Virus record (IMG/VR): IMGVR_UViG_3300010162_000393
Span: 72,865-136,864 of that record
Length of the DNA stretch: 64,000 nt
Strand: one strand, 5' to 3'
Origin: a virus
Taxonomy: Duplodnaviria > Caudoviricetes
Shown here one piece after another: positions 1 through 64,000 of this stretch. The position numbers were made by a program, and so were the translations under genes. The notes under the pieces are model-generated. The model had not been told where the DNA came from and ran no database searches. It was given only the letters and a program-made list of their open reading frames with translations. Each line of letters begins with the position of its first letter. Within the stretch, counting starts at the first letter, position 1.

Positions 1-617
1 TGACTATGAAAACATCTGGCATGTTCCTGTTTTTTTATATTTCCTATAAGACGACTTTTTGCAAGTAATAAAAACTCATCCTGTGGGTAAAAACCTATTT
101 CTTCTGCTATTTTCCAACTATAATATGGTGTAAAATATTTTTTACTTCCTGATATAGTGGACTGTGTCTTGAACACACAAAATCCACCAGGTTTCAAATA
201 TTTAAAAGCATTATATAAAAAGTGATAATAACTTTTGAATAATTCGTCAATAGGGTAATAACCTTGAAATCTCTTAACAATAATACAAGAATGTGGATCA
301 CCCATTTGTTCTTCTTTAACACTACCGGAACAAACAAATGGTAAATCAATGTTAATACTCTTCAATGAGTTTATTTCTAGTGGCCACTTTCCAAATGGTT
401 CAATTTTTTCAACACCTTCTACTATCGGATAAACATCAAACTTATATTTAGGTGGATTTAAATTAAATTCACCACCTTTATTATAATATCCGCCTTTTGA
501 ATATGTTGGATCGCACTCAAAATCTTCACCATTAAGATAAAGTTTTTGAATATTATACATAATCTCAAACTGATTTTCCGATATACTTTTAATAATATCT
601 TTGTATTCGACTCCCAT
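1..617 (-). CDS. Putative phage DNA methyltransferase (partial, runs off window start)
   Basis: Not in ORF track. Manual translation from ATG at 617 gives MGVEYKDIIKSISENQFEI...DPTYSKGGYY...IDLPF...LKPGGFCVFK...QEHARCFHS, open to position 1; SAM-dependent MTase-like motifs. Confidence 0.6.
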   Translation of the reverse strand, partial: MGVEYKDIIKSISENQFEIMYNIQKLYLNGEDFECDPTYSKGGYYNKGGEFNLNPPKYKFDVYPIVEGVEKIEPFGKWPLEINSLKSINIDLPFVCSGSVKEEQMGDPHSCIIVKRFQGYYPIDELFKSYYHFLYNAFKYLKPGGFCVFKTQSTISGSKKYFTPYYSWKIAEEIGFYPQDEFLLLAKSRLIGNIKKQEHARCFHS

Positions 618-1003
618 TACGTATTTGTTTCTTGAAGTTTTTCCATTAATGTTACCGCCAATTCCAAATGTTGTTCAACGTTGTGATTGAGAATGAAATT
701 TACATTAGCAACTCCGTCATCATAATCACATTTCTGTTTTATTTTAAGTTCGTAAATTGCGCGCTCATCTTGTGGTCGATAAGTATCTATATCATAGAAA
801 ATATCAAAATCCGGATTTACATTAGAAAGTTTATGTATAATATCTTCTAATTTTTCTGTAAAATCTTCGATAGAGATTAGTTTTAATTTTGCGACATACC
901 ATAAGTTTATTTGAATACGGTAATCACCTTCTTCCCACAAAGGTACTGTAATGAAATTTTCACTACAATATGGAATAATTTTTTGAATTAATTTTTGACA
1001 CAT
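617..1003 (-). CDS. Hypothetical protein
   Basis: 128-aa ORF whose stop overlaps the next start (TAATG). Confidence 0.6.
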   Translation of the reverse strand: MCQKLIQKIIPYCSENFITVPLWEEGDYRIQINLWYVAKLKLISIEDFTEKLEDIIHKLSNVNPDFDIFYDIDTYRPQDERAIYELKIKQKCDYDDGVANVNFILNHNVEQHLELAVTLMEKLQETNT

Positions 1004-1004
1004 A

Positions 1005-1184
1005 TTATTTTATTTTTTTAAAATTACAATTTTTACAATATAGGGTTTTGTTGTTATCGGTATTTATCATAAAACTACCACACAATGGACATTTTTCTCG
1101 TTTATACAAACTAAGTACAAAAAATACGCATAACATTGCTAATGATATACGAATAAGTACCGATATTATTGTTGCGGTGTTCAT
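1005..1184 (-). CDS. Small membrane-anchored zinc-ribbon protein (59 aa)
   Basis: Below ORF-track cutoff. MNTATIISVLIRISLAMLCVFFVLSLYKREKCPLCGS...YCKNCNFKKIK: hydrophobic helix plus two CxxC; start overlaps the dUTPase stop. Confidence 0.65.
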   Translation of the reverse strand: MNTATIISVLIRISLAMLCVFFVLSLYKREKCPLCGSFMINTDNNKTLYCKNCNFKKIK

Positions 1185-1858
1185 TAATTTTTACCTGTGT
1201 GACCAAAACCACCTGCACCACGTTGAGTATCCTCTGATAAACTATCAATCGGTACTAATTTAGTAAAAGACTCTCCAGACACGGGACATAAAACACCTTG
1301 TGCGATTCTATCACCATTACGTATTTTAAATGGTTCATAAGAATGGTTTGTTAAGATAACGCATACTTCACCTCTATAAGACACATCTATCGTTCCCGGT
1401 GAATTTAACACTCCAATACCATTTCTTAATGCTAATCCACTTCTCGGTCTTATTTGAACTTCAAACCCCTTTGGTATCTCCATATAAAGACCGGTGTGTA
1501 TCATTTTTACATCTCTTGGTTCCAGTGTAATGGTATTAGCATCCCCTGTTGGTTCAAAGTCTACTATCCATGCCCTAATATCAAAACCTGAATCGCCTTC
1601 GGTCGCATACGCGGGAAATGGGTTAGGTGATTTGTTCACTATCTTCAAAATGTTTTTACCATATTCTGATAACTCACCACCTCTTTTAATAATCTCCAAT
1701 CGTAAAAGTCTTTCGGTTTCATCATCTTCAAGATAGAAGAAATCTCCCCTACCAAACACATAGTTTTGGAGTAATTGGGAAAGACGCTGATCCGGATAAA
1801 TATTCCAAAGCGTTTTTACCTCACCTAATATTCTGTCTATTCTTTTTGGATCTCTCAT
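1184..1858 (-). CDS. dut: Trimeric dUTPase with an N-terminal extra domain
   Basis: Motifs GDSGFDI, RPRSGLA, GTIDVSYRGE, GDRIAQ, RGAGGFGHTG; about 65-aa N-terminal extension. Confidence 0.93.
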   Translation of the reverse strand: MRDPKRIDRILGEVKTLWNIYPDQRLSQLLQNYVFGRGDFFYLEDDETERLLRLEIIKRGGELSEYGKNILKIVNKSPNPFPAYATEGDSGFDIRAWIVDFEPTGDANTITLEPRDVKMIHTGLYMEIPKGFEVQIRPRSGLALRNGIGVLNSPGTIDVSYRGEVCVILTNHSYEPFKIRNGDRIAQGVLCPVSGESFTKLVPIDSLSEDTQRGAGGFGHTGKN

Positions 1859-2109
1859 TCGTCGTCAAAATTATCTTCGTCGTTATATTCAACATCAACA
1901 TCGCCGTATTTCATTATTTTGATAATGAAATCAATTGCGTCTATTTCACCATGTGTTAGGGAGATGTTTTTATCCTCAAACTGGATATCGTACCCTTCAC
2001 CATTCGTCCACTCTGTTACTTCTATGTAATCTCTCTCTTTTGAAAGAATACAAAAAGGTGCTAATTTAGAATGGATAGTTTTTCTTTTGTTTACTGTTAT
2101 TGTTACCAT
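1855..2109 (-). CDS. Hypothetical phage protein
   Basis: 84-aa ORF, IEVTEWTNGEGYDI motif, coupled to dut. Confidence 0.65.
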   Translation of the reverse strand: MVTITVNKRKTIHSKLAPFCILSKERDYIEVTEWTNGEGYDIQFEDKNISLTHGEIDAIDFIIKIMKYGDVDVEYNDEDNFDDE

Positions 2110-2114
2110 AATAT

Positions 2115-2984
2115 TTATTTTTTAATGTACATTATTTCTTCAACCTCAACTTGTTTTCCATTTAATCTGGAATACGAACTGTTTTTCTTTTCTAAATTTA
2201 CAATATTTACCCCATTTAATGAAATTTTATTTGCCTTATTTTCGCCCCTATCACCATCAAACGTTAATGCGTAATCACATTTTAGATTATTACAATATTC
2301 AATTAATTCATTTGTGTTTATTCCACCATGATACATACTCTTTTTCCCTTTGCTGTTTCCAACAGACGAATACGGAGGATCCATAAATACAAAATCATTA
2401 TAATCTGGTATGAAATCTTTATAATCTCCACATAAGAATAACACATTATATTCATTCAATAATTCCGATGCTTTAATTATTATTTTTTTCATTTTATCAG
2501 GGTGAATACCGGGTCTGGTAAAATGACATGAAGAATTGTAAACACCTGAACTATTGTATCTTACCAACCCAGAAAAGGAAGTTCTCAAAAGAAATAGAAA
2601 GTAAATAGAATTTGTTAAATTGGAGTGTAATTTACTGTTAAATTCATTCCTAATATAATTAAAATAAAATTTACGATGTCCTTCAATAGTTTCTTCTTGA
2701 CGTTGTTTGAAATCTTTCCACAACCTTTCATATCCACCTATCAATAAATTAGGTGTTCTTTTAATATAATTCCACAAGTGCATTAAATCTTCGTTGTTAT
2801 CAACACAAATTATATTTTCATACTCACGAGCTTTATCAGGATATTTTAATATTAGTTCTAATGTGATTGAACAACCACCACAGAACAATTCATAAAATTT
2901 ACCTGTTTTTCCTTCTGGAAAATGTGATATTATTTGATTTGCGAGAAGGCGTTTGCTTCCACTCCACTTAATCGGGTTTTCCAT
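2115..2984 (-). CDS. dam: Dam-family (D12) DNA adenine methyltransferase
   Basis: PIKWSGSK, ELFCGGCS, RYNSSGVYN, FMDPPY. Confidence 0.85.
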   Translation of the reverse strand: MENPIKWSGSKRLLANQIISHFPEGKTGKFYELFCGGCSITLELILKYPDKAREYENIICVDNNEDLMHLWNYIKRTPNLLIGGYERLWKDFKQRQEETIEGHRKFYFNYIRNEFNSKLHSNLTNSIYFLFLLRTSFSGLVRYNSSGVYNSSCHFTRPGIHPDKMKKIIIKASELLNEYNVLFLCGDYKDFIPDYNDFVFMDPPYSSVGNSKGKKSMYHGGINTNELIEYCNNLKCDYALTFDGDRGENKANKISLNGVNIVNLEKKNSSYSRLNGKQVEVEEIMYIKK

Positions 2985-3026
2985 TATAAATAATTTTTGT
3001 AGTAAATCTACAAAAAAACATCTTAT

Positions 3027-4166
3027 TTACCGAATGGAACGATTGTATACATATAAATAATTGCGAAGATCATATAATTTTTTCAATCTATCTGTTCTTC
3101 TAATCACCTTAAAAATAATATTCATAGAGTCGTTTTCTCCACCACGCTTAATACCCTCTTTCCTCATACCTTTAATTTTTGTCCACAGTTTATTACATTT
3201 TTGTGTTAAATGTAACATCTTTTCGTCGTTTTCTTCGGATTTAAATTGTTCAAATTCTTCACAGTATTTGTCAATGATATTAATAAATTTTGCCGATTTG
3301 GTTTTTATTAACGCTTTTTGGTATGTAATTGGTTCCGGTTTTGTTGGTTGTTGTATCCATGTATTTGATTCTAACGAATATCTTCCATTACTTTCTGCCG
3401 GATTTGAAATATCCTCAACATATAATTCAACATCATATCCATATATTCTTATTTTTTTGGTTTCATTCCATATTGTTTTTTTACTGTCAACATATTCTCT
3501 TACGAAATTTGTTCTTTTGTCAATATCATTGAAATCATAAATAATATGTAAATCTACGTCAGAATATTTTGACCAATTGTATCCTACAATACTTCCTACA
3601 ATATGAATATCCTTTGGATTAGCGAATGGTAGGTTAAGTTCATCTGTAAAATCATCAGCAACCTCTAACAAACGAAGTCTTGTTCTTTTCAATAACTTTT
3701 CACCATCCGGGAAAAATCTTGGATTCAATTCTGATTTTGGTTGAAATGAATTGAGATTAATTTGTGAAGCATCAACGGTTTCTTCGTAATTATTTTCAAC
3801 TAATAGTTTTGTTGCTGATCTTGTTTCACCCTCAAAAAGTTTTATAAACATTCGTTTTATTTTTCTCTCAAAGTTGTTATTCAGTAATTTGTAAGTTATT
3901 TCTAATTGTGGTCCATCAATATTATCCGTATTGACTTTTTCGTCTTTATCCAAGACACCAACTTTAAGTAAATATTCTATCATCTTATTTTTAGAAAACC
4001 CTCGTGATTTCCAAAATTCTCCGATATTACTTTTTACAGGATGATCTAATAATGACCTTAAAAATGTTTGGATTTCGTTCTTAAATTCATAGAACGTTAC
4101 CTCATTGGATTCCTCTTTCAGAATCATGTTCAACTGTTTTTCGGATATTATTACTTTTTTTGCCAT
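3027..4166 (-). CDS. Pol-beta superfamily nucleotidyltransferase with N-terminal extension; late-promoter driven
   Basis: VGSIVGYNWSKYSDVDLH (GS...DxD) and DVELYVED third acidic residue; CTATTTATA upstream on minus strand. Confidence 0.75.
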   Translation of the reverse strand: MAKKVIISEKQLNMILKEESNEVTFYEFKNEIQTFLRSLLDHPVKSNIGEFWKSRGFSKNKMIEYLLKVGVLDKDEKVNTDNIDGPQLEITYKLLNNNFERKIKRMFIKLFEGETRSATKLLVENNYEETVDASQINLNSFQPKSELNPRFFPDGEKLLKRTRLRLLEVADDFTDELNLPFANPKDIHIVGSIVGYNWSKYSDVDLHIIYDFNDIDKRTNFVREYVDSKKTIWNETKKIRIYGYDVELYVEDISNPAESNGRYSLESNTWIQQPTKPEPITYQKALIKTKSAKFINIIDKYCEEFEQFKSEENDEKMLHLTQKCNKLWTKIKGMRKEGIKRGGENDSMNIIFKVIRRTDRLKKLYDLRNYLYVYNRSIR

Positions 4167-4179
4167 TGTTTCACTTTCC

Positions 4180-4188
4180 TATAAATAG
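4180..4188 (-). promoter_or_regulatory. Late promoter motif CTATTTATA
   Basis: Reverse complement of tataaatag, just upstream of the 4166 ATG. Confidence 0.7.
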
Positions 4189-4207
4189 TTAAATTTAAAA
4201 ATCGCCA

Positions 4208-4216
4208 CTATTTATA
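4208..4216 (+). promoter_or_regulatory. Late promoter motif CTATTTATA
   Basis: Recurrent motif, upstream of the 4235 ATG. Confidence 0.7.
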
Positions 4217-4234
4217 ACAAAATACATTAATTTT

Positions 4235-4621
4235 ATGTCAAAATCAAATTTGAAAGAATACATAGATAATACGGTTAAGGATTTGTTGAAGGAAAATAAA
4301 AACTCTGTCAAACCCAGTATTATAGCAGAAAATATTCATTCAATGAAAGAAAATTACAGGTTGCTTCGCGAATATGTTGAATACGCAAATGAAGGTGAAT
4401 ATGATGGGGATGTTATGTTGGATAATGAAATATCTGATATTGATTCCAATGAACCTGAAATTAATAAATTCATTGAGAATATTAAATCGGAGGCGCTGGA
4501 TGCTATGGCACAACTGTCAAAAAATGGTGAGAGTGGTAGTGAAACATTTAATACACTTAAAAAGGTGTTTGATGTTTGTCATAACACACAGAAAAAAGAA
4601 AAAGAAGGTAAAGTAGAATAA
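4235..4621 (+). CDS. Putative virion internal/head protein
   Basis: Late motif upstream; acidic, several L/I-x-E putative prohead-protease sites. Confidence 0.55.
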   Translation: MSKSNLKEYIDNTVKDLLKENKNSVKPSIIAENIHSMKENYRLLREYVEYANEGEYDGDVMLDNEISDIDSNEPEINKFIENIKSEALDAMAQLSKNGESGSETFNTLKKVFDVCHNTQKKEKEGKVE

Positions 4622-4630
4622 GAAAAAGTT

Positions 4631-4639
4631 CTATTTATT
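4631..4639 (+). promoter_or_regulatory. Late promoter motif CTATTTATT
   Basis: Upstream of the 4672 ATG. Confidence 0.65.
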
Positions 4640-4671
4640 ATTAAAATAAATGACAATAAAAAATAAATAAT

Positions 4672-6138
4672 ATGAACCAATATAAAGTATATTGTATCAA
4701 CGAACAAAGAGGTTTAATTATTAAAGGATTTAATACGGATGATAAATCAAAAATAAAAAACGAAGTAAAATCTTACTTATCCAAAGTATATCCTGGTAGA
4801 AAGTTAAACGAAAATATTGTCGTAACATCAAACCCGCAAGGATACGGATTAAATCCAAAAGATCGTTCTTCATGGATAAACATGGAAAAAGAAATGAAAA
4901 ATGAATCTATTGTAAGGTATTTTACTGACAAGATATACGAATCTATGGTTGAAGGTGGGTATTTGTCTGATAAATTAAACCAAAAATATAATGTTTTACC
5001 CAGAGAAGTAACAGAAAAAAGAAAAGATTTTGAGAGGGCATTAACCAGTTGGTTAAAAGATCAAGATCAAAATCTTGGTACCGAAGAATTGGCGGCAAGA
5101 GTTAAAGCAAAAATAGATGAAATAATTGCCGAAGAAGAAGTAGAAGACGGTGAAGAAGAAATGCCTAGACTTACAAGTGGTGATATGAAAAATTTCAGAG
5201 AAAGTGTTCAAAAAATGGTTAGTCAAAATATCAATGAACTTTTAACTGAATCATATACCCAAGCAATCAATGAAAAATTTGGTGATAGGGTTGGAACTGG
5301 TATAAGAAACATGTTCAGTTGGGGTGGTAAGGGAACTATACCCCCTAAAACATATGAAGCGGCAAGAGAATTTGGTAGAGCATGGGCATCGTTTAAAGGG
5401 GCGTGGGAAAAATGGGCTCCGCTTTTGGGTCATAATCCTCATCAACCAGACGCGACACTTGCTAGTAAATTGCCGGTTGTTGAAAAAAGTATTCAAAAAG
5501 TGTTACCAAGACTTGAAGGTGTTGCTGATATTACAAGACCAAGGAGGCCAGAATTAATTGGAAAACATTTTGTGTCAAACAAAAACTATCAAGCGAATGT
5601 AGAAGCGCAAGCTCAAATATTGTCTCAACAACAAATTGATATGGCAAATCAAGAAGTCACTAGTTTACAAAAAGAATTAGATGTTTTAGAACAACAATAT
5701 TCCCAAAGTCAAAATCAAAATCGGCAAAGTAAACTGCGTATTGCCGCTTTAGAAAAGGATGTAAATACTTATACACAAAAAATTACTGAATTAGAGGCAG
5801 GTAAAGAAATTGATGAAAAAACAATTAAATTCCTTGAATCTTATTCTGCCTCTATAGTGGCGAAACTAGATGAACTAAAAAAAGATCAAAGTATTAATCA
5901 GAATCTTATATCAAGTTTAGAAAAAAGACTTAAAACAGTGACCGGATTATTTACAAAAGCACAAACAGCAAAAAGAGATTATAAAAAACAACGTGATGTT
6001 GCCACAGGACAAGTAAATGATCTTACTGGGAAACTTGACGCTAAAGACGCAGAACTACAAAAAGAAAAGGGTTTACGAGGGAAAGCAGAAGCAGATTTAG
6101 ATGCTCATTATAAAATTGCTGATTTTAATCCAACTTAA
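4672..6138 (+). CDS. Coiled-coil putative virion internal protein
   Basis: 488 aa, long C-terminal heptad region, INE/LTE/LNE motifs, segment similar to the 63443 ORF. Confidence 0.55.
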   Translation: MNQYKVYCINEQRGLIIKGFNTDDKSKIKNEVKSYLSKVYPGRKLNENIVVTSNPQGYGLNPKDRSSWINMEKEMKNESIVRYFTDKIYESMVEGGYLSDKLNQKYNVLPREVTEKRKDFERALTSWLKDQDQNLGTEELAARVKAKIDEIIAEEEVEDGEEEMPRLTSGDMKNFRESVQKMVSQNINELLTESYTQAINEKFGDRVGTGIRNMFSWGGKGTIPPKTYEAAREFGRAWASFKGAWEKWAPLLGHNPHQPDATLASKLPVVEKSIQKVLPRLEGVADITRPRRPELIGKHFVSNKNYQANVEAQAQILSQQQIDMANQEVTSLQKELDVLEQQYSQSQNQNRQSKLRIAALEKDVNTYTQKITELEAGKEIDEKTIKFLESYSASIVAKLDELKKDQSINQNLISSLEKRLKTVTGLFTKAQTAKRDYKKQRDVATGQVNDLTGKLDAKDAELQKEKGLRGKAEADLDAHYKIADFNPT

Positions 6139-6143
6139 CCAAC

Positions 6144-6671
6144 TCATGTAAAATTGATATGAATAAGTGGGGCAAGGTCTTTTGAGATTATTGCCCCATT
6201 TTCTATATCAAATGATATCAATGTGTTTTCTTTATCATTTTCGTTCCAAAAGTTTAACATACCCTTATAACAATGGTGAAAACTTCCAGATTCATCTTCT
6301 ACGAGTTCTTCGGTAGAAGACCAAGAATCATATATTGGTGGTATTAAAATTCTCTTTTCAAGATCACGTTTATTCATATATCGTTGAATAAGACCAAACT
6401 TTCCTATATCCGTTTTAAAGTAGTTATTCCAATATATATCGTATTTCTCACATAATTTAGAAACCTTTTCCTCAACAGGCATTGTATAACCACTAAACGG
6501 ACCGTTGTAATTATCTTCGGATAACTGTCTTCTATATTCTTCAGACATATCACAACCGCGAATAACATTTACAGAGTAAATATTTCGATCCCCCAAACAA
6601 ATCGAATTTTCGGTGTGGTAAATCCAATAATTACCATCCACATCTTTCATCTTATATCTATTAACAATCAT
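6144..6671 (-). CDS. Hypothetical protein
   Basis: 175-aa ORF with TGATCAGAAAAT motif upstream. Confidence 0.65.
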   Translation of the reverse strand: MIVNRYKMKDVDGNYWIYHTENSICLGDRNIYSVNVIRGCDMSEEYRRQLSEDNYNGPFSGYTMPVEEKVSKLCEKYDIYWNNYFKTDIGKFGLIQRYMNKRDLEKRILIPPIYDSWSSTEELVEDESGSFHHCYKGMLNFWNENDKENTLISFDIENGAIISKDLAPLIHINFT

Positions 6672-6715
6672 TTTTTTAATTTTTTAATATTTTAGTGAAA
6701 TATACATTCTATATA

Positions 6716-6727
6716 ATTTTCTGATCA
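6716..6727 (-). promoter_or_regulatory. TGATCAGAAAAT motif (candidate early/middle promoter -35-like box)
   Basis: Recurs before six minus-strand genes; here TGATCA-17 bp-TATATT. Confidence 0.55.
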
Positions 6728-6728
6728 C

Positions 6729-6737
6729 CTATTTATA
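6729..6737 (+). promoter_or_regulatory. Late promoter motif CTATTTATA
   Basis: Upstream of the 6753 ATG. Confidence 0.7.
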
Positions 6738-6752
6738 GAAAATACTATTTTA

Positions 6753-8003
6753 ATGCAAACATTCGTTAATGGTGGTAAAAACAATATAAACCCAACACGC
6801 GGAGATTTTCCGCGCAGTTATGGTGATACATGGAAAAAACTATTGACTCTTGAAGCATTTCTTGACCAAGCAAATAACCCAAAACTTATGTCTTTGGAAG
6901 ATATAGATGCGAGTTTCAAGGAATGGGTTGAGCGTAATTTAGAAATAACATATGCCGGACAACTTATACCAACACAATTTTTATTATCAATACAAAGATT
7001 AAGTGAGTTCGGAAAAAACTGGAAGATAACAAATAATGAAGGGGAATTAATACTATCATTCAAAACAATATCCAGAGAATTGGCACCACAACAAGGTACA
7101 ATGTATGATAAGATATATAACATACCTGGAGAACCAACGTGGCCGGTATGTTATATACCTATTATTGAAAATGGTATTGAGGGATATGATGTTATTTCAA
7201 TGAAACAACCAAACCAGGTTGATCTTAAATACACTGTATCTATTTTTAGTACTAAAATGGATACTGTTAATAAGTTTAATACATTGGTTATTGATAGATT
7301 CAAATCATTGCAAGCATATTTAAGGGTTAGGGATACATATTATGTTTCAATGGTATTAGAAAAGGTTAGCGATGAAACTAAAATGGAAATAGAAGAAAGG
7401 CGTTATTATGTTCAAAATTATGAAATACTTGTCAAAGCATATTTGTTACAAGAATCAGATTTTAAAAGAGAACGTCTTCAAAACAGAGTATTGGTTTCGG
7501 TTGATACGGAGGCAAAGTTTAAACCATGTGCTACAATTATGGAAGATGATTGTTGTCCCGGTGCAATAGTTTTAACCATTGATTTTCCGCTTGAATCTAA
7601 AAGTTATGTAAAATTCAGAATAGACGAAAATGTATATATTAAATCTGTTTCAAGTGATAATATTCGTTCATTTTCATTGAAACGAAATGATGAACCAGTA
7701 CATAATGCCTGTGTTGGCGGATTTGATTTACGTGAAAATGATAGAGTAGAAATTCATTTTAAAAAATGGGATAATTATCTACCTGCAAGAATTAGATTTA
7801 GTGGTCAAATCGTTTGTTGTGAAGAACCAAAAAGCGTTTTTGATTGTACTATACCTGAAATAGAAGGTGAGGATATAATATTTGAGGAAGCTGATCCATG
7901 TATTTTACCAGAAATAGATAGTGATGAAATATCATTTGATTATATTGACCCATGTATTGTTCCGGAAATATTATCTAATTCAGTTTCTTTTGTATTATCG
8001 TGA
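6753..8003 (+). CDS. Putative tail completion/sheath terminator (T4 gp15-like) with C-terminal extension
   Basis: Late motif; QPNQVDLKYTVSIF...ERRYYVQNYEILVKAYL pattern typical of tail-terminator proteins; C-terminal DPCIxPEI repeats. Confidence 0.5.
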   Translation: MQTFVNGGKNNINPTRGDFPRSYGDTWKKLLTLEAFLDQANNPKLMSLEDIDASFKEWVERNLEITYAGQLIPTQFLLSIQRLSEFGKNWKITNNEGELILSFKTISRELAPQQGTMYDKIYNIPGEPTWPVCYIPIIENGIEGYDVISMKQPNQVDLKYTVSIFSTKMDTVNKFNTLVIDRFKSLQAYLRVRDTYYVSMVLEKVSDETKMEIEERRYYVQNYEILVKAYLLQESDFKRERLQNRVLVSVDTEAKFKPCATIMEDDCCPGAIVLTIDFPLESKSYVKFRIDENVYIKSVSSDNIRSFSLKRNDEPVHNACVGGFDLRENDRVEIHFKKWDNYLPARIRFSGQIVCCEEPKSVFDCTIPEIEGEDIIFEEADPCILPEIDSDEISFDYIDPCIVPEILSNSVSFVLS

Positions 8004-10156
8004 ATCAGTTTATTTAACTTTTTCGTATACCCATAATCAACCTTTTCATTTACACTTATCAGTTTACTAACATCTATATTTGAATATTTACGGATATATT
8101 CCTTTAATTTAGATTGAGATATGGATGTATGTTTAGTTAAATATTTACCGATTTGTAATAAAAGAGTTATGTGATTAGATAGTATTAAAATGGTGTTATC
8201 CATAATATTTCTCAACTCTTCATTTACATCTTGTTGGATAGTATAATTTTCATATTCCTTTAATAAAGTATCGTCATCAGATGCTAATGTTGTAACGCCT
8301 AAATTATATCTTAATCCATATTTTCTGTATGATTCAACAATCAAAGAGGTTGCTTCTTCCAAGTCGTTAGATGCACCAACACTAACTAAAGCATCTTCAA
8401 AAACAATACTTTCTGCTGCCATACCGGCAAGTAAAACACTAACCTTTTTAATTATAATTTCTTTATTTATAATACCATCTTCTTCTGATCCTTGAACTGT
8501 TATACCAATAGAAGTTGGGTCACTGGTAACAGATAGAACTTGTAGTGGGAGTTTGTTGAAAAGTGCAATAGACGCAACAGTATGTCCTGCTTCATGTACG
8601 GCAGTGAGGGTTTGTAAATCGTTTCCTTTGTTATTTCTCAAACTCTCTAAACGCAAATGAATTTTATGTTCGGTAGAGTCACATAAAACACCTTCCTTAT
8701 AAAAATAAACTATTATTTTTTTATTCTTATACGAATATTCAATAGTATCACAATCTATGTTATTTGAACTTTTATATAATAATGTGTTTGCAAAATTAGA
8801 TTTTATTAAGTCATTAATACCGGTTTGTAACGGTCTAACACCTAACACAGGAAATACATTCTCTTTGTACACAATAGTATGTATTGAATCATCATATTTC
8901 AAATTTACATTATATACTTCTTTAATATAATTTGAATAATTATTAAGAATATTTTTAATAATAGTTTTATATGATTTTGAATCTAATGATGGGTAAATAA
9001 TGAACGTATTACCTAACCTTGATACATGTTCTGCCCTGTATCTATTCATTAATGCCTCTTTTATTTCGACAATAGTGATTTTTTTAGATATTTTTGAAAA
9101 TTCATCGGCAGATATATCAGCATTGAAGTCGGAGTGCATTCCGTGATACGCCTCATCAAGATTTAGTAGAACAAATATTAAACTTCGTTTATAATTTATT
9201 TGTGGTTTTTTTAATCCATCTATAATATCAGTACGAATTGTAGTTAGAAAATCTATCATATCTCCTATTAACATTTCTGACATATCGTCATATAATCTAT
9301 TAAGATCAATAATTTTATCTAAACCATACAATTTTATGATATTACCAATTTCAGTAATAAATTCATGTTTGAATGTATATGTATAGTTGTTATTAATAGG
9401 GTTTGATTTAAGATTGAACACACCTAATAAATCTAACATAACTTCATCAGATACTGTTACAACCATCTTGGTTTCGTTGGTTTCTACTAATATTGATTTG
9501 TTAACGTCTTTACAATTTTCGGCATAGTTATGAATATCTTCAAGAAGTTTATATTCTTCTTCGGTTAGAGTAAATGATAAGTTTTTATATGTTCTGTTTT
9601 TCAAATACAAAATTGCCTTTAATACCCTAATAGCAGCAGACACACCATCATTATTATAACCGCTCTCAATTTTTCCCTCATATTTTAATAACCCGGTATC
9701 CATGAATAACCATAAACTGGAATTATATGAATCTATTTCCCCATCTTTATCTTTTGCTTTATAGTTTTGAAACTCATCCAAAATAATTATTGGGTGGTCA
9801 ATAAGTCTATTATGGTCATAAAGTAAAAACTTCAATGGGGTTTCGCTATTTAATTCGGAACCATTAACAGTATGAGCATGAAATTCTAATCCTAATAAGG
9901 ATATTAGTCTGTTAACCAGTGCTGTTTTACCACAGCCGGTTAATCCAACTAAATTAATTACTAATGGTTTTTCCAACGAATCTTTAAAAAACAACCATGG
10001 TTTAACAGCGTTGATTAACTCATCAATTTGTTTGTCAATGCCGATAAATTCAGATTTTAATACACCGGATATTTCTGTAAGTTGTTCACTTGTGGTTACT
10101 ATTTCAAACTTTTTTTTACTATTAATAAAATCTTTAATATCCTTTGTCTTTATCAT
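7940..10156 (-). CDS. AAA+ ATPase fused to FtsH-type M41 zinc peptidase
   Basis: Walker A GLTGCGKT, Walker B IILDE, LGVRP; HEAGH zinc motif, AGMAAE, GASNDL. Confidence 0.85.
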   Translation of the reverse strand: MIKTKDIKDFINSKKKFEIVTTSEQLTEISGVLKSEFIGIDKQIDELINAVKPWLFFKDSLEKPLVINLVGLTGCGKTALVNRLISLLGLEFHAHTVNGSELNSETPLKFLLYDHNRLIDHPIIILDEFQNYKAKDKDGEIDSYNSSLWLFMDTGLLKYEGKIESGYNNDGVSAAIRVLKAILYLKNRTYKNLSFTLTEEEYKLLEDIHNYAENCKDVNKSILVETNETKMVVTVSDEVMLDLLGVFNLKSNPINNNYTYTFKHEFITEIGNIIKLYGLDKIIDLNRLYDDMSEMLIGDMIDFLTTIRTDIIDGLKKPQINYKRSLIFVLLNLDEAYHGMHSDFNADISADEFSKISKKITIVEIKEALMNRYRAEHVSRLGNTFIIYPSLDSKSYKTIIKNILNNYSNYIKEVYNVNLKYDDSIHTIVYKENVFPVLGVRPLQTGINDLIKSNFANTLLYKSSNNIDCDTIEYSYKNKKIIVYFYKEGVLCDSTEHKIHLRLESLRNNKGNDLQTLTAVHEAGHTVASIALFNKLPLQVLSVTSDPTSIGITVQGSEEDGIINKEIIIKKVSVLLAGMAAESIVFEDALVSVGASNDLEEATSLIVESYRKYGLRYNLGVTTLASDDDTLLKEYENYTIQQDVNEELRNIMDNTILILSNHITLLLQIGKYLTKHTSISQSKLKEYIRKYSNIDVSKLISVNEKVDYGYTKKLNKLIHDNTKETELDNISGTIHGSI

Positions 10157-10166
10157 ACATTCTTTT

Positions 10167-10448
10167 TTATTTATATTTATATTCTATTTTCAAAATAGAT
10201 AATTTGTTAAAAATTTCAACTAATTCAGATAATGATTTTTCGTTTTCAATTCTTAACCAATTCCAAGAAGTAGTGTCAGCAAGTCCACCAAAAGTGTATA
10301 ACCTATTACTTCCTTCACCATAATCAAATTCTTTCACAAAAAAATTAGCATCTGGGTATTTTTCTTCCAAAAACGGATCACAATACTTTTTCACCAATGG
10401 TTTCAGAAGACACATTACTTCTTCTTTTGTTTTAACCTCAATTTTCAT
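10167..10448 (-). CDS. Hypothetical protein
   Basis: 93-aa ORF in minus-strand operon. Confidence 0.6.
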   Translation of the reverse strand: MKIEVKTKEEVMCLLKPLVKKYCDPFLEEKYPDANFFVKEFDYGEGSNRLYTFGGLADTTSWNWLRIENEKSLSELVEIFNKLSILKIEYKYK

Positions 10449-10454
10449 TTCCTT

Positions 10455-10781
10455 TTAATTTGTTTGTAAATACCTATTTACTATATCATTTATTTCAAAT
10501 AAAAACTTTTCACCCCATATTGCTCTGCGCTTCTTGCGTAATAAGAAATCAAAACGACCATTTTCACAAAATCTACTATTATCACTCATTTGTTCTAACG
10601 GAACGTTTTCAAATAAATCTTTTAATGCGGCAAAAAGTTTCTTTTCTTCCTTATCAAGTTCTGATTTAGAAACATAATATTTTAAATTAGTTCTTATATA
10701 ATTCAAAATATTAGCCTTAATTATCCTTCTTTTGCTATCTTCTGCTGTCATAATATCCTCGTTTATATTGTTGCTACACAT
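10455..10781 (-). CDS. Hypothetical protein
   Basis: 108-aa ORF in operon. Confidence 0.6.
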   Translation of the reverse strand: MCSNNINEDIMTAEDSKRRIIKANILNYIRTNLKYYVSKSELDKEEKKLFAALKDLFENVPLEQMSDNSRFCENGRFDFLLRKKRRAIWGEKFLFEINDIVNRYLQTN

Positions 10782-10792
10782 AAAAATACATT

Positions 10793-11596
10793 TTATTTTT
10801 CTTTCTCAGAAATTGCCCCAATTTCTAACAAAATTGTTTTAACCTGAACAATCAAATAATTAATGGTTCCGTTGTTATCAATAACAAAATCATATTCTTT
10901 ATATTCGTTTTGTTCTGTTTCTGAAGAATGTGTGTGGGCAACACCCTTATCCCTTTCTACTTTGATAACATAACCACCCCTTTCTTTAATTGCTTCAATT
11001 TCGTTTAAAAATCTACAGTCGGCAATAATCCAATTTGGATGAACTATTTTTGACCAACATTCTCTACAAATTCTACAATACTTATCGGTATTTAATTCTT
11101 GTTTTCCACAAATAGTACAAAGATTCGTATAATTTCCTGTTGGGTATTCTCCGGTGTTTTCTACACCTTTATAACCACTTAGTGTGGCGTTTACCCATGT
11201 ATTTTTGTTCCACATATCCCTAAACATTTCTGTTCCTATACGTTGATGCGCATAACGATATGTTAAGGTTGTGTCTGGTATTATTTGCCATATGTCAGGC
11301 AACGCAGAATTTTTGAAATCAATATCATGTAATTGTTCGATTGTGCAATCAAATAATATTGACAAAACCTCTTTAAGTTTATCGGCATACGCTCTCTTTT
11401 CCCATGAAGTGTAAAAATTTACAACATTAAATAAATCACTATCATTCAACACTAATTTTACAAACTCTATATCTGTATAATCACTGTAATCGTTTGTTCG
11501 ATTAAATTTCTCATTATACCAACAATCAAGTGATTGTATAATTTTTGCAACGGTATCCTTACCAGATTGCATTTGTCCTGCTATTCCTATTAACAT
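10793..11596 (-). CDS. Deoxynucleoside monophosphate kinase (T4 gp1-like) with a zinc-finger insertion
   Basis: GIAGQMQSGKDT P-loop, YADKLKE, QRIGTE, IIADCRFLNE, HSSE, IDNNGT. Confidence 0.85.
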   Translation of the reverse strand: MLIGIAGQMQSGKDTVAKIIQSLDCWYNEKFNRTNDYSDYTDIEFVKLVLNDSDLFNVVNFYTSWEKRAYADKLKEVLSILFDCTIEQLHDIDFKNSALPDIWQIIPDTTLTYRYAHQRIGTEMFRDMWNKNTWVNATLSGYKGVENTGEYPTGNYTNLCTICGKQELNTDKYCRICRECWSKIVHPNWIIADCRFLNEIEAIKERGGYVIKVERDKGVAHTHSSETEQNEYKEYDFVIDNNGTINYLIVQVKTILLEIGAISEKEK

Positions 11597-12420
11597 TTTT
11601 TTAAGGTATTAATTAATTTTTTGGTATGATCATCCATTTTATATTTTCCGTAACTCTCTTTACTTTCATTCAAATATATTAATATTCTATCTAAAACTTT
11701 ACATCCAATACTTTCTAGCGGAACTTGGTAAAGGGAAATTTGTAACTGGTAGTGTCCTTCCGCAGGTGAATCTCGCATATCTTCAAATGGTGGTAACATT
11801 CTTTGATCGTTGAAATTCTTGAATAAATCCTTATTCGTTTTAAAATCTAATAAAATAAGCGACTCTTTCAGTGGTATATTCGGTCTATCCCAAGCACATA
11901 ATAAATCAAATGTTCCAGAATATTTTAAATTTTCATTATATACTCTACACTCACTTAATATTGGAATATAAGAAACCGGTAAATCTTCCCAAAATCTTAT
12001 ACTATTCCAACCCATATAATCATCTTCTTTTGGTAATTCTATTTCATCAATTTTTCCTGTGTAGAAATCAAATAGAACTTCATTATATGAGTGTTGCTCA
12101 TGACCGATATCACACGACTTTTTATTATTAACTTTCCATTCTTTCAATATTTGGTTTGGGGTTTTACCATAATATTTTGAATTAACATCGTTATAATATC
12201 TCTGATAACATCTTTCTGCTTGTGATTTAGCATCAAATTTAGGGGCAAAACTTTCAACAACTTTTGATACCGATTTCAATTCTTTACCATTCAAAAAATA
12301 TTGGTGGGTCTTTTCTTTAAACACCAAATCCTTGAAAGAACTTGTTATATATTCTCTCAATTCCTGAACGTCTTCCCTATTGATAACGTTAGACCATTTA
12401 TTTTTGTTAAGTTCTACCAT
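11590..12420 (-). CDS. PD-(D/E)xK exonuclease
   Basis: THQY, SVSKVV, YSGTFDL, LLDFKT, YQLQISLY. Confidence 0.8.
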   Translation of the reverse strand: MVELNKNKWSNVINREDVQELREYITSSFKDLVFKEKTHQYFLNGKELKSVSKVVESFAPKFDAKSQAERCYQRYYNDVNSKYYGKTPNQILKEWKVNNKKSCDIGHEQHSYNEVLFDFYTGKIDEIELPKEDDYMGWNSIRFWEDLPVSYIPILSECRVYNENLKYSGTFDLLCAWDRPNIPLKESLILLDFKTNKDLFKNFNDQRMLPPFEDMRDSPAEGHYQLQISLYQVPLESIGCKVLDRILIYLNESKESYGKYKMDDHTKKLINTLKKC

Positions 12421-12423
12421 CTT

Positions 12424-12696
12424 CTATGAATCAGAATTTAAAGTTGTTCTTAAATCTCTAACTTCGTTTATCAGAGAATTGTTTTTTTGTTTAGTTCTGT
12501 AAACTTCCATTAAATCTTGTAAATTAGAGTCTGGATGACAAAAAACATTAATCCACTCCTCTTCTAATGGCGTTTCCTTTATACTTACACTTATACCAGA
12601 GTTTAACGCCTTTGCAATATTTATACCACGAATAAGTGCTGCTGTGGAATCTAAACTACCTTTTATTAAAATTTGAAATTCTCCTGTTACTGCCAT
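12424..12696 (-). CDS. Hypothetical protein
   Basis: 90-aa ORF, first gene of operon. Confidence 0.6.
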   Translation of the reverse strand: MAVTGEFQILIKGSLDSTAALIRGINIAKALNSGISVSIKETPLEEEWINVFCHPDSNLQDLMEVYRTKQKNNSLINEVRDLRTTLNSDS

Positions 12697-12743
12697 AGTT
12701 TTTAGAATTTTTAACTAAATTTACATAACTTTTTTGTAAAAAC

Positions 12744-12774
12744 AAAAAACACATAAGTCTTTGCCTATGCGTTT
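12744..12774 (-). terminator. Intrinsic terminator
   Basis: Minus strand ACGCATAGG-CAAAGA-CTTATGTGT followed by a T-run; G-U pairs favour the minus strand. Confidence 0.65.
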
Positions 12775-12811
12775 CTCGATTGGGTTCTTTCAAATGATAG
12801 ATCCACTCAAC
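12744..12811 (-). ncRNA. Candidate small late ncRNA (about 70 nt)
   Basis: Late motif at 12812-12820 (minus), then an imperfect hairpin GGTTG..GGATCT/AGAACC.CAATC, then a terminator; no usable ORF. Confidence 0.45.
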
Positions 12812-12850
12812 CATAAATAGACACAAATGTATTATTTAAAACAAATAAAT

Positions 12851-12859
12851 CTATTTATA
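12851..12859 (+). promoter_or_regulatory. Late promoter motif CTATTTATA
   Basis: Upstream of the 12877 ATG. Confidence 0.7.
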
Positions 12860-12876
12860 TAAAAATATTTAATAAT

Positions 12877-14013
12877 ATGAGAACATGCGGTCGTAACGTC
12901 AGTATCCAGATTCCACATCTCGGTCAAGATATTGATTATGGGTATCTTATCGCTTCCGAATATTTCAAAACCGGAATGCTTGTTGATAACTGTGGAAATC
13001 CGAGAATAGTGTTTCTTCCTGATCCGTGCGTACCTCTGACCGGTGAAGAAGATTGTGAGGATACACCATTAGAAACTATTGTAAAAGGAAATATGCACGT
13101 TGAGTGCAGATTATCTGCTGGTTCGTTGAAGGTTGATGATATTTCCGGTAACGGTTGTAATCTAACCAATACTGATGATACTAAAATAATAGAATTTGAA
13201 TATGATGAAGAAGCAGAGGAAATCGTAATAAGACAACAAAATTCAAAAGAATGTGAAATTGAAGAAGAGGGTGAAATAATTGAAGAATTTAGATTATCTG
13301 CTGAACCATTTGTTAAAAACACAATAATTGAAGATTTCAGTTTTGGTGAAGAAAGTGAAATTGAAGAAGAAGATGAATCTGATTTACTAACGATATACGA
13401 TAGTGACGAAAGAACATTTACTGTGGATCTTAGTAAATATAGTAATAGAGATGAGCGATATGTTGCACCCGGAAATTATACCGCCACACGCGAAGGTCTC
13501 ATAAGTTTACCTTATAATATTGAAACAGACGAAACGGTTGAAATTGATATATCAGAAGCAGTTCATGGTTTCAGAGATATGGAGTTTGATAGGTGTAAAG
13601 GTATTTTGACGATTAGAACAAGTTTGGGAGATGTTGTGAATGTAACTGGTTTTCCAACTAATATTTCAATAGATGGTCAGGTTACACCTGTAAATTTTAA
13701 TGGGGCAATTCATTATACAATCGAAAATAAGGTGATACATGTTAATTGTAATTTTTATGTGAGATCAACTGTTGGTGGTTTTGGTTCTCTTGGATATCTC
13801 CCAATTAGATTAAAAAGACCATCATATGTTTGGTTGTCTTCTATGCACGGAACATCATATAGTAGAGTAAATCGTGTTCAATTAACTATAAATGTAGATG
13901 GTGAAATTCAATTACGACAATGGCAACGTCCAGAACATGTTCAAGATTCTTTCTGTTTAGTATTTGATAGTCTTGATCCAAATCTTCTTGACGACTATTG
14001 TAATAATCTATAA
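12877..14013 (+). CDS. Putative virion structural protein (acidic, Cys-containing)
   Basis: Late motif; beta-rich acidic 378-aa ORF. Confidence 0.5.
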   Translation: MRTCGRNVSIQIPHLGQDIDYGYLIASEYFKTGMLVDNCGNPRIVFLPDPCVPLTGEEDCEDTPLETIVKGNMHVECRLSAGSLKVDDISGNGCNLTNTDDTKIIEFEYDEEAEEIVIRQQNSKECEIEEEGEIIEEFRLSAEPFVKNTIIEDFSFGEESEIEEEDESDLLTIYDSDERTFTVDLSKYSNRDERYVAPGNYTATREGLISLPYNIETDETVEIDISEAVHGFRDMEFDRCKGILTIRTSLGDVVNVTGFPTNISIDGQVTPVNFNGAIHYTIENKVIHVNCNFYVRSTVGGFGSLGYLPIRLKRPSYVWLSSMHGTSYSRVNRVQLTINVDGEIQLRQWQRPEHVQDSFCLVFDSLDPNLLDDYCNNL

Positions 14014-14024
14014 ATCATATTATA

Positions 14025-14543
14025 ATGCAAGTTGGAGGTAAATATCCTATAACAAGAAATTCATTGCATTTTGATGAAAGTATGTTCAATATGTTCTCTG
14101 AATGGGCGCAAGATTATACTGAAACTTGGATTAATCAAAAGGTTGTTTTATATCAGGTAGATTATATAAGAACCAATGCCGATGATTTGTATGGAGAAAC
14201 ACATACTGACGAAGTTAGATATAAAACTCCTATTGAACTACCATGTAGATATAAGATAGATAAAAGTACGAATGAAGCGTACACAGCAACTAAAAAAGCA
14301 CGTTACAAAAAGATAGGAAATATAAGTCTTTCAGTATTTGAAAAAACATTTAAAGAATATAATTGTGATATTAAATACGGAGATTTAATAGGTGTTGCCG
14401 CCGATGAAAAAACACTGATATTCTTCGAGATAGTGGATGACGGAAAATCAAATTTCAGTAATATGGAAACAATGTTTGGTTATAAGAGATTATATCGAAA
14501 CATTAAGGGGTGTACTATTGATGAATCTGTCTTCAACGGTTGA
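14025..14543 (+). CDS. Putative head-closure/neck protein (T4 gp14-like)
   Basis: VVLYQVD...DDLYGE...YKTPIEL...DIKYGDLI pattern; cotranscribed with a late gene. Confidence 0.55.
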   Translation: MQVGGKYPITRNSLHFDESMFNMFSEWAQDYTETWINQKVVLYQVDYIRTNADDLYGETHTDEVRYKTPIELPCRYKIDKSTNEAYTATKKARYKKIGNISLSVFEKTFKEYNCDIKYGDLIGVAADEKTLIFFEIVDDGKSNFSNMETMFGYKRLYRNIKGCTIDESVFNG

Positions 14544-15873
14544 ATTCCAGAGGCATAGTTATAGGTTTTTGCATAAGTGTTCCACTGAGATACACTAATG
14601 TTCCGTTTACAAATGTGTGTGTAACCGTAGATCTAAATCTATAATTTACAAATGACGACCATTTACATTTATGAATAATTGTATTAGGTAATACATACCA
14701 TCCATACTCCAAGTCTACTAATATTAAATCTGCCCAATAACCTGGTCGAATAAAACCTCTGTCCTTAATACTAAATAATCTTGCTGGACCGTGACACATT
14801 TTTTCAACTATTTGTTCAATTGTTATTTTATCGTCATGATAAAATTCTAACATTGCTTGTAATGAGTGTTGAATTGAAGGAATTCCTGACGGTGCTTTGA
14901 AGTATGTGTTACTTTTTTCCTCCAAAGTATGTGGTGCATGATCTGTTGATATTGTGCTAATAGTATTATCTAATAACCCCTCAAATAGTGATAACCTATC
15001 CTCTTTTGTTTTAAAAGATGGGTTGCATTTGATCCATGTTCCAAAATTATCATAATTTGAATTATCAAATATTAAATAGTTTACACACACTTCACCTGTA
15101 ACAAAATCTTTATTAGCACGTATTAAATCCAATTCTTTTTTTGTGGACACATGTAATATATGTAATTTCGTGTTATATTTTTTCGCTAATTCAACTGCTA
15201 ATGAACTTGATTTATAACACGCTTCTTCACTACGAATATCCGAATGGTATTTAATTGGCATGTTTTCACCATATTTTTCACGAAACAATTCTGTGTTTTT
15301 AACAATAATATCCTCATCTTCACAATGTACTGCTATAATAGATGGTACTTGTGAAAATATCTTCTCAATGGTAGAAATATCTTCTACCAACATATTTCCT
15401 GTTGAAGACCCCATGAATAATTTAACACCACATACTTTTGAAAAATCTGTTTTTAAAAGTTCATCAATATTATCATTTGTTGCTCCGATATAGAACGAAT
15501 AATTAGCAAATGAATTTTCTGCTGCTAACGCAAATTTTTCTGAAAGTGCTTCTTGTGTAACAGTTTGTGGTATTGTGTTCGGCATTTCCATATATGATGT
15601 TACGCCACCAGCAACTGCTGCATGTGTTTCACTAGCAATGTCCCCCTTTCTGGTTAGACCTGGTTCACGAAAATGAACATGTGTATCAATAACACCTGGA
15701 AGTAAATATTTTCCTTCGGCATTAATTATTTGACACTCTTGAAGTATGTGATAACCACTTTCACAAACCCCTACAATTTTTCCATCTTCTATAAGGACAT
15801 CGCCTTCTTGTATTGTTCCTTCGTTGACAACCTTTGCATTTCGTATCAACGTCTGTTTTTTTGTATTTGACAT
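14533..15873 (-). CDS. pyrC: Dihydroorotase (amidohydrolase family)
   Basis: PGVIDTHVHFREPG, EMPNT, GVKLFMGSSTG, HCED, HILHVS, KCNP, STDHAPH. Confidence 0.92.
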   Translation of the reverse strand: MSNTKKQTLIRNAKVVNEGTIQEGDVLIEDGKIVGVCESGYHILQECQIINAEGKYLLPGVIDTHVHFREPGLTRKGDIASETHAAVAGGVTSYMEMPNTIPQTVTQEALSEKFALAAENSFANYSFYIGATNDNIDELLKTDFSKVCGVKLFMGSSTGNMLVEDISTIEKIFSQVPSIIAVHCEDEDIIVKNTELFREKYGENMPIKYHSDIRSEEACYKSSSLAVELAKKYNTKLHILHVSTKKELDLIRANKDFVTGEVCVNYLIFDNSNYDNFGTWIKCNPSFKTKEDRLSLFEGLLDNTISTISTDHAPHTLEEKSNTYFKAPSGIPSIQHSLQAMLEFYHDDKITIEQIVEKMCHGPARLFSIKDRGFIRPGYWADLILVDLEYGWYVLPNTIIHKCKWSSFVNYRFRSTVTHTFVNGTLVYLSGTLMQKPITMPLEFNR

Positions 15874-15875
15874 AT

Positions 15876-16928
15876 TTAATTATATAATTGATTTCTCATT
15901 TCAACTAAAACTCTTTCAATAAATTCAACATCCGGTGTTTCTTGTAATGTACATTTTTCGTATAGGATATCTATTTCTTCTATCATTGTTTTTGCACGAC
16001 TTACCAAATCATCATATTCAGCATCACCACGACGTATTGATAATAATTCTTCACGATTTGGAACACGAACAATTAGATTTCCATTAGATAATATTTCTTT
16101 GGATTGTTGTAACAACCTGATAGTATGACACATATTCTTAGCATCGTATCGTTTTCCATGTGACATAGTATTATTAAATCTTACTTCACTTCGTTTATCA
16201 ACCCACTCCCAATATTCTTTATATTCTTTACAATATGCTGAATATCCGTCTTTATTAAAATATAATCTATTATCTGGTGTTATCCATTTAGGTATAGAAC
16301 TAAGAGCAACTTCATTAGCATCTGGACATGACATTATTCCTCTGAATTTGTCTTTATAATAATACAAATCGTAAATGTCCTTCATATTATTTATGGAAGA
16401 TAATCCACAATCTTCTTGTTTGTATCCGTAATTTGACAACCATGTGTTAAGTGATACAGATCCGCCATTATCATTAAGAACATAACAAAAATCAAGTATA
16501 TTTTTTCTTTCCTTATCCATTGGGTTTAGGATTTTTTTGTTCAACCCTCTCGCCTTTTTAATTTGAGATATGGCGTATCCGGCAAACGTGTTTTTACACA
16601 ACTTTGATAAAAACATATCAACCGTAAGATTATCCATAATATTATTTCGATACAATATACAATCTTCTGGTGTTGCTAACAATTCCAACATATTAGGATT
16701 GTTTTTTAATAATAGTTCAACGAATCTCCCAATCTCATAATATACTTTGTCGTTTTTTTCGTCTTCTATTTGTTGGGTATAAGTCAAACCATATAACTTA
16801 TCTTTTGGTAAATAAAAAACACCTCGAATATCTGTATCCGATTCAGGGGTATCTATTCCATATGCTTTACTACCGCTGATACATTCAAACAGTAAAAGGT
16901 TATTTTTTTTTATGTATTCTATCGACAT
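15876..16928 (-). CDS. Predicted nucleotidyltransferase (YcgL/RlaP-like)
   Basis: SGSKAYGIDTPESDTDIRGVF, NNPNMLELL, YDAKNMCHTIRLL. Confidence 0.85.
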   Translation of the reverse strand: MSIEYIKKNNLLLFECISGSKAYGIDTPESDTDIRGVFYLPKDKLYGLTYTQQIEDEKNDKVYYEIGRFVELLLKNNPNMLELLATPEDCILYRNNIMDNLTVDMFLSKLCKNTFAGYAISQIKKARGLNKKILNPMDKERKNILDFCYVLNDNGGSVSLNTWLSNYGYKQEDCGLSSINNMKDIYDLYYYKDKFRGIMSCPDANEVALSSIPKWITPDNRLYFNKDGYSAYCKEYKEYWEWVDKRSEVRFNNTMSHGKRYDAKNMCHTIRLLQQSKEILSNGNLIVRVPNREELLSIRRGDAEYDDLVSRAKTMIEEIDILYEKCTLQETPDVEFIERVLVEMRNQLYN

Positions 16929-16975
16929 TTTTTGTTTAATATTTGAAATATACTATATTCGATTATATTTTTGAT

Positions 16976-17320
16976 ATGAGTGGTTTTGTTTATCTAATAC
17001 TTGAATGGGATAAAATTGAAGAAAACCTTGTCCCAAGTAAAATAGGTGTTACCAGAGGGTGTATTGAAAAACGTATCAAAAAACTCCAAACCGGAAATAC
17101 CTCTAATCTACATCTCTTCACACATTTCAAATCTGAACATCCGTTTAGGTTAGAAAAAATGTTACACAACCATTACCAAAAATATAAAACAAATGGTGAA
17201 TGGTTTAACCTACCAAATGAAACTGTATTAGGATTCAAAACCATTTGTGAAGAAAAAGAAGAACTTATTAAATTTCTACTAAAAGAAAACCATTTTTTCG
17301 GAAAAAAAACAGGTTTCTAA
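16976..17320 (+). CDS. GIY-YIG (T5orf172-like) nuclease
   Basis: GFVYLI...KIGVT...RIKKLQTGN...LEKMLH...GEWF; ATG at 16976 preferred over TTG at 16943. Confidence 0.8.
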   Translation: MSGFVYLILEWDKIEENLVPSKIGVTRGCIEKRIKKLQTGNTSNLHLFTHFKSEHPFRLEKMLHNHYQKYKTNGEWFNLPNETVLGFKTICEEKEELIKFLLKENHFFGKKTGF

Positions 17321-17323
17321 TTT

Positions 17324-17348
17324 ATGATTTTCCGCAAACATACCCCTA
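17324..17348. repeat. 25-bp inverted repeat, left arm
   Basis: ATGATTTTCCGCAAACATACCCCTA; 23/25 identical to the reverse complement of 18566-18590. Confidence 0.9.
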
Positions 17349-18539
17349 AAAGTTATTTGTTTTTAGAATTGACGCTTCAACGGGTTCGTAACCTCTTCCC
17401 TCCACGTCCACTACCCCCCACATCGGGGGTGATATACCTATATTCCTTATGTTTATGGAAGCGTTAAAATCCCTGTCATGTAAAATGCTACACGAAGGAC
17501 ATATCCACTCCCTTACACGTAAATCCTTTACCTCAACATTCTTATAACCACACCTGTTACACAACTGCGAGGAAGCAACAAACCTACCAATCTTGATAAG
17601 ATTCTTACCTTGCCACTCACTTTTGTATCCCAACTGCCGTACAAACTCACTCCAACTTACCGACTGAATACTTCGCGCAAGTTTGTGGTTTTTGACCATT
17701 CCGCTTACGTTCAAATCCTCAATACAAATGGTGTCGTAATTATCCAACAAATACGTGGACAAATTATGCAACCAATGGTTTCGTTGAAATGTGATTTTTT
17801 GGTGAATTTTTGCAACCTTCAACCTTTGCTTTTCTCTACGATGACTTCCTTTTTGTCTTCGACACAACACCTTTTGGGCGTGTGCTAAACGTAAATGAGT
17901 CTTTTCAAGAAATTTTGGGTTTCCAAAACATTCACCATTTGAGGTAACAGCAAATTCCTTAATTCCCAAGTCAATACCTATGGTTTTATTAGAATCTTCC
18001 ACTTTGGTTTTCGGTGGAATTGGTTCTAGCGTATCGCATAGGATACTTACGAAATAATAACCTGCCTGTGTTTTTGATACTGTCATAGACTTGATTTTTC
18101 CTTTTGGGAGTCTTGACAATATCACTACTATATTTCCACATTTTCCTAATCTTACGGTGGATTTCTCCACGTTCAGGTTGAAACAATCTGGAAATGTACA
18201 AGTTTGTTTGTTACATTTTTTCTTATAATTTGGGTATCCTGCTGGTTTCCCTTGTTTTACATTTCTGAAAAAATTGTTGTATGCTGAATCGACGTTGTTC
18301 AGAGTAACGTTCAGGGTATGTGCGGTGGTGTCTTTCAACCATTCATGTTCTAACGTTAATTCGTTTCGCAACATTTTTCCCAAATCGAAAGAAGATAATG
18401 ACTTCTTTTCAGTTTCCCACAACGTTTTCTTTTTGTTCACTGCCCAATTATAGATAAACCGAGAACAACCAAAATGTTGTGCAAGGGCAACTTTTTGGTT
18501 ATCGGTTGGGTATATTCTATATTTGAACGCCTTTAACAT
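17346..18539 (-). CDS. tnpB: TnpB RNA-guided endonuclease (IS200/IS605 OrfB)
   Basis: KAFKYRIYP N-terminus, RuvC-I GIDLG, RuvC-II CIEDL, zinc finger CNRC/CPSC, RuvC-III DRDFNAS. Confidence 0.95.
   Translation of the reverse strand: MLKAFKYRIYPTDNQKVALAQHFGCSRFIYNWAVNKKKTLWETEKKSLSSFDLGKMLRNELTLEHEWLKDTTAHTLNVTLNNVDSAYNNFFRNVKQGKPAGYPNYKKKCNKQTCTFPDCFNLNVEKSTVRLGKCGNIVVILSRLPKGKIKSMTVSKTQAGYYFVSILCDTLEPIPPKTKVEDSNKTIGIDLGIKEFAVTSNGECFGNPKFLEKTHLRLAHAQKVLCRRQKGSHRREKQRLKVAKIHQKITFQRNHWLHNLSTYLLDNYDTICIEDLNVSGMVKNHKLARSIQSVSWSEFVRQLGYKSEWQGKNLIKIGRFVASSQLCNRCGYKNVEVKDLRVREWICPSCSILHDRDFNASINIRNIGISPPMWGVVDVEGRGYEPVEASILKTNNF
17369..17520 (-). ncRNA. Putative omegaRNA/right end overlapping the tnpB 3' end (5' boundary approximate)
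   Basis: Minus strand GGACGTGGAGGG...CCCGTTGAAGCGTCAA resembles tnpB right ends; predicted guide follows (17368-17349). Confidence 0.5.
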
Positions 18540-18543
18540 ATTT

Positions 18544-18551
18544 CAAATTTA
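18544..18551 (-). promoter_or_regulatory. Bacteroidota-type -7 element TAAATTTG
   Basis: Matches TAnnTTTG just upstream of the tnpB ATG. Confidence 0.4.
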
Positions 18552-18565
18552 CACTTTTTATACGA

Positions 18566-18590
18566 TAGGGGTATTATTGCGGAAAATCAT
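18566..18590. repeat. 25-bp inverted repeat, right arm
   Basis: TAGGGGTATTATTGCGGAAAATCAT. Confidence 0.9.
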
Positions 18591-18593
18591 TTT

Positions 18594-19667
18594 CTAATTT
18601 CTGTAAAACAAAACATCATCCGCCTCAATTGGATATGGAAAATCCATTTCCTTCATCATATTCATAATGGTATTAGGATGTACTTGTCCTTCCCTTCTAT
18701 CAATATGGTTTTGTTTTGTGGTTTCATGATATTCAATTGTTATGTGAGGATTATATGGGGATACCATTTGAATGAATTCGTCACGGTATTTTTTTCTTAT
18801 AAAAAGATTATCTGAAACAAAGTTTTGTCTTCGTTCACATAATTCTATTATCTGTTTATGTTCAACATGTGTCACCTTGTCTTCCTGAATTTTGTTCCCC
18901 TTTAATTTTCCACCATGTTCAACCATACCTAATTCCGCTCTAATAATGTCGCGTGATATTAGTTCAAACCCAAATTGTTTATATCGTCTTTCATATGCCG
19001 TTGTTTTTCCACCACCAGCAACTCCGCATAAAATTGTAATATAAAAACCAGATTCTTCTTTTGTTTCAATTTTTGGTTCGCAATTCCAAACACCTAATTG
19101 TTTAGCATAATCTTTTAATGTTTCGCAATGTTGAATTTCATTTTCTTTATCAATGGATATTGCACCCATTACATCAAACAGATTAAGATAATATAACAAA
19201 CGACAATCTGAATTGCGTGATATGTTGGTTACATTTTTTTCAATATCTTCCATTTTGAAACGCAAATATTTTGGTTTCATGTGGTGTTTTATCAACGAAC
19301 ATATTTTCTCTCTCAAAGGTAGTGGTTCATCCCACAACATAAATCGTGTCAATCGCTCTCCTTCAATAGCATGATATGCTGCTGACCAGTTACCATCTTC
19401 TTTTAGTTTTGCAACTTTTCCTTTACCAATATCATGAAATAATGAGGCGGAAACCAAAACCAATTTTTCAAAATCTGAAAATTCTTTTGGATTTTGTTTC
19501 AAATAATCTTGACACGCTTTTACCACCATTTTGGTATGTACCATTGTACTACCCTCCTGATGCCATTCACTATGATATCCACCTTCATTGAGACGTTGAA
19601 ATTCTGGTATTTCTTCTACCAAGTTCCAATTAACCTTTGTATTACCAATTATTAATCTATCTAACAT
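18594..19667 (-). CDS. HD-domain phosphohydrolase fused to P-loop (AAA_33-like) kinase; RNA end-healing type
   Basis: WHQEG..VHT, LFHDIGK, H...HHM; C-terminal GVAGGGKTT, ISRDIIR. Confidence 0.85.
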   Translation of the reverse strand: MLDRLIIGNTKVNWNLVEEIPEFQRLNEGGYHSEWHQEGSTMVHTKMVVKACQDYLKQNPKEFSDFEKLVLVSASLFHDIGKGKVAKLKEDGNWSAAYHAIEGERLTRFMLWDEPLPLREKICSLIKHHMKPKYLRFKMEDIEKNVTNISRNSDCRLLYYLNLFDVMGAISIDKENEIQHCETLKDYAKQLGVWNCEPKIETKEESGFYITILCGVAGGGKTTAYERRYKQFGFELISRDIIRAELGMVEHGGKLKGNKIQEDKVTHVEHKQIIELCERRQNFVSDNLFIRKKYRDEFIQMVSPYNPHITIEYHETTKQNHIDRREGQVHPNTIMNMMKEMDFPYPIEADDVLFYRN

Positions 19668-19804
19668 TTTTTCAATTTTTTAAAACAAAACGTTATAATT
19701 ATCAAAAACGAAATAACAACAATAGCAACAGCACACAATTCTACCAAATATGACCAAGACGCTTGCGATTGCCACCATTTTTCATCAAACATTAAATTCC
19801 ACAT
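19661..19804 (-). CDS. Small single-pass membrane protein (47 aa)
   Basis: Below cutoff. MWNLMFDEKWWQSQASWSYLVELCAVAIVVISFLIIITFCFKKLKKC; fills the intergenic gap. Confidence 0.55.
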   Translation of the reverse strand: MWNLMFDEKWWQSQASWSYLVELCAVAIVVISFLIIITFCFKKLKKC

Positions 19805-19845
19805 ACTTTTTTATTAAATTTTTTACAAAACAATAAAAAAGCAAA

Positions 19846-20370
19846 CTAATTTTCTGATCGCACTTCTGGACCACCTTGACAAACGTAAATGAACTTACTA
19901 TCATCATTGACAACATCCAAAAACTCATCTATCATTCTTTCGTTTGTTTCATCAAACGGTTTAGTGGAATAACTTCCAAACATTTCATTGAAGTCGAATT
20001 TGTTGGATTCTTTTGTTTTAGAAGTAAAAATATATTTATCTCCCATTACAACACCGTCGAATGGGATTTTTGATATAATGTAGTTGATTGCTTTATCTAC
20101 ATTTCCAACGTTTTTTTCAACACCTTCTATTTCATTTGTGAAATTATTCGCGTATAATAACAATAAACACGATTTTTCTGACGTTGTGTACGCTCTCCAT
20201 TGTTTCAATTCACCAATGATAGAATTTACCCTGATGTGTTGTTCATAGAAAATACTCGGATGTAATATGTTATCACAAGATAATATACATCCCTCAAATT
20301 TCTTTTTTATTTTTATTCTGTGTATAAAACTACTACTCTGTTCGGTAGAGGTTATTTTCTTTTTTTTCAT
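19846..20370 (-). CDS. Hypothetical protein
   Basis: 174-aa ORF. Confidence 0.6.
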   Translation of the reverse strand: MKKKKITSTEQSSSFIHRIKIKKKFEGCILSCDNILHPSIFYEQHIRVNSIIGELKQWRAYTTSEKSCLLLLYANNFTNEIEGVEKNVGNVDKAINYIISKIPFDGVVMGDKYIFTSKTKESNKFDFNEMFGSYSTKPFDETNERMIDEFLDVVNDDSKFIYVCQGGPEVRSEN

Positions 20371-20384
20371 ATTATTAAAATTTT

Positions 20385-21020
20385 CTAAATTACTAATTCA
20401 TTGAAAATAAGGTCTTTTGGTAATACACCTCTACAAATAAAAATAGAAGCAAAGTGGTTTGTCATACCTATCTCTTCCCATCTTTTTTCTCTTGTGCTGT
20501 ATGGTATTCTTTTATCAAATATCAATACTTGTGTATCCCCTTTTGAAAAAACATCGTTGAAACGTCCAATTGATTGAAGTGTTGGTAATGGTAATAAGAG
20601 CGCATACGGAATATCTAAACAATAACAATGTTTTAATATTTCGTTTTTTAAAGAAAATGGTGGGTTAGATATTATATAATCAATACCTAATTGACACATA
20701 TCTTCTTTTGTATAACTGAAAAAATCTTTTCCTTCACCGGTTTCAGGATCAAAGTGTGTGTTAATCACATCAAATCCTAACTCATTAAATACTTTCGGAA
20801 AAGCATGTTCATCCTTATCAAATGGACATAATATTTTTGTTTTTTTTGTTATTGCTTTATAGTCTCCTAATTCTGGAGTATCTTTAAAAATCATAAGTTT
20901 ACATCCAAAAGTTTCTTTTGGAACATACTTCGCGATGTTGTGAACAACAAATTCCGGTGTAAAACAATTATCACTTTCCGGAGTTTTTTTTGATGTTAAA
21001 TATCCTATATTACGTGCCAT
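20385..21020 (-). CDS. Phage DNA N6-adenine methyltransferase
   Basis: DNCFTP, ILCPFD, GKDFF, IISNPPFS, LIFDKRI. Confidence 0.75.
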   Translation of the reverse strand: MARNIGYLTSKKTPESDNCFTPEFVVHNIAKYVPKETFGCKLMIFKDTPELGDYKAITKKTKILCPFDKDEHAFPKVFNELGFDVINTHFDPETGEGKDFFSYTKEDMCQLGIDYIISNPPFSLKNEILKHCYCLDIPYALLLPLPTLQSIGRFNDVFSKGDTQVLIFDKRIPYSTREKRWEEIGMTNHFASIFICRGVLPKDLIFNELVI

Positions 21021-21021
21021 A

Positions 21022-21501
21022 TTATTCTTTATTTAAAATTTTAATTGCGTTTTCTACGTCTGCTTCGTCAATACCATCCAATGGGTGCGTATTAATGAAA
21101 TATGGTATTTGTTCTTTCAGAAAATCTATATCGTCATCAAGAATAACATAATTACCATCAAAATGGTTATCATCAATCCACTTCTTAACTTCAACACCGC
21201 GTATTCTTGTTTTAAACTTTCCATCTTCACCTTCATAATAAAGTCTTTCGGTTACACCAATAATCCTATCACAAAATGGAAATTTCATACCATTCATATA
21301 AAATTCAGTATCATCTGAAAGATATTCAATAGTTTTTTCAAGGGTGTGTTTACGCCATGATGATGAGATTACTAAACAGCAGTCGGTAGCATCTATAATT
21401 TTACCGAGTAAATCCAATTTATCTTTATTTAATTTGAATCTACTATCACAATTTGTGATTACACCATCAAAATCAAGAAATAAAATTTTCTTTCTGTTCA
21501 T
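21022..21501 (-). CDS. HAD-family phosphatase (Swiss Army Knife RNA-repair type)
   Basis: FLDFDGVI, VISSSWR, RGVEV, YVILDDD. Confidence 0.85.
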   Translation of the reverse strand: MNRKKILFLDFDGVITNCDSRFKLNKDKLDLLGKIIDATDCCLVISSSWRKHTLEKTIEYLSDDTEFYMNGMKFPFCDRIIGVTERLYYEGEDGKFKTRIRGVEVKKWIDDNHFDGNYVILDDDIDFLKEQIPYFINTHPLDGIDEADVENAIKILNKE

Positions 21502-21955
21502 CTCTAACAAAATTATAGTGTGTTTCTATTTTTTTCCGTTCTTCCACTCTAACAGATGTTCTATTTTGATACCACTTTTTAGGGTCTACTTGCTTTAGTC
21601 TTTTCTGTTTTCTTCTTTTGGTTTCACATCGCCTTATTATATTGTTGTTATCAATATAATATGGGAAACTCCTTGAACATTTTACTTTTTCTGAAACTAT
21701 TAGGTTTCTAAAAAAGAATTTATATTCCATTAAAAGATCATTATGTTTACATCTTGATGATAAATCACTAAAAAAATCATCAAAATTTTTATCAATATAA
21801 TGTGATAATAACCTATGTGCTAATTTATATGGGTTTCTCTCATTCGCCGTGTGCCATGATCTACGTGAGATATTAGTGTTATACATATTACCATATCTTC
21901 TTGTCAGATATTTCGCCCTATTTTCTTTTAAAGGTAGTTTATCACAATTTTCCAT
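21473..21955 (-). CDS. Hypothetical basic protein
   Basis: 160-aa ORF. Confidence 0.55.
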   Translation of the reverse strand: MENCDKLPLKENRAKYLTRRYGNMYNTNISRRSWHTANERNPYKLAHRLLSHYIDKNFDDFFSDLSSRCKHNDLLMEYKFFFRNLIVSEKVKCSRSFPYYIDNNNIIRRCETKRRKQKRLKQVDPKKWYQNRTSVRVEERKKIETHYNFVRDEQKENFIS

Positions 21956-21957
21956 GT

Positions 21958-22749
21958 CTATTCAACAATAAAATTGTTAGGAACATAAAATTCATGATCT
22001 GGATATTCAAGATATTCGTTCAGCGGATAAATAACATCTTCTGATGAAAATTCGTTTATATTCAAATTAAAATTCCATTTTCCATTAATTACGTTACATT
22101 TGAAACAAACCATTTCTTTTACTGTTCCGTCATCTTGTTTTATTTTTAGATTAAAATGGCGAGTAATATCCATTGCTCCTAAAAATTTCTGCCATGGTTT
22201 ATCATCTATTTTTTCATTTCCGAAACGCATTGACATATAATTGTTATCCTTAAAATTTAAATATTCTTTTAAGTCATTAGCAATAATATTCTTCTGTTCT
22301 TCGGACATATACTTGTATCTATTTTTAATAATACTTGGTGGTAACGATGCGCTAGCAATGGTTTGTCTTTTACAAGCATATATAACAGCGAGTCTAATTA
22401 ATGAAAACTCAAATTCATCGCATTTAGGGTATGGTATAAATGGTACATCTTCATCAAATACTTCGTTTGCTTCTTTGTAAGTATCAAGTAATTTTTTAGT
22501 ACGATTCTTTGTGTCCGACCAATCGTAATCAATTTCTCGACTGCAATCAAGAATAAGTCTTTCCTTTTGATTATGTGATAATCCGGACCAATATCTCTTA
22601 ACTAATTTCAAAGGATAACTTGGTTCAAAATCCTGAACAGTATCAGATGGTGTCCACATCCACTGTCTTGCACTCATCCACATAATCGTGTTTTCAAAAT
22701 CACCTAACATGTTTTCGACCATATTGTCGTTAATCTTCTTCGTTGACAT
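21958..22749 (-). CDS. Hypothetical protein
   Basis: 263-aa ORF, possible internal duplication. Confidence 0.6.
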   Translation of the reverse strand: MSTKKINDNMVENMLGDFENTIMWMSARQWMWTPSDTVQDFEPSYPLKLVKRYWSGLSHNQKERLILDCSREIDYDWSDTKNRTKKLLDTYKEANEVFDEDVPFIPYPKCDEFEFSLIRLAVIYACKRQTIASASLPPSIIKNRYKYMSEEQKNIIANDLKEYLNFKDNNYMSMRFGNEKIDDKPWQKFLGAMDITRHFNLKIKQDDGTVKEMVCFKCNVINGKWNFNLNINEFSSEDVIYPLNEYLEYPDHEFYVPNNFIVE

Positions 22750-23131
22750 GACATTCTATTGATTTATTGAGTTTATCTTGTACTACTTTTAAATTTTCAC
22801 CATAATGAAGCACTAACCGATATTCAGGATATTCTTCATAAAAAGATAAATCTTGCCACGCTAGTGCCAAAATATTATCCGTAACATCAGTCATTGACAA
22901 TGAATTATTATTCTGTGCCAATTTTAATAATATTGGTAATCGTATTTCAATTTTATCATCGATGGTAGATGGATGTGGTTTTTTTTGATCTTTTGAACAC
23001 ATTCCTATTGGAAGTACATCCCAAAAATCACCAAATACCAATGTAGGGTCTTTGGCAACATACAATTCGTAAAGATATTGATCATTACCATCTTTTCCAA
23101 CAAAATCTATATATACCAAATATTCATCCAT
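22730..23131 (-). CDS. Hypothetical protein
   Basis: 133-aa ORF. Confidence 0.6.
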   Translation of the reverse strand: MDEYLVYIDFVGKDGNDQYLYELYVAKDPTLVFGDFWDVLPIGMCSKDQKKPHPSTIDDKIEIRLPILLKLAQNNNSLSMTDVTDNILALAWQDLSFYEEYPEYRLVLHYGENLKVVQDKLNKSIECHVNEED

Positions 23132-23133
23132 TT

Positions 23134-23496
23134 TTATACTTTGTTACCACATACTGGACAAAACGCAAAATTGTTTTCTATTTTTTCACCACATTTAAAA
23201 CAAAAATTATTGTTTCTAACACGAGATTCTGTTATACCTGAATTGTAATACGGATTTTTAACTATATTAGCATGTCCGTCGCCACCACTTTCAAGGATAA
23301 GTCTTCGTTTAGATACTGGTAATCTTTCATATTCATCCATTTTTCTTTCTAACGCTTGGATATACTTTAAACTTTTCCATAGGTTATAATAAAAATTCCA
23401 ATATTTTTGTCTTGCAAGATGTGCGTTTGGATCGCTTGCACATTCTCTCAAAAAAAATTCATCAAATACTTTTTTAAATTCTCTATCTTGCTGCAT
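23134..23496 (-). CDS. Protein with a C-terminal zinc ribbon
   Basis: FCFKCG...FCPVCGNK. Confidence 0.65.
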   Translation of the reverse strand: MQQDREFKKVFDEFFLRECASDPNAHLARQKYWNFYYNLWKSLKYIQALERKMDEYERLPVSKRRLILESGGDGHANIVKNPYYNSGITESRVRNNNFCFKCGEKIENNFAFCPVCGNKV

Positions 23497-23543
23497 ATTT
23501 TTTTTATGTTATTATATAACTAATGTAAAAAAAAATAGTATTT

Positions 23544-24284
23544 TCAAATGTTTACGTTTCTGTACACAATATTTTCGTCTTTCAAATATCCGTTTTGTGT
23601 TATTTTTTGAAACACTCTTGTTGTTGCTATAACATCGGCGGAACAATATTTAACAATACGTTTCAAATCTTCTTCGTGTTTTGTATTATCATTAAAATTT
23701 TGATAATAAACTTCTGCCACTTTTGAACCATCAATGTCACCCTTTGATGTTGGGATATCAAATATTTCACATAACACTTTTAATGATGTTCTATTATTAT
23801 AATCCCCAAACCATAATTTAATTGTATCAATAAAATTATAATCCCATGGTTGTTTAGTCATAATGTTGAATACCATTGGGACCTTTATTCCGTTTAAAAT
23901 ACATCGTTTTATGATAAATGGGATGTCAAATGATTCTACATTATGTCCTGCTAATATGTATTTAAAAGAAAAATTATCATTTTCTAACATGTTTGTAAAA
24001 TCTATCAACAAATCTTTTTCATCATCTCCGTAGAAAGATTTCACATAAAACATATCGTTTTTGAATACACCGACACTTATACAGATAATTTTACCTGTTT
24101 CAGGATATAAACCACCAAGCAGGGTTATATTATCATTGGTAACTTCATGTGTTTCTTTTTTTGATCGTTTTACCACAAACTCTCTTAAAACAGGATTTTT
24201 TTCTATATCAATTTTCTGACCAACTGTTTCAATATCAAAAAAACAAATCCTGGTTAGGTCGCTTAAAATCACATTCTTATTCAT
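23544..24284 (-). CDS. DEDDy 3'-5' exonuclease (PolB-exonuclease-like)
   Basis: FFDIET, GHNVESFDIPF, IDT, YCSADV. Confidence 0.85.
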   Translation of the reverse strand: MNKNVILSDLTRICFFDIETVGQKIDIEKNPVLREFVVKRSKKETHEVTNDNITLLGGLYPETGKIICISVGVFKNDMFYVKSFYGDDEKDLLIDFTNMLENDNFSFKYILAGHNVESFDIPFIIKRCILNGIKVPMVFNIMTKQPWDYNFIDTIKLWFGDYNNRTSLKVLCEIFDIPTSKGDIDGSKVAEVYYQNFNDNTKHEEDLKRIVKYCSADVIATTRVFQKITQNGYLKDENIVYRNVNI

Positions 24285-24288
24285 ATAA

Positions 24289-24780
24289 TTAAAATTTTAA
24301 ATATTTTTTTCTAACTAACCAACACAACATATCATATGTTGCTTCTAAAATCGTATCACCAACTGCGCGATAATCGTCAAGTATAATATATGCGCCTGTA
24401 AGGTAAGAAACACTAACTTTATCAGAATTAAAATCTATAGCTAACTTTGCTATTCTTCCGCCAAGCAAAATGTTTGGTAGTTCTTTTGGTAACAAATCAA
24501 TAATATCTTGTAGTGTAAATACACCACAATTGTAGCGATATGAATGATCATAGTTACCATACCCGGCATCGAAATATTCACCATCCGCAAAATCCCATAC
24601 TTCCTTATCCTCATCATAATATTCGTAAAGTGGTTTATCCTTACCATGGTTTTCGACTTCCCACCCAAGATTATTACCGTCTTGATCTACAAAAAGTAAA
24701 ACAATGCTTGCGCTTTCTGTTTTCACACCCAACTCTTTTAGGTGTTTCATCTGTTCTATCGTCAGTGTTTGATGTTCCAT
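24289..24780 (-). CDS. Hypothetical phage protein
   Basis: EQMKHLKELG...FTLQDIIDLLP pattern. Confidence 0.65.
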   Translation of the reverse strand: MEHQTLTIEQMKHLKELGVKTESASIVLLFVDQDGNNLGWEVENHGKDKPLYEYYDEDKEVWDFADGEYFDAGYGNYDHSYRYNCGVFTLQDIIDLLPKELPNILLGGRIAKLAIDFNSDKVSVSYLTGAYIILDDYRAVGDTILEATYDMLCWLVRKKYLKF

Positions 24781-24785
24781 TACTA

Positions 24786-25541
24786 CTAATATTTCAAATA
24801 GTTAAACAACGTTTTATCCAATTTATCACTTCTCAATATATAATGTACAAATGTGAACTTGATATATCCACGATATTTGTAAAACATATAACTAATTTTA
24901 TTACACTTATTTTTCAAATAGAATTCTAATTTTTGTATTTTCAATGCTATTTTAATAACATTTGAAATCCTAATTGAAGTGTATTTTGGTGTCCAATCAA
25001 TGAGTATTTGTTCATCTTTGGCACATCTTTCGCACATAGTTGTTATCCACCCACTTTTTGTTTTACCTACATTGAAAGGACTACCACACAACATACAGAT
25101 TTGGTTAGATGCTTTTTCACACATGTTAATTCTTTCCCATTGTTCTTCAGTTGCACCAAAATTATACAAGTTTAATGACCCAAATTTTTCTTTAATTTGA
25201 GTGAATTGAAAGTTGTGTTCATTATCTTTATTCCATCTCTCAACTTCTTTGTATAATGGGTGTAATAATCCTGCCCAACCACTTTTAGATAATCCCTCAT
25301 CATAGAATAACTCGAATGGGGTATATATTTTTTTTGGTACCGGTTTTTCCTTTTCGGTTGTTTTTTTACGTCTACGTTTTTTGTTGTGTGTTTGCTCTGT
25401 TGGTGCAACATCTAAAACTTCCACAGGTGGTGTTGTTAATTCCGTATGTGTATTCTTTTTACGTCTGCGTTTTTTCTTCTTTTTAACTTCTTCATGCTGC
25501 ATAGTATTTATTTCAGATACTATTTTTTCAATTGTTTCCAT
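24786..25541 (-). CDS. Hypothetical phage protein (QIKEKFG family) with basic N-terminal tracts
   Basis: QIKEKFGSL...ICMLCG...TMCERC; KKKKKRRRKK and KKRRRKK tracts. Confidence 0.65.
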   Translation of the reverse strand: METIEKIVSEINTMQHEEVKKKKKRRRKKNTHTELTTPPVEVLDVAPTEQTHNKKRRRKKTTEKEKPVPKKIYTPFELFYDEGLSKSGWAGLLHPLYKEVERWNKDNEHNFQFTQIKEKFGSLNLYNFGATEEQWERINMCEKASNQICMLCGSPFNVGKTKSGWITTMCERCAKDEQILIDWTPKYTSIRISNVIKIALKIQKLEFYLKNKCNKISYMFYKYRGYIKFTFVHYILRSDKLDKTLFNYLKY

Positions 25542-25543
25542 TT

Positions 25544-25822
25544 TTAACTGTGTTTTTTTATCGCCTCTCGATAAACGTCTTCTCTTGCTAATCCGGTAAT
25601 TCTTTCCAATTCATTTTCTTCTGAATCTAATATCAACACTACTGGAACGCTGCGAATACTAAACTTCAAAGCATATTTTTCAAATAATTGATAATCCCCA
25701 TCATCAGATACTTCTAAAAAATTTATTTTCCCTTTAAATTCGTCTTTCAACTCATTAAAAACGGGTTTTAATAATTTACACGGCGGACAATGGAATGTAC
25801 TAACTTTTAATACGGTGTTCAT
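25544..25822 (-). CDS. Thioredoxin
   Basis: HCPPCK active site, IRSVP; ATG at 25822. Confidence 0.85.
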   Translation of the reverse strand: MNTVLKVSTFHCPPCKLLKPVFNELKDEFKGKINFLEVSDDGDYQLFEKYALKFSIRSVPVVLILDSEENELERITGLAREDVYREAIKKHS

Positions 25823-25861
25823 TTCTTTAAAATTTTTACTTATTATTACGAAATATCGTTT

Positions 25862-25869
25862 CAAACCTA
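25862..25869 (-). promoter_or_regulatory. Bacteroidota-type -7 element TAGGTTTG
   Basis: TAnnTTTG upstream of the thioredoxin operon. Confidence 0.4.
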
Positions 25870-25897
25870 CACTTTTTTGTGATAATATCAAATACTT

Positions 25898-25906
25898 CTA
25901 TTTATA
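25898..25906 (+). promoter_or_regulatory. Late promoter motif CTATTTATA
   Basis: Upstream of the ATG at 25921. Confidence 0.7.
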
Positions 25907-25920
25907 ATAAAATTAAAATA

Positions 25921-26367
25921 ATGAGTAATGAAGATATTATTTTCAAACGTATGTTTGAAACTATTCGTAATTTAAAATCAGAAAGTTCAAAACGTTTGAT
26001 GGAAGAATATGAAGGAGATTATAACGAATCTCAGGAAGATGTTGTAAGTGAAGAAAAATATCCCGGTGTAAAGGGTCAGATTATTGATCCGTTACTTCAA
26101 AAAATACCTAACGTAAAAATAGAAGATGACGGTTTAACTATTAATAAAGAAAACTCTACCATAACATTGGAAGGTACAATACCAAGTCTTTCAAATTTGA
26201 AATTTATTGTTATTACTGACACTTCAAATACCGAACCATTACATGTTAGTGTTGAAAATTTAAATCTTAGTGAAGACGGGCTAACTTCGCTAACCGCATT
26301 ATACGCATTTGCAAAGACCTTCTATAATGAATGGTCTATAAATAAAGTAAAAGAAACTTTTAAATAA
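25921..26367 (+). CDS. Putative virion protein
   Basis: Late motif implies the start is ATG 25921; LMEE motif. Confidence 0.55.
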   Translation: MSNEDIIFKRMFETIRNLKSESSKRLMEEYEGDYNESQEDVVSEEKYPGVKGQIIDPLLQKIPNVKIEDDGLTINKENSTITLEGTIPSLSNLKFIVITDTSNTEPLHVSVENLNLSEDGLTSLTALYAFAKTFYNEWSINKVKETFK

Positions 26368-26369
26368 GA

Positions 26370-27173
26370 TTAGGATTTTTTAAATCCAGGTAACTTTATT
26401 TTTTTCGTTGGTTTTTCAATCACAGGTGGTTGTTCCACTACTGCCGGTTTAGTACTTTTTACAAAATTAGGCGGTTGATTACCTAATACAATCTTTGATT
26501 TTTGTAAAGCATCTTTCTTTGTGTCTGACAATTCATGTGGTGGGATTATTTCTTCAGAAGGTACCGACACATTCACATGTTTTTCCTCAACAACTATAGG
26601 GTATTCAATAACCGGTGTTTCTTTCTTCGCTTCCGGTATTTCAATTACTTCTTCTTCGACTTCTTCATGTTTTTCTTCAACAACTTCTTGAACAACGTTT
26701 TTTCCTTTTAATTCAAATGTCGCAATCAAGTGTAATGATAAAAGTGATAAACCGGGAACAACTGCACCGCTCATAACCGCTAACCAAAATTTGTGGATTT
26801 CATTTGCCCATTGATTTCCTTCACCTAATACAATATTCATAAATGTAACCCAAGTTACGAATAATTGACCGCTCTCGTCAATATAATTGAATGAAAAGAA
26901 TATGTTACCTAACATTTGGTAAATAGTAACAAATATAAATGTCAATACTATTGAAAATGTTAGTTTTCCTGTTAGTAGTGCTATTAGTGTGGTTGCTGCT
27001 GCTACTTCTAAAGCAACGCTCATTGCTATTGCAAATATACTTGGGTTGCTAATGGCAAACCATTCTATACAGTGAAAAATACTTATTATAATTGCAAAAC
27101 AGATGGGTAGAGAATATACTGACTTTAAAATAGTTTCTCGGTTTCTACCAAACCAATTTCTTAAACCCCTCAT
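26370..27173 (-). CDS. Multi-pass membrane protein (candidate holin/lysis component)
   Basis: About 4 hydrophobic helices plus a charged Pro/Glu-rich tail; in a late operon. Confidence 0.5.
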   Translation of the reverse strand: MRGLRNWFGRNRETILKSVYSLPICFAIIISIFHCIEWFAISNPSIFAIAMSVALEVAAATTLIALLTGKLTFSIVLTFIFVTIYQMLGNIFFSFNYIDESGQLFVTWVTFMNIVLGEGNQWANEIHKFWLAVMSGAVVPGLSLLSLHLIATFELKGKNVVQEVVEEKHEEVEEEVIEIPEAKKETPVIEYPIVVEEKHVNVSVPSEEIIPPHELSDTKKDALQKSKIVLGNQPPNFVKSTKPAVVEQPPVIEKPTKKIKLPGFKKS

Positions 27174-27532
27174 GGCGATAATTGTCTTAATTGCAATTCT
27201 AAATCCCTAACCCTATCAGAATAATATCTGGAACGTTCTGTTGGAGAGGTCTTTGTGCGAGCAATATCGTTAAAATCGATCATAATTGCTTCTGATATGG
27301 TATATTGCATTATTCTCAAATATAATTGTAATTCGTCTTTGTTTACAAATTCATGTTTCAAACTATCTAACTGTTTTATCAGTTCTTCGTTTTGTAAAGT
27401 CAATACTTGGTTTTGTTTGATCAATTCCTTATTGTTTCGTTGCTGACTACATGTATTCATGAAGATAAGAAAGAAAATGATTAACACAATCCAAAAATAA
27501 TTATCTGCTAAAAATTCTTTAATGTTGTTCAT
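27170..27532 (-). CDS. Membrane-anchored coiled-coil protein (spanin-like candidate)
   Basis: N-terminal hydrophobic helix ending MNTC, then coiled coil; late motif upstream. Confidence 0.5.
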   Translation of the reverse strand: MNNIKEFLADNYFWIVLIIFFLIFMNTCSQQRNNKELIKQNQVLTLQNEELIKQLDSLKHEFVNKDELQLYLRIMQYTISEAIMIDFNDIARTKTSPTERSRYYSDRVRDLELQLRQLSP

Positions 27533-27555
27533 CTTTTTTATAATTTTAATTTGTC

Positions 27556-27564
27556 TATAAATAC
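27556..27564 (-). promoter_or_regulatory. Late promoter variant GTATTTATA
   Basis: Reverse complement of tataaatac. Confidence 0.55.
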
Positions 27565-27580
27565 TAAAAAAATTTTTTTC

Positions 27581-28354
27581 TTAAAAATTAAGATTTTTCA
27601 TTGAAAAATCGTGATATTCCTTGTTTATTTCAATACCGATATATCCCCTTTTCAATTTTTTTGCAACTTTACAAGTTGTTCCAATTCCACTGAAAGGATC
27701 CAAAATAATATCACCTACCATTGAATAATATTTTATTACCATTTCAGCAAGTTCTTCCGGAAATATTGCAGGATGTTGTTTTGAACTTTTAGGGTGTATT
27801 TTCCATATAGAAGATGTTTCATAACCATATTTTATCTTACTTTCTTCTATTGTATCATCAGAATATTTTCGTAAATTCCAATCTATCAATTTATCAGTTC
27901 GTTTACGAAAAACCAATATATATTCATGTACAATATTTGGTTTGTATGATATTGGTTTTCTGTGTTGGTAAAATTGTGCATTTCGATTTTTTACTGAACT
28001 TTCCGGTTTCTCCCATATAATATCTTCAATAAAATCCCAACCATCTCTTGTCAACATATACGTTAAATCAAATGGTATTGGATGTCGTTTTGATTGGTGT
28101 TGTCTGCTGATTCTTGGTTCTATAACCGGTGATACGTTTATCACAAGAAACCTACCTTCTTTTGTGACTCTCTGTACTTCTTTAAATATTCTACACATTG
28201 TTGATAGATAAATATCATAACTATCATATTGGGAATACTCCCTGGCATTATAATACGGTGGACTACAAAACGTCAAATCTACTACATCAGGTTTTAGTGT
28301 TCGTAGTATCTGTTCGCTATCACCAAGATACAATCTTCCATCAACTATTTCCAT
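27581..28354 (-). CDS. Beta-class N4-cytosine/N6-adenine DNA methyltransferase
   Basis: CSPPY, IIWEK, HPAIFPEEL, LDPFSGIGTT, GIEIN. Confidence 0.9.
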   Translation of the reverse strand: MEIVDGRLYLGDSEQILRTLKPDVVDLTFCSPPYYNAREYSQYDSYDIYLSTMCRIFKEVQRVTKEGRFLVINVSPVIEPRISRQHQSKRHPIPFDLTYMLTRDGWDFIEDIIWEKPESSVKNRNAQFYQHRKPISYKPNIVHEYILVFRKRTDKLIDWNLRKYSDDTIEESKIKYGYETSSIWKIHPKSSKQHPAIFPEELAEMVIKYYSMVGDIILDPFSGIGTTCKVAKKLKRGYIGIEINKEYHDFSMKNLNF

Positions 28355-29078
28355 CTCTATCAGGTGTTAATTGGAATGGTGCCCACCACTCACCTTGTAT
28401 TATAGATACATTTGTAAATGGTACATATTCCGTTGTGTTAAATTTATCGTAAACCCATTGTGATGTTTCTGCTATATTTTTATTTGAGATTGCATCCGCA
28501 ATAGTATATAAACTTATTTTATTATATACCTCTGATGGTAAATATCTGTGTAGTGGAATATAATATCCAACACAACTATCAAATTCAACCGCCAATTCAG
28601 ATTTATTTTGTATAAGATACATATAATACCAATCCTCGTCAGTTGTTACTCCACCAACCAAATATTTTATTTCATTATTTGCAATAACATATGTGGCAAT
28701 ATCTCTATCAACATTAATAATAATATCTTTCAGTGTTGCGTTTTCTGGTGCATCAATATTATCTAATTTACTTTTGATACTTTCTTTAATTTGTGATAAA
28801 CGTATTTCGTAAAATTCATCAAGTGTAATTAGTTTATGTTCAATAAAGTCTTCATCTGGAACATATCTAATAACCTCGTCAATAATATCAGTAACATCTT
28901 CATAATTCTTGAATTGTGAAAATTGATGTAAATACACCATATATTTTGGTCCCCGTCTTAATAGCGCAGGTAAAAAAACACTTTTTTTCCCTATTGTAAT
29001 AACACAATTATCCTCATCCAATAGGTTTATAAAATCCAACAATATTTGTTGGCGATTGCTTTCCTCTAAATCTGACAT
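28341..29078 (-). CDS. Hypothetical protein
   Basis: 245-aa ORF. Confidence 0.6.
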   Translation of the reverse strand: MSDLEESNRQQILLDFINLLDEDNCVITIGKKSVFLPALLRRGPKYMVYLHQFSQFKNYEDVTDIIDEVIRYVPDEDFIEHKLITLDEFYEIRLSQIKESIKSKLDNIDAPENATLKDIIINVDRDIATYVIANNEIKYLVGGVTTDEDWYYMYLIQNKSELAVEFDSCVGYYIPLHRYLPSEVYNKISLYTIADAISNKNIAETSQWVYDKFNTTEYVPFTNVSIIQGEWWAPFQLTPDRDGNS

Positions 29079-29096
29079 AATGTAACATCTTTTTTT

Positions 29097-29369
29097 TTAT
29101 TTTATTTGTATGTATTTATCTTCACTTTCTTGTTCTATGTTTTTGTTTTTAATATTGGTTAGAATGTGTTGAATTCCTAAATAACTAACCCAAATAACAA
29201 CCGCTAATAATATCCACTTAATATTTGTAATAATAATGTATAATATTGCACATATTATTAGTAGAGTTATCGCAAGACAACCGCCAACCAAATTTTTCAT
29301 TTTTCTATTTCTTGGGATTAATTCAGATAACCGTATATCACCAAATTTTCTATTCTTACTCCAAAACAT
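29097..29369 (-). CDS. Small membrane protein
   Basis: Two hydrophobic segments. Confidence 0.6.
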   Translation of the reverse strand: MFWSKNRKFGDIRLSELIPRNRKMKNLVGGCLAITLLIICAILYIIITNIKWILLAVVIWVSYLGIQHILTNIKNKNIEQESEDKYIQIK

Positions 29370-29422
29370 ACAGAAACATATTTTTTAAAATATACAAGTT
29401 ATTATGAAAAGAACAAAAAACT

Positions 29423-29431
29423 CTATTTATA
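29423..29431 (+). promoter_or_regulatory. Late promoter motif CTATTTATA
   Basis: Upstream of the 29447 ATG. Confidence 0.7.
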
Positions 29432-29446
29432 TGAAATCGAAATTGA

Positions 29447-31243
29447 ATGGGAAACCTGAATATAAGTAGAACCGAAAAAAATCATTTAGATAAATGGATA
29501 CTTGTAGGTAGACGTTATTACGATTTCTTTCTTCATCCTGATGCAATGGCGGCAAGAAATGAGGAGGTGTGTTTTACTGCTACTATAGATCCAAGTATAT
29601 CAGAAATAAATGAAAATGGTACTATTTTTAGTGTAGATACTTGGGAAGAAGCGTTGAATACTGGAATAGAATTAAAGGATTGGGGGTTGTGTTCTGTTGA
29701 TAACGGAGCAACCATGATAGATTGGTGTATAGATAGTCTTGAAGATGTGTTCAGAAATACTATTTTGACGATTCCGAAAGAAGAAAAAAGGTTTTTCATG
29801 AATCTTATAAATGGTAACTATTATTGTGATCCTCCGGTAGATTATACTTTAGTATATGAAGAAATTGATAATAGGATGGTTATTAACGCACAGGGTGGTG
29901 GGTTGCAAGGTTTTTGGAAATTACAATTACCAAAATATGTTGGTGAATACGAAACCCTTCCAACACGACCTAAAAAATGTGTTTCTTATGAGTTTTTAAT
30001 TAAACCTGAAAACATAATTAAAGAAAATACTATGTCCTACTATTATCCAGATAATTTTGGAATATTTTTTTGTAAGGGTATCCGAAGTGAAAATAAATGG
30101 TGGTATTACACAAATAAACTAAACATAGAAAATCTTGAAAATATAAAAAAAAGTTTGGAAAAAAGTGAAGAAGAAAATCGGTTTCTTTACACTAACATTG
30201 AAGGGGTTTATTTAATAGATTTATTAAATGTGGATGATTTACGAAAACCGAAAAGTGTTTTTGAAAATTATATCAACAATGAGGGACAAGCGTTAAACGT
30301 TCCTAACGTAGTTGAGTTACAAACCGACAATAAGTTTTTGTATATGAATAGAACGGTTTGCGGTTACAAAGTAGATTGTTGTGGAGATAATAGTGATATC
30401 CCAGAAGAAATAATATTTTCATATCAGAAGAAAAACCCAAGACTTAACTATTTTACATTGTTCAATAGAACTAGGGATAAGTTTGGTAATCCGGCTGGTC
30501 TAACCGTATCACAATTACATCCGGTGAGTGGTATCAATTGTTGTAGTTATGGTTTTTATGAAATATGGAAAAAATATCAGTGTGATCCTATTCTTATGTA
30601 TAATCATGGTGATAAACCATTACAGAAACTTCCACTCGGATTTGAAAATATTGATATATACGATAACGAAATAAACATATATAAGGATACATATAATAAT
30701 ATAATAGCATTCAGAATAACACCAGAGGGGGCAATAGGTTATAGAATTATCACACAAAATTGTGATGAGGATGCCAAAGAAAATCCAATTAAAATTATAG
30801 AAGAATATTCGTTTGATAATATTATAAAATTCGGAGAATGGAATAATATTATTATACAAATATGTTACGGTACATATATTGACGACCCAAGATGTTCAAG
30901 TATTGGTCCAAGAGATGGAAGAATATCATTTTATGTTAATGGGAGATTGAAGTTTGTAAGTCAAGTAATAAAAGAACCAATGTTTCGTGAATTAGATGAA
31001 CATTGGTCAAAACAGGAAGGTGTACCATTTAATATAAGTTTAATGATTGGAACACAGGGGTTGTTTGAAACTATTTTATCTGATAATCTAGAAGATTATG
31101 ACCGTTACACATTTCCTATAGAAAAACATTTTGTAGGTAATATTTGTGGTTTACTTGCTTACTTTAAAATGAGTGAATGTAAATTACCATATAGTTATAT
31201 TAGATCAAAAAGTGTGTATTCAAATAAATTCAATCTAATATAA
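29447..31243 (+). CDS. Putative virion structural protein with a concanavalin A/LamG-like fold
   Basis: Late motif; GEWNNIII...ISFYVNGRL...FVGNI pattern. Confidence 0.5.
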   Translation: MGNLNISRTEKNHLDKWILVGRRYYDFFLHPDAMAARNEEVCFTATIDPSISEINENGTIFSVDTWEEALNTGIELKDWGLCSVDNGATMIDWCIDSLEDVFRNTILTIPKEEKRFFMNLINGNYYCDPPVDYTLVYEEIDNRMVINAQGGGLQGFWKLQLPKYVGEYETLPTRPKKCVSYEFLIKPENIIKENTMSYYYPDNFGIFFCKGIRSENKWWYYTNKLNIENLENIKKSLEKSEEENRFLYTNIEGVYLIDLLNVDDLRKPKSVFENYINNEGQALNVPNVVELQTDNKFLYMNRTVCGYKVDCCGDNSDIPEEIIFSYQKKNPRLNYFTLFNRTRDKFGNPAGLTVSQLHPVSGINCCSYGFYEIWKKYQCDPILMYNHGDKPLQKLPLGFENIDIYDNEINIYKDTYNNIIAFRITPEGAIGYRIITQNCDEDAKENPIKIIEEYSFDNIIKFGEWNNIIIQICYGTYIDDPRCSSIGPRDGRISFYVNGRLKFVSQVIKEPMFRELDEHWSKQEGVPFNISLMIGTQGLFETILSDNLEDYDRYTFPIEKHFVGNICGLLAYFKMSECKLPYSYIRSKSVYSNKFNLI

Positions 31244-31264
31244 AATATATTTCAAAAAAAGTAA

Positions 31265-31273
31265 CTATTTATT
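31265..31273 (+). promoter_or_regulatory. Late promoter motif CTATTTATT (head operon)
   Basis: Upstream of the scaffold/capsid genes. Confidence 0.7.
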
Positions 31274-31302
31274 ATTAAAATAAGAAAATAAAATTTTCAA
31301 AT

Positions 31303-32685
31303 ATGACTGAAAATAATCCAATATTAGATGCCATGACGATAAGAGAATCCGTTAAAAAAAATACTGATGATGCTCTTAAAAAAATTATGGAACAACAAAT
31401 TAAGGAAGAAATGAAACGTATCATAAAGGAAGATGATTCTGAATATGAAGAGGAAGAAGTAAATCTTCAAGCAGACGCTCCCGAAGTACCAGAAGTTGAA
31501 GACGAGGAAGGGGTTGATGTTGGTGATGAAGAAATCATTGACGATGTACCTGAAGAAGAACAAGAACTTGACGGAATGGAGGAGTATGAAGTTGACGACG
31601 ATACTTATGACGTTAGCCAAGATGATGAGGCTGCCATTAAAATATTCAAAAATATGACGGATTCTGATCAAATTGTAGTTACCAAACAAGGTAGTACAAT
31701 AGAAATATCGGATCAAGAAACTGGTAGTGATTATATTATTGACTTAAACGAGGAAGAAGATATGCTTGGTGAATCCGCATGTATTAGTCCATCAAAACCT
31801 GAAATGAAGGGTAAATTGGGTGGAAATTCCAAATCTAAATTAACTGTTCCTGTTCAAACACCCAGTAAAACAGGTACTCTTGGTGCCGGAACTGGTAGTA
31901 GAATGAGTGGAAAGGGTGCTGGTGAAGGTACACCTTTTGATGGTACTCCGAAAGATAGTGAATTTGGTACAACAGGAAACCCGCTTGGTAAAAACAGAAA
32001 TGGTGATAATTCGCCTTTTAAACAAAATCCTAAAATAAAGGAATTTGGTGTAGCGGGTTGTAAAACCAAGGCTGCCGATAGTACGCCTTTTAAAAAGAAA
32101 GTTAACGAAAATGAAGAAGGTGTGGAAGAAATTACCGAAGGTGAGGTTGATGAAGCTTTGGTAAGAACACATCGTAGTTTGAGAAATATTGGTAAGAAAT
32201 CTAAAAACCAAATTAAGGTTCCTGTTGATCAGGGTAGGGTACCGGCAGTTCGTGATGGTGCTCAATTGAAAACGGAAAACAAAGAACTTATTGCAAGAGT
32301 AAACAAGATAATTGAAGAAAATATCATTCTTAAAGAAACTGTAAAACAGTTGAGGGAGTGTGCGCAAAACTTCTATGTTGCAACACAAGAAACCGTTTTA
32401 ACTAACCAAAAATTGGGGAAAGCAATCCAACTATTTTCTGAACATTCGACAACGCTCGATGAAAAGAAAAACATTATCGAAAGATTTGAAGGTTATAAAA
32501 CATCGGAAGATATACAAGCACTTTATGAAACAATTAATAAAGAGTTGAGATCAAGGAAACCTATTATCGAAAGCGTAGATACCGCTTTTAGTAATATCAT
32601 TACCGAGATTAAACTCACAGATCAACCGTCTATCGTTAATGAGGATGTTAAAAAGATTCTTGGTTTAATGAGGCGTATCTGTTAA
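31303..32685 (+). CDS. Prohead scaffolding/core protein (T4 gp22-like)
   Basis: Acidic, coiled-coil C-terminus, immediately upstream of the major capsid gene. Confidence 0.7.
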   Translation: MTENNPILDAMTIRESVKKNTDDALKKIMEQQIKEEMKRIIKEDDSEYEEEEVNLQADAPEVPEVEDEEGVDVGDEEIIDDVPEEEQELDGMEEYEVDDDTYDVSQDDEAAIKIFKNMTDSDQIVVTKQGSTIEISDQETGSDYIIDLNEEEDMLGESACISPSKPEMKGKLGGNSKSKLTVPVQTPSKTGTLGAGTGSRMSGKGAGEGTPFDGTPKDSEFGTTGNPLGKNRNGDNSPFKQNPKIKEFGVAGCKTKAADSTPFKKKVNENEEGVEEITEGEVDEALVRTHRSLRNIGKKSKNQIKVPVDQGRVPAVRDGAQLKTENKELIARVNKIIEENIILKETVKQLRECAQNFYVATQETVLTNQKLGKAIQLFSEHSTTLDEKKNIIERFEGYKTSEDIQALYETINKELRSRKPIIESVDTAFSNIITEIKLTDQPSIVNEDVKKILGLMRRIC

Positions 32686-32732
32686 AAACAAAAGAAACAA
32701 AAAACAAAATAAATAATAAAAAACTTATAAAA

Positions 32733-34718
32733 ATGATTAATAATTTTTTAGAAAGTGGTCTGGTTGGTAATATTGCATGGAACCAGGTCTCTGAACAAAG
32801 GAAAAAGATATCTGAAACTTGGGAAAAACTTGGTTTTACCGAAAACTTGCAAGGTGTTTTGAAAGAAAATATTTCGATGTTGTATGAAAATACAGCTCGT
32901 GCTCTTATTCACGAAGCAACAGATGCTACAAACTCCGGTTCTTTCGTAACCGTTGTATTTCCGCTTATTAGACGTGTATTCAGCAAATTACTTGCTAATG
33001 ACATCGTTTCTATTCAGGCGTTGAATTTACCTATTGGTAAATTGTTCTATATTAAACCCGTTACCTCTGAAAGAGAATGGGAAAACCTCGATGGTGATGG
33101 TAATGTATTATCCGGTAGCAACGCAAAACATACTGGTTTAATGGGTTACAATAGACATGATCGTAATTTTCAAAATCCGGGCAAAGCAGTTTTTGATCCT
33201 CTAACCAATACGTTTAGTGGACAAAAACAAGGTTTATACAACAACCGTTTTTATCTTCCTGATGAAGTTATCACAGGTACACCAAGTAACGAAAAACCGA
33301 TACCAACTTGGCAAACTCTCGACGCTGATAACACTTTTCCTGCTGATCCTACAAATCTTGATGATCGTAACAAACCAGTCGTAACTCGTTATATGCAGAC
33401 TTCTCTGTATGATTTGTTCTATGACGAATTCTTGTATGACCACTCAAAAGGACGTGCTTGGGTTAAAATTTCCGATATGGTAGAAGTTGTTCAATTGAAT
33501 AACAAAAGAACTTTTGATCTTCTTGCTCCCGGTGCTGATTTTATTGAATCTCGTGAAGATGGTTCAATCCGAAACGCTATTTTGAAAATCAAAGGTTTTA
33601 ACAACTACAACGCAGGTCTGTTAATTGGTCCTGACGGAGACGAAATGGATACCGAAACTTTCCTTGCTTCGTTGAAAGTAATTACTAAAAACGCTATTGC
33701 TGATACCAGTGCTAGTGGTTATTCGGAATTTAAAGAAAATGAAAATCTTCCTATCAGGTTGTTGCCACAAAAGTATGGTAAAGCTATCGTAGAAAGAGAT
33801 AATTTCTGCGGTGCTGACGGTACAATGTATGTTGAAGTAGACTTCAAAAAACCTACCGTTAATCATGGTATAACCGTTGATGGTTATATTGGTATTGACC
33901 CGGCTAATAAAGTTGGTGATGTTGAATTCTACGTATGTTGGATACAATATGATAGTCTTGAACTTGAAACCGAAATCGGTGAAGTATCTTTCCAAATTGA
34001 CAGTGTTACCATTGCAGTTGAAGAACGTAAATTGAGAAGCACATGGTCGCCTGAACAGGCACAAGACGTTGCTGCTTTCCATAACATTGACGCAGAAGCA
34101 GAACTTACCAGCCTTTTGGCACAACAAGTTTCTGTTGAAATTGACCGTGAAATTCTCCGCGACCTTAAAACCGCTGCTCCTTGGCAACTGAGCTGGGACT
34201 TCAACGGTTGGAGACGTACTGCTACAACAAGTACTAACTACACACAGAAGGATTGGAATCAGGAACTGATTACGAAAATTAATCAAATTTCCGCACAGAT
34301 TAACAAGACTTGTTTAATGGGTGGTGCTAACTTCATCGTTGTTTCTCCGGAAATCAGTGCAGTTTTCGATAACCTTGAATACTTCCACGCTACTAACGCC
34401 GCTCCTGGTGAAGAGGAATACTCTTTGGGTATGGAAAAAGTTGGTAATTTGAGTGGTCGTTATCAAGTGTATGTAGACCCTTATTCACGCCATTGGACGC
34501 TTTTGGTTGGACACAAAGGAAAAAGTATGTTGGACACAGGTTACATATATGCTCCGTATGTGCCTCTGCAGCTGACACCAACTCTATTTAATCCGTTTAA
34601 CGCTGCGCCTGTAAAATTTATAATGACGCGCTACGCAAAGAAAGTTGTTAATAACAAATTCTATGGATTGGTAAAGGTTCATGGTTTAACTACTTGGGAT
34701 ACCAACGAATTGAGATAA
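32733..34718 (+). CDS. Major capsid protein (T4 gp23-like)
   Basis: FPLIRRVF...LLANDIVSIQ..PIGKLFY; RKLRSTWSPEQAQDV.AFHNIDAEAEL..EIDREI; GYIYAPYVPL; TRYA. Confidence 0.95.
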   Translation: MINNFLESGLVGNIAWNQVSEQRKKISETWEKLGFTENLQGVLKENISMLYENTARALIHEATDATNSGSFVTVVFPLIRRVFSKLLANDIVSIQALNLPIGKLFYIKPVTSEREWENLDGDGNVLSGSNAKHTGLMGYNRHDRNFQNPGKAVFDPLTNTFSGQKQGLYNNRFYLPDEVITGTPSNEKPIPTWQTLDADNTFPADPTNLDDRNKPVVTRYMQTSLYDLFYDEFLYDHSKGRAWVKISDMVEVVQLNNKRTFDLLAPGADFIESREDGSIRNAILKIKGFNNYNAGLLIGPDGDEMDTETFLASLKVITKNAIADTSASGYSEFKENENLPIRLLPQKYGKAIVERDNFCGADGTMYVEVDFKKPTVNHGITVDGYIGIDPANKVGDVEFYVCWIQYDSLELETEIGEVSFQIDSVTIAVEERKLRSTWSPEQAQDVAAFHNIDAEAELTSLLAQQVSVEIDREILRDLKTAAPWQLSWDFNGWRRTATTSTNYTQKDWNQELITKINQISAQINKTCLMGGANFIVVSPEISAVFDNLEYFHATNAAPGEEEYSLGMEKVGNLSGRYQVYVDPYSRHWTLLVGHKGKSMLDTGYIYAPYVPLQLTPTLFNPFNAAPVKFIMTRYAKKVVNNKFYGLVKVHGLTTWDTNELR

Positions 34719-34739
34719 ACTCTCTAACTACTAACTAAA

Positions 34740-34769
34740 AAAGGGTCTTGGTTGACAAGACCCTTTTTT
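34740..34769 (+). terminator. Intrinsic (probably bidirectional) terminator after the capsid gene
   Basis: AAAGGGTCTTG-GTTGA-CAAGACCCTTT plus T-run; A-run on the other side. Confidence 0.85.
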
Positions 34770-34805
34770 TATTATTATTAATTTTAGGTTTAAAACCCAC
34801 GCCTT

Positions 34806-37058
34806 TCAGGTTGGATATACTTTATTGTTATATTCATACACAACATTTCCGTTGTCGTACATTTCTACAAATCCCTCCAACTTCATTATCTCACGATTAT
34901 CCATACCCTTCGGATATTTTACCAAATCATCATCACCTATAAATCGACTGGCACCTTTGAATCGTAAAGAGTTGTTGGTTATTGTTCTCCCCGTTTTCAA
35001 ATGAATCCAATAACCAGCAGGTTTATTATATTTTACAAATTTGAAATCATCAAGATGTATGTTGTCGCCGCCAAGATTCAAATTCAAATAACAAATACAA
35101 CTCGTTGGGTTATACGTGGTTTTGAAATAATTCCACATTTTGGATACACCACCCTGAATAGTTATGTTCGGTTTGAAACATAACCGGACTAATTCCCATT
35201 CATATTTCTTGTTGAAACGCGGTTGCCCGAATGTCATTACACCAACTAATTCATTTTCATAAAATAAAGCAATACAATACTTCTGTCCATTTGATTTGTT
35301 TTGAATGTGGTGTTCATCTAAAAACAGGTTACACTCTTTCTGTGGTATTTCTTTTATTTCACATTTTCTTGCGCCAATTTTTATTTTGTTTTTACCTATT
35401 TTTGAACGGATTATGTTTAACATCTTTGTTTCGGATATATTATCATATATTGAAATCAATGTATATCCATTATCTTTTGCTAATTTCCATTTATTAAAAT
35501 GATAATCAGGTGTAATTGGAACATTTTCTGTTGTAAACCCTCTTATGAATCCGTAACCATACGTTGAGTTATGTGTAAATGTTGGATTTATTTCTATTAA
35601 AAGATTTTCTATTTTTAAATCATATGAAAAATTATTAATACGAAATTCTTCTTCACATTTAATATTAAAATGTTTTTTTATTAAATTCAGCCATTTCAAA
35701 TTTATCTTGGAGGTTACATTTGACGCTTTTTGGTACTTTTCTGTTAAACAATAATGTGGTACACCGTATCTTTCAAGATTGGTTTGTATACGTTTTTCTT
35801 GAAATTCTGGTACTAATAGAACATGTTTTTCTCCATACCTTTCAAGATTAGTTTGTTGCATTTTTTTAACAACATCTTTATTTTTAACAGGATTTGGTAC
35901 ACCATATTTTTTAAGATTAGTTTCTTTTATTTTTTCTTTAATTTCTGTTGATTGAAATGGGTTTTCACATCCGAATTTTTTAATAAAAGTTTGTACGTTT
36001 TTTTTCTTTATTACGTCTATTATTTCCGGAACTTGAAAAGGGTTTTTGTATCCATACCTTTCAATATAACTTTTTTCTTTTTTGTTCTTTATATCTTCTG
36101 ATTTTGATACATGTGAAACCCCATATTTTTTGATATTGGTTTCTATTGTTTTTATTTTAAAAGAACATTTACTACAAAAACATGTTTTTTGTAATTCTAA
36201 CGCACTGATTGTTTTTTCTATAATTTTACCACATTCTTGGCATTTACAAGGTAATTTACTTCTTTTATTAACATAGTTATTCCAATCCAAAACATATGGA
36301 AATTCTTCTTTATTTATAATATGTGTTTTTGTTTTTGTTGCATTTACTATACCACATTTACGACAAAAACAAGTGTTTTTCCTATCTAATAAATCAATTG
36401 GTTTATATGTTGTATTTCCACACCCATCACATTTACATGGAAGTTTTGTTGAAATTGTTTGATAACCGTTCCATTCTAAAACCATTGGGTAATCTTCTTT
36501 GTTAATAATTCTCTTTCCGTGTTTCTCTATTTTATTTTTCACTTTCTTATTTTGAACAGTTTCTGATTGAGATGGATTTTCAACCCCATACTTTTCTTTC
36601 ATAGTATTTTTGAAATCTTCTGATTGATAATAATTTTCAACGCCGTATATTTTAGTATTTGTTTGTTTTCTCTTTGTTGAAGTGCAATTTTCACAAACAC
36701 TACCACTATTGCTTCTTCTTTTACATCTATCTATCATGTAAATACTTCTATTAAAAGAATTACCACAAATATCACATTTACATGGTAGTGGTGTTTGGGT
36801 GTTTTCGTAACCACTCCAATCTAAAACCATTGGGTAATCCTCATGTTTTGGTTCCCTTGTTCTATTTTTACCACCGTTTTTATGACCACATTCACGACAA
36901 AAACAAGTTTTCCTATAATCCAAATCATTAATACTTCTAAAAATAACTTCATCACAAGTTTCACATTTGCACGGTAACTTGCTTTTTGTATTTTTAAAAT
37001 TACTCCAATCTAATACCATTGGATAATCTTCGTGATTTATTTCTTTCTTTTTAAGCAT
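34806..37058 (-). CDS. Hef-like homing-endonuclease-type protein with zinc-ribbon and YGV repeats
   Basis: Four YPxVLxW..LPCKCxxC..CxxC repeats, multiple KYGV/RYG repeats, YDLKIENLLIEIN nuclease-like motif, IGARKCEIKEI...WELVRLC C-terminus. Confidence 0.7.
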   Translation of the reverse strand: MLKKKEINHEDYPMVLDWSNFKNTKSKLPCKCETCDEVIFRSINDLDYRKTCFCRECGHKNGGKNRTREPKHEDYPMVLDWSGYENTQTPLPCKCDICGNSFNRSIYMIDRCKRRSNSGSVCENCTSTKRKQTNTKIYGVENYYQSEDFKNTMKEKYGVENPSQSETVQNKKVKNKIEKHGKRIINKEDYPMVLEWNGYQTISTKLPCKCDGCGNTTYKPIDLLDRKNTCFCRKCGIVNATKTKTHIINKEEFPYVLDWNNYVNKRSKLPCKCQECGKIIEKTISALELQKTCFCSKCSFKIKTIETNIKKYGVSHVSKSEDIKNKKEKSYIERYGYKNPFQVPEIIDVIKKKNVQTFIKKFGCENPFQSTEIKEKIKETNLKKYGVPNPVKNKDVVKKMQQTNLERYGEKHVLLVPEFQEKRIQTNLERYGVPHYCLTEKYQKASNVTSKINLKWLNLIKKHFNIKCEEEFRINNFSYDLKIENLLIEINPTFTHNSTYGYGFIRGFTTENVPITPDYHFNKWKLAKDNGYTLISIYDNISETKMLNIIRSKIGKNKIKIGARKCEIKEIPQKECNLFLDEHHIQNKSNGQKYCIALFYENELVGVMTFGQPRFNKKYEWELVRLCFKPNITIQGGVSKMWNYFKTTYNPTSCICYLNLNLGGDNIHLDDFKFVKYNKPAGYWIHLKTGRTITNNSLRFKGASRFIGDDDLVKYPKGMDNREIMKLEGFVEMYDNGNVVYEYNNKVYPT

Positions 37059-37091
37059 ATACCCTAATAAAATTACAATAAAATTTCATGA

Positions 37092-38525
37092 TCATTCCAA
37101 CATTTTTTGATTTTTCCATATATAACAATATCTCCCCCCATCATATATCCTGAATACCTTTCCATCATCGTATAATTGCTTCATCTCTTTATATATTTTT
37201 GGTTGCCTTTTTTTGAATATCAAACCACTTTTGTACACCCAATCATATCTAGATGGATTTATATGTTTTAATTCAAATCCCATTATTTCATATGATTTAC
37301 CCGTAAATTTTGACCTATCTACGTATGCCACAACGCTTTTAGGGTTATATTTTCTTATGAAATATTTGAATACTTTTGATTTACCACCAATAACAGAATA
37401 CCCTTCTTTACACACCTCTCTTTTTACTTCCCATTCTGCCGCAGGGGTTTGTGTAAAAATGTTTTTTGAAATTTTATTCAATAACATTACTAATACCAAT
37501 TCTGATTTATGAAAAAGACCGATATAATTACTAGCAGTAACCGATTTTTGTTGATGGTATTCTAACAATGGTTTAGCGGTTTTAAGATCTATTTCCTGAA
37601 TTGTGCAATCTCGTGCAAACACTTTGTGCTCACATAACCCCAACTGCGCTTTTATATATGATTTTATTTGTTCTCGATTATTCAACCATTCGTAATCCCA
37701 TACATATATAAGTCTAATATCATTATTCTGACAAACTGTAATTTTATCATAATGATAATTTTTATGTTTAGCAATATCATTATGATAATATGTTCCATTA
37801 TATTCAAATGCTATTTGTTTTGAAGGTATCAAAATATCTATTTCTATACCAGAAACTTTTTTATTTTCTACAATATCAAAACCACAAGATATGATAAAAT
37901 TTTTCAATTCATTTTCTCCGGTTGAAGTTGATTGTTGGCATCTTCGACACATTCTACTACCTCTTCTATCAAACATATTATTAATAGCGGTTTCAAAAAA
38001 TTCACCACATTCTACACATTTAATTTCTATATTTGTAGTACGTCTTTTTTCATAAACAAATGGTTTAAAAATTACACCAATATGTTTAAGTCTTTTTTCA
38101 ATCTCTTCTTGTGATAAATTTTGGTTTTGACTTATTTTTTTAATACCACACGATTTACATAATGTATGTCCGTTAATTATTTCAATAAACTTGTTTTGTT
38201 TTAATTTACCACATCCGGTGCATTTATATTCTATAATAGTTTCATTATTTTGATAAACAAATTGGTTGAAAATAATAGATTTCTTCAACAGTTCTTGTTC
38301 TGCTTCATTTTGTGTTCTCTTTTTTTTACCGGCACATGCTTTGCATTTAGAATGTCCATTCAAAACATGTACTATCTGACTTTCTTTAATATTGTTACAT
38401 ATTGGGCAGTAATATGATATTTTTTGATGCATCTCAACATATGTAAATGGTAGGAAAACAACGTGTTCTTTCAACAGGTTTTCTATTTCTTCTTGAGAGT
38501 ATTTAATATTTCTTCTTTTTAACAT
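37092..38525 (-). CDS. Hef-like homing-endonuclease-type protein
   Basis: Three CxxC repeats, EIDILIP..IAFEYNGTYYH, VFARDC...GGKSK...YVDRS. Confidence 0.75.
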   Translation of the reverse strand: MLKRRNIKYSQEEIENLLKEHVVFLPFTYVEMHQKISYYCPICNNIKESQIVHVLNGHSKCKACAGKKKRTQNEAEQELLKKSIIFNQFVYQNNETIIEYKCTGCGKLKQNKFIEIINGHTLCKSCGIKKISQNQNLSQEEIEKRLKHIGVIFKPFVYEKRRTTNIEIKCVECGEFFETAINNMFDRRGSRMCRRCQQSTSTGENELKNFIISCGFDIVENKKVSGIEIDILIPSKQIAFEYNGTYYHNDIAKHKNYHYDKITVCQNNDIRLIYVWDYEWLNNREQIKSYIKAQLGLCEHKVFARDCTIQEIDLKTAKPLLEYHQQKSVTASNYIGLFHKSELVLVMLLNKISKNIFTQTPAAEWEVKREVCKEGYSVIGGKSKVFKYFIRKYNPKSVVAYVDRSKFTGKSYEIMGFELKHINPSRYDWVYKSGLIFKKRQPKIYKEMKQLYDDGKVFRIYDGGRYCYIWKNQKMLE

Positions 38526-38557
38526 ATGTTAAAAATAATTATAATAAAATTTTCTGA

Positions 38558-39223
38558 TCATCCCAATGCTCTTTGATACAACATTTCAATAGCATTCAAA
38601 GCACATTTTTTCATTTCGTCACCGACATATTCTGGGTTATTAACCCATTCATCTGTAATTTTATCTTTAATTTGATATTGTTGTATTTTTCTACTACCTA
38701 TTCCGGCGAAGTTTTTATGTAATGTTGGAATATCATCTCGGAATAATTCAAATCCATGTTTTTCATCAACATAAACATACCATGTATTATATGTCCAATC
38801 GAATACATAAATCAATTTTTTAAGTTGTTTTGCGTATTCAATAGCGTAACGTGTACCACCTTTAACACTTTTGAAGTCTGGTGTTAATTCAACAACGGCG
38901 TATATTGCCTGTGAATTTTTAACCTGATAATAATTCCTTGCTTTCAAGTCATCCGCAAAGCTTCTTTTGAATTTTTTCTTTTTCTTACCTTCAAGACATT
39001 CATACATGAATTTATAACATTCATCCATTTCGGGAGAAGATAAAATATGTGGTGTAATACGAATATCTTTTAACTGTTTTGGTAGATTCTTGTTTTCTTC
39101 TGGTCTGTAATGATGTTGTCTGTCCGGTGTTATTCCATATTTAACACCATACCAACCAAATGCTGTGTCTGCGCCATAAGCACCACCAGAGTGAAGAACA
39201 TGATTTTTCAATTTGTTTTCCAT
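38558..39223 (-). CDS. SLOG/DprA-like nucleotide-binding protein
   Basis: HSGGAYGAD, ARNYYQV, GGTRYA, FAGIGSR. Confidence 0.6.
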   Translation of the reverse strand: MENKLKNHVLHSGGAYGADTAFGWYGVKYGITPDRQHHYRPEENKNLPKQLKDIRITPHILSSPEMDECYKFMYECLEGKKKKKFKRSFADDLKARNYYQVKNSQAIYAVVELTPDFKSVKGGTRYAIEYAKQLKKLIYVFDWTYNTWYVYVDEKHGFELFRDDIPTLHKNFAGIGSRKIQQYQIKDKITDEWVNNPEYVGDEMKKCALNAIEMLYQRALG

Positions 39224-39241
39224 TTTATTAAAATTTTATTT

Positions 39242-39280
39242 AAAAAAGGGCGAACCCATATTTGATGGTGTACGCCCTTC
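39242..39280 (-). terminator. Intrinsic terminator after ssb
   Basis: Minus strand AAGGGCG..CCAT..ATGG..CGCCCTT followed by T-run. Confidence 0.7.
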
Positions 39281-39304
39281 CTACGTTCAAAAATGCTAAC
39301 TATT

Positions 39305-39778
39305 TTAGAAAGGAAGATCTTCATCCTGCACATAAACAGGTGGTGCCGGTGCATGTGCTGGTGTATTTGTTGATCCGGTTGCACGACTGTTGCTTGTTGT
39401 TTTCGCTTCTTGTGGCGGTGTTGGCGTGTTTACACCATTTTGCCCATCATTTCTTGGACATAATTCCAGATTTTCGATTACAATAACCGTAGCACTTTGT
39501 TTTGCTCCGTCTTTTTCCCATTCACGAGTTCTGATTTTACCATCGATCATAACAAATGAACCTTTTTTCACATATTTTTCGATAACACCTGCAATTCCGC
39601 TGCGCGATGTTTCGACACGAATCCAGTCTGTTCTTTCGGGAACTTCTGTACCATCTTGTCTTTTGTATCCGCGTTCTGTTACTGCCATACTGAATTGTGC
39701 AGATTTACCGCCACCATCAAAATCTGTTATACGTGGGTCGTTACCAAGACGACCGCTTACAATTACTCTGTTAATCAT
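39305..39778 (-). CDS. ssb: Single-stranded DNA-binding protein
   Basis: NRVIVSGRLGNDP, TDW, YVKKGS.V.IDGKIRTREW, acidic DEDLPF tail. Confidence 0.93.
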   Translation of the reverse strand: MINRVIVSGRLGNDPRITDFDGGGKSAQFSMAVTERGYKRQDGTEVPERTDWIRVETSRSGIAGVIEKYVKKGSFVMIDGKIRTREWEKDGAKQSATVIVIENLELCPRNDGQNGVNTPTPPQEAKTTSNSRATGSTNTPAHAPAPPVYVQDEDLPF

Positions 39779-39826
39779 GATTACTTTTATTTAATATATT
39801 AATTTTACTTTATTTCTATTATAAAC

Positions 39827-40831
39827 TTACACTTTTTTTAGTGGAGTTAAAAATCGACAAAGATTTTTTTCATAATAAAACACCAAATCATCATCACGTA
39901 TTTCTTTACCAGATATTAACTTAAAAACCTGTGGGAAATACGTTAAAGGACAAGATTTAATTTTTCCAACAATATTTGTTTCCGGTGTTAAAAAATCCAT
40001 TTTTTCGTAAACACTAATAGTATTTCCAAAAGATGTTTCAAATTCATGGTAATTCAATCGGTAAAGTTGAGAATCTACATTGATTTTTCCTAACAAACAT
40101 CTTTCTGCAATGTAACCACAAAAATTTGATACGATTTTTTCACCCACTGATAATCCCCCAACTTCAAATATCAATTCATCAACTTGTTTTGAATGTATCT
40201 TAATATTACCATTATCAAATTCACTACTATTATAAATTTCGTTAAAAATTTGATAAAGAATATAATTTTGAATGGTTACATTTCTTGACATGTTCAATTT
40301 ACCAAATATGATTTGTCTGGTATATTTACTATTTTCAAAATATGGTAATAGTGGGTGCATATTACCTAAATGGTATTTTAAAAACTCTTTATAATTGTTT
40401 GTGTTGTTCACCAATGTTGGATCATGATATTTTAACGCTTGAAAATTTGCATGTTTCAAATCTACCGAAAGAAAGTATTTTCCATGATTGGTTTTTGTGT
40501 AAACAGATGTTTTTGGAATATTATTAAAAATAGCATTTGACGGAACAACATATCCGCTCATTGCTTTTGATGTGAAATCTTGATATGCTTCAGATTTCTC
40601 TATACTAGTTATCATTTTATCCCTACATTGGTAATAATCATCTAAAAACTGATTTTCATCACCATTGTAATATGTGTCAATTAATGACAATAACCATAAC
40701 CATTTTTTATAAGAATCATTATATTCATCATATAATTTCAACTGATATTCAAAATACGGATAATCCAATACACTGATAGGTAGATTGAAGTCATTTACAA
40801 AACGGTTTTTTAATTTGATGTTTGTACTCAT
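39827..40831 (-). CDS. Hypothetical protein with family-A polymerase-like palm motifs
   Basis: FLSVDLKHANFQAL (motif A-like), QVDELIFEV (motif C-like). Confidence 0.5.
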   Translation of the reverse strand: MSTNIKLKNRFVNDFNLPISVLDYPYFEYQLKLYDEYNDSYKKWLWLLSLIDTYYNGDENQFLDDYYQCRDKMITSIEKSEAYQDFTSKAMSGYVVPSNAIFNNIPKTSVYTKTNHGKYFLSVDLKHANFQALKYHDPTLVNNTNNYKEFLKYHLGNMHPLLPYFENSKYTRQIIFGKLNMSRNVTIQNYILYQIFNEIYNSSEFDNGNIKIHSKQVDELIFEVGGLSVGEKIVSNFCGYIAERCLLGKINVDSQLYRLNYHEFETSFGNTISVYEKMDFLTPETNIVGKIKSCPLTYFPQVFKLISGKEIRDDDLVFYYEKNLCRFLTPLKKV

Positions 40832-41208
40832 TTGTCGACTATTTTGATTTTTGGTAAAAAAGAAAATGTGATTATATATTTAAAAATTTCTTTTATCAAT
40901 ATACATATATTTTTTGTAACCACAACCCTGTATTCCCATTTAAGTTTTCTTATTTCTTTTCTTATACTATCGGTTATTTTGTGTTCCCCATTTTTATACC
41001 TATCATAACGAAAAATTTTCCATTCAATCCAATATTCCCACCAATCTTCACATGTCCATAAAAAATCTGGTGCAAAAGCTGCTAAAGGAATTTTAATAAA
41101 TATAAAAAATATCATGTAGAATAATGTACCAAAAGCAAATAATGTCATTAATAATGCTACAACCGTTCCAATTGGACCGACTTCTTCTAAACCTAATTGT
41201 TCAATCAT
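40828..41208 (-). CDS. Membrane protein
   Basis: Long N-terminal hydrophobic segment. Confidence 0.55.
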   Translation of the reverse strand: MIEQLGLEEVGPIGTVVALLMTLFAFGTLFYMIFFIFIKIPLAAFAPDFLWTCEDWWEYWIEWKIFRYDRYKNGEHKITDSIRKEIRKLKWEYRVVVTKNICILIKEIFKYIITFSFLPKIKIVDK

Positions 41209-41323
41209 ATGTAAAATGTTAAGATATATACATTACCGCACTTGTTTTTGATATTTCATTTATGAAGTATGTGTTATAGGTGTAAAGCGGAGATAACATA
41301 ATAATATCATATTTATTTGTTTT

Positions 41324-42100
41324 TTAATTAATTATTATTGTGTGATTATAAACAGTCTCCATCCACTGTGTTTTGTATTCTACTTTATCCGGTTGAATTT
41401 CGTAGGATATTAGTTTAGGTTTTTCACTATTACATTTTATTTTTTGGATGTATCCTATGACACAACATATTGAATCGCTTGAATCATAGTTTATCTTTTT
41501 TATTTCACCTTTTTTATCATATAAAACATTTATATCCGGATATTTTTCTATTATCATATCGAATATAACATCTTTTTTGGCAACCCCAAAAGGAAATTCT
41601 CCGAATAGTGGTATTGTTCCATCCTTCAACGATTTTTTAATTTCCTTTATATTTCGTTTTTCACCCTTTTTGTTATATACATTCACAGCACACAGAGAAG
41701 GAAAGGCGTACATTCTTGCGTCATAGGAGGAAATTTCCTCACAAATAATATTCAATGTATTATAAATAACATGTGTAATTATACCACTAAATCTCATAAG
41801 GGTTCCAACAGTATTTATGTTGTTAGACCCAAAAAGTGGTTGTTCAATAACAACTTTAGTAATACTATTATCATATGTCATTTTAATAATAGTTTCGTAT
41901 TGTTTTAGTTTTTCCTCAAAAATTTTACTTTTTGTTAAAAGAGATTCTAACCCCTTTAATTTTTTGGTTTCTTTGTTATTTAATTCAAGACTTTCGGATA
42001 ATATAACATCCAAAATATCGTTTTCATGTTTGAATAATGACATTCCAATTACAGAGGTAGAAATATCTAATCCTAATAGGTATTCGATTTTATTTTCCAT
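41324..42100 (-). CDS. ruvC: RuvC-like Holliday junction resolvase
   Basis: LGLDISTSVIG, VVIEQP, YDSSDSI; start probably ATG 42100. Confidence 0.8.
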   Translation of the reverse strand: MENKIEYLLGLDISTSVIGMSLFKHENDILDVILSESLELNNKETKKLKGLESLLTKSKIFEEKLKQYETIIKMTYDNSITKVVIEQPLFGSNNINTVGTLMRFSGIITHVIYNTLNIICEEISSYDARMYAFPSLCAVNVYNKKGEKRNIKEIKKSLKDGTIPLFGEFPFGVAKKDVIFDMIIEKYPDINVLYDKKGEIKKINYDSSDSICCVIGYIQKIKCNSEKPKLISYEIQPDKVEYKTQWMETVYNHTIIIN

Positions 42101-42146
42101 TTTATTATGTTTGTTTATGGATAATATAATGGAATCTGGGATTAAA

Positions 42147-43973
42147 TCAAGTCTTGCTTTTTTCTTCTTTGATAATTGTATCAATCACAAGTGTTTTCTT
42201 TATAACTTTGTTGTAAACGTATTCGGTATATGTGTTGTTGAATATTTGTATGTAAGTGTATACGTGTTTATCTTGTGAAATTCTGAAATTTCTATCCATA
42301 AACTGTATTAAGTTTCCGGGTACAAAATCAAATGAATTTAAAATTAAAACATTGGATGCTACAAGAGTAATTCCTACTCCCGCCGCTAACACATTGCCGG
42401 CGAACACTTTACAATCCGGTTTGTTTGTAAAATCTTCTTGTGCTTTATCTTTTTGTTTTGCTGTCATTCCACCATGATATGTAACACATTTATCACCGAA
42501 ATACTCTTTTAGTTCCGACAATTCATCATTATAGCAACACCCTATTATTACCTTACTACCACTTTCTAACCAACTTTCACATAATTCTATGGTATGAGAA
42601 ATCATCTGTTTTGCTAAATACTGACGATATAGTGTTCCGCTAACCAGATCTTTGTATAATTCATCAACATTTATTCCTTCATCTTCTTTTGCTTTAACAT
42701 ATTCTGACCAGAGTTTATCATACTCTTTTCTTTGTGTTGGTGTTAAATCGTAGAAACGTTCCATTATGGTACGTTCTGGTAATCCGGGTATTTCTCTCTT
42801 CAACCTTCGTAAATAAAGGTGTTTACATTTTTCATATAATTCTTCTCCGTTTGTGTCGGCGTTTGGTTTTAATATTTCTCTACCAGTTTTTAATCGCATT
42901 TTTTTTGCGCCACAATATCTTGTATAATAATAATTATAATCTTTTGATAATTCTGATCCTATTAATCCTAATATGTTAAAGAAATTGATATGACTATTTG
43001 AAATAGGTGTACCACTAAGAGCATATATATTTTCAACTCCACTTCTACTCAAATAATCACGAATTGCTTTATATCTGGCGGCACTTGTATTTGAGAATTT
43101 ATGACATTCATCTATGATAACTAAATCAAAATTTGATTGAATAAGAGGATTTTGTTCGTTTAATTCTTCTATTTTTTGTTTGTTTCTTGATTTAACCTTT
43201 TTTGGTTTACCTGTATATTCATCTATAATGGTATCATAGGCAACGGAATGAAGAACATTATTTAAAATGTCCGGATTCGCTATTACATATTTTTTAGTTA
43301 AATCCCATTTTTCTCTATCTTTGCCTTGTACAATTTCAACATCGGTTATTCCGAAAAACCCCAATTCTTTTTTCCAAGTTGATTTTACAGATGCGGGACA
43401 TATTATTAAAATTTTATTAAAACTACCATTTATTGATGCTGCTATACTACTGATTGTTTTACCCAAACCCATTTCGTCTGCCAAAATACATTTCTTATTT
43501 GCATTGAGAAATTTGATGGCATCTATTTGGTGTTCCAATATTTTTCTACCACTTTCTTCCAACATTTTATTGAGATTTTCTACATCAACAAAATGATTTT
43601 TCCAATCAATTTCAACCATAACATCCAAAATATTCTTCTTTGGAATGAACAATGAAACCCATTTTTCTTGGTTCTGTGACCATTTACACCAACAATGATA
43701 TATGTAGTCAGTTTCACCGGAAAGTGTCTTAATCTTCAATTTAGAAGGTATGAATGATATTTTATACTTGTATTGTAATTCTTTTCCATAATGTTCTGCA
43801 ATTTTTATTACTCTATCAATTATGATGGGTTCTGTTCTCATGTAATTCATAAGAACATATTGTAATTCAAAATCACTTAAATTATTTTTTGTTTTGAGAT
43901 AATTTATGTGAGAATTACGTCCTTCGTAATCTTTTAAAATAATAATTGCTTCGTTTCTTTTCTTAGTAGTCAT
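42147..43973 (-). CDS. SNF2-family helicase
   Basis: LADEMGLGKT, IICPAS, IIDECH, LSGTP, LRRLK, AAGVGITL. Confidence 0.9.
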   Translation of the reverse strand: MTTKKRNEAIIILKDYEGRNSHINYLKTKNNLSDFELQYVLMNYMRTEPIIIDRVIKIAEHYGKELQYKYKISFIPSKLKIKTLSGETDYIYHCWCKWSQNQEKWVSLFIPKKNILDVMVEIDWKNHFVDVENLNKMLEESGRKILEHQIDAIKFLNANKKCILADEMGLGKTISSIAASINGSFNKILIICPASVKSTWKKELGFFGITDVEIVQGKDREKWDLTKKYVIANPDILNNVLHSVAYDTIIDEYTGKPKKVKSRNKQKIEELNEQNPLIQSNFDLVIIDECHKFSNTSAARYKAIRDYLSRSGVENIYALSGTPISNSHINFFNILGLIGSELSKDYNYYYTRYCGAKKMRLKTGREILKPNADTNGEELYEKCKHLYLRRLKREIPGLPERTIMERFYDLTPTQRKEYDKLWSEYVKAKEDEGINVDELYKDLVSGTLYRQYLAKQMISHTIELCESWLESGSKVIIGCCYNDELSELKEYFGDKCVTYHGGMTAKQKDKAQEDFTNKPDCKVFAGNVLAAGVGITLVASNVLILNSFDFVPGNLIQFMDRNFRISQDKHVYTYIQIFNNTYTEYVYNKVIKKTLVIDTIIKEEKSKT

Positions 43974-44190
43974 CCCTTCTTCCTAACGGTTTTTTGAATC
44001 GCATCCAGAACTCGTCACCGCATTTCTGACACTGCATGTTACGACAATTATTATTACAAGCAATGTGGTGTATTACACCACCACATTTTTTACATATTCC
44101 TTTGTTGTACATTATTGTTTCAGAAGCGTATATTAAACCTAATATTCCTAATGCTATTACAATAACAAATATGATAAAATATCCAAACAT
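43963..44190 (-). CDS. Membrane-anchored zinc-ribbon protein
   Basis: Transmembrane helix plus CKKC...CQKC. Confidence 0.6.
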   Translation of the reverse strand: MFGYFIIFVIVIALGILGLIYASETIMYNKGICKKCGGVIHHIACNNNCRNMQCQKCGDEFWMRFKKPLGRRDDY

Positions 44191-44245
44191 AACTTAACAT
44201 TTTGTAGTTAAAAATACAATAAGGTTTTCTAAATTCAAAACAATT

Positions 44246-44254
44246 CTATTTATA
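44246..44254 (+). promoter_or_regulatory. Late promoter motif CTATTTATA
   Basis: Upstream of the 44274 ATG. Confidence 0.7.
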
Positions 44255-44273
44255 TGAAAAGTGTAAAAAACAC

Positions 44274-47200
44274 ATGCCTATAATAGATAATAAAGATACT
44301 ATAAAATCTTATTTTATTGCCGGGGCAATCCCGTCAGAAAGTAATTATGTTAATTTAATAGATTCTACTCATATAGTACATGATACAGATGTTGATGGTA
44401 ATAGTACTGGTATTGTAATTGAACCAAGAAATAGTGGTATTAACAGGGTTATAAAACTTGAAACCAAAGTTATAAATGATTTAATAAAAGCGCAATTAGG
44501 TAGTACTAGTGTTGCACATAATAGAACAATTACTATAAACCAATCGTTTAAAGAAACCGATGAGTTTGGAGACCCTATACCTTCTATTCAAACATTTACT
44601 CTTAATCAAAATGAAGATAAAACAATTAATATAGTTATTCCAAATGGAACAATAAAGGTTGTTGAAAATAACAGTGGCGAAGTACAGCAACAAATTAAAA
44701 AAACTGATAATCTTGAAGATGAAATCATATTATCTAAAATAGCATTTTCAGGTGATTGGAATGATGTTCAAAATAAACCTACCATTCCTGATGCAGATTC
44801 TTTTTCACAAGTAAACGCTGATTGGGCGGAAGATGAACCGACTAGTGTTTCATTCATTAGAAATAAACCGAATTTTGCTGATGGGGAACTATTTGTAATG
44901 CAAAACGGTAGTAATGTAAAATCATATTTTATAGACAGTGGTGGTGTTAAACATGATTATGTTTTTAGACCTGACACCACATTTAAAACGTATTATGAAA
45001 TTGAGGCAGTTGATTGGGAGGTAGCAGAAAATGCTCCTGGAGGAATAAAGAATAAACCGCTTCTCGCTAAAGTGTCTTATACAGGAAATTACAATGATTT
45101 ATTTTATAAACCTGGTGCAGCAAATAATCCCCCTATAATAATATATAAAAATAAAACAAAGGGGTTTGATTCAATTTTAAAAGAAGGTGATGAGGGTAGC
45201 GGCGCAACTGCAACTGCAACAACAAAAATTAGTGTTACTCAAGTTCAAATTATGGATGGTGGTTCTGGTTATGTATCTAGTTCCCCACCAAACGTTGTTT
45301 TTTCATCTCCAATAGCGGAAGGTGGTATATTAGCAACCGGCACTGCAAATGTTTCTCATACAGGAAGTGTAACAAGTATTATAAATATAAATTCAAATGT
45401 AAATTGTGGTTATTCATTTGCAACACCACCTACTATTACAATTGATCCGCCAGCAGAAGGTGGAAGCAGAGCAACAGGTTTTGCAATCCTTGAAGCATGT
45501 TTGGATACAATAACCGTTGTTAACGGAGGAAGTGGTTATAACCCATTAAAACCACCTAAAATTACTGTTGTTGGAGGAAATAATGCAGTTGTAACCCCGA
45601 TTATAAGCGATGGTGGACAAATATCCGGTTTTACTATAACAGAAAGAGGGGAAAATTTTACTGGGGATGTTAGTATAATTATAGGACCTGCACCAATAAT
45701 ATTCACATTAAATCAACCTAATAAAGAAGAATATGATTTGGAGATGGCATTGGTCGGATTAACAGGTGATTTTGATGATTTAGATAATAAACCAACTATT
45801 GGTGATGGTGCATTTGTTATTACTTTAAATAATAATGAATTAATCGAAGAAGAAAATCGTTTTAATGCAAATTCAGTGCAACCTGTTTTTCTTAATATTA
45901 ACGCTGCAACTAATATTACAATAGATGGTGATGTTTATAGTGATTACAATATTCCGGTTGATGAACAGGGTTATTTCCATATTAATACTTATTTAATGGA
46001 TGTGGATATAACAAGGGGTCCAGATGATTTGGTAGAATATGTATATAATGGAAGTGATTTAATATTTGATGTTCTACATGGATATGATGAAACTCTTGAT
46101 GAGAACGTGCAATCGTTTAAGGTTGATAATAAAGGTAGAGTTATTTCGTACAAAAGTAGGAAGTATAAAGTGAAACTCCCAAATGTTATTGTTTCAAATA
46201 CGGGAGATATTATTGGTGAGAGTGGTGTTGAAAATGGTGGTAATATACAATTGGATTTGATATTAAAGGATACTAATCCTGAAATAAATGTGTTGCCAGT
46301 TGAATTACCTTGTCCTTTAGATAGGGTTATTGGTATAAAATCTATTAGTAATTTATCATTGGATGATAAGGGTAGGGTAAATTCAGCAGATTTAACAAAC
46401 TATAAAATAATTTTACCCAATGTTATTTTAGAAAACGATGTGGTTGGTATAGGTGTAGTTGATGAGGGAGATATTAAAATTGATACAAGTTTAAAAGATA
46501 TAAATCCAGGTGTTACAAATGTGGAAGAAACTACAACATGTCCGGTAGATAGAACGTTTAGTGTTTCGTTTGTATCCGACATATCTTTAGACGAAAAGGG
46601 TAGGGTGACTGATGTGGTTAAAAAAACTGATAATTTGGTTATCCCTAACATCACTTTAAGTGGTGGTGTTACTGGTAGTGGGGTGGTTAATAATGGAAAT
46701 ATTGAAATTACTACTACTTTAGAATCGCATACGCATGATCCATCGCATATTAATACAAATAACAATAATTTATTTGTAACAGCGGCAGAAAAGGCGGCAT
46801 GGAATGCAAAACCAGATTCTATTACTAATGTAATACCATTCAAAATGTATCATACTAACAATCAAACCACTTTTGGTTCAGGTACAGGGTGGTTTAGAAT
46901 AGCAGCTCTAACCGCTCGTTCTGGTGGTATTGTAGATTTGAGTGTTGGTATTCAGGATGATTCTTTTGTTATGTCGTTTGCTTTTTCTTCCATGTATTCT
47001 GATAAATCATGGAATACTAACCTTCAGAGTATATCTTTGATTGATTCGGGTTTTATGAGTGTTGCTTCCAATACTCCTGTATTTGAAAAAATAAGGTTGG
47101 TTTATAGAAGTGGACCAACAACAACGGTTGAAAACAGTGCTTTTATAGAGATTTATAAAAGATCATCACATTCAAGACTGATTAATTATCATGCATTTTG

Positions 47201-48008
47201 TTTTGGTGTAGCAGCTGCTTATGATTTTGTTGATTTAATACACCCTGTAGCTGGATCTATACCTTCTGGTTACACATCAAAAGAAATAAATACAACTGGG
47301 GGTTCTACTACTTCAACGTTTTCTGATCCTTTGATGACTCCCTTTAATTCAGACATTGATGATTCAGGTATTAATAAAGTAAATATTGGATTGAATAATG
47401 AAAATAATATTAAAAGTTATATTAATATTATAGAAGAGTGTGAAAATAGAATTACAACACTAGAATCTATAGGTGGAAAGTGGGTTGGATTTAATTTTAA
47501 TACTTTTTATGATCTTGAAAGCACAGAATTATCAAGAAAAATAAATAATGGGGATTATATTTATGTTATTCACGATGAGTTTCATCCGTGTGAAATTAGT
47601 GGTGAACCACAATTAACACTATATAGATGGGTTGATGAACAAAATAAGTTTGTTTTTTCACATGTTGTTCATGAAGATCCTATAGGTAAATTTACTAACA
47701 ATGAATTTGGGTTATTAAAAGGTGAAAATAAAAAACCTGCTTATATTAATGCTCAAAACGATGGTACAGGAAAGGTGAATTTATATCCGAGAATACTTGA
47801 TTATGATAACGAAACAAAAAATATATGGTTAGATTGTGAAATACCTGATGGTTATTGTTTGTTTGGTTTTAATAAAGGTGTTGTGAGTGAGTCTATGGAT
47901 TTAAGATTAATTTCTTCTGATTTGTTTTCGTATAAATATGAAGAGATAAATACATCTGTATTAGAAGATATATCATGGAAAAAATTCTATGCACGTTATA
48001 TTCAATAA
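44274..48008 (+). CDS. Tail fibre/long virion appendage protein
   Basis: GDWNDVQNKP-type fibre repeats, GGSGY repeats, three KGRV repeats, HTH metal-binding motif, GWFRIA distal domain. Confidence 0.75.
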   Translation: MPIIDNKDTIKSYFIAGAIPSESNYVNLIDSTHIVHDTDVDGNSTGIVIEPRNSGINRVIKLETKVINDLIKAQLGSTSVAHNRTITINQSFKETDEFGDPIPSIQTFTLNQNEDKTINIVIPNGTIKVVENNSGEVQQQIKKTDNLEDEIILSKIAFSGDWNDVQNKPTIPDADSFSQVNADWAEDEPTSVSFIRNKPNFADGELFVMQNGSNVKSYFIDSGGVKHDYVFRPDTTFKTYYEIEAVDWEVAENAPGGIKNKPLLAKVSYTGNYNDLFYKPGAANNPPIIIYKNKTKGFDSILKEGDEGSGATATATTKISVTQVQIMDGGSGYVSSSPPNVVFSSPIAEGGILATGTANVSHTGSVTSIININSNVNCGYSFATPPTITIDPPAEGGSRATGFAILEACLDTITVVNGGSGYNPLKPPKITVVGGNNAVVTPIISDGGQISGFTITERGENFTGDVSIIIGPAPIIFTLNQPNKEEYDLEMALVGLTGDFDDLDNKPTIGDGAFVITLNNNELIEEENRFNANSVQPVFLNINAATNITIDGDVYSDYNIPVDEQGYFHINTYLMDVDITRGPDDLVEYVYNGSDLIFDVLHGYDETLDENVQSFKVDNKGRVISYKSRKYKVKLPNVIVSNTGDIIGESGVENGGNIQLDLILKDTNPEINVLPVELPCPLDRVIGIKSISNLSLDDKGRVNSADLTNYKIILPNVILENDVVGIGVVDEGDIKIDTSLKDINPGVTNVEETTTCPVDRTFSVSFVSDISLDEKGRVTDVVKKTDNLVIPNITLSGGVTGSGVVNNGNIEITTTLESHTHDPSHINTNNNNLFVTAAEKAAWNAKPDSITNVIPFKMYHTNNQTTFGSGTGWFRIAALTARSGGIVDLSVGIQDDSFVMSFAFSSMYSDKSWNTNLQSISLIDSGFMSVASNTPVFEKIRLVYRSGPTTTVENSAFIEIYKRSSHSRLINYHAFCFGVAAAYDFVDLIHPVAGSIPSGYTSKEINTTGGSTTSTFSDPLMTPFNSDIDDSGINKVNIGLNNENNIKSYINIIEECENRITTLESIGGKWVGFNFNTFYDLESTELSRKINNGDYIYVIHDEFHPCEISGEPQLTLYRWVDEQNKFVFSHVVHEDPIGKFTNNEFGLLKGENKKPAYINAQNDGTGKVNLYPRILDYDNETKNIWLDCEIPDGYCLFGFNKGVVSESMDLRLISSDLFSYKYEEINTSVLEDISWKKFYARYIQ

Positions 48009-48026
48009 ATTAATTAATTAAAACTA

Positions 48027-48422
48027 ATGCAAAATTTCTTCATAAATAAAGATAGTATTCTACCAACTCTTGAAATGAAATTAATAGAACAAGGTCGTGT
48101 TGGTTCCGATGCACATGTATCATTTTATAATGCACTTCAAAATGCTGATATATTTTTCACTATGATTGATGTTGATACAGGTGTTACAAAAGTAGCGCAT
48201 CAACCTGCTATTCTAATAGAATCTGATGGTTGTACCGATCAATTTAACATAGCATACGAATGGAAAAAACGGGACGTATCACGTCCCGGAAAATACAGAG
48301 GTCAATTTGAAATTATATTCTCTGATGATAATATACCAGAGTTCGCAAGTAAGAACTTAGTGGTTCCTATACATAACGAACTTATGATAAATGTTACCGA
48401 AGGATCAATCAAAAAACACTAA
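48027..48422 (+). CDS. BppU-like baseplate/fibre-associated protein
   Basis: FFINKDSILPTLEM...YEW...PGKYRGQFEI. Confidence 0.55.
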   Translation: MQNFFINKDSILPTLEMKLIEQGRVGSDAHVSFYNALQNADIFFTMIDVDTGVTKVAHQPAILIESDGCTDQFNIAYEWKKRDVSRPGKYRGQFEIIFSDDNIPEFASKNLVVPIHNELMINVTEGSIKKH

Positions 48423-48643
48423 TCATCGATCCAATCGGCATCTGGCATCAAAATTACCTCGTTAATTTCATCCTGTTGAATACCATTATAGATATTCGTT
48501 TCATGATAGTGGTGATGAACTGAAAATTTATAATTTCCAAACTTTTCCTGTTGTCCGTTTACTTCAACGTAAACAGGTATTTTACCTCCACTTCTTTTAC
48601 GAATATCTTCTAACTCTTCGATTAGTTTGTCAAGCGTAATCAT
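48419..48643 (-). CDS. Hypothetical protein
   Basis: 74-aa ORF coupled to FKBP. Confidence 0.55.
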
Positions 48644-48993
48644 TTCAATGGTCTTAATGCATGTAATAATTCAACGTCAAATGTTAAATCTGAATTAGGT
48701 GGTATGCTATCACCAGCACCTCGATTCCCATAACCCATTTCAGATGGAATGTTTAATGTGCGTTTTCCACCGATTTTCATACCGATTATACCGCTATCCC
48801 AACCCTTAATTACTTGACCAACACCGATTTGACATTGAAATGGTTGATTTCTGGTATGAGAACTGTCAAATTCTTTTCCGTTTTCCAACAATTTTCCGGT
48901 GTAGTGCATAAATACAACATCACCAACTTCTATTGATTGTTCAGTTGTTCCAACAACTGTGTCAATTACTTCTAAATCGTTTAACTTTTCCAT
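48640..48993 (-). CDS. FKBP-type peptidyl-prolyl isomerase
   Basis: [42 protein letters not shown]. Confidence 0.95.
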
Positions 48994-48994
48994 G

Positions 48995-50080
48995 TTATTT
49001 AAAAATTTTTAAAATGTTATTATTATTTTCTTTTACTATATTAATAGGAAACATTTCTTGTTGTCTCCATCTCAATGCTATTTCAGGTATATCCTTTTTA
49101 ATATTCTTTTTAATATTAAGTTTAGGATAGTTAATTGTATTTAATACTTGAACAAACTTGTTGTCTATAATTGTATTCTCCGCCATATCAACTTCAACAT
49201 CATATAATAGTTTGTTGTATTTATTATTAACCAATGGTTTTAATAGAATGTTATAATATATTCTATTGGATATGATTTCCTCCTTCCATATACGCTTATA
49301 TGATTCTAAATTAATATTTCCATTATATTTATCATTAGGAAGAAATTTAAGAAGAAATTCTTTATATTCTTCAGAACATATTTTGTAATTGTCTGTGATA
49401 ATTTTTTCATATTCTATCCAAACATTATCAGTAACAGGTTTATTTACAAAACAACGTTCAACTTTATCATATGTTGAACCTATATTTGTAAATCCGACTA
49501 ACACAATTTTATTGTTTTCCCAGAACGTGTTTTTAAAATCTAAATTAGATAATAGTTTAATATTTTCTAAATCATATTCTGTTGGAACAACCCCAAATAC
49601 AGGTTGTTTTGTATCTATTTTAATTTTTTGAAATCCTTCTGTTCGTTTAAGTTGTACGACATTATAATTGAATTTTTTAATTTCTTCAACTAACAAATCG
49701 TTTCCATAAGTAACAATTAAGTCACAACTTTGAATAACTTTTGTTATTTTTGTACCGAGTTCTCTTTCATTGAACTTTTTATATAAATCATGTGTTTTTG
49801 GTAATTGCCACCACTCTTCTATATAATAAATGAATTTTGGTTTTAGATATTCACTTTTATAATATAAAATTCTTTGACGAATTTCTTCAAATGAAACATG
49901 TTTATTAAAAATAACGCTATCATATTCATTAAAATTTATAGATGTTATATCACATCCCACTTTTATTGTAATATGAATATCATTACTTTTTTCCTGTAAT
50001 TCAATTAAGGGTTTAACTATATTGTTTAAATACCCCTTATCAAGTTTATTATTGATAACTAATATCCTTTTCTTTTCCAT
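48995..50080 (-). CDS. Glycosyltransferase-like protein (degenerate GT-B)
   Basis: Rossmann-like alternation, [21 protein letters not shown]; weak. Confidence 0.4.
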
Positions 50081-50081
50081 T

Positions 50082-50720
50082 TTATTTTGAAAATAATTTT
50101 TTAATCAAATTTTTTTGTTTTGAAAAAGCATCTTCGGTTGTTTTTTCAAAAACATATTCTCTCAACTCTTCGTTTTCACCAGCAAAATACCATATAACAT
50201 ATTCCCAATTATTTATCCTTGTTATACTTTCATTGGTAATTTCAGCAAAAACATTATGGGGTGCGAAAAATAATAATTTTTTATCACATTTTGATGTTAC
50301 TAGATTTTCAAGATAATCATCAATAATATAATCCCCTACTATTAAACTTTTATTTTTTGCTGTAATAATATTATCTGTACTTATATGTGGAAAAAATCTT
50401 TCAATCCATTTAAATTTTTCAACAATGTTTTGAGGATATACACATGCGGTTACAATATAAATATTATAAAATTTGGATAGTATGTCGGTTGCTTCAACAC
50501 TATCTTCTTTTGGTTGTATCATTTCCGAAAAAAGTTCGGGTGTTTTCAACAATTCATACATATCATCAACCGCTTCCGGTTTAATAAAATCTGTTATTCC
50601 CCAAGATAATATGTTCTGGGGTTGAAGATTGTCATCGTATTTTTTATTATATAATTCCAACCAACACTCTAAAAGAGTACCAAGTGTATCATCTAAATCA
50701 ATCAGTATTGTTTTCTTCAT
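50082..50720 (-). CDS. 5'(3')-deoxyribonucleotidase (HAD)
   Basis: ILIDLDDTL, IYIVTA, KFKWI, DYIIDD, APHN. Confidence 0.88.
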   Translation of the reverse strand: MKKTILIDLDDTLGTLLECWLELYNKKYDDNLQPQNILSWGITDFIKPEAVDDMYELLKTPELFSEMIQPKEDSVEATDILSKFYNIYIVTACVYPQNIVEKFKWIERFFPHISTDNIITAKNKSLIVGDYIIDDYLENLVTSKCDKKLLFFAPHNVFAEITNESITRINNWEYVIWYFAGENEELREYVFEKTTEDAFSKQKNLIKKLFSK

Positions 50721-51219
50721 CTTCTTCGATTTTTGTATCAATAATATACGGATGGTATTTTGGTTTCAATATTTTATAATAGTAATTGATACTTATCCTT
50801 TCATCATTCTTGTGGGTTATCCACGTTTGAGAATGTTTTTCGGTTAATTCTTTTACTCTATCTATTATTGAACCGTTCTTATCCGTCTTATATTTATAAT
50901 CTAACCACGCTTCCCAGTACATTGTACTGCTTGAACAATCTGTTTTAGGTAAAACAAAAATAACGATTTGTTTTTTTAATATTACCAATGAAAAACGAGG
51001 ATCCCACTCATGTCGAAAAGAATCATATTTTGTTTTCCACCCCAAACTAACATAGTTAAACTTAAACCAATTATTTTTTGGTAAAAAATATGGAACACCC
51101 ATACTAACATTTCCAAAATACCATTTCAGTCTTAAACCAACAAATGGTGATGAAACCAAAACCCCTATCCAGCTCCAATGATAAGAAAAATAACTTTTTA
51201 TTCTTTTAACGATTTTCAT
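50698..51219 (-). CDS. Hypothetical phage protein
   Basis: 173-aa Trp-rich ORF, LGWKTKYD. Confidence 0.6.
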   Translation of the reverse strand: MKIVKRIKSYFSYHWSWIGVLVSSPFVGLRLKWYFGNVSMGVPYFLPKNNWFKFNYVSLGWKTKYDSFRHEWDPRFSLVILKKQIVIFVLPKTDCSSSTMYWEAWLDYKYKTDKNGSIIDRVKELTEKHSQTWITHKNDERISINYYYKILKPKYHPYIIDTKIEEDEENNTD

Positions 51220-51228
51220 TTTTACCTC

Positions 51229-51237
51229 CTATTTATT
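51229..51237 (+). promoter_or_regulatory. Late promoter motif CTATTTATT
   Basis: Upstream of an unannotated 50-aa ORF. Confidence 0.65.
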
Positions 51238-51266
51238 TAAAATAAAACTAATAAAATATCTGAAAC

Positions 51267-51419
51267 ATGGGATGTAATTGTCGTGGAAATTCTGCTAAAC
51301 CTGCCCCTCCTCAGCCGGTACTTAAACCTGTTAATACCGGTAGCGGTTCGACCGGTACTCCTGTTGCTAATCCGAGAACAGTTCAAGCGACCAGAAGAAC
51401 TATAATCAGAAGGGGTTAG
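51267..51419 (+). CDS. Small late protein MGCNC... (50 aa)
   Basis: MGCNCRGNSAKPAPPQPVLKPVNTGSGSTGTPVANPRTVQATRRTIIRRG; own late motif; GC-richer than flanks. Confidence 0.7.
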   Translation: MGCNCRGNSAKPAPPQPVLKPVNTGSGSTGTPVANPRTVQATRRTIIRRG

Positions 51420-51868
51420 ACTTTTTTGGATTTTTTATTTTTCTTTTCCTCCTTTTTCTCTTCCTCTATCTGTCTGATAGCATGTTGTCCGGCAAATATT
51501 GATAACACCAATTTTTCCCGATACTTTAAGTATGTTCCTTCATGGATTTCACCCTTAACAATGGTAGTCTTACCATTTTCATCATTAAATTCAACAAAGT
51601 TCAACGCATTGGCAACAATCAGTTTTTGTTGTTCTAATTCTAATCTATCAAACGCATCTTCGTATATAATTACGAATACCATTTCGTCCTTCTTACTAAT
51701 ATAATTTAATAAAGGACTTGATTTTGTTATTTGAATAACACTACTTTGCTTATCAACACCGAGATAAATGAAATCAATACCGATGGTACTTAAATAGGGG
51801 TTACTGGAAATCATAACATCATCCACTAATTTTTGGAGGTCTTGGGACATTTCAAAATAACTACTCAT
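51416..51868 (-). CDS. Phage metallopeptidase-like protein lacking HExxH
   Basis: FVIIYEDAFDRLELEQQKLIVANAL resembles the family, but the zinc motif is degenerate. Confidence 0.45.
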   Translation of the reverse strand: MSSYFEMSQDLQKLVDDVMISSNPYLSTIGIDFIYLGVDKQSSVIQITKSSPLLNYISKKDEMVFVIIYEDAFDRLELEQQKLIVANALNFVEFNDENGKTTIVKGEIHEGTYLKYREKLVLSIFAGQHAIRQIEEEKKEEKKNKKSKKV

Positions 51869-51936
51869 TTTATTACATTTTTTTAATTAATATTGTGTTA
51901 AATGTACATTTTTTTATATTTATATTAAAAGATTTG

Positions 51937-53201
51937 ATGCGCGGAAAAAACAAAACGTTAGAAGAGGTTATTAAAATAGCAAAAGAAATTCATGGAGACA
52001 AATATGATTATTCGATTACCGAGTATAAAGGTTCTAAAAAAAACATGTCTATAATTTGTAAAAAACACGGATGTTTTGAACAAAGAGCGTCTTCTCATTT
52101 AAAAGGAAATGGTTGTCCACAGTGTGGTGGATAGATGAGTGGATTGAAAAGGCAAAAACTATACATGGTAATAAATATGATTATTCTATTGTTGATTATA
52201 ACGGTTCTTATCAAAATGTTTCTATAATTTGTTCGATTCACGGTGTTTTTACTCAAAAAGCATATAAACATTTATCTGGGCGCGGATGTCAAAAATGTGT
52301 TAATAAGTATCGACCAACAACAGATGAGTGGGTTGAAAGAGCAAAAAACGTACATGGTGATAAATATGATTATTCAAAAACTATTTATGTTAATGCTAGA
52401 AAAAAAGTTCTTATAATTTGTTCTGAACACGGAGAATTTTGGCAAACCCCATATGATCATTTAAATGGATGTGGGTGCTTGAGTTGTAGTGGGAAAAATA
52501 TGTTAACAATAGATGAATTTATAAAAATCGCAAATAAAACACATGGTTGTAAATATGATTATTCAAATGTAAAATATAATAATTCTCAACAAAAGGTGTC
52601 TATTATTTGTCCAAAACATGGGGAATTTTTACAAATACCTGTTCATCATTTAAGAGGTAGTGGTTGCCCAAAATGTGCTGGTAAAAATTTAACAACAGAA
52701 GAATGGGTTGTAAAAGTAAAAGATGTTCATAAAAATAAATATGATTATTCAAAAACAAAATATGTTAATGTTAAAACTAAAATTTGTATTGTTTGTTCAA
52801 AACATGGGGAATTTTGGAAAACACCTAGTGAACATTTATCAGGGCAAGGTTGTCCAAATTGTAACTCTTCAAAAATGGAAAATATTGTTGTTAGATTTTT
52901 GGAAACACGCGGTGTTTTACATGAGAGAAGATATAGAGGGTTTGAGTGGTTAAAAAATGAGAAAAAACTCGAATTAGATTTTTATTTACCAGAACACAAT
53001 ATTGCGATTGAATGTCAAGGGGTACAACATTTTAAACCGATTGATTGTTGGGGTGGTGATAAATCTTTAGATTATATTCAAAAAAACGATAAATTAAAAA
53101 AACGCTTGTGTGATGATTATAATATCCCTCTTTACTACATAAATTACAACGACAATATCGAAGAAAAGTTAAATGATATTTTTACTAATATTTTAAAATA
53201 A
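51937..53201 (+). pseudogene. Frameshifted zinc-ribbon-repeat (DUF723-like) endonuclease with a DUF559-like C-terminus
   Basis: KYDYS..IIC..HG.F....HL.G.GC..C repeats continue across a frame break at about 52130; LELDFYLP..IAIECQGVQH. Confidence 0.7.
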
Positions 53202-53227
53202 AAAAACCCCAAGTTTAAAACTTGGGG
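53199..53227 (-). terminator. Intrinsic terminator
   Basis: CCCCAAGTTT/AAACTTGGGG perfect stem with T-run on the minus strand. Confidence 0.8.
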
Positions 53228-53245
53228 ATAAAGAATTACTTGAAA

Positions 53246-53506
53246 AAAAGACTTGCGGTCGCGATAAGTATGAGTGCGATTCTTTCCGCTTTAAAAATTT
53301 CTTTCACTCTTTTTTGCGAGTCGGGGAAGTCCCCAACGAACATTGTTGGTAAGAGGAACTTACATTTAGTCTTTTAAAAAACAAGCGGTTTGTAAGCGAA
53401 TATTAACCATTATCAATGTAGGAACAAAACTATGCTTGTTTATCGGTAAAAAGCGGTAACTACAAACTCGTTCATGTAACGTGGATAGGAAGTTACTTTG
53501 CTTTTT
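53246..53506 (-). ncRNA. Array of three structurally conserved hairpin RNAs with variable loops
   Basis: Each unit has an outer stem, internal loop, inner stem, invariant UUCCU and CCGC; stems differ in sequence but keep pairing; late motif upstream and terminator downstream. Confidence 0.65.
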
Positions 53507-53510
53507 ATAT

Positions 53511-53519
53511 TATAAATAT
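53511..53519 (-). promoter_or_regulatory. Late promoter variant ATATTTATA driving the RNA array
   Basis: Minus strand ATATTTATAATATAAAAAG directly before the first unit. Confidence 0.55.
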
Positions 53520-53524
53520 ACGAT

Positions 53525-55348
53525 TTATTCAAATAATTTCAAAATATCATCTTTGGATAATATTTTATCTTTTGAATAGGTCATATTTACATTTGCTTTT
53601 TTAAGAACATCGTCAATGGTAAGATAATGTTCATGTGATGAAGTGAATATATCTAATATTATTCCATTGATATTATCAATACTTGAAACACGTTTTTTTG
53701 ACGACTGCATATTTGCAAACACAAATTTGTTTTCAAAAAATGTTCCGATTATTTTTTCACCTTCAATAATATCATCATATTGATATATGATGTTATCCGG
53801 GTTTACCATATAATTTTTGAAACCTATTATTGTTTTTACATTTTCTTTTGCGAAGAAAACCTTATATTTTGCTTTCCCTTCTGTTGGAAAATCAGATGTT
53901 TCGCGTTTTTCTCTAACAAAACAATATGGATTAACCCTAACACTACCTACTGTTTGTGCTAAATTACTTTTTTTGTAAAGTAGTTCGCTTGCGCCATTTG
54001 GGGCGGTAGTCATATCACCGGAATATATAAATGTTTTTTCCTCATTATAATAACATGTATTCCATCCTATTTTCATTCCGGATTTATCTATGTATGATAA
54101 ATCAAGATCTCGTGCACCATCCTTTTCATGCCAATATATTCCAATAATTGTGTCTTCAAAATCCAAATCAACCCATGAATATAAAGGAATTTCACCCATA
54201 AACGATTTTTCGGAAGTTGGACAAACGAGATTTATATTTAACGGTAACTCAACAACATTTGTTCCAACGTTGTCTTTTACTTTTTTCACAATATGACCTA
54301 TCAATGTGTTTTTTAGAGAAATTAGTCTATGTACGGTTTTAGGTGTTATTTCCGATTTATTACTATTATCTTTCACAAACATTTTTCCATTTCTAACAAA
54401 ATATATGTTGTGTTTCAATGTGCTATTCAATTTAATGTTAATCAAATTGTATAACGATATCATTTTATATGTTGTTAGATTTTCAATAGAATTATTTATT
54501 GATTCAAATATAAATTCATCCAAAGAACTATCCGGAGAATTTATTACTGAAATAACCTTTGTCCAAAACGGTGCATTGAATGGAGTATGATTTGTTCTTG
54601 CCATTCTTCTGATTTTGTTTATCTTGTATTGATTTTGTTTCTTCAATGCAAGGAACAATGGTTTGAATCTGAAAAATATTTGAGAAAATCTTTCAAGTAG
54701 AATATTAGGAATAATAACATTACTGTTTTTCAAGGTTTCAATTGTTTTTTTGTCTTTGATTAACATTGTTTTTCCAGTTACTTGATAGATAAAACACCTT
54801 AATGCGCTTTCAGGATTGGTTGGATATATACCCATATTAACCGCTATGATTGCTTGCGCTTCCCTGTTTTTTACCTTGTCAATATCAACACAGTCGCCAA
54901 GAACATCTAAAATGTTTTCAATAGTGGTTTGTTTCAACGCCACACCAGAATATAACATGTTCTGGCAGCGCGTTATTGCTTCATCAAAAGGAATACCTTT
55001 GATAAATTTTACATTCATTGATTTCAAGTCAATCGGAGTGTTATTTACAATAAATGGTTGTTCCAACTCTAATGTGTACGAAGTAAAATAATGGAGAATT
55101 TGATCCATAAACAATTCAAAACGTGTTCGAGAAGTTACATCTTCAAATGTTTTATAAAATGTTGTATTTGGATTGAATTTATTTTCCTTTACCCATTCCA
55201 TTACACATTCTATGTCGATGTTATTATCGCACACATATCCGTACTCTAACAATTTCTTGACCGTTTTGTCATATCTTGTTACGTTTTCCTCAACGACTGC
55301 CATCTTGAAGAGGTCTAATATCGTTTTCTTTTGTTTTGAATTTAGCAT
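53525..55348 (-). CDS. Large helical protein with a C-terminal TerD-like domain
   Basis: IIGIYW...RDLDLS...IGWN...YSGDMTTAPNGASE TerD-like signature; N-terminal NTTFYKTF...DQILHYFTSY. Confidence 0.6.
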   Translation of the reverse strand: MLNSKQKKTILDLFKMAVVEENVTRYDKTVKKLLEYGYVCDNNIDIECVMEWVKENKFNPNTTFYKTFEDVTSRTRFELFMDQILHYFTSYTLELEQPFIVNNTPIDLKSMNVKFIKGIPFDEAITRCQNMLYSGVALKQTTIENILDVLGDCVDIDKVKNREAQAIIAVNMGIYPTNPESALRCFIYQVTGKTMLIKDKKTIETLKNSNVIIPNILLERFSQIFFRFKPLFLALKKQNQYKINKIRRMARTNHTPFNAPFWTKVISVINSPDSSLDEFIFESINNSIENLTTYKMISLYNLINIKLNSTLKHNIYFVRNGKMFVKDNSNKSEITPKTVHRLISLKNTLIGHIVKKVKDNVGTNVVELPLNINLVCPTSEKSFMGEIPLYSWVDLDFEDTIIGIYWHEKDGARDLDLSYIDKSGMKIGWNTCYYNEEKTFIYSGDMTTAPNGASELLYKKSNLAQTVGSVRVNPYCFVREKRETSDFPTEGKAKYKVFFAKENVKTIIGFKNYMVNPDNIIYQYDDIIEGEKIIGTFFENKFVFANMQSSKKRVSSIDNINGIILDIFTSSHEHYLTIDDVLKKANVNMTYSKDKILSKDDILKLFE

Positions 55349-55387
55349 TTTGTTTAAATTTAAGGTTTTGTGTATAAATATACACCA

Positions 55388-56542
55388 TTAATCTTTTAAA
55401 CCCAATTTTTCTCTAACCATTTTACCTGTTACAATAATATTTGGATTATTTTCTGAATTAGATATTTCAAACATATAATCTCCCAATACCTTTTCCATGG
55501 TTGTTCGCAAACTTCTTGCTCCCGTTTTGTTTATCATAGAATAATCAGCGATTGCGTCATAAGCATCTTCTTCAAATGATAGTTTTATACCATCAATTTC
55601 AAACAACCATTGGTATTGATTTACAATACTATTCTTAGGTTCGGTTAATATTCTTCTAATAGCATTTCTATTTAATGTTTCTGTTGATGTTAGTATTGGT
55701 AATCTACCAACAAGTTCTCTCAACATTCCGAAAGATTGTAAATCTTCTGATGTTGTATATGAAAATACCCTTTCAGGATCATATTGTTCTGCTTCGTCTG
55801 GTTTGTTGTATCCGATTTTTTTTACGTTTAATCGACGCTCAATCGTTTTTTCCATACCGTCAAACGCACCCATACAAATGAACAATACGTTTGTTGTATC
55901 AAAATCTACGTGTTTTTTTCCAGCGTCATAACTACGTTTTTCAGCAGGATAACATCTTATTACATCCCCTTCCATCATTTTCAATAATTCATACTGCACA
56001 TCCATTCCTGATACATCTCTTTTAATTGATTCGCTCTGATCTTTGTTTCGTATCTTATCAATTTCATCAATTATGATAACACCGTGTTGCGCCTTATTCA
56101 AATCTCCGCCAGCAGCGGTATATAAACCGTTTAATACGTTATCCACATCGCTTCCGACATATCCGGATGCTGTCATTGTTGAAGCATCTGAAATATAAAA
56201 TGGTACATTTAAGCACTGACAAATCGTTTTCAAGAGATAAGTCTTCCCTGAACCGGTACCGCCTATCAATAAGATGTTAGATTTATCAATCAATCTACCA
56301 CTATCCTTGTTTCTCATATTATGTGAAATGCGTTTATAGTGGTTATAAACCGCAGTACACAATACTCTTTTTGTTTCCTCATTACCAATAACATATTCAT
56401 CCAACCTTGCTTTTAATACAGATGGTTTAATAAGAGATAGTGTTGGTGATTGCATTTCTGCAATTTGTTTATAAACATCTATCTGTTTGTTGTCGTCGCT
56501 TGAAGCGAATTTTGGTGGTCTTACTATATTTGTCGTCGCCAT
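55388..56542 (-). CDS. clpX: ClpX-like AAA+ unfoldase lacking the N-terminal zinc domain
   Basis: AVYNHYKR, KSNILLIGGTGSGKT, GYVG.DV, IIDEIDK, RDVSG, NVLFICMGAF, GARSLR. Confidence 0.92.
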   Translation of the reverse strand: MATTNIVRPPKFASSDDNKQIDVYKQIAEMQSPTLSLIKPSVLKARLDEYVIGNEETKRVLCTAVYNHYKRISHNMRNKDSGRLIDKSNILLIGGTGSGKTYLLKTICQCLNVPFYISDASTMTASGYVGSDVDNVLNGLYTAAGGDLNKAQHGVIIIDEIDKIRNKDQSESIKRDVSGMDVQYELLKMMEGDVIRCYPAEKRSYDAGKKHVDFDTTNVLFICMGAFDGMEKTIERRLNVKKIGYNKPDEAEQYDPERVFSYTTSEDLQSFGMLRELVGRLPILTSTETLNRNAIRRILTEPKNSIVNQYQWLFEIDGIKLSFEEDAYDAIADYSMINKTGARSLRTTMEKVLGDYMFEISNSENNPNIIVTGKMVREKLGLKD

Positions 56543-56599
56543 TTTTACTTAAAATTTTTAATATTATGTGTGTAATATAAAAATAAAAAAATTTTCTGA

Positions 56600-57496
56600 T
56601 CACTCATCGGTTTCCGGTGGGGTCGTATCTAACAACACAAACGGTTTGACTGTTGTTTTATCAACCCTTTCCTGTGCGGTTTGACAATACTTCGGGTCTA
56701 TATCAATACCCAAAAAGTTTCTACCATGTTCTTTTGCTACTTTGGTAGTGGTTCCGCAACCATTGAAAATATCTAAAATGGTGTCACCTCTACCGGAAAA
56801 CAATTTGATTGCTCTATACGCAATACCCTCTGGAAACATTGCCGGGTGTCCGTATTCTTTCATTTTTGCTTCACCTGGTAATGACCACACACCGTTTTTG
56901 ACGAAATCGCTAAACTCTGTCTTTTGCATGTCGTCCTGTTCTTTATGGTTGGGTATTTCATGTTTTATATTACCTTTCGCATATACTTCGATAAACTCTT
57001 GTGTGTGTTTCATAAATGGACTAGAACTAGATCTATAACTTCCCCAACATGAATATGCGCAATTTCTTTGATTTTTTTCCCATATTATTTCATCACGCCA
57101 TATCCATTTTTGTTGAATAAACCATGCTGTTATAATATGATGTGTTGGAATAAAATCCGAATACAATGGCATAACATTTATGATTATTCTCCCACCATAT
57201 TTTACAACCCTTGCTGTTTCACCTAATATTTCAAACAAGTTATCAAAATAATCACTATTGGTTGAATTATCATCATATTCGTTATAACTCTTTCCAAAAT
57301 TATATGGTGGAGATGTTAATACCAAATCAATACAATTATCCGGTAGTTTTTTCAAAACCTCTAAACTATCACCACATATAATCTTATTCTTAAATTCTTC
57401 CGGTATTTCAACATTAACTTTTGAAAAGTTATTGTCATTTGCGTAAAAATGTAATACCCTTTTTCTCTTACGTTTTTTGATTTCAGTTTTTGCCAT
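56600..57496 (-). CDS. Beta-class N4-cytosine/N6-adenine DNA methyltransferase
   Basis: LTSPPYN, IIWEK, HPAMFP, LDIFNGCGTT. Confidence 0.9.
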   Translation of the reverse strand: MAKTEIKKRKRKRVLHFYANDNNFSKVNVEIPEEFKNKIICGDSLEVLKKLPDNCIDLVLTSPPYNFGKSYNEYDDNSTNSDYFDNLFEILGETARVVKYGGRIIINVMPLYSDFIPTHHIITAWFIQQKWIWRDEIIWEKNQRNCAYSCWGSYRSSSSPFMKHTQEFIEVYAKGNIKHEIPNHKEQDDMQKTEFSDFVKNGVWSLPGEAKMKEYGHPAMFPEGIAYRAIKLFSGRGDTILDIFNGCGTTTKVAKEHGRNFLGIDIDPKYCQTAQERVDKTTVKPFVLLDTTPPETDE

Positions 57497-58391
57497 TATT
57501 AAAAATATTATTAATGTATTGAACACCTTTTTGTGTTACTAACGGTTGTAATGTATATCTGGTTTTATTTGGAACCAAAACCTTACGCATTTTGAAAAAA
57601 CCTTTGTTGATAAACTCTTGTTTCGGTTCGTTCCTATCCTTGAAGAAAATTCCTCTCTCACGTAAATTTTTAAAAAGTAGATTTCTTCCAAATGGTAATT
57701 CTAATACCTTTGCAACTTCACCGATGTTCAAATCCTCGTTGTCAACATCTATTACTTGATTAACATAGTCTAATCTCGGTTTTATTTCAAAATACCAATT
57801 TTCTGCTTTTTCAATTCTGTTATTCAAAAATGTTATTTGGTTTCTTTGTTCAAAGTAAACTGTTTTTGCTTTTTCGATTCGATTTTCTAAAAAAGTCGTT
57901 TTTTCTTTCAGTTGAAGATTTTCTAATTCAAAACGTTTTAAAGTGGATTGATATACATTTTTGATTCGTTCTTCAATGTCTTTTTCTGTATCCCCTTCTT
58001 TGGTTAAAACATATCCACCATGTTTGCGAATTGATGGTAAAACCTCTGATGTTATCCACTTGCGAAATTGCTTCGCTATTGGTTTACGACTATCAAGAAC
58101 TACGTCGTACATACCATCTTCGTTAACAAACAGGGCTTGTTGTTTCCTACCAAGTCTATCAAAGATGGGGTGGGTTGAAACCACCCCATCTTCAAGTCGG
58201 CGATTAACTTCTTTTGCTTCAAGTAGTAGTACCTTACAAAGGTCAGTTAGACAAAATAAAGGATTTTCAGAATCTCCTACAACCCTAACTTCTCCAAACT
58301 CTTTGTGATTAAAAATTTGAACCCCGTTAGAATTAGGTATATAAGTGACCTGTGTATCTTCTTCTTTTCTATTTTTATTAATATTCTCCAT
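57483..58391 (-). CDS. BRO-N / KilA-C antirepressor
   Basis: FNHKEFGEVRV..PLFCL, SRKPIAKQFRKWITSEVLPSIRKHGGY, GRNLLF..LR, VTQKG. Confidence 0.88.
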   Translation of the reverse strand: MENINKNRKEEDTQVTYIPNSNGVQIFNHKEFGEVRVVGDSENPLFCLTDLCKVLLLEAKEVNRRLEDGVVSTHPIFDRLGRKQQALFVNEDGMYDVVLDSRKPIAKQFRKWITSEVLPSIRKHGGYVLTKEGDTEKDIEERIKNVYQSTLKRFELENLQLKEKTTFLENRIEKAKTVYFEQRNQITFLNNRIEKAENWYFEIKPRLDYVNQVIDVDNEDLNIGEVAKVLELPFGRNLLFKNLRERGIFFKDRNEPKQEFINKGFFKMRKVLVPNKTRYTLQPLVTQKGVQYINNIFNNGKN

Positions 58392-58442
58392 TTTTACACA
58401 TTTAAAATTTCATTCTAATAACATTTCAAAAATATTTTCTGA

Positions 58443-59189
58443 TCACATAACAATGTTATTTTCTATTCGATATTTTGCAATATCATAATATTTTTCGTCT
58501 AATTCTATTCCAATGTAATTTCGGTTTTCCATTTTTGCTGCGATGCAAGTGCTGCCGGAACCCATAAATGGATCAACAACTAAATCACCTTCGTTGGAAT
58601 AACTTCGTATTAACCATTGTAACAGAGATACAGGTTTTAGAAATGGATGTATTTTTCCTTGTTGTTGTCTGGACCACTTTTGTGGAAACTTTTCGGAAGA
58701 TAATATGGTTGAAGGATGGCGAGTACCACTGTTATTTGTTTCAACCCCTTTTACACCAAAATTCAAATTATTAGTTTTTGTTGCTGTGTAACTTCGTTTG
58801 TATGGTTCTCCAACTTCCATTTGAGGATTATATAGAGATGCAGAGTCGCCAAAGATAAGTATGAATTCGTGTTTTTTTAATGGCATATGTTTAGCAGTCA
58901 ATGGACTACCACACTTACTTTTTTCCCAAATCAATTCATATCTGAATTTTTTTAGGTTACTCATAACAAGTTTATGATAAAAATATCCACCTGCAAATAT
59001 AAGGATATTTCTCTTCGGTTTAATTATCCTGTTAAATTGCATCCACATAACATTTAAATCAATTTCTTGATCTATTGGTGTATTATGAATACTATATGGG
59101 GGGTCTAATAACAACAAATCTACACTGTTGTCAGGTAGATTGTTTAACAGTTCTAAACTGTTTCCACAATAAATTTGGTTTTCTAACAC
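58443..59189 (-). CDS. Beta-class N6-adenine DNA methyltransferase
   Basis: LLDPPY, IWEK, HPFLKPV, VDPFMGSGST, GIELD. Confidence 0.9.
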   Translation of the reverse strand: MLENQIYCGNSLELLNNLPDNSVDLLLLDPPYSIHNTPIDQEIDLNVMWMQFNRIIKPKRNILIFAGGYFYHKLVMSNLKKFRYELIWEKSKCGSPLTAKHMPLKKHEFILIFGDSASLYNPQMEVGEPYKRSYTATKTNNLNFGVKGVETNNSGTRHPSTILSSEKFPQKWSRQQQGKIHPFLKPVSLLQWLIRSYSNEGDLVVDPFMGSGSTCIAAKMENRNYIGIELDEKYYDIAKYRIENNIVM

Positions 59190-59214
59190 ATTGAAAAAGA
59201 TTATTTACCTTTTT

Positions 59215-59222
59215 CAAATATA
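59215..59222 (-). promoter_or_regulatory. Bacteroidota-type -7 element TATATTTG
   Basis: TAnnTTTG upstream of the methyltransferase. Confidence 0.4.
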
Positions 59223-59239
59223 CGATGTTGTGTTAAGGA

Positions 59240-59659
59240 TTACAAATCTTCCGCTTTTTCTAAATCGGGGTTATTTTTAAAAAATTCTTCGGTTTGTTTT
59301 TGTAAATATTTTTGTAATTGTTCTCTTGTTGTTTCTTCTTTTCTTTGATTTTCTTTTACTAATTTCATCCATATTATTGGATGACCTTTTGATTTACAAG
59401 TAGCATAAATGAAATATGGTATAAAAAAAATTGAATAAAGTCCTACCATACATAACCACCATAAACAGCAAACCCATAATGCACTTATACTATATTCAAG
59501 TAAAGTAACACCATTTGTATTTGCATCACCTAACCATGCCATTAAATAAACAGCGATGGCGGCTGCTACGGGAAATGCTACCGCTACGTAAAATAATGCG
59601 TTGTTAAGATCAGTAGGAAACCACTCTGTGAACTTAATTCTTTGTTTCTTCGATGTCAT
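59240..59659 (-). CDS. Two-TM membrane protein
   Basis: Two hydrophobic helices. Confidence 0.6.
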   Translation of the reverse strand: MTSKKQRIKFTEWFPTDLNNALFYVAVAFPVAAAIAVYLMAWLGDANTNGVTLLEYSISALWVCCLWWLCMVGLYSIFFIPYFIYATCKSKGHPIIWMKLVKENQRKEETTREQLQKYLQKQTEEFFKNNPDLEKAEDL

Positions 59660-60803
59660 TGTTAAGGTTTTTCAATAGTTCTTTTACTTCATCTTTTTTT
59701 GAAACAATATATTGTTCAAAAATAAGTTTTGTTTGTTCTTGTTGATTTTCTTTAGTGAATCTATTATCAAATCTTTTCATACTAACTTTAAATTCTTTCG
59801 GAATATTATCTTCAATGTAAGTATTGATGACGGTTGAAATAGCATTATGAACACTATTCAAATTTGAACACCATATTACAGAATCTGTTAATCCTCCGTC
59901 ATCTCTTATCATCCAGTCGGTTGGTTCCTCAGGTATAATACATATTGGTATTGTTCCACAACGCATTGCTTCAAGTGGTGAATAACCAAAATTTGTAAAA
60001 TGATCATACCATACACAAGCAACAGATTTTTCCAATTCAATTGAAAAAACATCTTGGGTTAAACCTGCAAGTTGTTTGAATGATATGAATTTGAAGATTG
60101 GGTATTTCAGATAAAACCATTTTACTATTCTGTTTGCTGCCGTTCTGTCATTTGACACAATAGATATTTGTAAATCTTTTTCACGAGAATTTCTTTCAAA
60201 GAATAATGGTGATATGAATGGTTCGATAACGCTTACTCTCAAATACGGCATTACTTCCAATAAAAGTTCTTTTTGTCTTTCAGATGTTGTAATAATATCA
60301 AGAATACCATGTGAACCAAATTCAACACCAACCGGCATTGTTTCTGTAATCAGATTAAAGTTTTGACAAAGAATAACTCTCTTACATGGTAGTTTTTTTG
60401 TTTCGTGCATAAGAGAGGAAAATATTTCCGGTATTACCAAAATGTCACTGATATTAATACTAACATCGTCTTTCTTCACATTTTTATGAGGAATATCTTC
60501 CATATATTTTTTACCTAATACTTCGTCTACGCCTACAAATTCGTCATCGTCATCTACTTGATACAAAAATTCTACTTTATAACCTAACTCCAATAAATTA
60601 TAACCTAAATTATAAACATAATATTGTGATCCACTTGGATTATTTTTGCTGTCTATTACAAAAAAGAAAATTTTATTTTCATTTTTATCAAATTTTTCTA
60701 ATTCTCCAGTTAGTTTCACAATTATATCCTCTTTACTTAATTTTGGTTGAGGTATTTCATCTACTATACTCGCTTCGATTTTTTGTTTCTTCATTTTATT
60801 CAA
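59634..60803 (-). CDS. Glycosyltransferase-like protein (GT-B)
   Basis: DILVIPE, VILCQN, FGYSPLEAMRCG. Confidence 0.65.
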   Translation of the reverse strand: MNKMKKQKIEASIVDEIPQPKLSKEDIIVKLTGELEKFDKNENKIFFFVIDSKNNPSGSQYYVYNLGYNLLELGYKVEFLYQVDDDDEFVGVDEVLGKKYMEDIPHKNVKKDDVSINISDILVIPEIFSSLMHETKKLPCKRVILCQNFNLITETMPVGVEFGSHGILDIITTSERQKELLLEVMPYLRVSVIEPFISPLFFERNSREKDLQISIVSNDRTAANRIVKWFYLKYPIFKFISFKQLAGLTQDVFSIELEKSVACVWYDHFTNFGYSPLEAMRCGTIPICIIPEEPTDWMIRDDGGLTDSVIWCSNLNSVHNAISTVINTYIEDNIPKEFKVSMKRFDNRFTKENQQEQTKLIFEQYIVSKKDEVKELLKNLNNDIEETKN

Positions 60804-60844
60804 TTTTTATTTAAATATAAATTTATGATTATTTTTTCAAATAG

Positions 60845-61195
60845 TTATACTTCTCTTTTTGAATTTGCTTTTTCTACCATATCTTTTACACTTGTTAGAT
60901 CCCCTTCTTTTGTTGTATCATTACTTGATAATGAACTATTTTCATTTTCTATTCGTTTATTGTGTAATTGTATAAAAAGTCTTCTATCAGCAACAGGCAT
61001 ATCCATAATTTCATCTAATGAGAATTTCACTATACATCGTAATCCGTATATTTCTTCCATTAAAAATTTTTCATATTGTGGGGTCATCATACTAAATAAT
61101 CTTTCCCCAAAAGTATAAAACATTATATTTAAAGAAGGATTTTCACGATTTACTCTATATTCTGCATATTCTTCATTATTAGTTAATACGGACAT
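60845..61195 (-). CDS. Baseplate hub assembly protein (T4 gp51-like)
   Basis: FSLDEIMDMPVADRRLFI motif; near the gp26-like gene. Confidence 0.55.
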   Translation of the reverse strand: MSVLTNNEEYAEYRVNRENPSLNIMFYTFGERLFSMMTPQYEKFLMEEIYGLRCIVKFSLDEIMDMPVADRRLFIQLHNKRIENENSSLSSNDTTKEGDLTSVKDMVEKANSKREV

Positions 61196-62108
61196 TGTTA
61201 CTTATCATTTTATTAAAATCAACTGATAGAAATTCTCTCGGAAATTGTGATAATATAGGATCTGGTTGAAGTTGTGCATTACCTTGTACGTGAACGTGTT
61301 TCAGAAAAGCATCCTTAAATGCTGATAAAAATTCTATTAAAACATCTCCAAATGGTAATCTATGACAAGTTTCTAATATTTTTTTCATATCTTCTGTATT
61401 TATTAAATCATCAGTATCATATAAGTCGCTGTTATTAATCTCACTTGATGATTTGTTTTCAGAACTTGATATTAAATTAATCTCATCTGCAACTATTGTA
61501 GTAATAGTACGAGATGTCATTTTTATTTCTTTTTTATTGTTGTAAATGTTATTAGTATTAGTATATGTAAATTCACTATCATAATGTTTTTGTTTTACAT
61601 ATGCTGGTTTGTCAAATATAAGTGCGTTTCCGTCTTTTTTATGAACACCGCTTCTAATCCAAATTTCATTATCTTTTAATATAATATCTTCATTATGTCT
61701 TCCTAACAATCCGGTATTATTACCAAACTCCTCTTTTCTATCACCCCTTTCAGGATAAACACCTTCTGAACCTGTATAAAAAGCGGGGTTTGTTCCTGGT
61801 TTAAAAAATGCGTCTAATGAAAAACTTCTTGCTGAACGAGAATCTTGAAAACTTAATTTATCTAATTGTGTTATTATTGGACCAACAAACCAACGCAGAT
61901 GATTTCCGTATAATTCATCTTTATTGTTAGCAAAAACCATTACAAGTTCACCGTTTTTGGGGTGGATATGTAGTGGTTTAGGTAATATAGACATACACCA
62001 CGGTAGTTCAGTAGAAGTCTTATTTTTATCTTCTACTAATCGGACTTGTATTAAACCACCGCCGTGTTTATCAACATTATTTTCTACGGTTCCTAATCTG
62101 TAAATCAT
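61179..62108 (-). CDS. Baseplate spike (gp5/VgrG OB-fold-like)
   Basis: GTVENNVD...IQVRL..LPWC...PKNGELVMV N-terminus; C-terminal HVH spike-tip motif. Confidence 0.65.
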   Translation of the reverse strand: MIYRLGTVENNVDKHGGGLIQVRLVEDKNKTSTELPWCMSILPKPLHIHPKNGELVMVFANNKDELYGNHLRWFVGPIITQLDKLSFQDSRSARSFSLDAFFKPGTNPAFYTGSEGVYPERGDRKEEFGNNTGLLGRHNEDIILKDNEIWIRSGVHKKDGNALIFDKPAYVKQKHYDSEFTYTNTNNIYNNKKEIKMTSRTITTIVADEINLISSSENKSSSEINNSDLYDTDDLINTEDMKKILETCHRLPFGDVLIEFLSAFKDAFLKHVHVQGNAQLQPDPILSQFPREFLSVDFNKMISNNVRIN

Positions 62109-62112
62109 GTTT

Positions 62113-63354
62113 TTAATCGGTTACAGTCATTAAAAATGTTTCATCAACGCCAACATTTACTTTAATAGTTTCACCACCATGTTCTTGTTCTTCCGGTATT
62201 ACTACATTAACTACTGTATTTAATCCAAAAACATGTTCATCGAAATATTTTCTGAATTTTCTTGCTGTTCCTGCTCTCATATTTGCAATACTTTCATAAA
62301 CAAGTTGTCTATTAGTTTCGCCATTGAATGATTTTATAATGCGCGTCATATTTGCAAGCAAAATATTATCCAAAATATTATCACCAACTCCTTTTTTAAT
62401 AACATTATGAATTTTAGAAATTGATTGAACGGCGATATTACGTTCAATTATTTCTTTGTCTGTTATTGATAATATTTCATTTTCTTTTATATCATTCAAA
62501 TCACGCATCATAGTTTCCAATCTTTTTACCGCAACAGATTTAGAAGAATCCATTATCATTTTTTTGAACATTTTATCTTCACCAAAATCAGGATAACCAA
62601 ATTTTAATGTATCACCTTCGTCTGTTTTATATTCAAACCAACCGTTTTCATCACCTTTTAAATCTAACTCTTTATATTTAATGTCTGCTAAATTTATAGT
62701 TGTTGAAAATTCTTTATTACTATATGGATTTTTAACCACTATTGGGTATTCCGGACCGTATGCGGTTGCACGTAAAAATAACAAAATAGCATCTATATCA
62801 CCTTGTACTAACTCATCTACATTTATATCCTTATCCGCCATTACTGATTTTAGAATACTTTCAATTAACATACCCTCAGAATACAAGTTGATGGACATTA
62901 TAAGATTTTCCTCTCTAGCAGTTAGATAATAAATCGGTAATTTTGATTTTTTATGTGGATAACATTCACCATTGGATGGTAATGGTATTACATCGTATTT
63001 TCGGTTTAATCTCGGCGTTGTAGGCGGTATAACTGCTTTTACAGTATTAACTTTGGGTGTGGGTATTTTTGTTTCCTCTATTGGTTTCATTGTTTCTGAA
63101 ACCGGTCTTTTTAAAACATCTTCTTCATTTCTTTGAGAAAATGCTTTGTCGCCGATAATCATATCTTCTGGTTTACCACCTGCTTTTTCAAATTCACCTG
63201 TTACTTCGGTTAGTAATTGTGTTATTTCTTCTTCACGCACCGTGCTTCGTTCAGGATGGCGTTCTTTAATTGTTTTTATTTCATTAGCAGTGTTTTCTAA
63301 CATTGTAGCACTACTTGCCATTAGTTTTTTGAATTTGTCTTGATTACTTTCCAT
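62113..63354 (-). CDS. Baseplate hub/tail assembly chaperone (T4 gp26-like)
   Basis: IPLPSNGECY, LTAREENL, LVQGDIDAILLFLRATAYGPEY. Confidence 0.7.
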   Translation of the reverse strand: MESNQDKFKKLMASSATMLENTANEIKTIKERHPERSTVREEEITQLLTEVTGEFEKAGGKPEDMIIGDKAFSQRNEEDVLKRPVSETMKPIEETKIPTPKVNTVKAVIPPTTPRLNRKYDVIPLPSNGECYPHKKSKLPIYYLTAREENLIMSINLYSEGMLIESILKSVMADKDINVDELVQGDIDAILLFLRATAYGPEYPIVVKNPYSNKEFSTTINLADIKYKELDLKGDENGWFEYKTDEGDTLKFGYPDFGEDKMFKKMIMDSSKSVAVKRLETMMRDLNDIKENEILSITDKEIIERNIAVQSISKIHNVIKKGVGDNILDNILLANMTRIIKSFNGETNRQLVYESIANMRAGTARKFRKYFDEHVFGLNTVVNVVIPEEQEHGGETIKVNVGVDETFLMTVTD

Positions 63355-63410
63355 TTCTTTTAAAATTTAATTTAAATATAATTATGGGGTTGGTTGATTC
63401 AATAGTTACG

Positions 63411-63419
63411 CTATTTATT
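63411..63419 (+). promoter_or_regulatory. Late promoter motif CTATTTATT (an overlapping minus-strand copy lies at 63419-63427)
   Basis: Upstream of ATG 63443. Confidence 0.65.
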
Positions 63420-63442
63420 ATAAATAAATAAAAATTGATTTT

Positions 63443-64000
63443 ATGTCAAGAATATTAGATCCGCAATTCAAAAAAACAGTTAAAAATTCTGTTAGTAATG
63501 AAATTTATAATATGTTACACGAATCTTATGAAAAATCAATAAATGAAAGACTCGATGATAAAATGTCTGCACGTTGGGATAATGTTAAAACAGGAGTAGG
63601 TAATATTGGTAGAGCAATAACTGGTCAAGATACAAAAACGATGGTAGATGTAAATGCTCATTCACAAAAAATGAATCAATCTCGTGCGAATAAAAAATCA
63701 AATGCTAAACTTCAAAAAGTACAAAAAAGGGTGAATAGGCGATTTGATAGTAATATTGCACCTATATTGCAAAGAAGTGGTGTGGAGTCTAGTGGTGTAA
63801 AACAAGAATTAAATAAAGCGATTGCTGCTAATATGAAAGATGATACAACTCCGAATATGGAAGCATCAAGAAAACCTAAGGGTGGGCAGCACCCGGCAGG
63901 ACAAAATACACAACCGGCAGTACCGGCAGGACAAAATACACAACCGGCAGTACCGGCAGGACAAAATACACAACCGGCAGTACCGGCAGGACAAAATACA
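63443..64000 (+). CDS. Putative internal head protein with tandem PAGQNTQPAV repeats (partial)
   Basis: Not in ORF track (open at window end). MSRILDPQFKKTVKNSVSNEIYNMLHESYEKSINE... Confidence 0.7.
   Translation, partial: MSRILDPQFKKTVKNSVSNEIYNMLHESYEKSINERLDDKMSARWDNVKTGVGNIGRAITGQDTKTMVDVNAHSQKMNQSRANKKSNAKLQKVQKRVNRRFDSNIAPILQRSGVESSGVKQELNKAIAANMKDDTTPNMEASRKPKGGQHPAGQNTQPAVPAGQNTQPAVPAGQNTQPAVPAGQNT
63893..64000 (+). repeat. Perfect 30-bp tandem repeat (at least 3.6 copies)
   Basis: CCGGCAGGACAAAATACACAACCGGCAGTA repeated to the window end. Confidence 0.95.

Follow-up and report, generated by a model that had tools for sequence, protein, structure and literature searches.

A tnpB gene and its predicted omegaRNA enclosed by IS1595-type transposon ends in a large phage

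The analysed window, a 64,000-nt stretch of a 136,864-bp IMG/VR virus record that is 38% complete by CheckV, comes from a large phage and contains a 1,267-bp segment, cassette E1 (17324-18590), bounded by terminal inverted repeats. The left repeat (ATGATTTTCCGCAAACATACCCCTA, 17324..17348), on the omegaRNA side, and the right repeat (TAGGGGTATTATTGCGGAAAATCAT, 18566..18590), on the 5' side of tnpB, are 25 nt long and 92% complementary (23/25), and they were the top inverted pair in our repeat search. The arm consensus ATGATTTTCCGCAANNATACCCCT matched only these two arms in the 64-kb window when up to 3 mismatches were allowed, and 0 matches were obtained in 100 shuffles. A perfect 10-bp direct repeat, TTTCTAATTT, adjoins the outer end of both arms (17314..17323 and 18591..18600) and held up in an exact-register test (8/8, extending to 10/10); none of these four features is assigned a strand. 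The left copy includes the TAA stop of a gene with a T5orf172/MUG113 domain (16943..17320, plus strand), and the right copy includes the stop codon, read as CTA on the plus strand, of a gene with HD and AAA_33 domains (18594..19667, minus strand), both identified from the ORF list and Pfam. Because the duplication holds their stop codons, these two convergent neighbours are intact despite the insertion, as expected of a target-site duplication. Neither the direct repeat nor a second pair of arms around another tnpB, described below, had been noticed in the original prediction for this locus.

The only long ORF within E1 is tnpB (17346..18539, minus strand; 397 aa), and all other ORFs of at least 40 aa (40-92 aa) overlap it, in agreement with the prediction that no transposase lies between the repeats. 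Its product is an ISDra2-like TnpB by Pfam (HTH_OrfB_IS605, OrfB_IS605 and Cas12f1-like_TNB, E 1e-19 to 6e-28) and by a structure-database match in which residues 3-369 align with ISDra2 TnpB (8bf8) at E 4e-74. The RuvC D/E/D motifs are matched (GIDLGI, CIEDLN and HDRDFNA versus GVDLGI, AVEDLN and HDRDENA) in an alignment whose partner was the top match, a designed TnpB-like nuclease and not ISDra2 itself. The predicted intact tnpB between 23/25 inverted repeats was thereby borne out. Residues 370-397 form a run-on tail across the omegaRNA region, and the reading frame terminates within the left arm (17346-17348). At the other side, the gap from the right arm to the ATG is 26 nt, so that a normal left end is missing, as had been claimed. 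A predicted Bacteroidota-type -7 box, TAAATTTG (18544..18551, minus strand), ends 4 nt before the ATG and may serve as the tnpB promoter; its arrangement upstream of tnpB is alike in L259, L264 and L265. The -7-like sequence reported in the left arm, TATGTTTG, is present as an outward TAnnTTTG box on the minus strand (17342..17335). This outward box occurs in 4/4 arms on the omegaRNA side versus 0/3 arms on the 5' side of tnpB.

By its composition, E1 falls outside two familiar classes. With 1,267 bp and a 397-aa ORF it exceeds a MITE, which is short (under about 1 kb) and non-coding, and it departs from IS200/IS605 elements, including the tnpB-only IS1341 type, in its 25-bp terminal inverted repeats, its 10-bp duplication and the 26 nt before the ATG, compared with 40-150 nt in relatives.

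A predicted omegaRNA scaffold (17369..17510, minus strand; 5' limit approximate) was recognised by homology with relatives and overlaps the 3' end of tnpB. GAAGCGTCAA terminates at 17369, and the scaffold closes with the stem GUUGA-AGCG-UCAAU at 17369/17368. In the relatives L010-L012 of this TnpB (TnpB-1), the omegaRNA ends with the stem GUGGA...UUCAC, after which variable DNA follows; the E1 stem is equivalent to it, and the canonical scaffold end is therefore placed at 17369. About 44 nt of the scaffold are identical in a related phage contig (L009). An Rfam scan of window positions 16000-20000 matched no family, and the predicted fold of the 3' region has a z-score of -1.4. Between the scaffold end, assigned by homology, and the left arm lies a 20-nt spacer in guide position, TTCTAAAAACAAATAACTTT (17349..17368, minus strand). 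The earlier proposal of a right (omegaRNA) end about 20 nt inside the repeat, with GAAGCGTCAA ending at 17369, then 20 nt (17368..17349) and then the arm, is hence upheld.

A search for the same repeat elsewhere in the genome and around other tnpB copies, as the original prediction had suggested, uncovered a second tnpB enclosed by such arms in this phage and a third in an unclassified contig. The phage record contains exactly two tnpB genes and exactly four arms, which make up two pairs with one gene inside each. Cassette E2 (G000:C1:13979-15308; L008 1980-3309), the second of them, lies 76 kb from E1 and encloses a 412-aa protein (P0002), which is TnpB by Pfam and whose gene is without DNA similarity to the tnpB of E1. 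Its flanks TTAGAAATAA / TTAGAAATAT form a 9/10 duplication abutting the arms. The orientation of tnpB relative to the arms is identical in E1 and E2, the reading frame in both runs up to the inner edge of the arm and ends there, and the scaffold of the second TnpB is conserved up to ..AACTAATAAAT in five loci. E2 occupies one site, in one orientation, in contigs from four samples or runs. In the third cassette, on a 1.8-kb unclassified JGI contig (L258), a tnpB whose product P0122 shares 79% identity with P0002 in the local match (77.5% over the full length) lies between arms ATGATAATCCGCAATAGCACCCCT and ATGATTATCCGCAAAGATACCCCT, with flanks unrelated to those of E2. There only 4 nt separate the arm from the ATG, too few for an IS605 left end. 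The comparison of P0002 with P0122 gave a dN/dS of 0.16 at a dS of about 0.9, indicating that arms, tnpB and scaffold have long been associated and are kept together under selection. In addition, the contig L009 of the related phage G001 retains a single arm, 18 nt of variable sequence and some 80 nt from the E1-type omegaRNA region but lacks tnpB, and looks like a decayed copy of an E1-type cassette.

Canonical relatives of both proteins were scanned for flanking repeats, and these arms were found neither around the TnpB-1 relatives (44-51% identity; L010-L017) nor around the TnpB-2 relatives (40-64%; L207-L252 and L259-L266), the latter including a clade in human-gut phages of about 100 kb. 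A few AT-rich internal repeats in these relatives were ordinary left and right ends, not arms. All known phage-type arm pairs carry tnpB, and a plain phage-type arm hairpin without tnpB was found neither in IMG/VR nor in the phage record. The simple hairpin in which the 20 nt are native flanking DNA, which the original prediction had named as the outcome that would overturn it, was likewise not encountered among relatives in IMG/VR. As for empty sites, the HD/AAA_33 neighbour of E1 had no relative in IMG/VR or in phage G001, and G001 lacks the 305-aa neighbour of E2; loci with proteins 72-80% identical to this neighbour (L285-L288) have other downstream genes and thus offer no clean empty site.

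The length of the spacer from scaffold end to arm is 20 nt in E1, 18 nt in L009, 22 nt in E2 and 31 nt in L258, and the sequences are unrelated. In the L009 remnant, the spacer stretch is variable relative to E1, whereas the scaffold and the arm are conserved. The spacer therefore occupies the guide position in two unrelated TnpB lineages, yet is not conserved. From these sequences, three readings of the spacer remain: it may be a frozen guide, a relic of an IS605-type insertion into the loop of a mini-MITE, or a linker in a read-through RNA like that of Fanzor1.

The last of these would make spacer, repeat and duplication part of the scaffold and place the guide in the phage DNA beyond the duplication, so that TnpB would cut empty sites and restore the cassette. 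Such an architecture has been described for Fanzor1 in transposons with terminal inverted repeats and target-site duplications, including a two-copy non-autonomous ascovirus element (PMC10711439), and the E1 spacer pairs with the first arm bases (UUCUAAAA...UUUUAGGG) in the predicted fold. However, the scaffold end is still homologous to that of canonical relatives, the spacer varies in length (18, 20, 22 and 31 nt), the spacer hairpin is not conserved, and the fold z-scores (-1.4 and -1.25) are insignificant. We consider this explanation improbable.

A spacer sealed inside the repeats could instead be a fixed guide, which is possible for E1. To see what it might target, we compared the spacers with phage sequences. 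In other phages, the E1 spacer had 5 exact matches, all in one homologous gene (no Pfam match) of one group of unrelated AT-rich phages; this number is about that expected by chance in a rough base-composition estimate, and the spacer was not accepted as a guide against other phages on these grounds. None of the spacers matched elsewhere in the phage's own record. A lone 17/20 match in that record, at p ~0.1 by rough estimate, belonged to the 20-mer first taken as the E2 guide, most of which was later assigned to the scaffold. Cutting by TnpB was also dismissed as the source of the duplication, because the reconstructed empty site agrees with the spacer at only 9/20 positions. These results bear on the proposal that E1 is a domesticated phage weapon, in which the arms would be inert relics and TnpB would be retained with a fixed guide for cutting DNA of the host or of a rival phage. 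A weapon would suit the intact TnpB and the purifying selection on it, the identical site of the E2 cassette in contigs of four samples or runs, and the internal guide position. The spacer, on the other hand, is not conserved between relatives, the sole exact external match of the E1 spacer is that one gene at about chance level, no spacer match exists in the phage's own record, and the arms and flanking duplications are nearly free of mismatches, as after a recent insertion. Domestication is in our view a slim prospect.

To trace the origin of the arms, we scanned metagenomes and species genomes for exact matches to the outer 18 specified arm bases, and used only those matches with similarity over the full arm. 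The idea that the arms are plain Bacteroidota promoters was abandoned, as many of the 151 exact 18-mer matches lay in coding sequence or arose by chance, the search itself having selected for them. In Prevotella sp. P5-108 (G002), 164 arms were found versus 1 for the reversed control. The motif is lineage-specific, with 123 matches in this genome versus 0-2 in 60 other genomes of its family, and one of its MITE ends (L135) is 23/24 identical to the left arm of E1. Many of these arms form inward pairs at the ends of MITEs, which measure about 200 bp or, in some cases, 78-86 bp and contain GC-rich hairpins; the tnpB-less Prevotella relatives, of 80-340 bp, fit the MITE definition. Neither TnpB nor a Y1 transposase (Y1_Tnp) was found in the P5-108 genome, indicating that the arms multiply independently of tnpB. 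For the lack of Y1_Tnp, an origin of the Prevotella repeats from a Y1 transposase or RAYT was rejected as well.

The arms were then found around transposase genes. In one of those 60 genomes of the family (G050), an inward arm pair 2.38 kb apart (L267), with arms 20/24 identical to the phage arms, encloses a gene for a 311-aa protein with Zn_ribbon_IS1595 and DDE_Tnp_IS1595 domains (E 1.5e-24) and two further ORFs. P5-108 contains seven pieces of this transposase family, mostly at contig ends: on contig C78 the transposase gene starts about 143 nt inside an arm, and on C40 and C63 transposase copies are accompanied by different passenger ORFs before the far arm. The similarity between the P5-108 loci begins exactly at ATGATT. 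A transposase of the G050/P5-108 type occurs in 17/251 genomes of the order. In G119, a 1,012-bp IS with ends ATGATTATC... encodes a transposase 59% identical to this type, and its flanks TTAATAAAAT / TTAATAAAAA form a 9/10 duplication in the same register as that of E2. Since three genomes (G050, P5-108 and G119) have IS1595 transposases flanked by such ends, the arms are terminal inverted repeats of an IS1595-family (DDE) lineage of Bacteroidales, consistent with the earlier statement that they are foreign to IS200/IS605 and IS607 elements. A more distant multicopy IS in G088, with ends TATGACTATCGTCGAAATTACC, shares the motif ATGAYTATC..C.AA...TACC with the arm lineage and shows clean 8-bp duplications in 4/4 copies checked. 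As judged from these sequences, the arm lineage comprises complete ISs, ISs with passenger genes, MITEs and tnpB cassettes (those of the phage and of L258).

The IS1595 family usually duplicates 8 bp (PMC8101967), as the IS of G088 does, and at 9-10 bp the lineage of E1, E2 and G119 stands at the long end. The target duplications of E1 (10/10) and E2 (9/10) appear to match the size for their cognate lineage, to judge from the 9/10 duplication of the G119 IS. In the exact-register test, no duplication was found at 14 tnpB-less Prevotella MITE copies, the G050 element and the L258 cassette. A cognate transposase with the phage-type arm variant (ATGATTTTCCGCAA..ATACCCCT) was not present in the collections scanned, a close-relative scan of IMG/VR yielded no relative of the IS1595 transposase, a search of the phage record for an IS1595 transposase was negative, and the Prevotella MITE had no match in the plasmid and phage collections.

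With the arms identified as transposon termini and a target-site duplication beside them, the suggestion of an invertible cassette, in which a site-specific recombinase would flip the segment between the repeats, was not sustained. Inverted repeats of this length can act as inversion sites, and in rumen contigs the arms face a 113-nt AT-rich piece beside an ORF with a KOW motif (no Pfam match, possibly UpxY-like). The flanking direct repeats nevertheless indicate insertion, none of the neighbours examined was recognised as a recombinase gene, and all E2 contigs (four samples or runs) show a single orientation. Moreover, tnpB would have its own promoter inside the segment, so that flipping would be without obvious effect. 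Inversion is thus highly improbable.

None of the three explanations originally offered, namely a domesticated TnpB with a fixed guide, inversion and insertion into a pre-existing hairpin, is the best reading of E1. We propose that E1 is probably a non-autonomous mobile insertion cassette of the IS1595 family, which carries tnpB and omegaRNA as cargo, is moved in trans and holds its guide frozen within. An IS1595-type DDE transposase, most likely supplied in trans by the Bacteroidales host, would bind the repeats and insert the cassette between the two convergent phage genes, duplicating 9-10 bp of the target. For this movement tnpB would be dispensable, because the Prevotella genome contains 164 ends of this type without any tnpB. 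In each TnpB lineage, the tnpB/omegaRNA module was most likely taken up by an IS1595-type element a single time, plausibly when an ordinary IS200/IS605-type element inserted into a small MITE, and would later have travelled as cargo. TnpB would be expressed from its own -7 box just ahead of the ATG. As the canonical scaffold end is kept at 17369, we propose that the RNA carries as its guide the 20 nt that separate scaffold and repeat; this guide would be fixed within the cassette and not renewed at each insertion. Counting against the proposal are the copies without a duplication, the family norm of 8 bp, the lack of a cognate transposase with phage-type arms in the collections scanned, and the 38% completeness of the phage record.

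The mobile insertion cassettes, or transporter ISs, defined in ISfinder/ISsaga (PMC3129680) are among the closest matches to this arrangement. Like them, E1 has IS-type terminal inverted repeats around a non-transposase cargo, a target duplication and no internal transposase, and related full copies carry a Zn-ribbon and DDE IS1595 transposase, some with passenger genes. It differs in that the cargo is a nuclease/guide-RNA module of another transposon superfamily, the duplication is 9-10 bp in the phage cassettes compared with the IS1595 norm of 8 bp, the Prevotella MITE relatives are without duplication, and the element is located in a phage. E1 also shares features with the IS200/IS605 tnpB-only elements (IS1341 group) and ISDra2, i.e., the protein family, the catalytic motifs, a predicted omegaRNA that overlaps tnpB at its 3' end, and the lack of tnpA. 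Prokaryotic tnpB-only elements are, however, described as being without terminal inverted repeats and target-site duplications (PMC3627910), both of which E1 has; in addition, it has almost no left end and an internal guide position, whereas the guide of the IS1341 group is the DNA flanking the right end. Finally, MITEs common to phages and their hosts are known as vMITEs (PMC11602168), which E1 resembles in having host-type MITE termini in a phage genome, pointing to a Prevotella-related or other Bacteroidales host; unlike the non-coding vMITEs, the E1 and E2 cassettes carry a 1.2-kb gene.

The main rival to a cassette moving as a unit is nested insertion in situ. According to this scenario, mini-MITEs consisting of an arm, a 20-40-nt loop and an arm would have duplicated the phage target, and IS200/IS605-type tnpB elements would later have landed in the loops via TnpA acting in trans, making the spacer the native right flank and an ordinary guide. 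It is also the form in which the earlier suggestion of a pre-existing hairpin survives: the arms are not a terminator hairpin, but a mini-MITE hairpin is a possible origin of the cassette. The spacer is located exactly where the flank and guide of an IS605 element would be and, at 18-31 nt, differs among relatives in which scaffold and arms are conserved; this variation counts against E1 as a moving unit and also fits separate IS605-type insertions. Furthermore, the 43 nt before the tnpB ATG of E2 are about the left-end length of canonical relatives, and mini arm pairs are known in phage G001 (L203) and in Prevotella (78-86 bp). Against nested insertion, only 4 nt (L258) and 26 nt (E1) separate arm and ATG, compared with a left end of 40-150 nt in relatives; two unrelated TnpB lineages must each have hit the same junction of arm and loop; the known phage-type arm pairs all carry tnpB, with no empty phage-type hairpin in IMG/VR or the phage; and no Y1 transposase was seen within or next to the E1 and E2 cassettes. 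Nested insertion may well describe how the cassettes originated, but as an account of E1 itself we find it unlikely. With no empty site recovered, we infer movement of the cassette as a single IS1595-type unit, which is favoured by the near-perfect duplications, by the presence of tnpB in all phage-type arm pairs and the lack of empty phage-type hairpins, by a third cassette (L258) without room for an IS605 left end, and by the habit of the IS1595 lineage of carrying passengers.

Fanzor nucleases offer a parallel in eukaryotes. Fanzor1 and Fanzor2* occur in eukaryotic transposons with terminal inverted repeats and target-site duplications (PMC10711439; PMC3627910), Spodoptera frugiperda ascovirus 1a carries a two-copy non-autonomous Fanzor1 element, and Fanzor1 RNAs incorporate the inverted repeat and the duplication into the scaffold (PMC10711439). 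The cassettes described here resemble these elements in placing a TnpB-family nuclease in a transposon of cut-and-paste type with inverted repeats and duplications, in being non-autonomous, in being present as two copies in a large virus genome, and in representing independent captures by the same kind of vehicle. Unlike Fanzor elements, E1 is a prokaryotic system with an ISDra2-like TnpB, and its vehicle is IS1595, whose relative Merlin does not figure among the Fanzor carriers reported; unlike in Fanzor1, the scaffold end of E1 is canonical and a spacer stands ahead of the inverted repeat. A wider and more tentative hypothesis is that a DDE transposon of the IS1595/Merlin type acquired TnpB/omegaRNA modules on at least two independent occasions, and that these modules spread as its cargo, each with a built-in guide that is inherited, cutting a fixed target (e.g., tnpB-less copies of the vehicle, the host or rival phages) instead of homing their own IS. 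Such captures could be a counterpart, and possibly a forerunner, of Fanzor capture, although we hold this as a doubtful, if conceivable, extension.

To our knowledge, the only transposases with which prokaryotic TnpB has been described are those of IS200/IS605 (Y1) and IS607 (serine), in elements without inverted repeats or target duplications. The accepted role of TnpB is to cut the empty donor site, which requires that the guide equal the flanking DNA. We regard an IS1595 cassette with TnpB as cargo, that is, TnpB in a new vehicle, as new, each of the two kinds being known separately, and a full-text literature search returned no paper connecting TnpB with IS1595 elements. The termini shared with Prevotella and its relatives point to a host among the Bacteroidales, possibly a Prevotella relative. 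Here, intact and selectively maintained TnpBs of two lineages are enclosed, together with the guide position, by DDE-transposon ends, raising the question of what use a TnpB with a non-renewable guide is to the transposon or the phage. If the fixed-target reading is true, the cassettes would represent a natural step from a guide that equals the flank to one that is stored. Should IS1595 transposition move the cassette, the range of vehicles of prokaryotic TnpB would be wider than thought, and the capture of such nucleases by transposons with terminal inverted repeats, so far a eukaryotic (Fanzor) phenomenon, would have a bacterial or phage precedent.

The phage record carries a second cassette, 58.9 kb before the window start (G000:C1:13979-15308, corresponding to 1980-3309 of locus L008), which is bounded by the same 25-bp repeats as the first cassette and by a flanking duplication matching at 9/10 positions (TTAGAAATA[A/T]). 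Its cargo is a TnpB of 412 aa that is divergent from the TnpB of the first cassette. A 305-aa gene lies on one side and an N6/N4 DNA methylase gene on the other, and the insertion site was identical in contigs from four samples or runs. In the related phage IMGVR_UViG_3300010167_000015, an apparent cassette remnant that lacks tnpB directly follows an SPFH gene (contig L009, 6937-7045), retaining a single arm, a variable segment of 18 nt and ~80 nt from the omegaRNA region. The same record also contains a solo arm and a degenerate mini hairpin of two arms separated by 22 nt (L201 and L203).

The first cassette lies in a gene cluster (window 14533-19667) encoding an amidohydrolase, an RlaP protein of the RNA-repair pathway Pol-beta family, a T5orf172/MUG113 protein and a kinase-like HD + AAA_33 protein, which may represent an RNA-repair-type module. 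On the minus strand, a Bacteroidota -7 box, TAnnTTTG (window 18544-18551), ends 4 nt ahead of the tnpB ATG, and the same spacing was found in three distant phage tnpB loci (L259, L264 and L265), suggesting that leaderless or near-leaderless tnpB expression is a common layout. The 20-nt spacer of this cassette exactly matches one conserved coding site in five IMG/VR contigs (L253-L257) from a group of unrelated AT-rich phages, where the matched gene, with no Pfam match, adjoins a dNMP kinase gene. Counted as one independent hit, these five matches are probably due to chance.

Cassette-type termini also bound ~200-bp MITEs in Prevotella sp. P5-108 (164 arms in G002; for example, L135 3529-3721, L175 and L198). 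Target duplication was absent from the 14 MITE copies examined, whereas it was present at the phage tnpB cassettes and at a complete IS in the Bacteroidales genome G119. This difference resembles that reported between Fanzor-bearing and plain non-autonomous Helitrons (PMC3627910).

In two rumen metagenome contigs (L052 2459-2619 and L094 71-231), two arms that belong to neighbouring elements point towards one another, separated by an AT-rich segment of 113 nt in which TATCTTTG occurs. The adjoining 420-aa ORF carries a KOW motif, has no Pfam match and is possibly UpxY-like. Among arm-bounded IS1595-type copies in Bacteroidales genomes (L277 and L278 in G002:C40 and C63; L267 in G050:C30), the passenger ORFs, including a pair of DUF3293 proteins and unannotated ORFs, differ from copy to copy. 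Thus, the IS1595-type lineage sharing the cassette arms is a 'transporter IS' that tends to acquire cargo.

What the first reader, a model, noticed from the sequence alone, without database searches (positions are those of the whole stretch)
53199..55348. Candidate new protein-RNA system: array of structured RNAs with variable loops beside a TerD-like-domain protein
Seen: the 320-bp gap after the 607-aa gene holds three units with the same architecture but different sequences. Plus-strand pairings are: unit C AAAAAGC(53448-54)/GCTTTTT(53500-06) with inner GTAACT/AGTTAC; unit B AAACAAGC(53379-86)/GCTTGTTT(53434-41) with inner TTTGT/ACAAA; unit A AAAAGACT(53246-53)/AGTCTTTT(53368-75) with inner TAAGT/ACTTA. 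Every unit has GCGG near one arm and an invariant AGGA abutting the inner stem (UUCCU in the minus-strand RNA). The loops are unrelated: 25 nt (AUCCACGUUACAUGAACGAGUUUGU), 26 nt (ACAUUGAUAAUGGUUAAUAUUCGCUU) and 84 nt (itself structured). A late-promoter motif (53511-19, minus) sits directly before the first unit and a strong terminator (53199-227) after the last, so this looks like a dedicated transcript. Inference: a conserved protein-binding handle with swappable loops resembles a guide or decoy array. It is conceptually like CRISPR/TIGR arrays or Ro60-Y RNAs, but no Cas, Nop or TROVE motif was recognised. The adjacent helical + TerD-like protein is the likely partner. Loop B contains UAAUGGUUA, reminiscent of a tRNA D-loop, hinting at tRNA mimicry or anti-defence (weak).
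Basis: partly seen in the sequence, partly recalled or inferred. Interest (0 to 1): 0.92.

Follow-up and report, generated by a model that had tools for sequence, protein, structure and literature searches.

The report
Y-RNA-like hairpins beside TerD protein
Three small folded RNAs behind an uncharacterised 607-residue phage protein belong to a widespread, uncatalogued RNA family that nearly always sits beside this protein and often carries tRNA look-alike parts, so the pair is probably an undescribed RNA-protein particle built like Ro60 with its Y RNAs.

Summary
The gap 53202-53524 (minus strand) holds a promoter-like motif, three hairpin units and a strong terminator.

- **The motif.** Two units fit a "handle": outer stem ending G-C/C-G, AWA bulge, 6-bp inner stem ending G-C/U-A, invariant UCCU, variable loop, U-AC, bulged C. 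A covariance model of it scores them at E 6e-10 and 7e-8.
- **Co-occurrence.** The model finds 150 units in 62 of 77 related viral loci and 55 units in 41 of 43 MAG loci. Every unit is on the protein gene's strand.
- **Neighbours.** No protein-coding neighbour is conserved.
- **Loops.** In relatives they carry anticodon-arm mimics, YrlA-like tRNA bodies or a whole tRNA.
- **The protein.** It has a TerD-fold domain (Z 10.6) behind a helical N-domain. It matches nothing in Pfam, PHROGs, NCBIfam, PADLOC or PDB sequences.
- **Ro60.** No Ro60/TROVE gene is present in this contig or in five large relatives.

Best reading: trans-acting Y-RNA-like RNAs bound by this protein. Binding and expression are untested. 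A guide-array reading has no support.

The scan has met this RNA-protein pair before in other genomes, and other follow-up notes reached the same reading.

The parts
53525..55348 (-). Gene for the 607-aa partner protein (P0001): helical N-domain plus TerD-fold domain plus a short C-terminal helical tail
   Evidence: ORF. No hit in Pfam, PHROGs, NCBIfam or PADLOC. More than 521 unnamed homologues and 1298 clusters at 50% identity for the N-domain profile. AlphaFold model with pLDDT 80.6.
54194..55348 (-). N-terminal helical domain (residues 1-385), with a HEAT-like repeat stretch at about residues 259-360 and conserved basic residues
   Evidence: Model with pLDDT 78. Only generic helical-repeat matches, Z up to 10 over about 70 residues. 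Foldseek gives nothing at E<=0.001; Rsr 2nvo appears only at E about 1. Invariant R227, K229, R319, K381 and others.
53648..54169 (-). TerD-fold beta-sandwich domain (residues 394-567) with conserved DLDLS and SGD motifs
   Evidence: VIA-align Z 10.6 to 2qz7_B (rmsd 3.1, 135 aligned) and Z 9.8 to 2kxt. Foldseek top hit is TerD 3ibz. D414, D416, S443, G444, D445 and E455 are invariant.
55373..55382 (-). Promoter-like motif TATATTTATA 25 nt upstream of the protein gene's ATG
   Evidence: It is the same motif as the one before the RNA array.
53511..53520 (-). Promoter-like motif TATATTTATA directly before unit C, conserved at this place in relatives
   Evidence: 6 in the window against 1.45 expected. 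Same motif before the arrays in L002, L004 and L009.
53448..53506 (-). Unit C: canonical handle (outer AAAAAGC/GCUUUUU, AAA bulge, inner GUAACU/AGUUAC, UCCU, C bulge) with a 25-nt loop
   Evidence: R1 43.0 bits, E 5.6e-10; fold.
53379..53441 (-). Unit B: canonical handle (outer AAACAAGC/GCUUGUUU, inner UUUGU/ACAAA, UCCU, CC) with a 26-nt loop holding a central UGG
   Evidence: R1 36.0 bits, E 6.6e-8. A mid-loop GG is enriched in the family: 42 of 87 short loops against 18.8 +/- 3.1 in shuffles.
53246..53375 (-). Unit A: long unit with outer stem AAAAGACU/AGUCUUUU, UAAGU-UCCU, a structured 84-nt interior and U-ACUUAU-C-GC. It is a rearranged version of the handle.
   Evidence: Conserved in L002, L004 and L009. 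An internal helix GNNG..NNGC / GCNN.CNNC covaries, with 4 pairs changed on both sides. Not detected by R1.
53199..53227 (-). Intrinsic terminator closing the array (9-bp G+C-rich stem, then a U run)
   Evidence: The Rfam near-hits here are all terminator-type matches. Relatives have a different terminator hairpin at the same place.

Best explanation
The three units are genes for small trans-acting RNAs of one family. Each RNA is closed by a conserved 'handle': two stacked helices separated by an AWA bulge opposite a single bulged C, then an invariant G-C/U-A/UCCU corner. The apical loop is a free 'cargo' slot.

The 607-aa protein encoded just upstream most likely binds the handle, giving a ribonucleoprotein organised like Ro60 with Y RNAs. 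The protein is a helical repeat domain followed by a metal-binding-type TerD fold. One protein would serve many RNAs, with the loops acting as adaptors or decoys. In relatives the cargo is an anticodon-arm mimic, a YrlA-type tRNA body without a free CCA end, or a whole tRNA. The particle probably deals with tRNA-recognising factors, through RNA surveillance or repair, or through decoying of tRNA-targeting host enzymes during infection.

Shown: the motif, its covariation, its strand-specific co-occurrence with the gene, the TerD fold, and the tRNA-like cargo in relatives. Inferred: transcription from the TATATTTATA motif to the terminator, processing into units, direct binding, and the biological role.
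For: - **Co-occurrence.** Model R1 finds 150 units in 62 of 77 viral loci and 55 units in 41 of 43 MAG loci that played no part in building the model. Both MAG misses are cut off upstream. All 205 hits are on the gene's strand and mostly abut the gene.
- **Only conserved neighbour.** Among 82 non-redundant locus groups, no protein-coding neighbour is shared by more than 5.
- **Covariation.** 10 of 11 pairs show compensatory changes and 97.5% of cells are paired, against 70% in shuffles and 34-47% when partners are slid. The closing pairs and UCCU stay fixed, as expected for a protein-contacted site.
- **One protein, many RNAs.** Each of five large phage genomes has a single copy of the gene. 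Units number 1 to 8, and some lie 40-250 kb from the gene. This argues for trans action.
- **Cargo.** Loops hold YrlA-like cores (Rfam RF02553, 25-47 bits, model positions 23-88 only), two weak full-length alignments, a full tRNA with CCA (46 bits), and anticodon-arm-like hairpins in 23 of 122 loops against 4.6 +/- 2.0 in shuffles.
- **No canonical Ro60.** No TROVE gene in this contig or in five large relatives, four of them 98-100% complete.
- **Genomic setting.** The gene sits in same-strand tRNA arrays in 16 of 60 viral loci and in cyanophages S-CRM01 and S-CBWM1. In bacterial MAGs it lies among housekeeping genes, once near a T4-type RNA ligase.
- **Precedent.** rsr with tandem Y RNAs, and phage phiLo Ro60 with two upstream Yrl RNAs (PMC4201824, PMC12135203). 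A conserved bulged C is the key Ro60 determinant in Y RNA stems (PMC4030889).
Against: - There is no binding or expression data. No RNA run is listed for this termite-gut phage.
- TerD domains are not known RNA binders. The N-domain shows only generic helical-repeat similarity and no specific likeness to Ro60.
- The window's own loops C, B and A gave no tRNA-like hit, so the cargo argument rests on relatives.
- Unit A is not recognised by the model.
- 15 of 77 viral loci have no unit within 3 kb. Five of these are truncated, but L019 is clean.
- Units were collected with tools that reward pairing, so the percentage paired is partly circular. The strand and position bias is not.
- Placement directly upstream of the gene in most loci would also fit a cis-regulatory leader.
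Confidence: 0.6

Rival explanations
1. The handle is a processing or stability cassette for stable RNAs in tRNA islands. It would be a clamp recognised by a host or phage RNase, or a protective stem. On this reading the protein gene is a resident of such islands, perhaps the processing factor itself, and not a stoichiometric RNP partner.
For: One unit nests a complete tRNA with an encoded CCA inside the handle (L042:2013-2128). Arrays lie between tRNA genes and next to tmRNA genes. Units in the window are separated by only 3-6 nt, so they need cleavage to separate.
Against: In MAG loci without tRNA arrays, one unit still accompanies the gene in 41 of 43 cases. The invariant single-stranded UCCU, the fixed bulges and the fixed closing pairs go beyond what helix-recognising RNases need. 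Most loops (about 26 nt, A/U-rich) hold nothing that would need releasing.
Confidence: 0.15
2. The units are cis-acting autoregulatory elements of the protein's own mRNA, as leader or trailer binding sites, in the manner of ribosomal-protein leaders.
For: In most loci the units lie 20-350 nt upstream of the start codon on the same strand.
Against: In the window and its close relatives the array lies downstream of the gene, behind its own copy of the promoter-like motif and before a terminator. Some phages hold units 40-250 kb away from their single gene copy. Up to 8-10 units with tRNA-like cargo are excessive for an operator.
Confidence: 0.1
3. The units form a guide-RNA array, CRISPR/TIGR-like. 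The variable loops would be guides that direct the protein to complementary nucleic acids.
For: The layout is a constant scaffold with a variable segment, in tandem arrays with varying copy number.
Against: Loops match nothing in the 137-kb phage contig beyond chance: longest matches are 10-15 nt against 11-12 nt on average (up to 14) for shuffled loops. Loop length ranges from 17 to about 100 nt, and many loops are folded tRNA modules. The handles themselves differ in sequence between units. The protein shows no nuclease, Cas or Nop-like feature.
Confidence: 0.05
4. The units are decayed tRNA genes or chance hairpins in an A+T-rich spacer, with no function of their own.
For: The gap lies where relatives of the gene often have tRNA genes.
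Against: There is no tRNA signal. The motif is conserved with compensatory changes across loci whose proteins are only 26-45% identical. There are 205 hits on one strand and none on the other.
Confidence: 0.02

Closest known systems
Ro60/Rsr (TROVE + vWA) with bacterial and phage Y RNAs (YrlA, YrlB, Yrn1; Thermus phage phiLo Ro60 with Yrl1/Yrl2). Rfam RF02553; PMC4201824, PMC12135203.
   Same: - One protein gene is flanked by one to several tandem genes for small RNAs on the same strand.
- Each RNA is closed by a bulged terminal stem with a conserved bulged C, and carries a modular apical part.
- In relatives that part is the same tRNA mimic as in YrlA: T arm, acceptor-like hairpin without a free CCA, and D arm, in that order.
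- The protein is a helical-repeat domain followed by a domain of a divalent-metal-binding type.
- It occurs in large phages and in bacteria, sometimes near RNA ligases.
   Different: - No TROVE signal by Pfam, by a profile search against PDB sequences or by fold search.
- The C-terminal domain is a TerD beta-sandwich, not vWA.
- The handle lacks the Rsr motif GNCGAA(N)G and GGUCCGA. Instead it has AWA/C bulges and the GU-UCCU corner.
- Rfam YrlA matches only the tRNA-like core, below the gathering score, and not the window's units.
- Most units have a short unstructured loop, and arrays reach 8-10 units.
TerD-family proteins of tellurite-resistance (Ter) operons (PF02342; PDB 2qz7, 2kxt, 3ibz)
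   Same: Residues 394-567 share the fold (Z 10.6 and 9.8). DLD.S and SGD-type motifs are conserved at corresponding places.
   Different: The Pfam TerD model does not match. The domain is fused behind a 385-residue helical domain. There are no Ter operon neighbours. Its partner is an RNA, which is not known for any TerD protein.
tRNA genes and the stable RNAs of phage tRNA clusters (for example T4 species 1 and 2 RNAs; from my own knowledge)
   Same: Located in or beside phage tRNA arrays, on the same strand and compactly spaced. The 5' half of the handle's inner stem and loop (NNNNG-UUC) reads like the T-arm consensus. This last point is my own observation and is untested.
   Different: No cloverleaf is found (ARAGORN and Rfam are negative for the window). 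The variable part sits in the hairpin loop, not between acceptor and T stems.
CRISPR and TIGR guide arrays
   Same: Tandem units with a constant and a variable part next to a dedicated protein gene.
   Different: The constant part is conserved in structure and in a few bases only, not as a repeated sequence. No Cas, Tas or Nop protein is present, and the loops match no target.

Membership tests
Ro60/Rsr-Y RNA ribonucleoproteins | The protein contains a TROVE (HEAT-repeat ring) domain detectable by sequence | tested here: not met
   No Pfam hit at E<=0.01 for P0001 or for seven homologues. A profile of 38 homologues finds no PDB sequence at E<=10. The N-domain profile finds 1298 clusters with only about 120 weak ones, so there is no large tail of TROVE proteins.
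Ro60/Rsr-Y RNA ribonucleoproteins | Ring-shaped HEAT-repeat fold like Ro60 (PDB 1yvr, 2nvo) | tested here: inconclusive
   The N-domain model matches only generic HEAT/ARM repeats over residues 259-360 (Z up to 10). Rsr 2nvo appears only as Foldseek rank 19 (E about 1, probability 0.10) and is not in the VIA top 50.
Ro60/Rsr-Y RNA ribonucleoproteins | C-terminal vWA domain with MIDAS | tested here: not met
   Residues 394-567 are a TerD beta-sandwich (Z 10.6 and 9.8). There is no vWA hit.
Ro60/Rsr-Y RNA ribonucleoproteins | The RNA carries the Ro/Rsr-binding motif (GGUCCGA, or GNCGAA(N)G in bacteria) in its terminal stem | tested here: not met
   The motif is absent from 53195-53525 and present in only 3 of 122 units. 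The motif is as defined in PMC4201824.
Ro60/Rsr-Y RNA ribonucleoproteins | Physical complex of protein and RNA | not testable with these tools
   This needs EMSA, RIP or cryo-EM. The complex predictor offered here handles proteins only.
YrlA (Rfam RF02553) | Reaches the family's gathering score (69 bits) over the whole model | tested here: not met
   The window gives no hit even at E<=10. Long units of relatives score 25-47 bits, mostly over model positions 23-88 only.
tRNA | Cloverleaf detected by ARAGORN or Rfam RF00005 | tested here: not met
   No tRNA in the window or in the whole 137-kb contig.
TerD family (PF02342) | TerD beta-sandwich fold | tested here: met
   Z 10.6 to 2qz7_B (135 residues, rmsd 3.1) and Z 9.8 to 2kxt. 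The next unrelated fold scores Z 5.6.
TerD family (PF02342) | Match to the Pfam sequence model | tested here: not met
   No Pfam family at E<=0.01.
Handle-RNA family defined here (model R1) | Outer stem closed by G-C/C-G, 3-5-nt A-rich bulge, 5-6-bp inner stem ending G-C/U-A, UCCU, loop, U-AC, bulged C | tested here: met
   Units C and B score 43 and 36 bits, full length. Both were among the 44 units used to build R1, so these scores are not fully independent. Unit A has the sequence elements but a rearranged topology and is not scored.
CRISPR/TIGR arrays | Near-identical direct repeats with unique spacers, and an associated Cas/Tas effector | tested here: not met
   Units differ in stem sequence. 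There is no PADLOC or Pfam hit for the protein.

The most novel reading that the evidence does not exclude
This is a Ro60-independent ribonucleoprotein family spread through large phages and several bacterial phyla. A single HEAT-like/TerD protein holds interchangeable handle RNAs that display anticodon arms, tRNA bodies or other cargo. Phages would use the particle as a programmable set of decoys or adaptors against tRNA-targeting host defences (anticodon nucleases and the like), with the TerD domain acting as a Ca2+ or ligand switch.
Probability: 0.25. Interest if true: 0.9.

Novelty: new variant of a known kind. Interest (0 to 1): 0.8.

Why it matters
If the protein does bind these RNAs, this is a second, independent solution to the Ro60/Y-RNA design. 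It is much more common in large phages than Ro60 itself. It would give a function to an uncatalogued protein family (more than 1000 clusters at 50% identity) and define an RNA family missing from Rfam.

It would also explain a recurrent unannotated element of phage tRNA islands. The tRNA-piece cargo links it to the current question of how phages cope with tRNA-cleaving defence systems. The handle-plus-cargo layout is simple enough (about 30 constrained nucleotides) to test directly and possibly to reuse as a display scaffold.

Tried and rejected
- **Rfam.** No family at gathering score in the window or in 16 related loci apart from tRNA and tmRNA. At E<=10 only terminator-type near-hits appear.
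- **ARAGORN.** No tRNA or tmRNA in the window or the whole contig.
- **Single-protein scan of viral contigs.** Found nothing. The alignment-based scan worked.
- **DNA search of the phage collection.** Only a 95-bp, 74% match in an unrelated Klebsiella phage, which lies in the homing-endonuclease gene.
- **Fused forms.** No longer fused forms of the protein. Longer homologues have no Pfam domain.
- **Fold searches.** The full model and the N-domain gave no specific match beyond TerD. The ESM Atlas returns only unnamed, mostly viral clusters.
- **Sequencing runs.** Five DNA holders, all termite-gut metagenomes, and no RNA holder listed.
- **Guide test.** Loops against the phage contig gave no match beyond chance. 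The host genome is unknown, so it was not tested.
- **Weak third model hit.** 48362-48398 (+), 13 bits, E 0.4. It lies inside an ORF and has no outer stem, so I take it as chance.
- **Loci without a unit.** L016, L018, L019 and L023 have no unit within 3 kb, and the flanks of L019 show none by eye. The RNA may lie elsewhere, as in the genomes of L010, L025 and L030 (G002-G004).
- **Jug-phage paper (PMC12880540).** It concerns canonical short TerD genes, not this protein.
- **Literature.** Eight full-text searches found no description of this RNA or protein family.
- **Complex prediction.** Not used, because it takes proteins only.


Full report
**What is there**

The window is the last 64 kb of a 136,864-bp viral contig, estimated 38% complete, so it comes from a jumbo phage. 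The sequence is held in termite-gut metagenomes.

Between the stop codon of a 607-aa minus-strand ORF (53525-55348) and a convergent homing-endonuclease gene (52113-53201, +) lies a 323-bp gap. Read on the minus strand, it contains:
- TATATTTATA (53520-53511)
- unit C (53506-53448)
- unit B (53441-53379)
- unit A (53375-53246)
- a 9-bp G+C-rich hairpin with a U run (53227-53199)

The stretch folds into exactly these hairpins (MFE -71 kcal/mol, z -3.2). ARAGORN and Rfam find nothing except terminator-like near-hits.

**The protein**

P0001 has no match in Pfam, PHROGs, NCBIfam or PADLOC. A profile of its family finds no PDB sequence.

It has hundreds of unnamed homologues in metagenomes. The N-domain profile finds 1298 clusters at 50% identity.

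An AlphaFold model (pLDDT 80.6) shows a helical N-domain, a beta-sandwich at residues 394-567 and a short helical tail. The beta-sandwich is a TerD fold. It scores Z 10.6 to 2qz7_B and 9.8 to 2kxt, well above the next unrelated fold at 5.6.

The N-domain, folded alone, gives only generic HEAT/ARM-repeat matches over residues 259-360. It shows no specific likeness to Ro60.

**The RNA motif recurs beside the protein**

The closest relatives are L002, L004, L005 and L009, with proteins 54-68% identical. They have the same gap after the gene, with two units and a terminator. The stems differ but still pair.

A scan of IMG/VR with the protein alignment gave 70 loci. A structural descriptor found the same architecture in most of them: 95 hits on the gene strand, none on the other strand, and only units C and B in the window.

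The consensus, reads in order:
- an outer stem of at least 5 bp closed by G-C and C-G
- an A-W-A bulge
- a 6-bp inner stem ending G-C then U-A
- an invariant UCCU, usually followed by AU
- a loop of 17 to about 100 nt, A-rich
- U-AC and the 3' strand of the inner stem
- one bulged C
- the 3' strand of the outer stem

I built covariance model R1 from 44 units. It scores units C and B at 43 and 36 bits (E 5.6e-10 and 6.6e-8). Both units were among the 44 used to build the model, so these two scores are not fully independent.

R1 finds 150 units in 62 of 77 viral loci. In 43 MAG loci that played no part in building the model, it finds 55 units in 41 loci. The two misses are cut off upstream. All 205 hits are on the gene's strand.

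On 120 distinct units, 10 of 11 pairs show compensatory changes. 97.5% of cells pair, against 70% after shuffling and 34-47% when partners are slid. Because the units were gathered with tools that reward pairing, the percentage paired is partly circular. The strand bias, the position and the diversity of pair types are not.

**The RNA is the only conserved neighbour, and it acts in trans**

I clustered all ORFs of 120 loci into families. Across 82 non-redundant locus groups, no protein family neighbours the gene in more than 5 groups.

Each of five large phage genomes, four of them 98-100% complete, has one copy of the protein gene. Units number 1 to 8. In three genomes several units lie 40-250 kb from the gene. 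None of the five, nor this contig, has a TROVE/Ro60 gene.

This pattern of one protein and many RNAs, not always adjacent, speaks for trans-acting RNAs. It speaks against a mere mRNA leader.

**What the loops carry**

Most loops are about 26 nt and A/U-rich. About half have a central GG, usually UGGA: 42 of 87 against 18.8 +/- 3.1 in shuffles. Unit B has this feature.

Longer loops are tRNA pieces:
- **Anticodon-arm mimics.** Hairpins with a 7-nt loop of the form C-U-NNN-A-A occur in 23 of 122 loops, against 4.6 +/- 2.0 in shuffles.
- **YrlA-like tRNA bodies.** The order is T arm, then an acceptor-like stem closed by a loop, then a D arm. This is the tRNA mimic of bacterial Y RNA YrlA. Rfam RF02553 matches these cores at 25-47 bits, below its 69-bit gathering score. 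Most matches cover model positions 23-88 only, so the Rsr-binding stem is not matched.
- **A whole tRNA.** One loop holds a complete tRNA with an encoded CCA and an 8-nt anticodon loop (L042:2013-2128).

The window's own loops gave no such hit. Unit A is a conserved long unit of the close clade. Its interior has a covarying helix, and its 3' part reads U-ACUUAU-C-GC, which is the standard 3' half of the handle. I read it as a rearranged handle.

**Genomic setting**

The gene lies inside same-strand tRNA arrays in cyanophages S-CRM01 and S-CBWM1 and in 16 of 60 viral loci. In Phass-1 the array is followed by a tmRNA gene.

In Bacteroidales, Selenomonadaceae and Fibrobacter MAGs the gene sits among housekeeping genes, with one unit just upstream. 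Fibrobacter adds a YrlA-like unit just downstream. One locus has a T4-type RNA ligase 1.7 kb away.

**Interpretation**

The design parallels Ro60 with Y RNAs. A protein gene is flanked by tandem genes for small RNAs. Those RNAs share a bulged terminal stem, including a conserved bulged C, and differ in a modular apical part that can be a YrlA-type tRNA mimic (PMC4201824, PMC4030889, PMC12135203).

Membership in that family fails on every sequence test:
- no TROVE domain
- TerD instead of vWA
- no GNCGAA(N)G or GGUCCGA motif in the RNA

I therefore treat it as an analogue, possibly a very remote relative, and not as a member.

The most likely mechanism is that the protein grips the handle. The fixed G-C/C-G, G-C/U-A, UCCU, U and bulged C are the kind of invariant contacts a protein site leaves, while the rest of both stems covaries freely. 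The loop would then present cargo to tRNA-recognising factors. I give about 0.6 to direct binding. I give about 0.25 to the more specific idea that the particle decoys or adapts tRNA-targeting host enzymes.

**Promoter and transcript**

TATATTTATA occurs 6 times in the window against 1.45 expected. It stands before the array, before the protein gene and before the arrays of L002, L004 and L009. A dedicated, co-regulated transcript of about 310 nt ending at the terminator is therefore plausible. It is not the T4 late consensus, and its timing is unknown. No RNA data exist for this phage.

**Prior art**

Eight full-text searches and four protein libraries gave no description of this pair.

The scan's own notebook shows that the same RNA-protein pair was noticed in at least eight other genomes, and that other follow-up agents reached a Ro60/Y-RNA-like reading. 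I formed my reading before seeing those notes. I tested their main claims here:
- co-occurrence: yes
- anticodon-arm cargo: yes
- bacterial loci: yes
- link to RNA repair: only one ligase-bearing locus seen

Noticed in passing
window 52113-53201 (+): A DUF723/HNH-type homing endonuclease gene (phrog_559, E 8e-82) lies convergent against the array's terminator. At this place relatives L002 and L004 go straight on to a same-strand gene of about 150-170 aa. It therefore looks like a mobile insertion specific to this phage.
   Followed up: partly
window 34806-37058 (-) and 37092-38525 (-): Two further large homing-endonuclease-like ORFs (phrog_3339 and phrog_559) sit in tandem next to the major head protein gene (32733-34718). 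The phage is rich in homing endonucleases.
   Followed up: no
window 55388-56542 (-); L002:2800-3942, L003:49-1197, L004:1582-2724: A ClpX-like AAA+ ATPase (AAA_2, ClpB_D2-small; phrog_4339) lies upstream of the TerD-protein gene in the close clade only: adjacent in the window and L002, one or two genes away in L003 and L004. L005 has a ClpB-like gene downstream. It is not conserved across the family, so it is probably clade synteny. A link with the particle is not excluded.
   Followed up: partly
L003:1258-1833, L004:3368-3928: An ECF-type sigma-70 factor gene sits between the AAA+ gene and the TerD-protein gene in two close relatives. It is absent at this place in the window. It may relate to the TATATTTATA promoter-like motif.
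   Followed up: no
L042:2013-2128 (IMG/VR locus): A handle unit encloses a complete tRNA with an encoded CCA and an 8-nt anticodon loop. ARAGORN reads a four-base anticodon, ggaa. It could be a frameshift-suppressor-like tRNA delivered inside a handle.
   Followed up: partly
L008:6189-7100 (Phage Phass-1, OQ749652): An unannotated array of six handle units lies 1.3 kb downstream of the homologue and is followed directly by a tmRNA gene (78 bits). L052 and L060 also have tmRNA-like calls next to units.
   Followed up: partly
Genomes of L010, L025 and L030 (G002-G004): In three jumbo phages several handle units lie 40-250 kb away from the single TerD-protein gene, in small clusters (for example G004:136451-149171). 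I did not examine what lies around them.
   Followed up: no
L120:6811-8490, also L086 and L121 (Fibrobacter MAGs): A sigma-54 activator with a GAF domain follows the gene and its YrlA-like unit. This recalls RtcR next to rsr-yrlBA-rtcBA in Salmonella, but with GAF instead of CARF.
   Followed up: no
window 56600-57526 (-) and 57483-58391 (-): An N6/N4 DNA methyltransferase and a Bro-N/KilAC antirepressor-like gene lie upstream. The same pair is present in L002. In L004 the methylase appears to carry an intein (faint Pfam hit).
   Followed up: no
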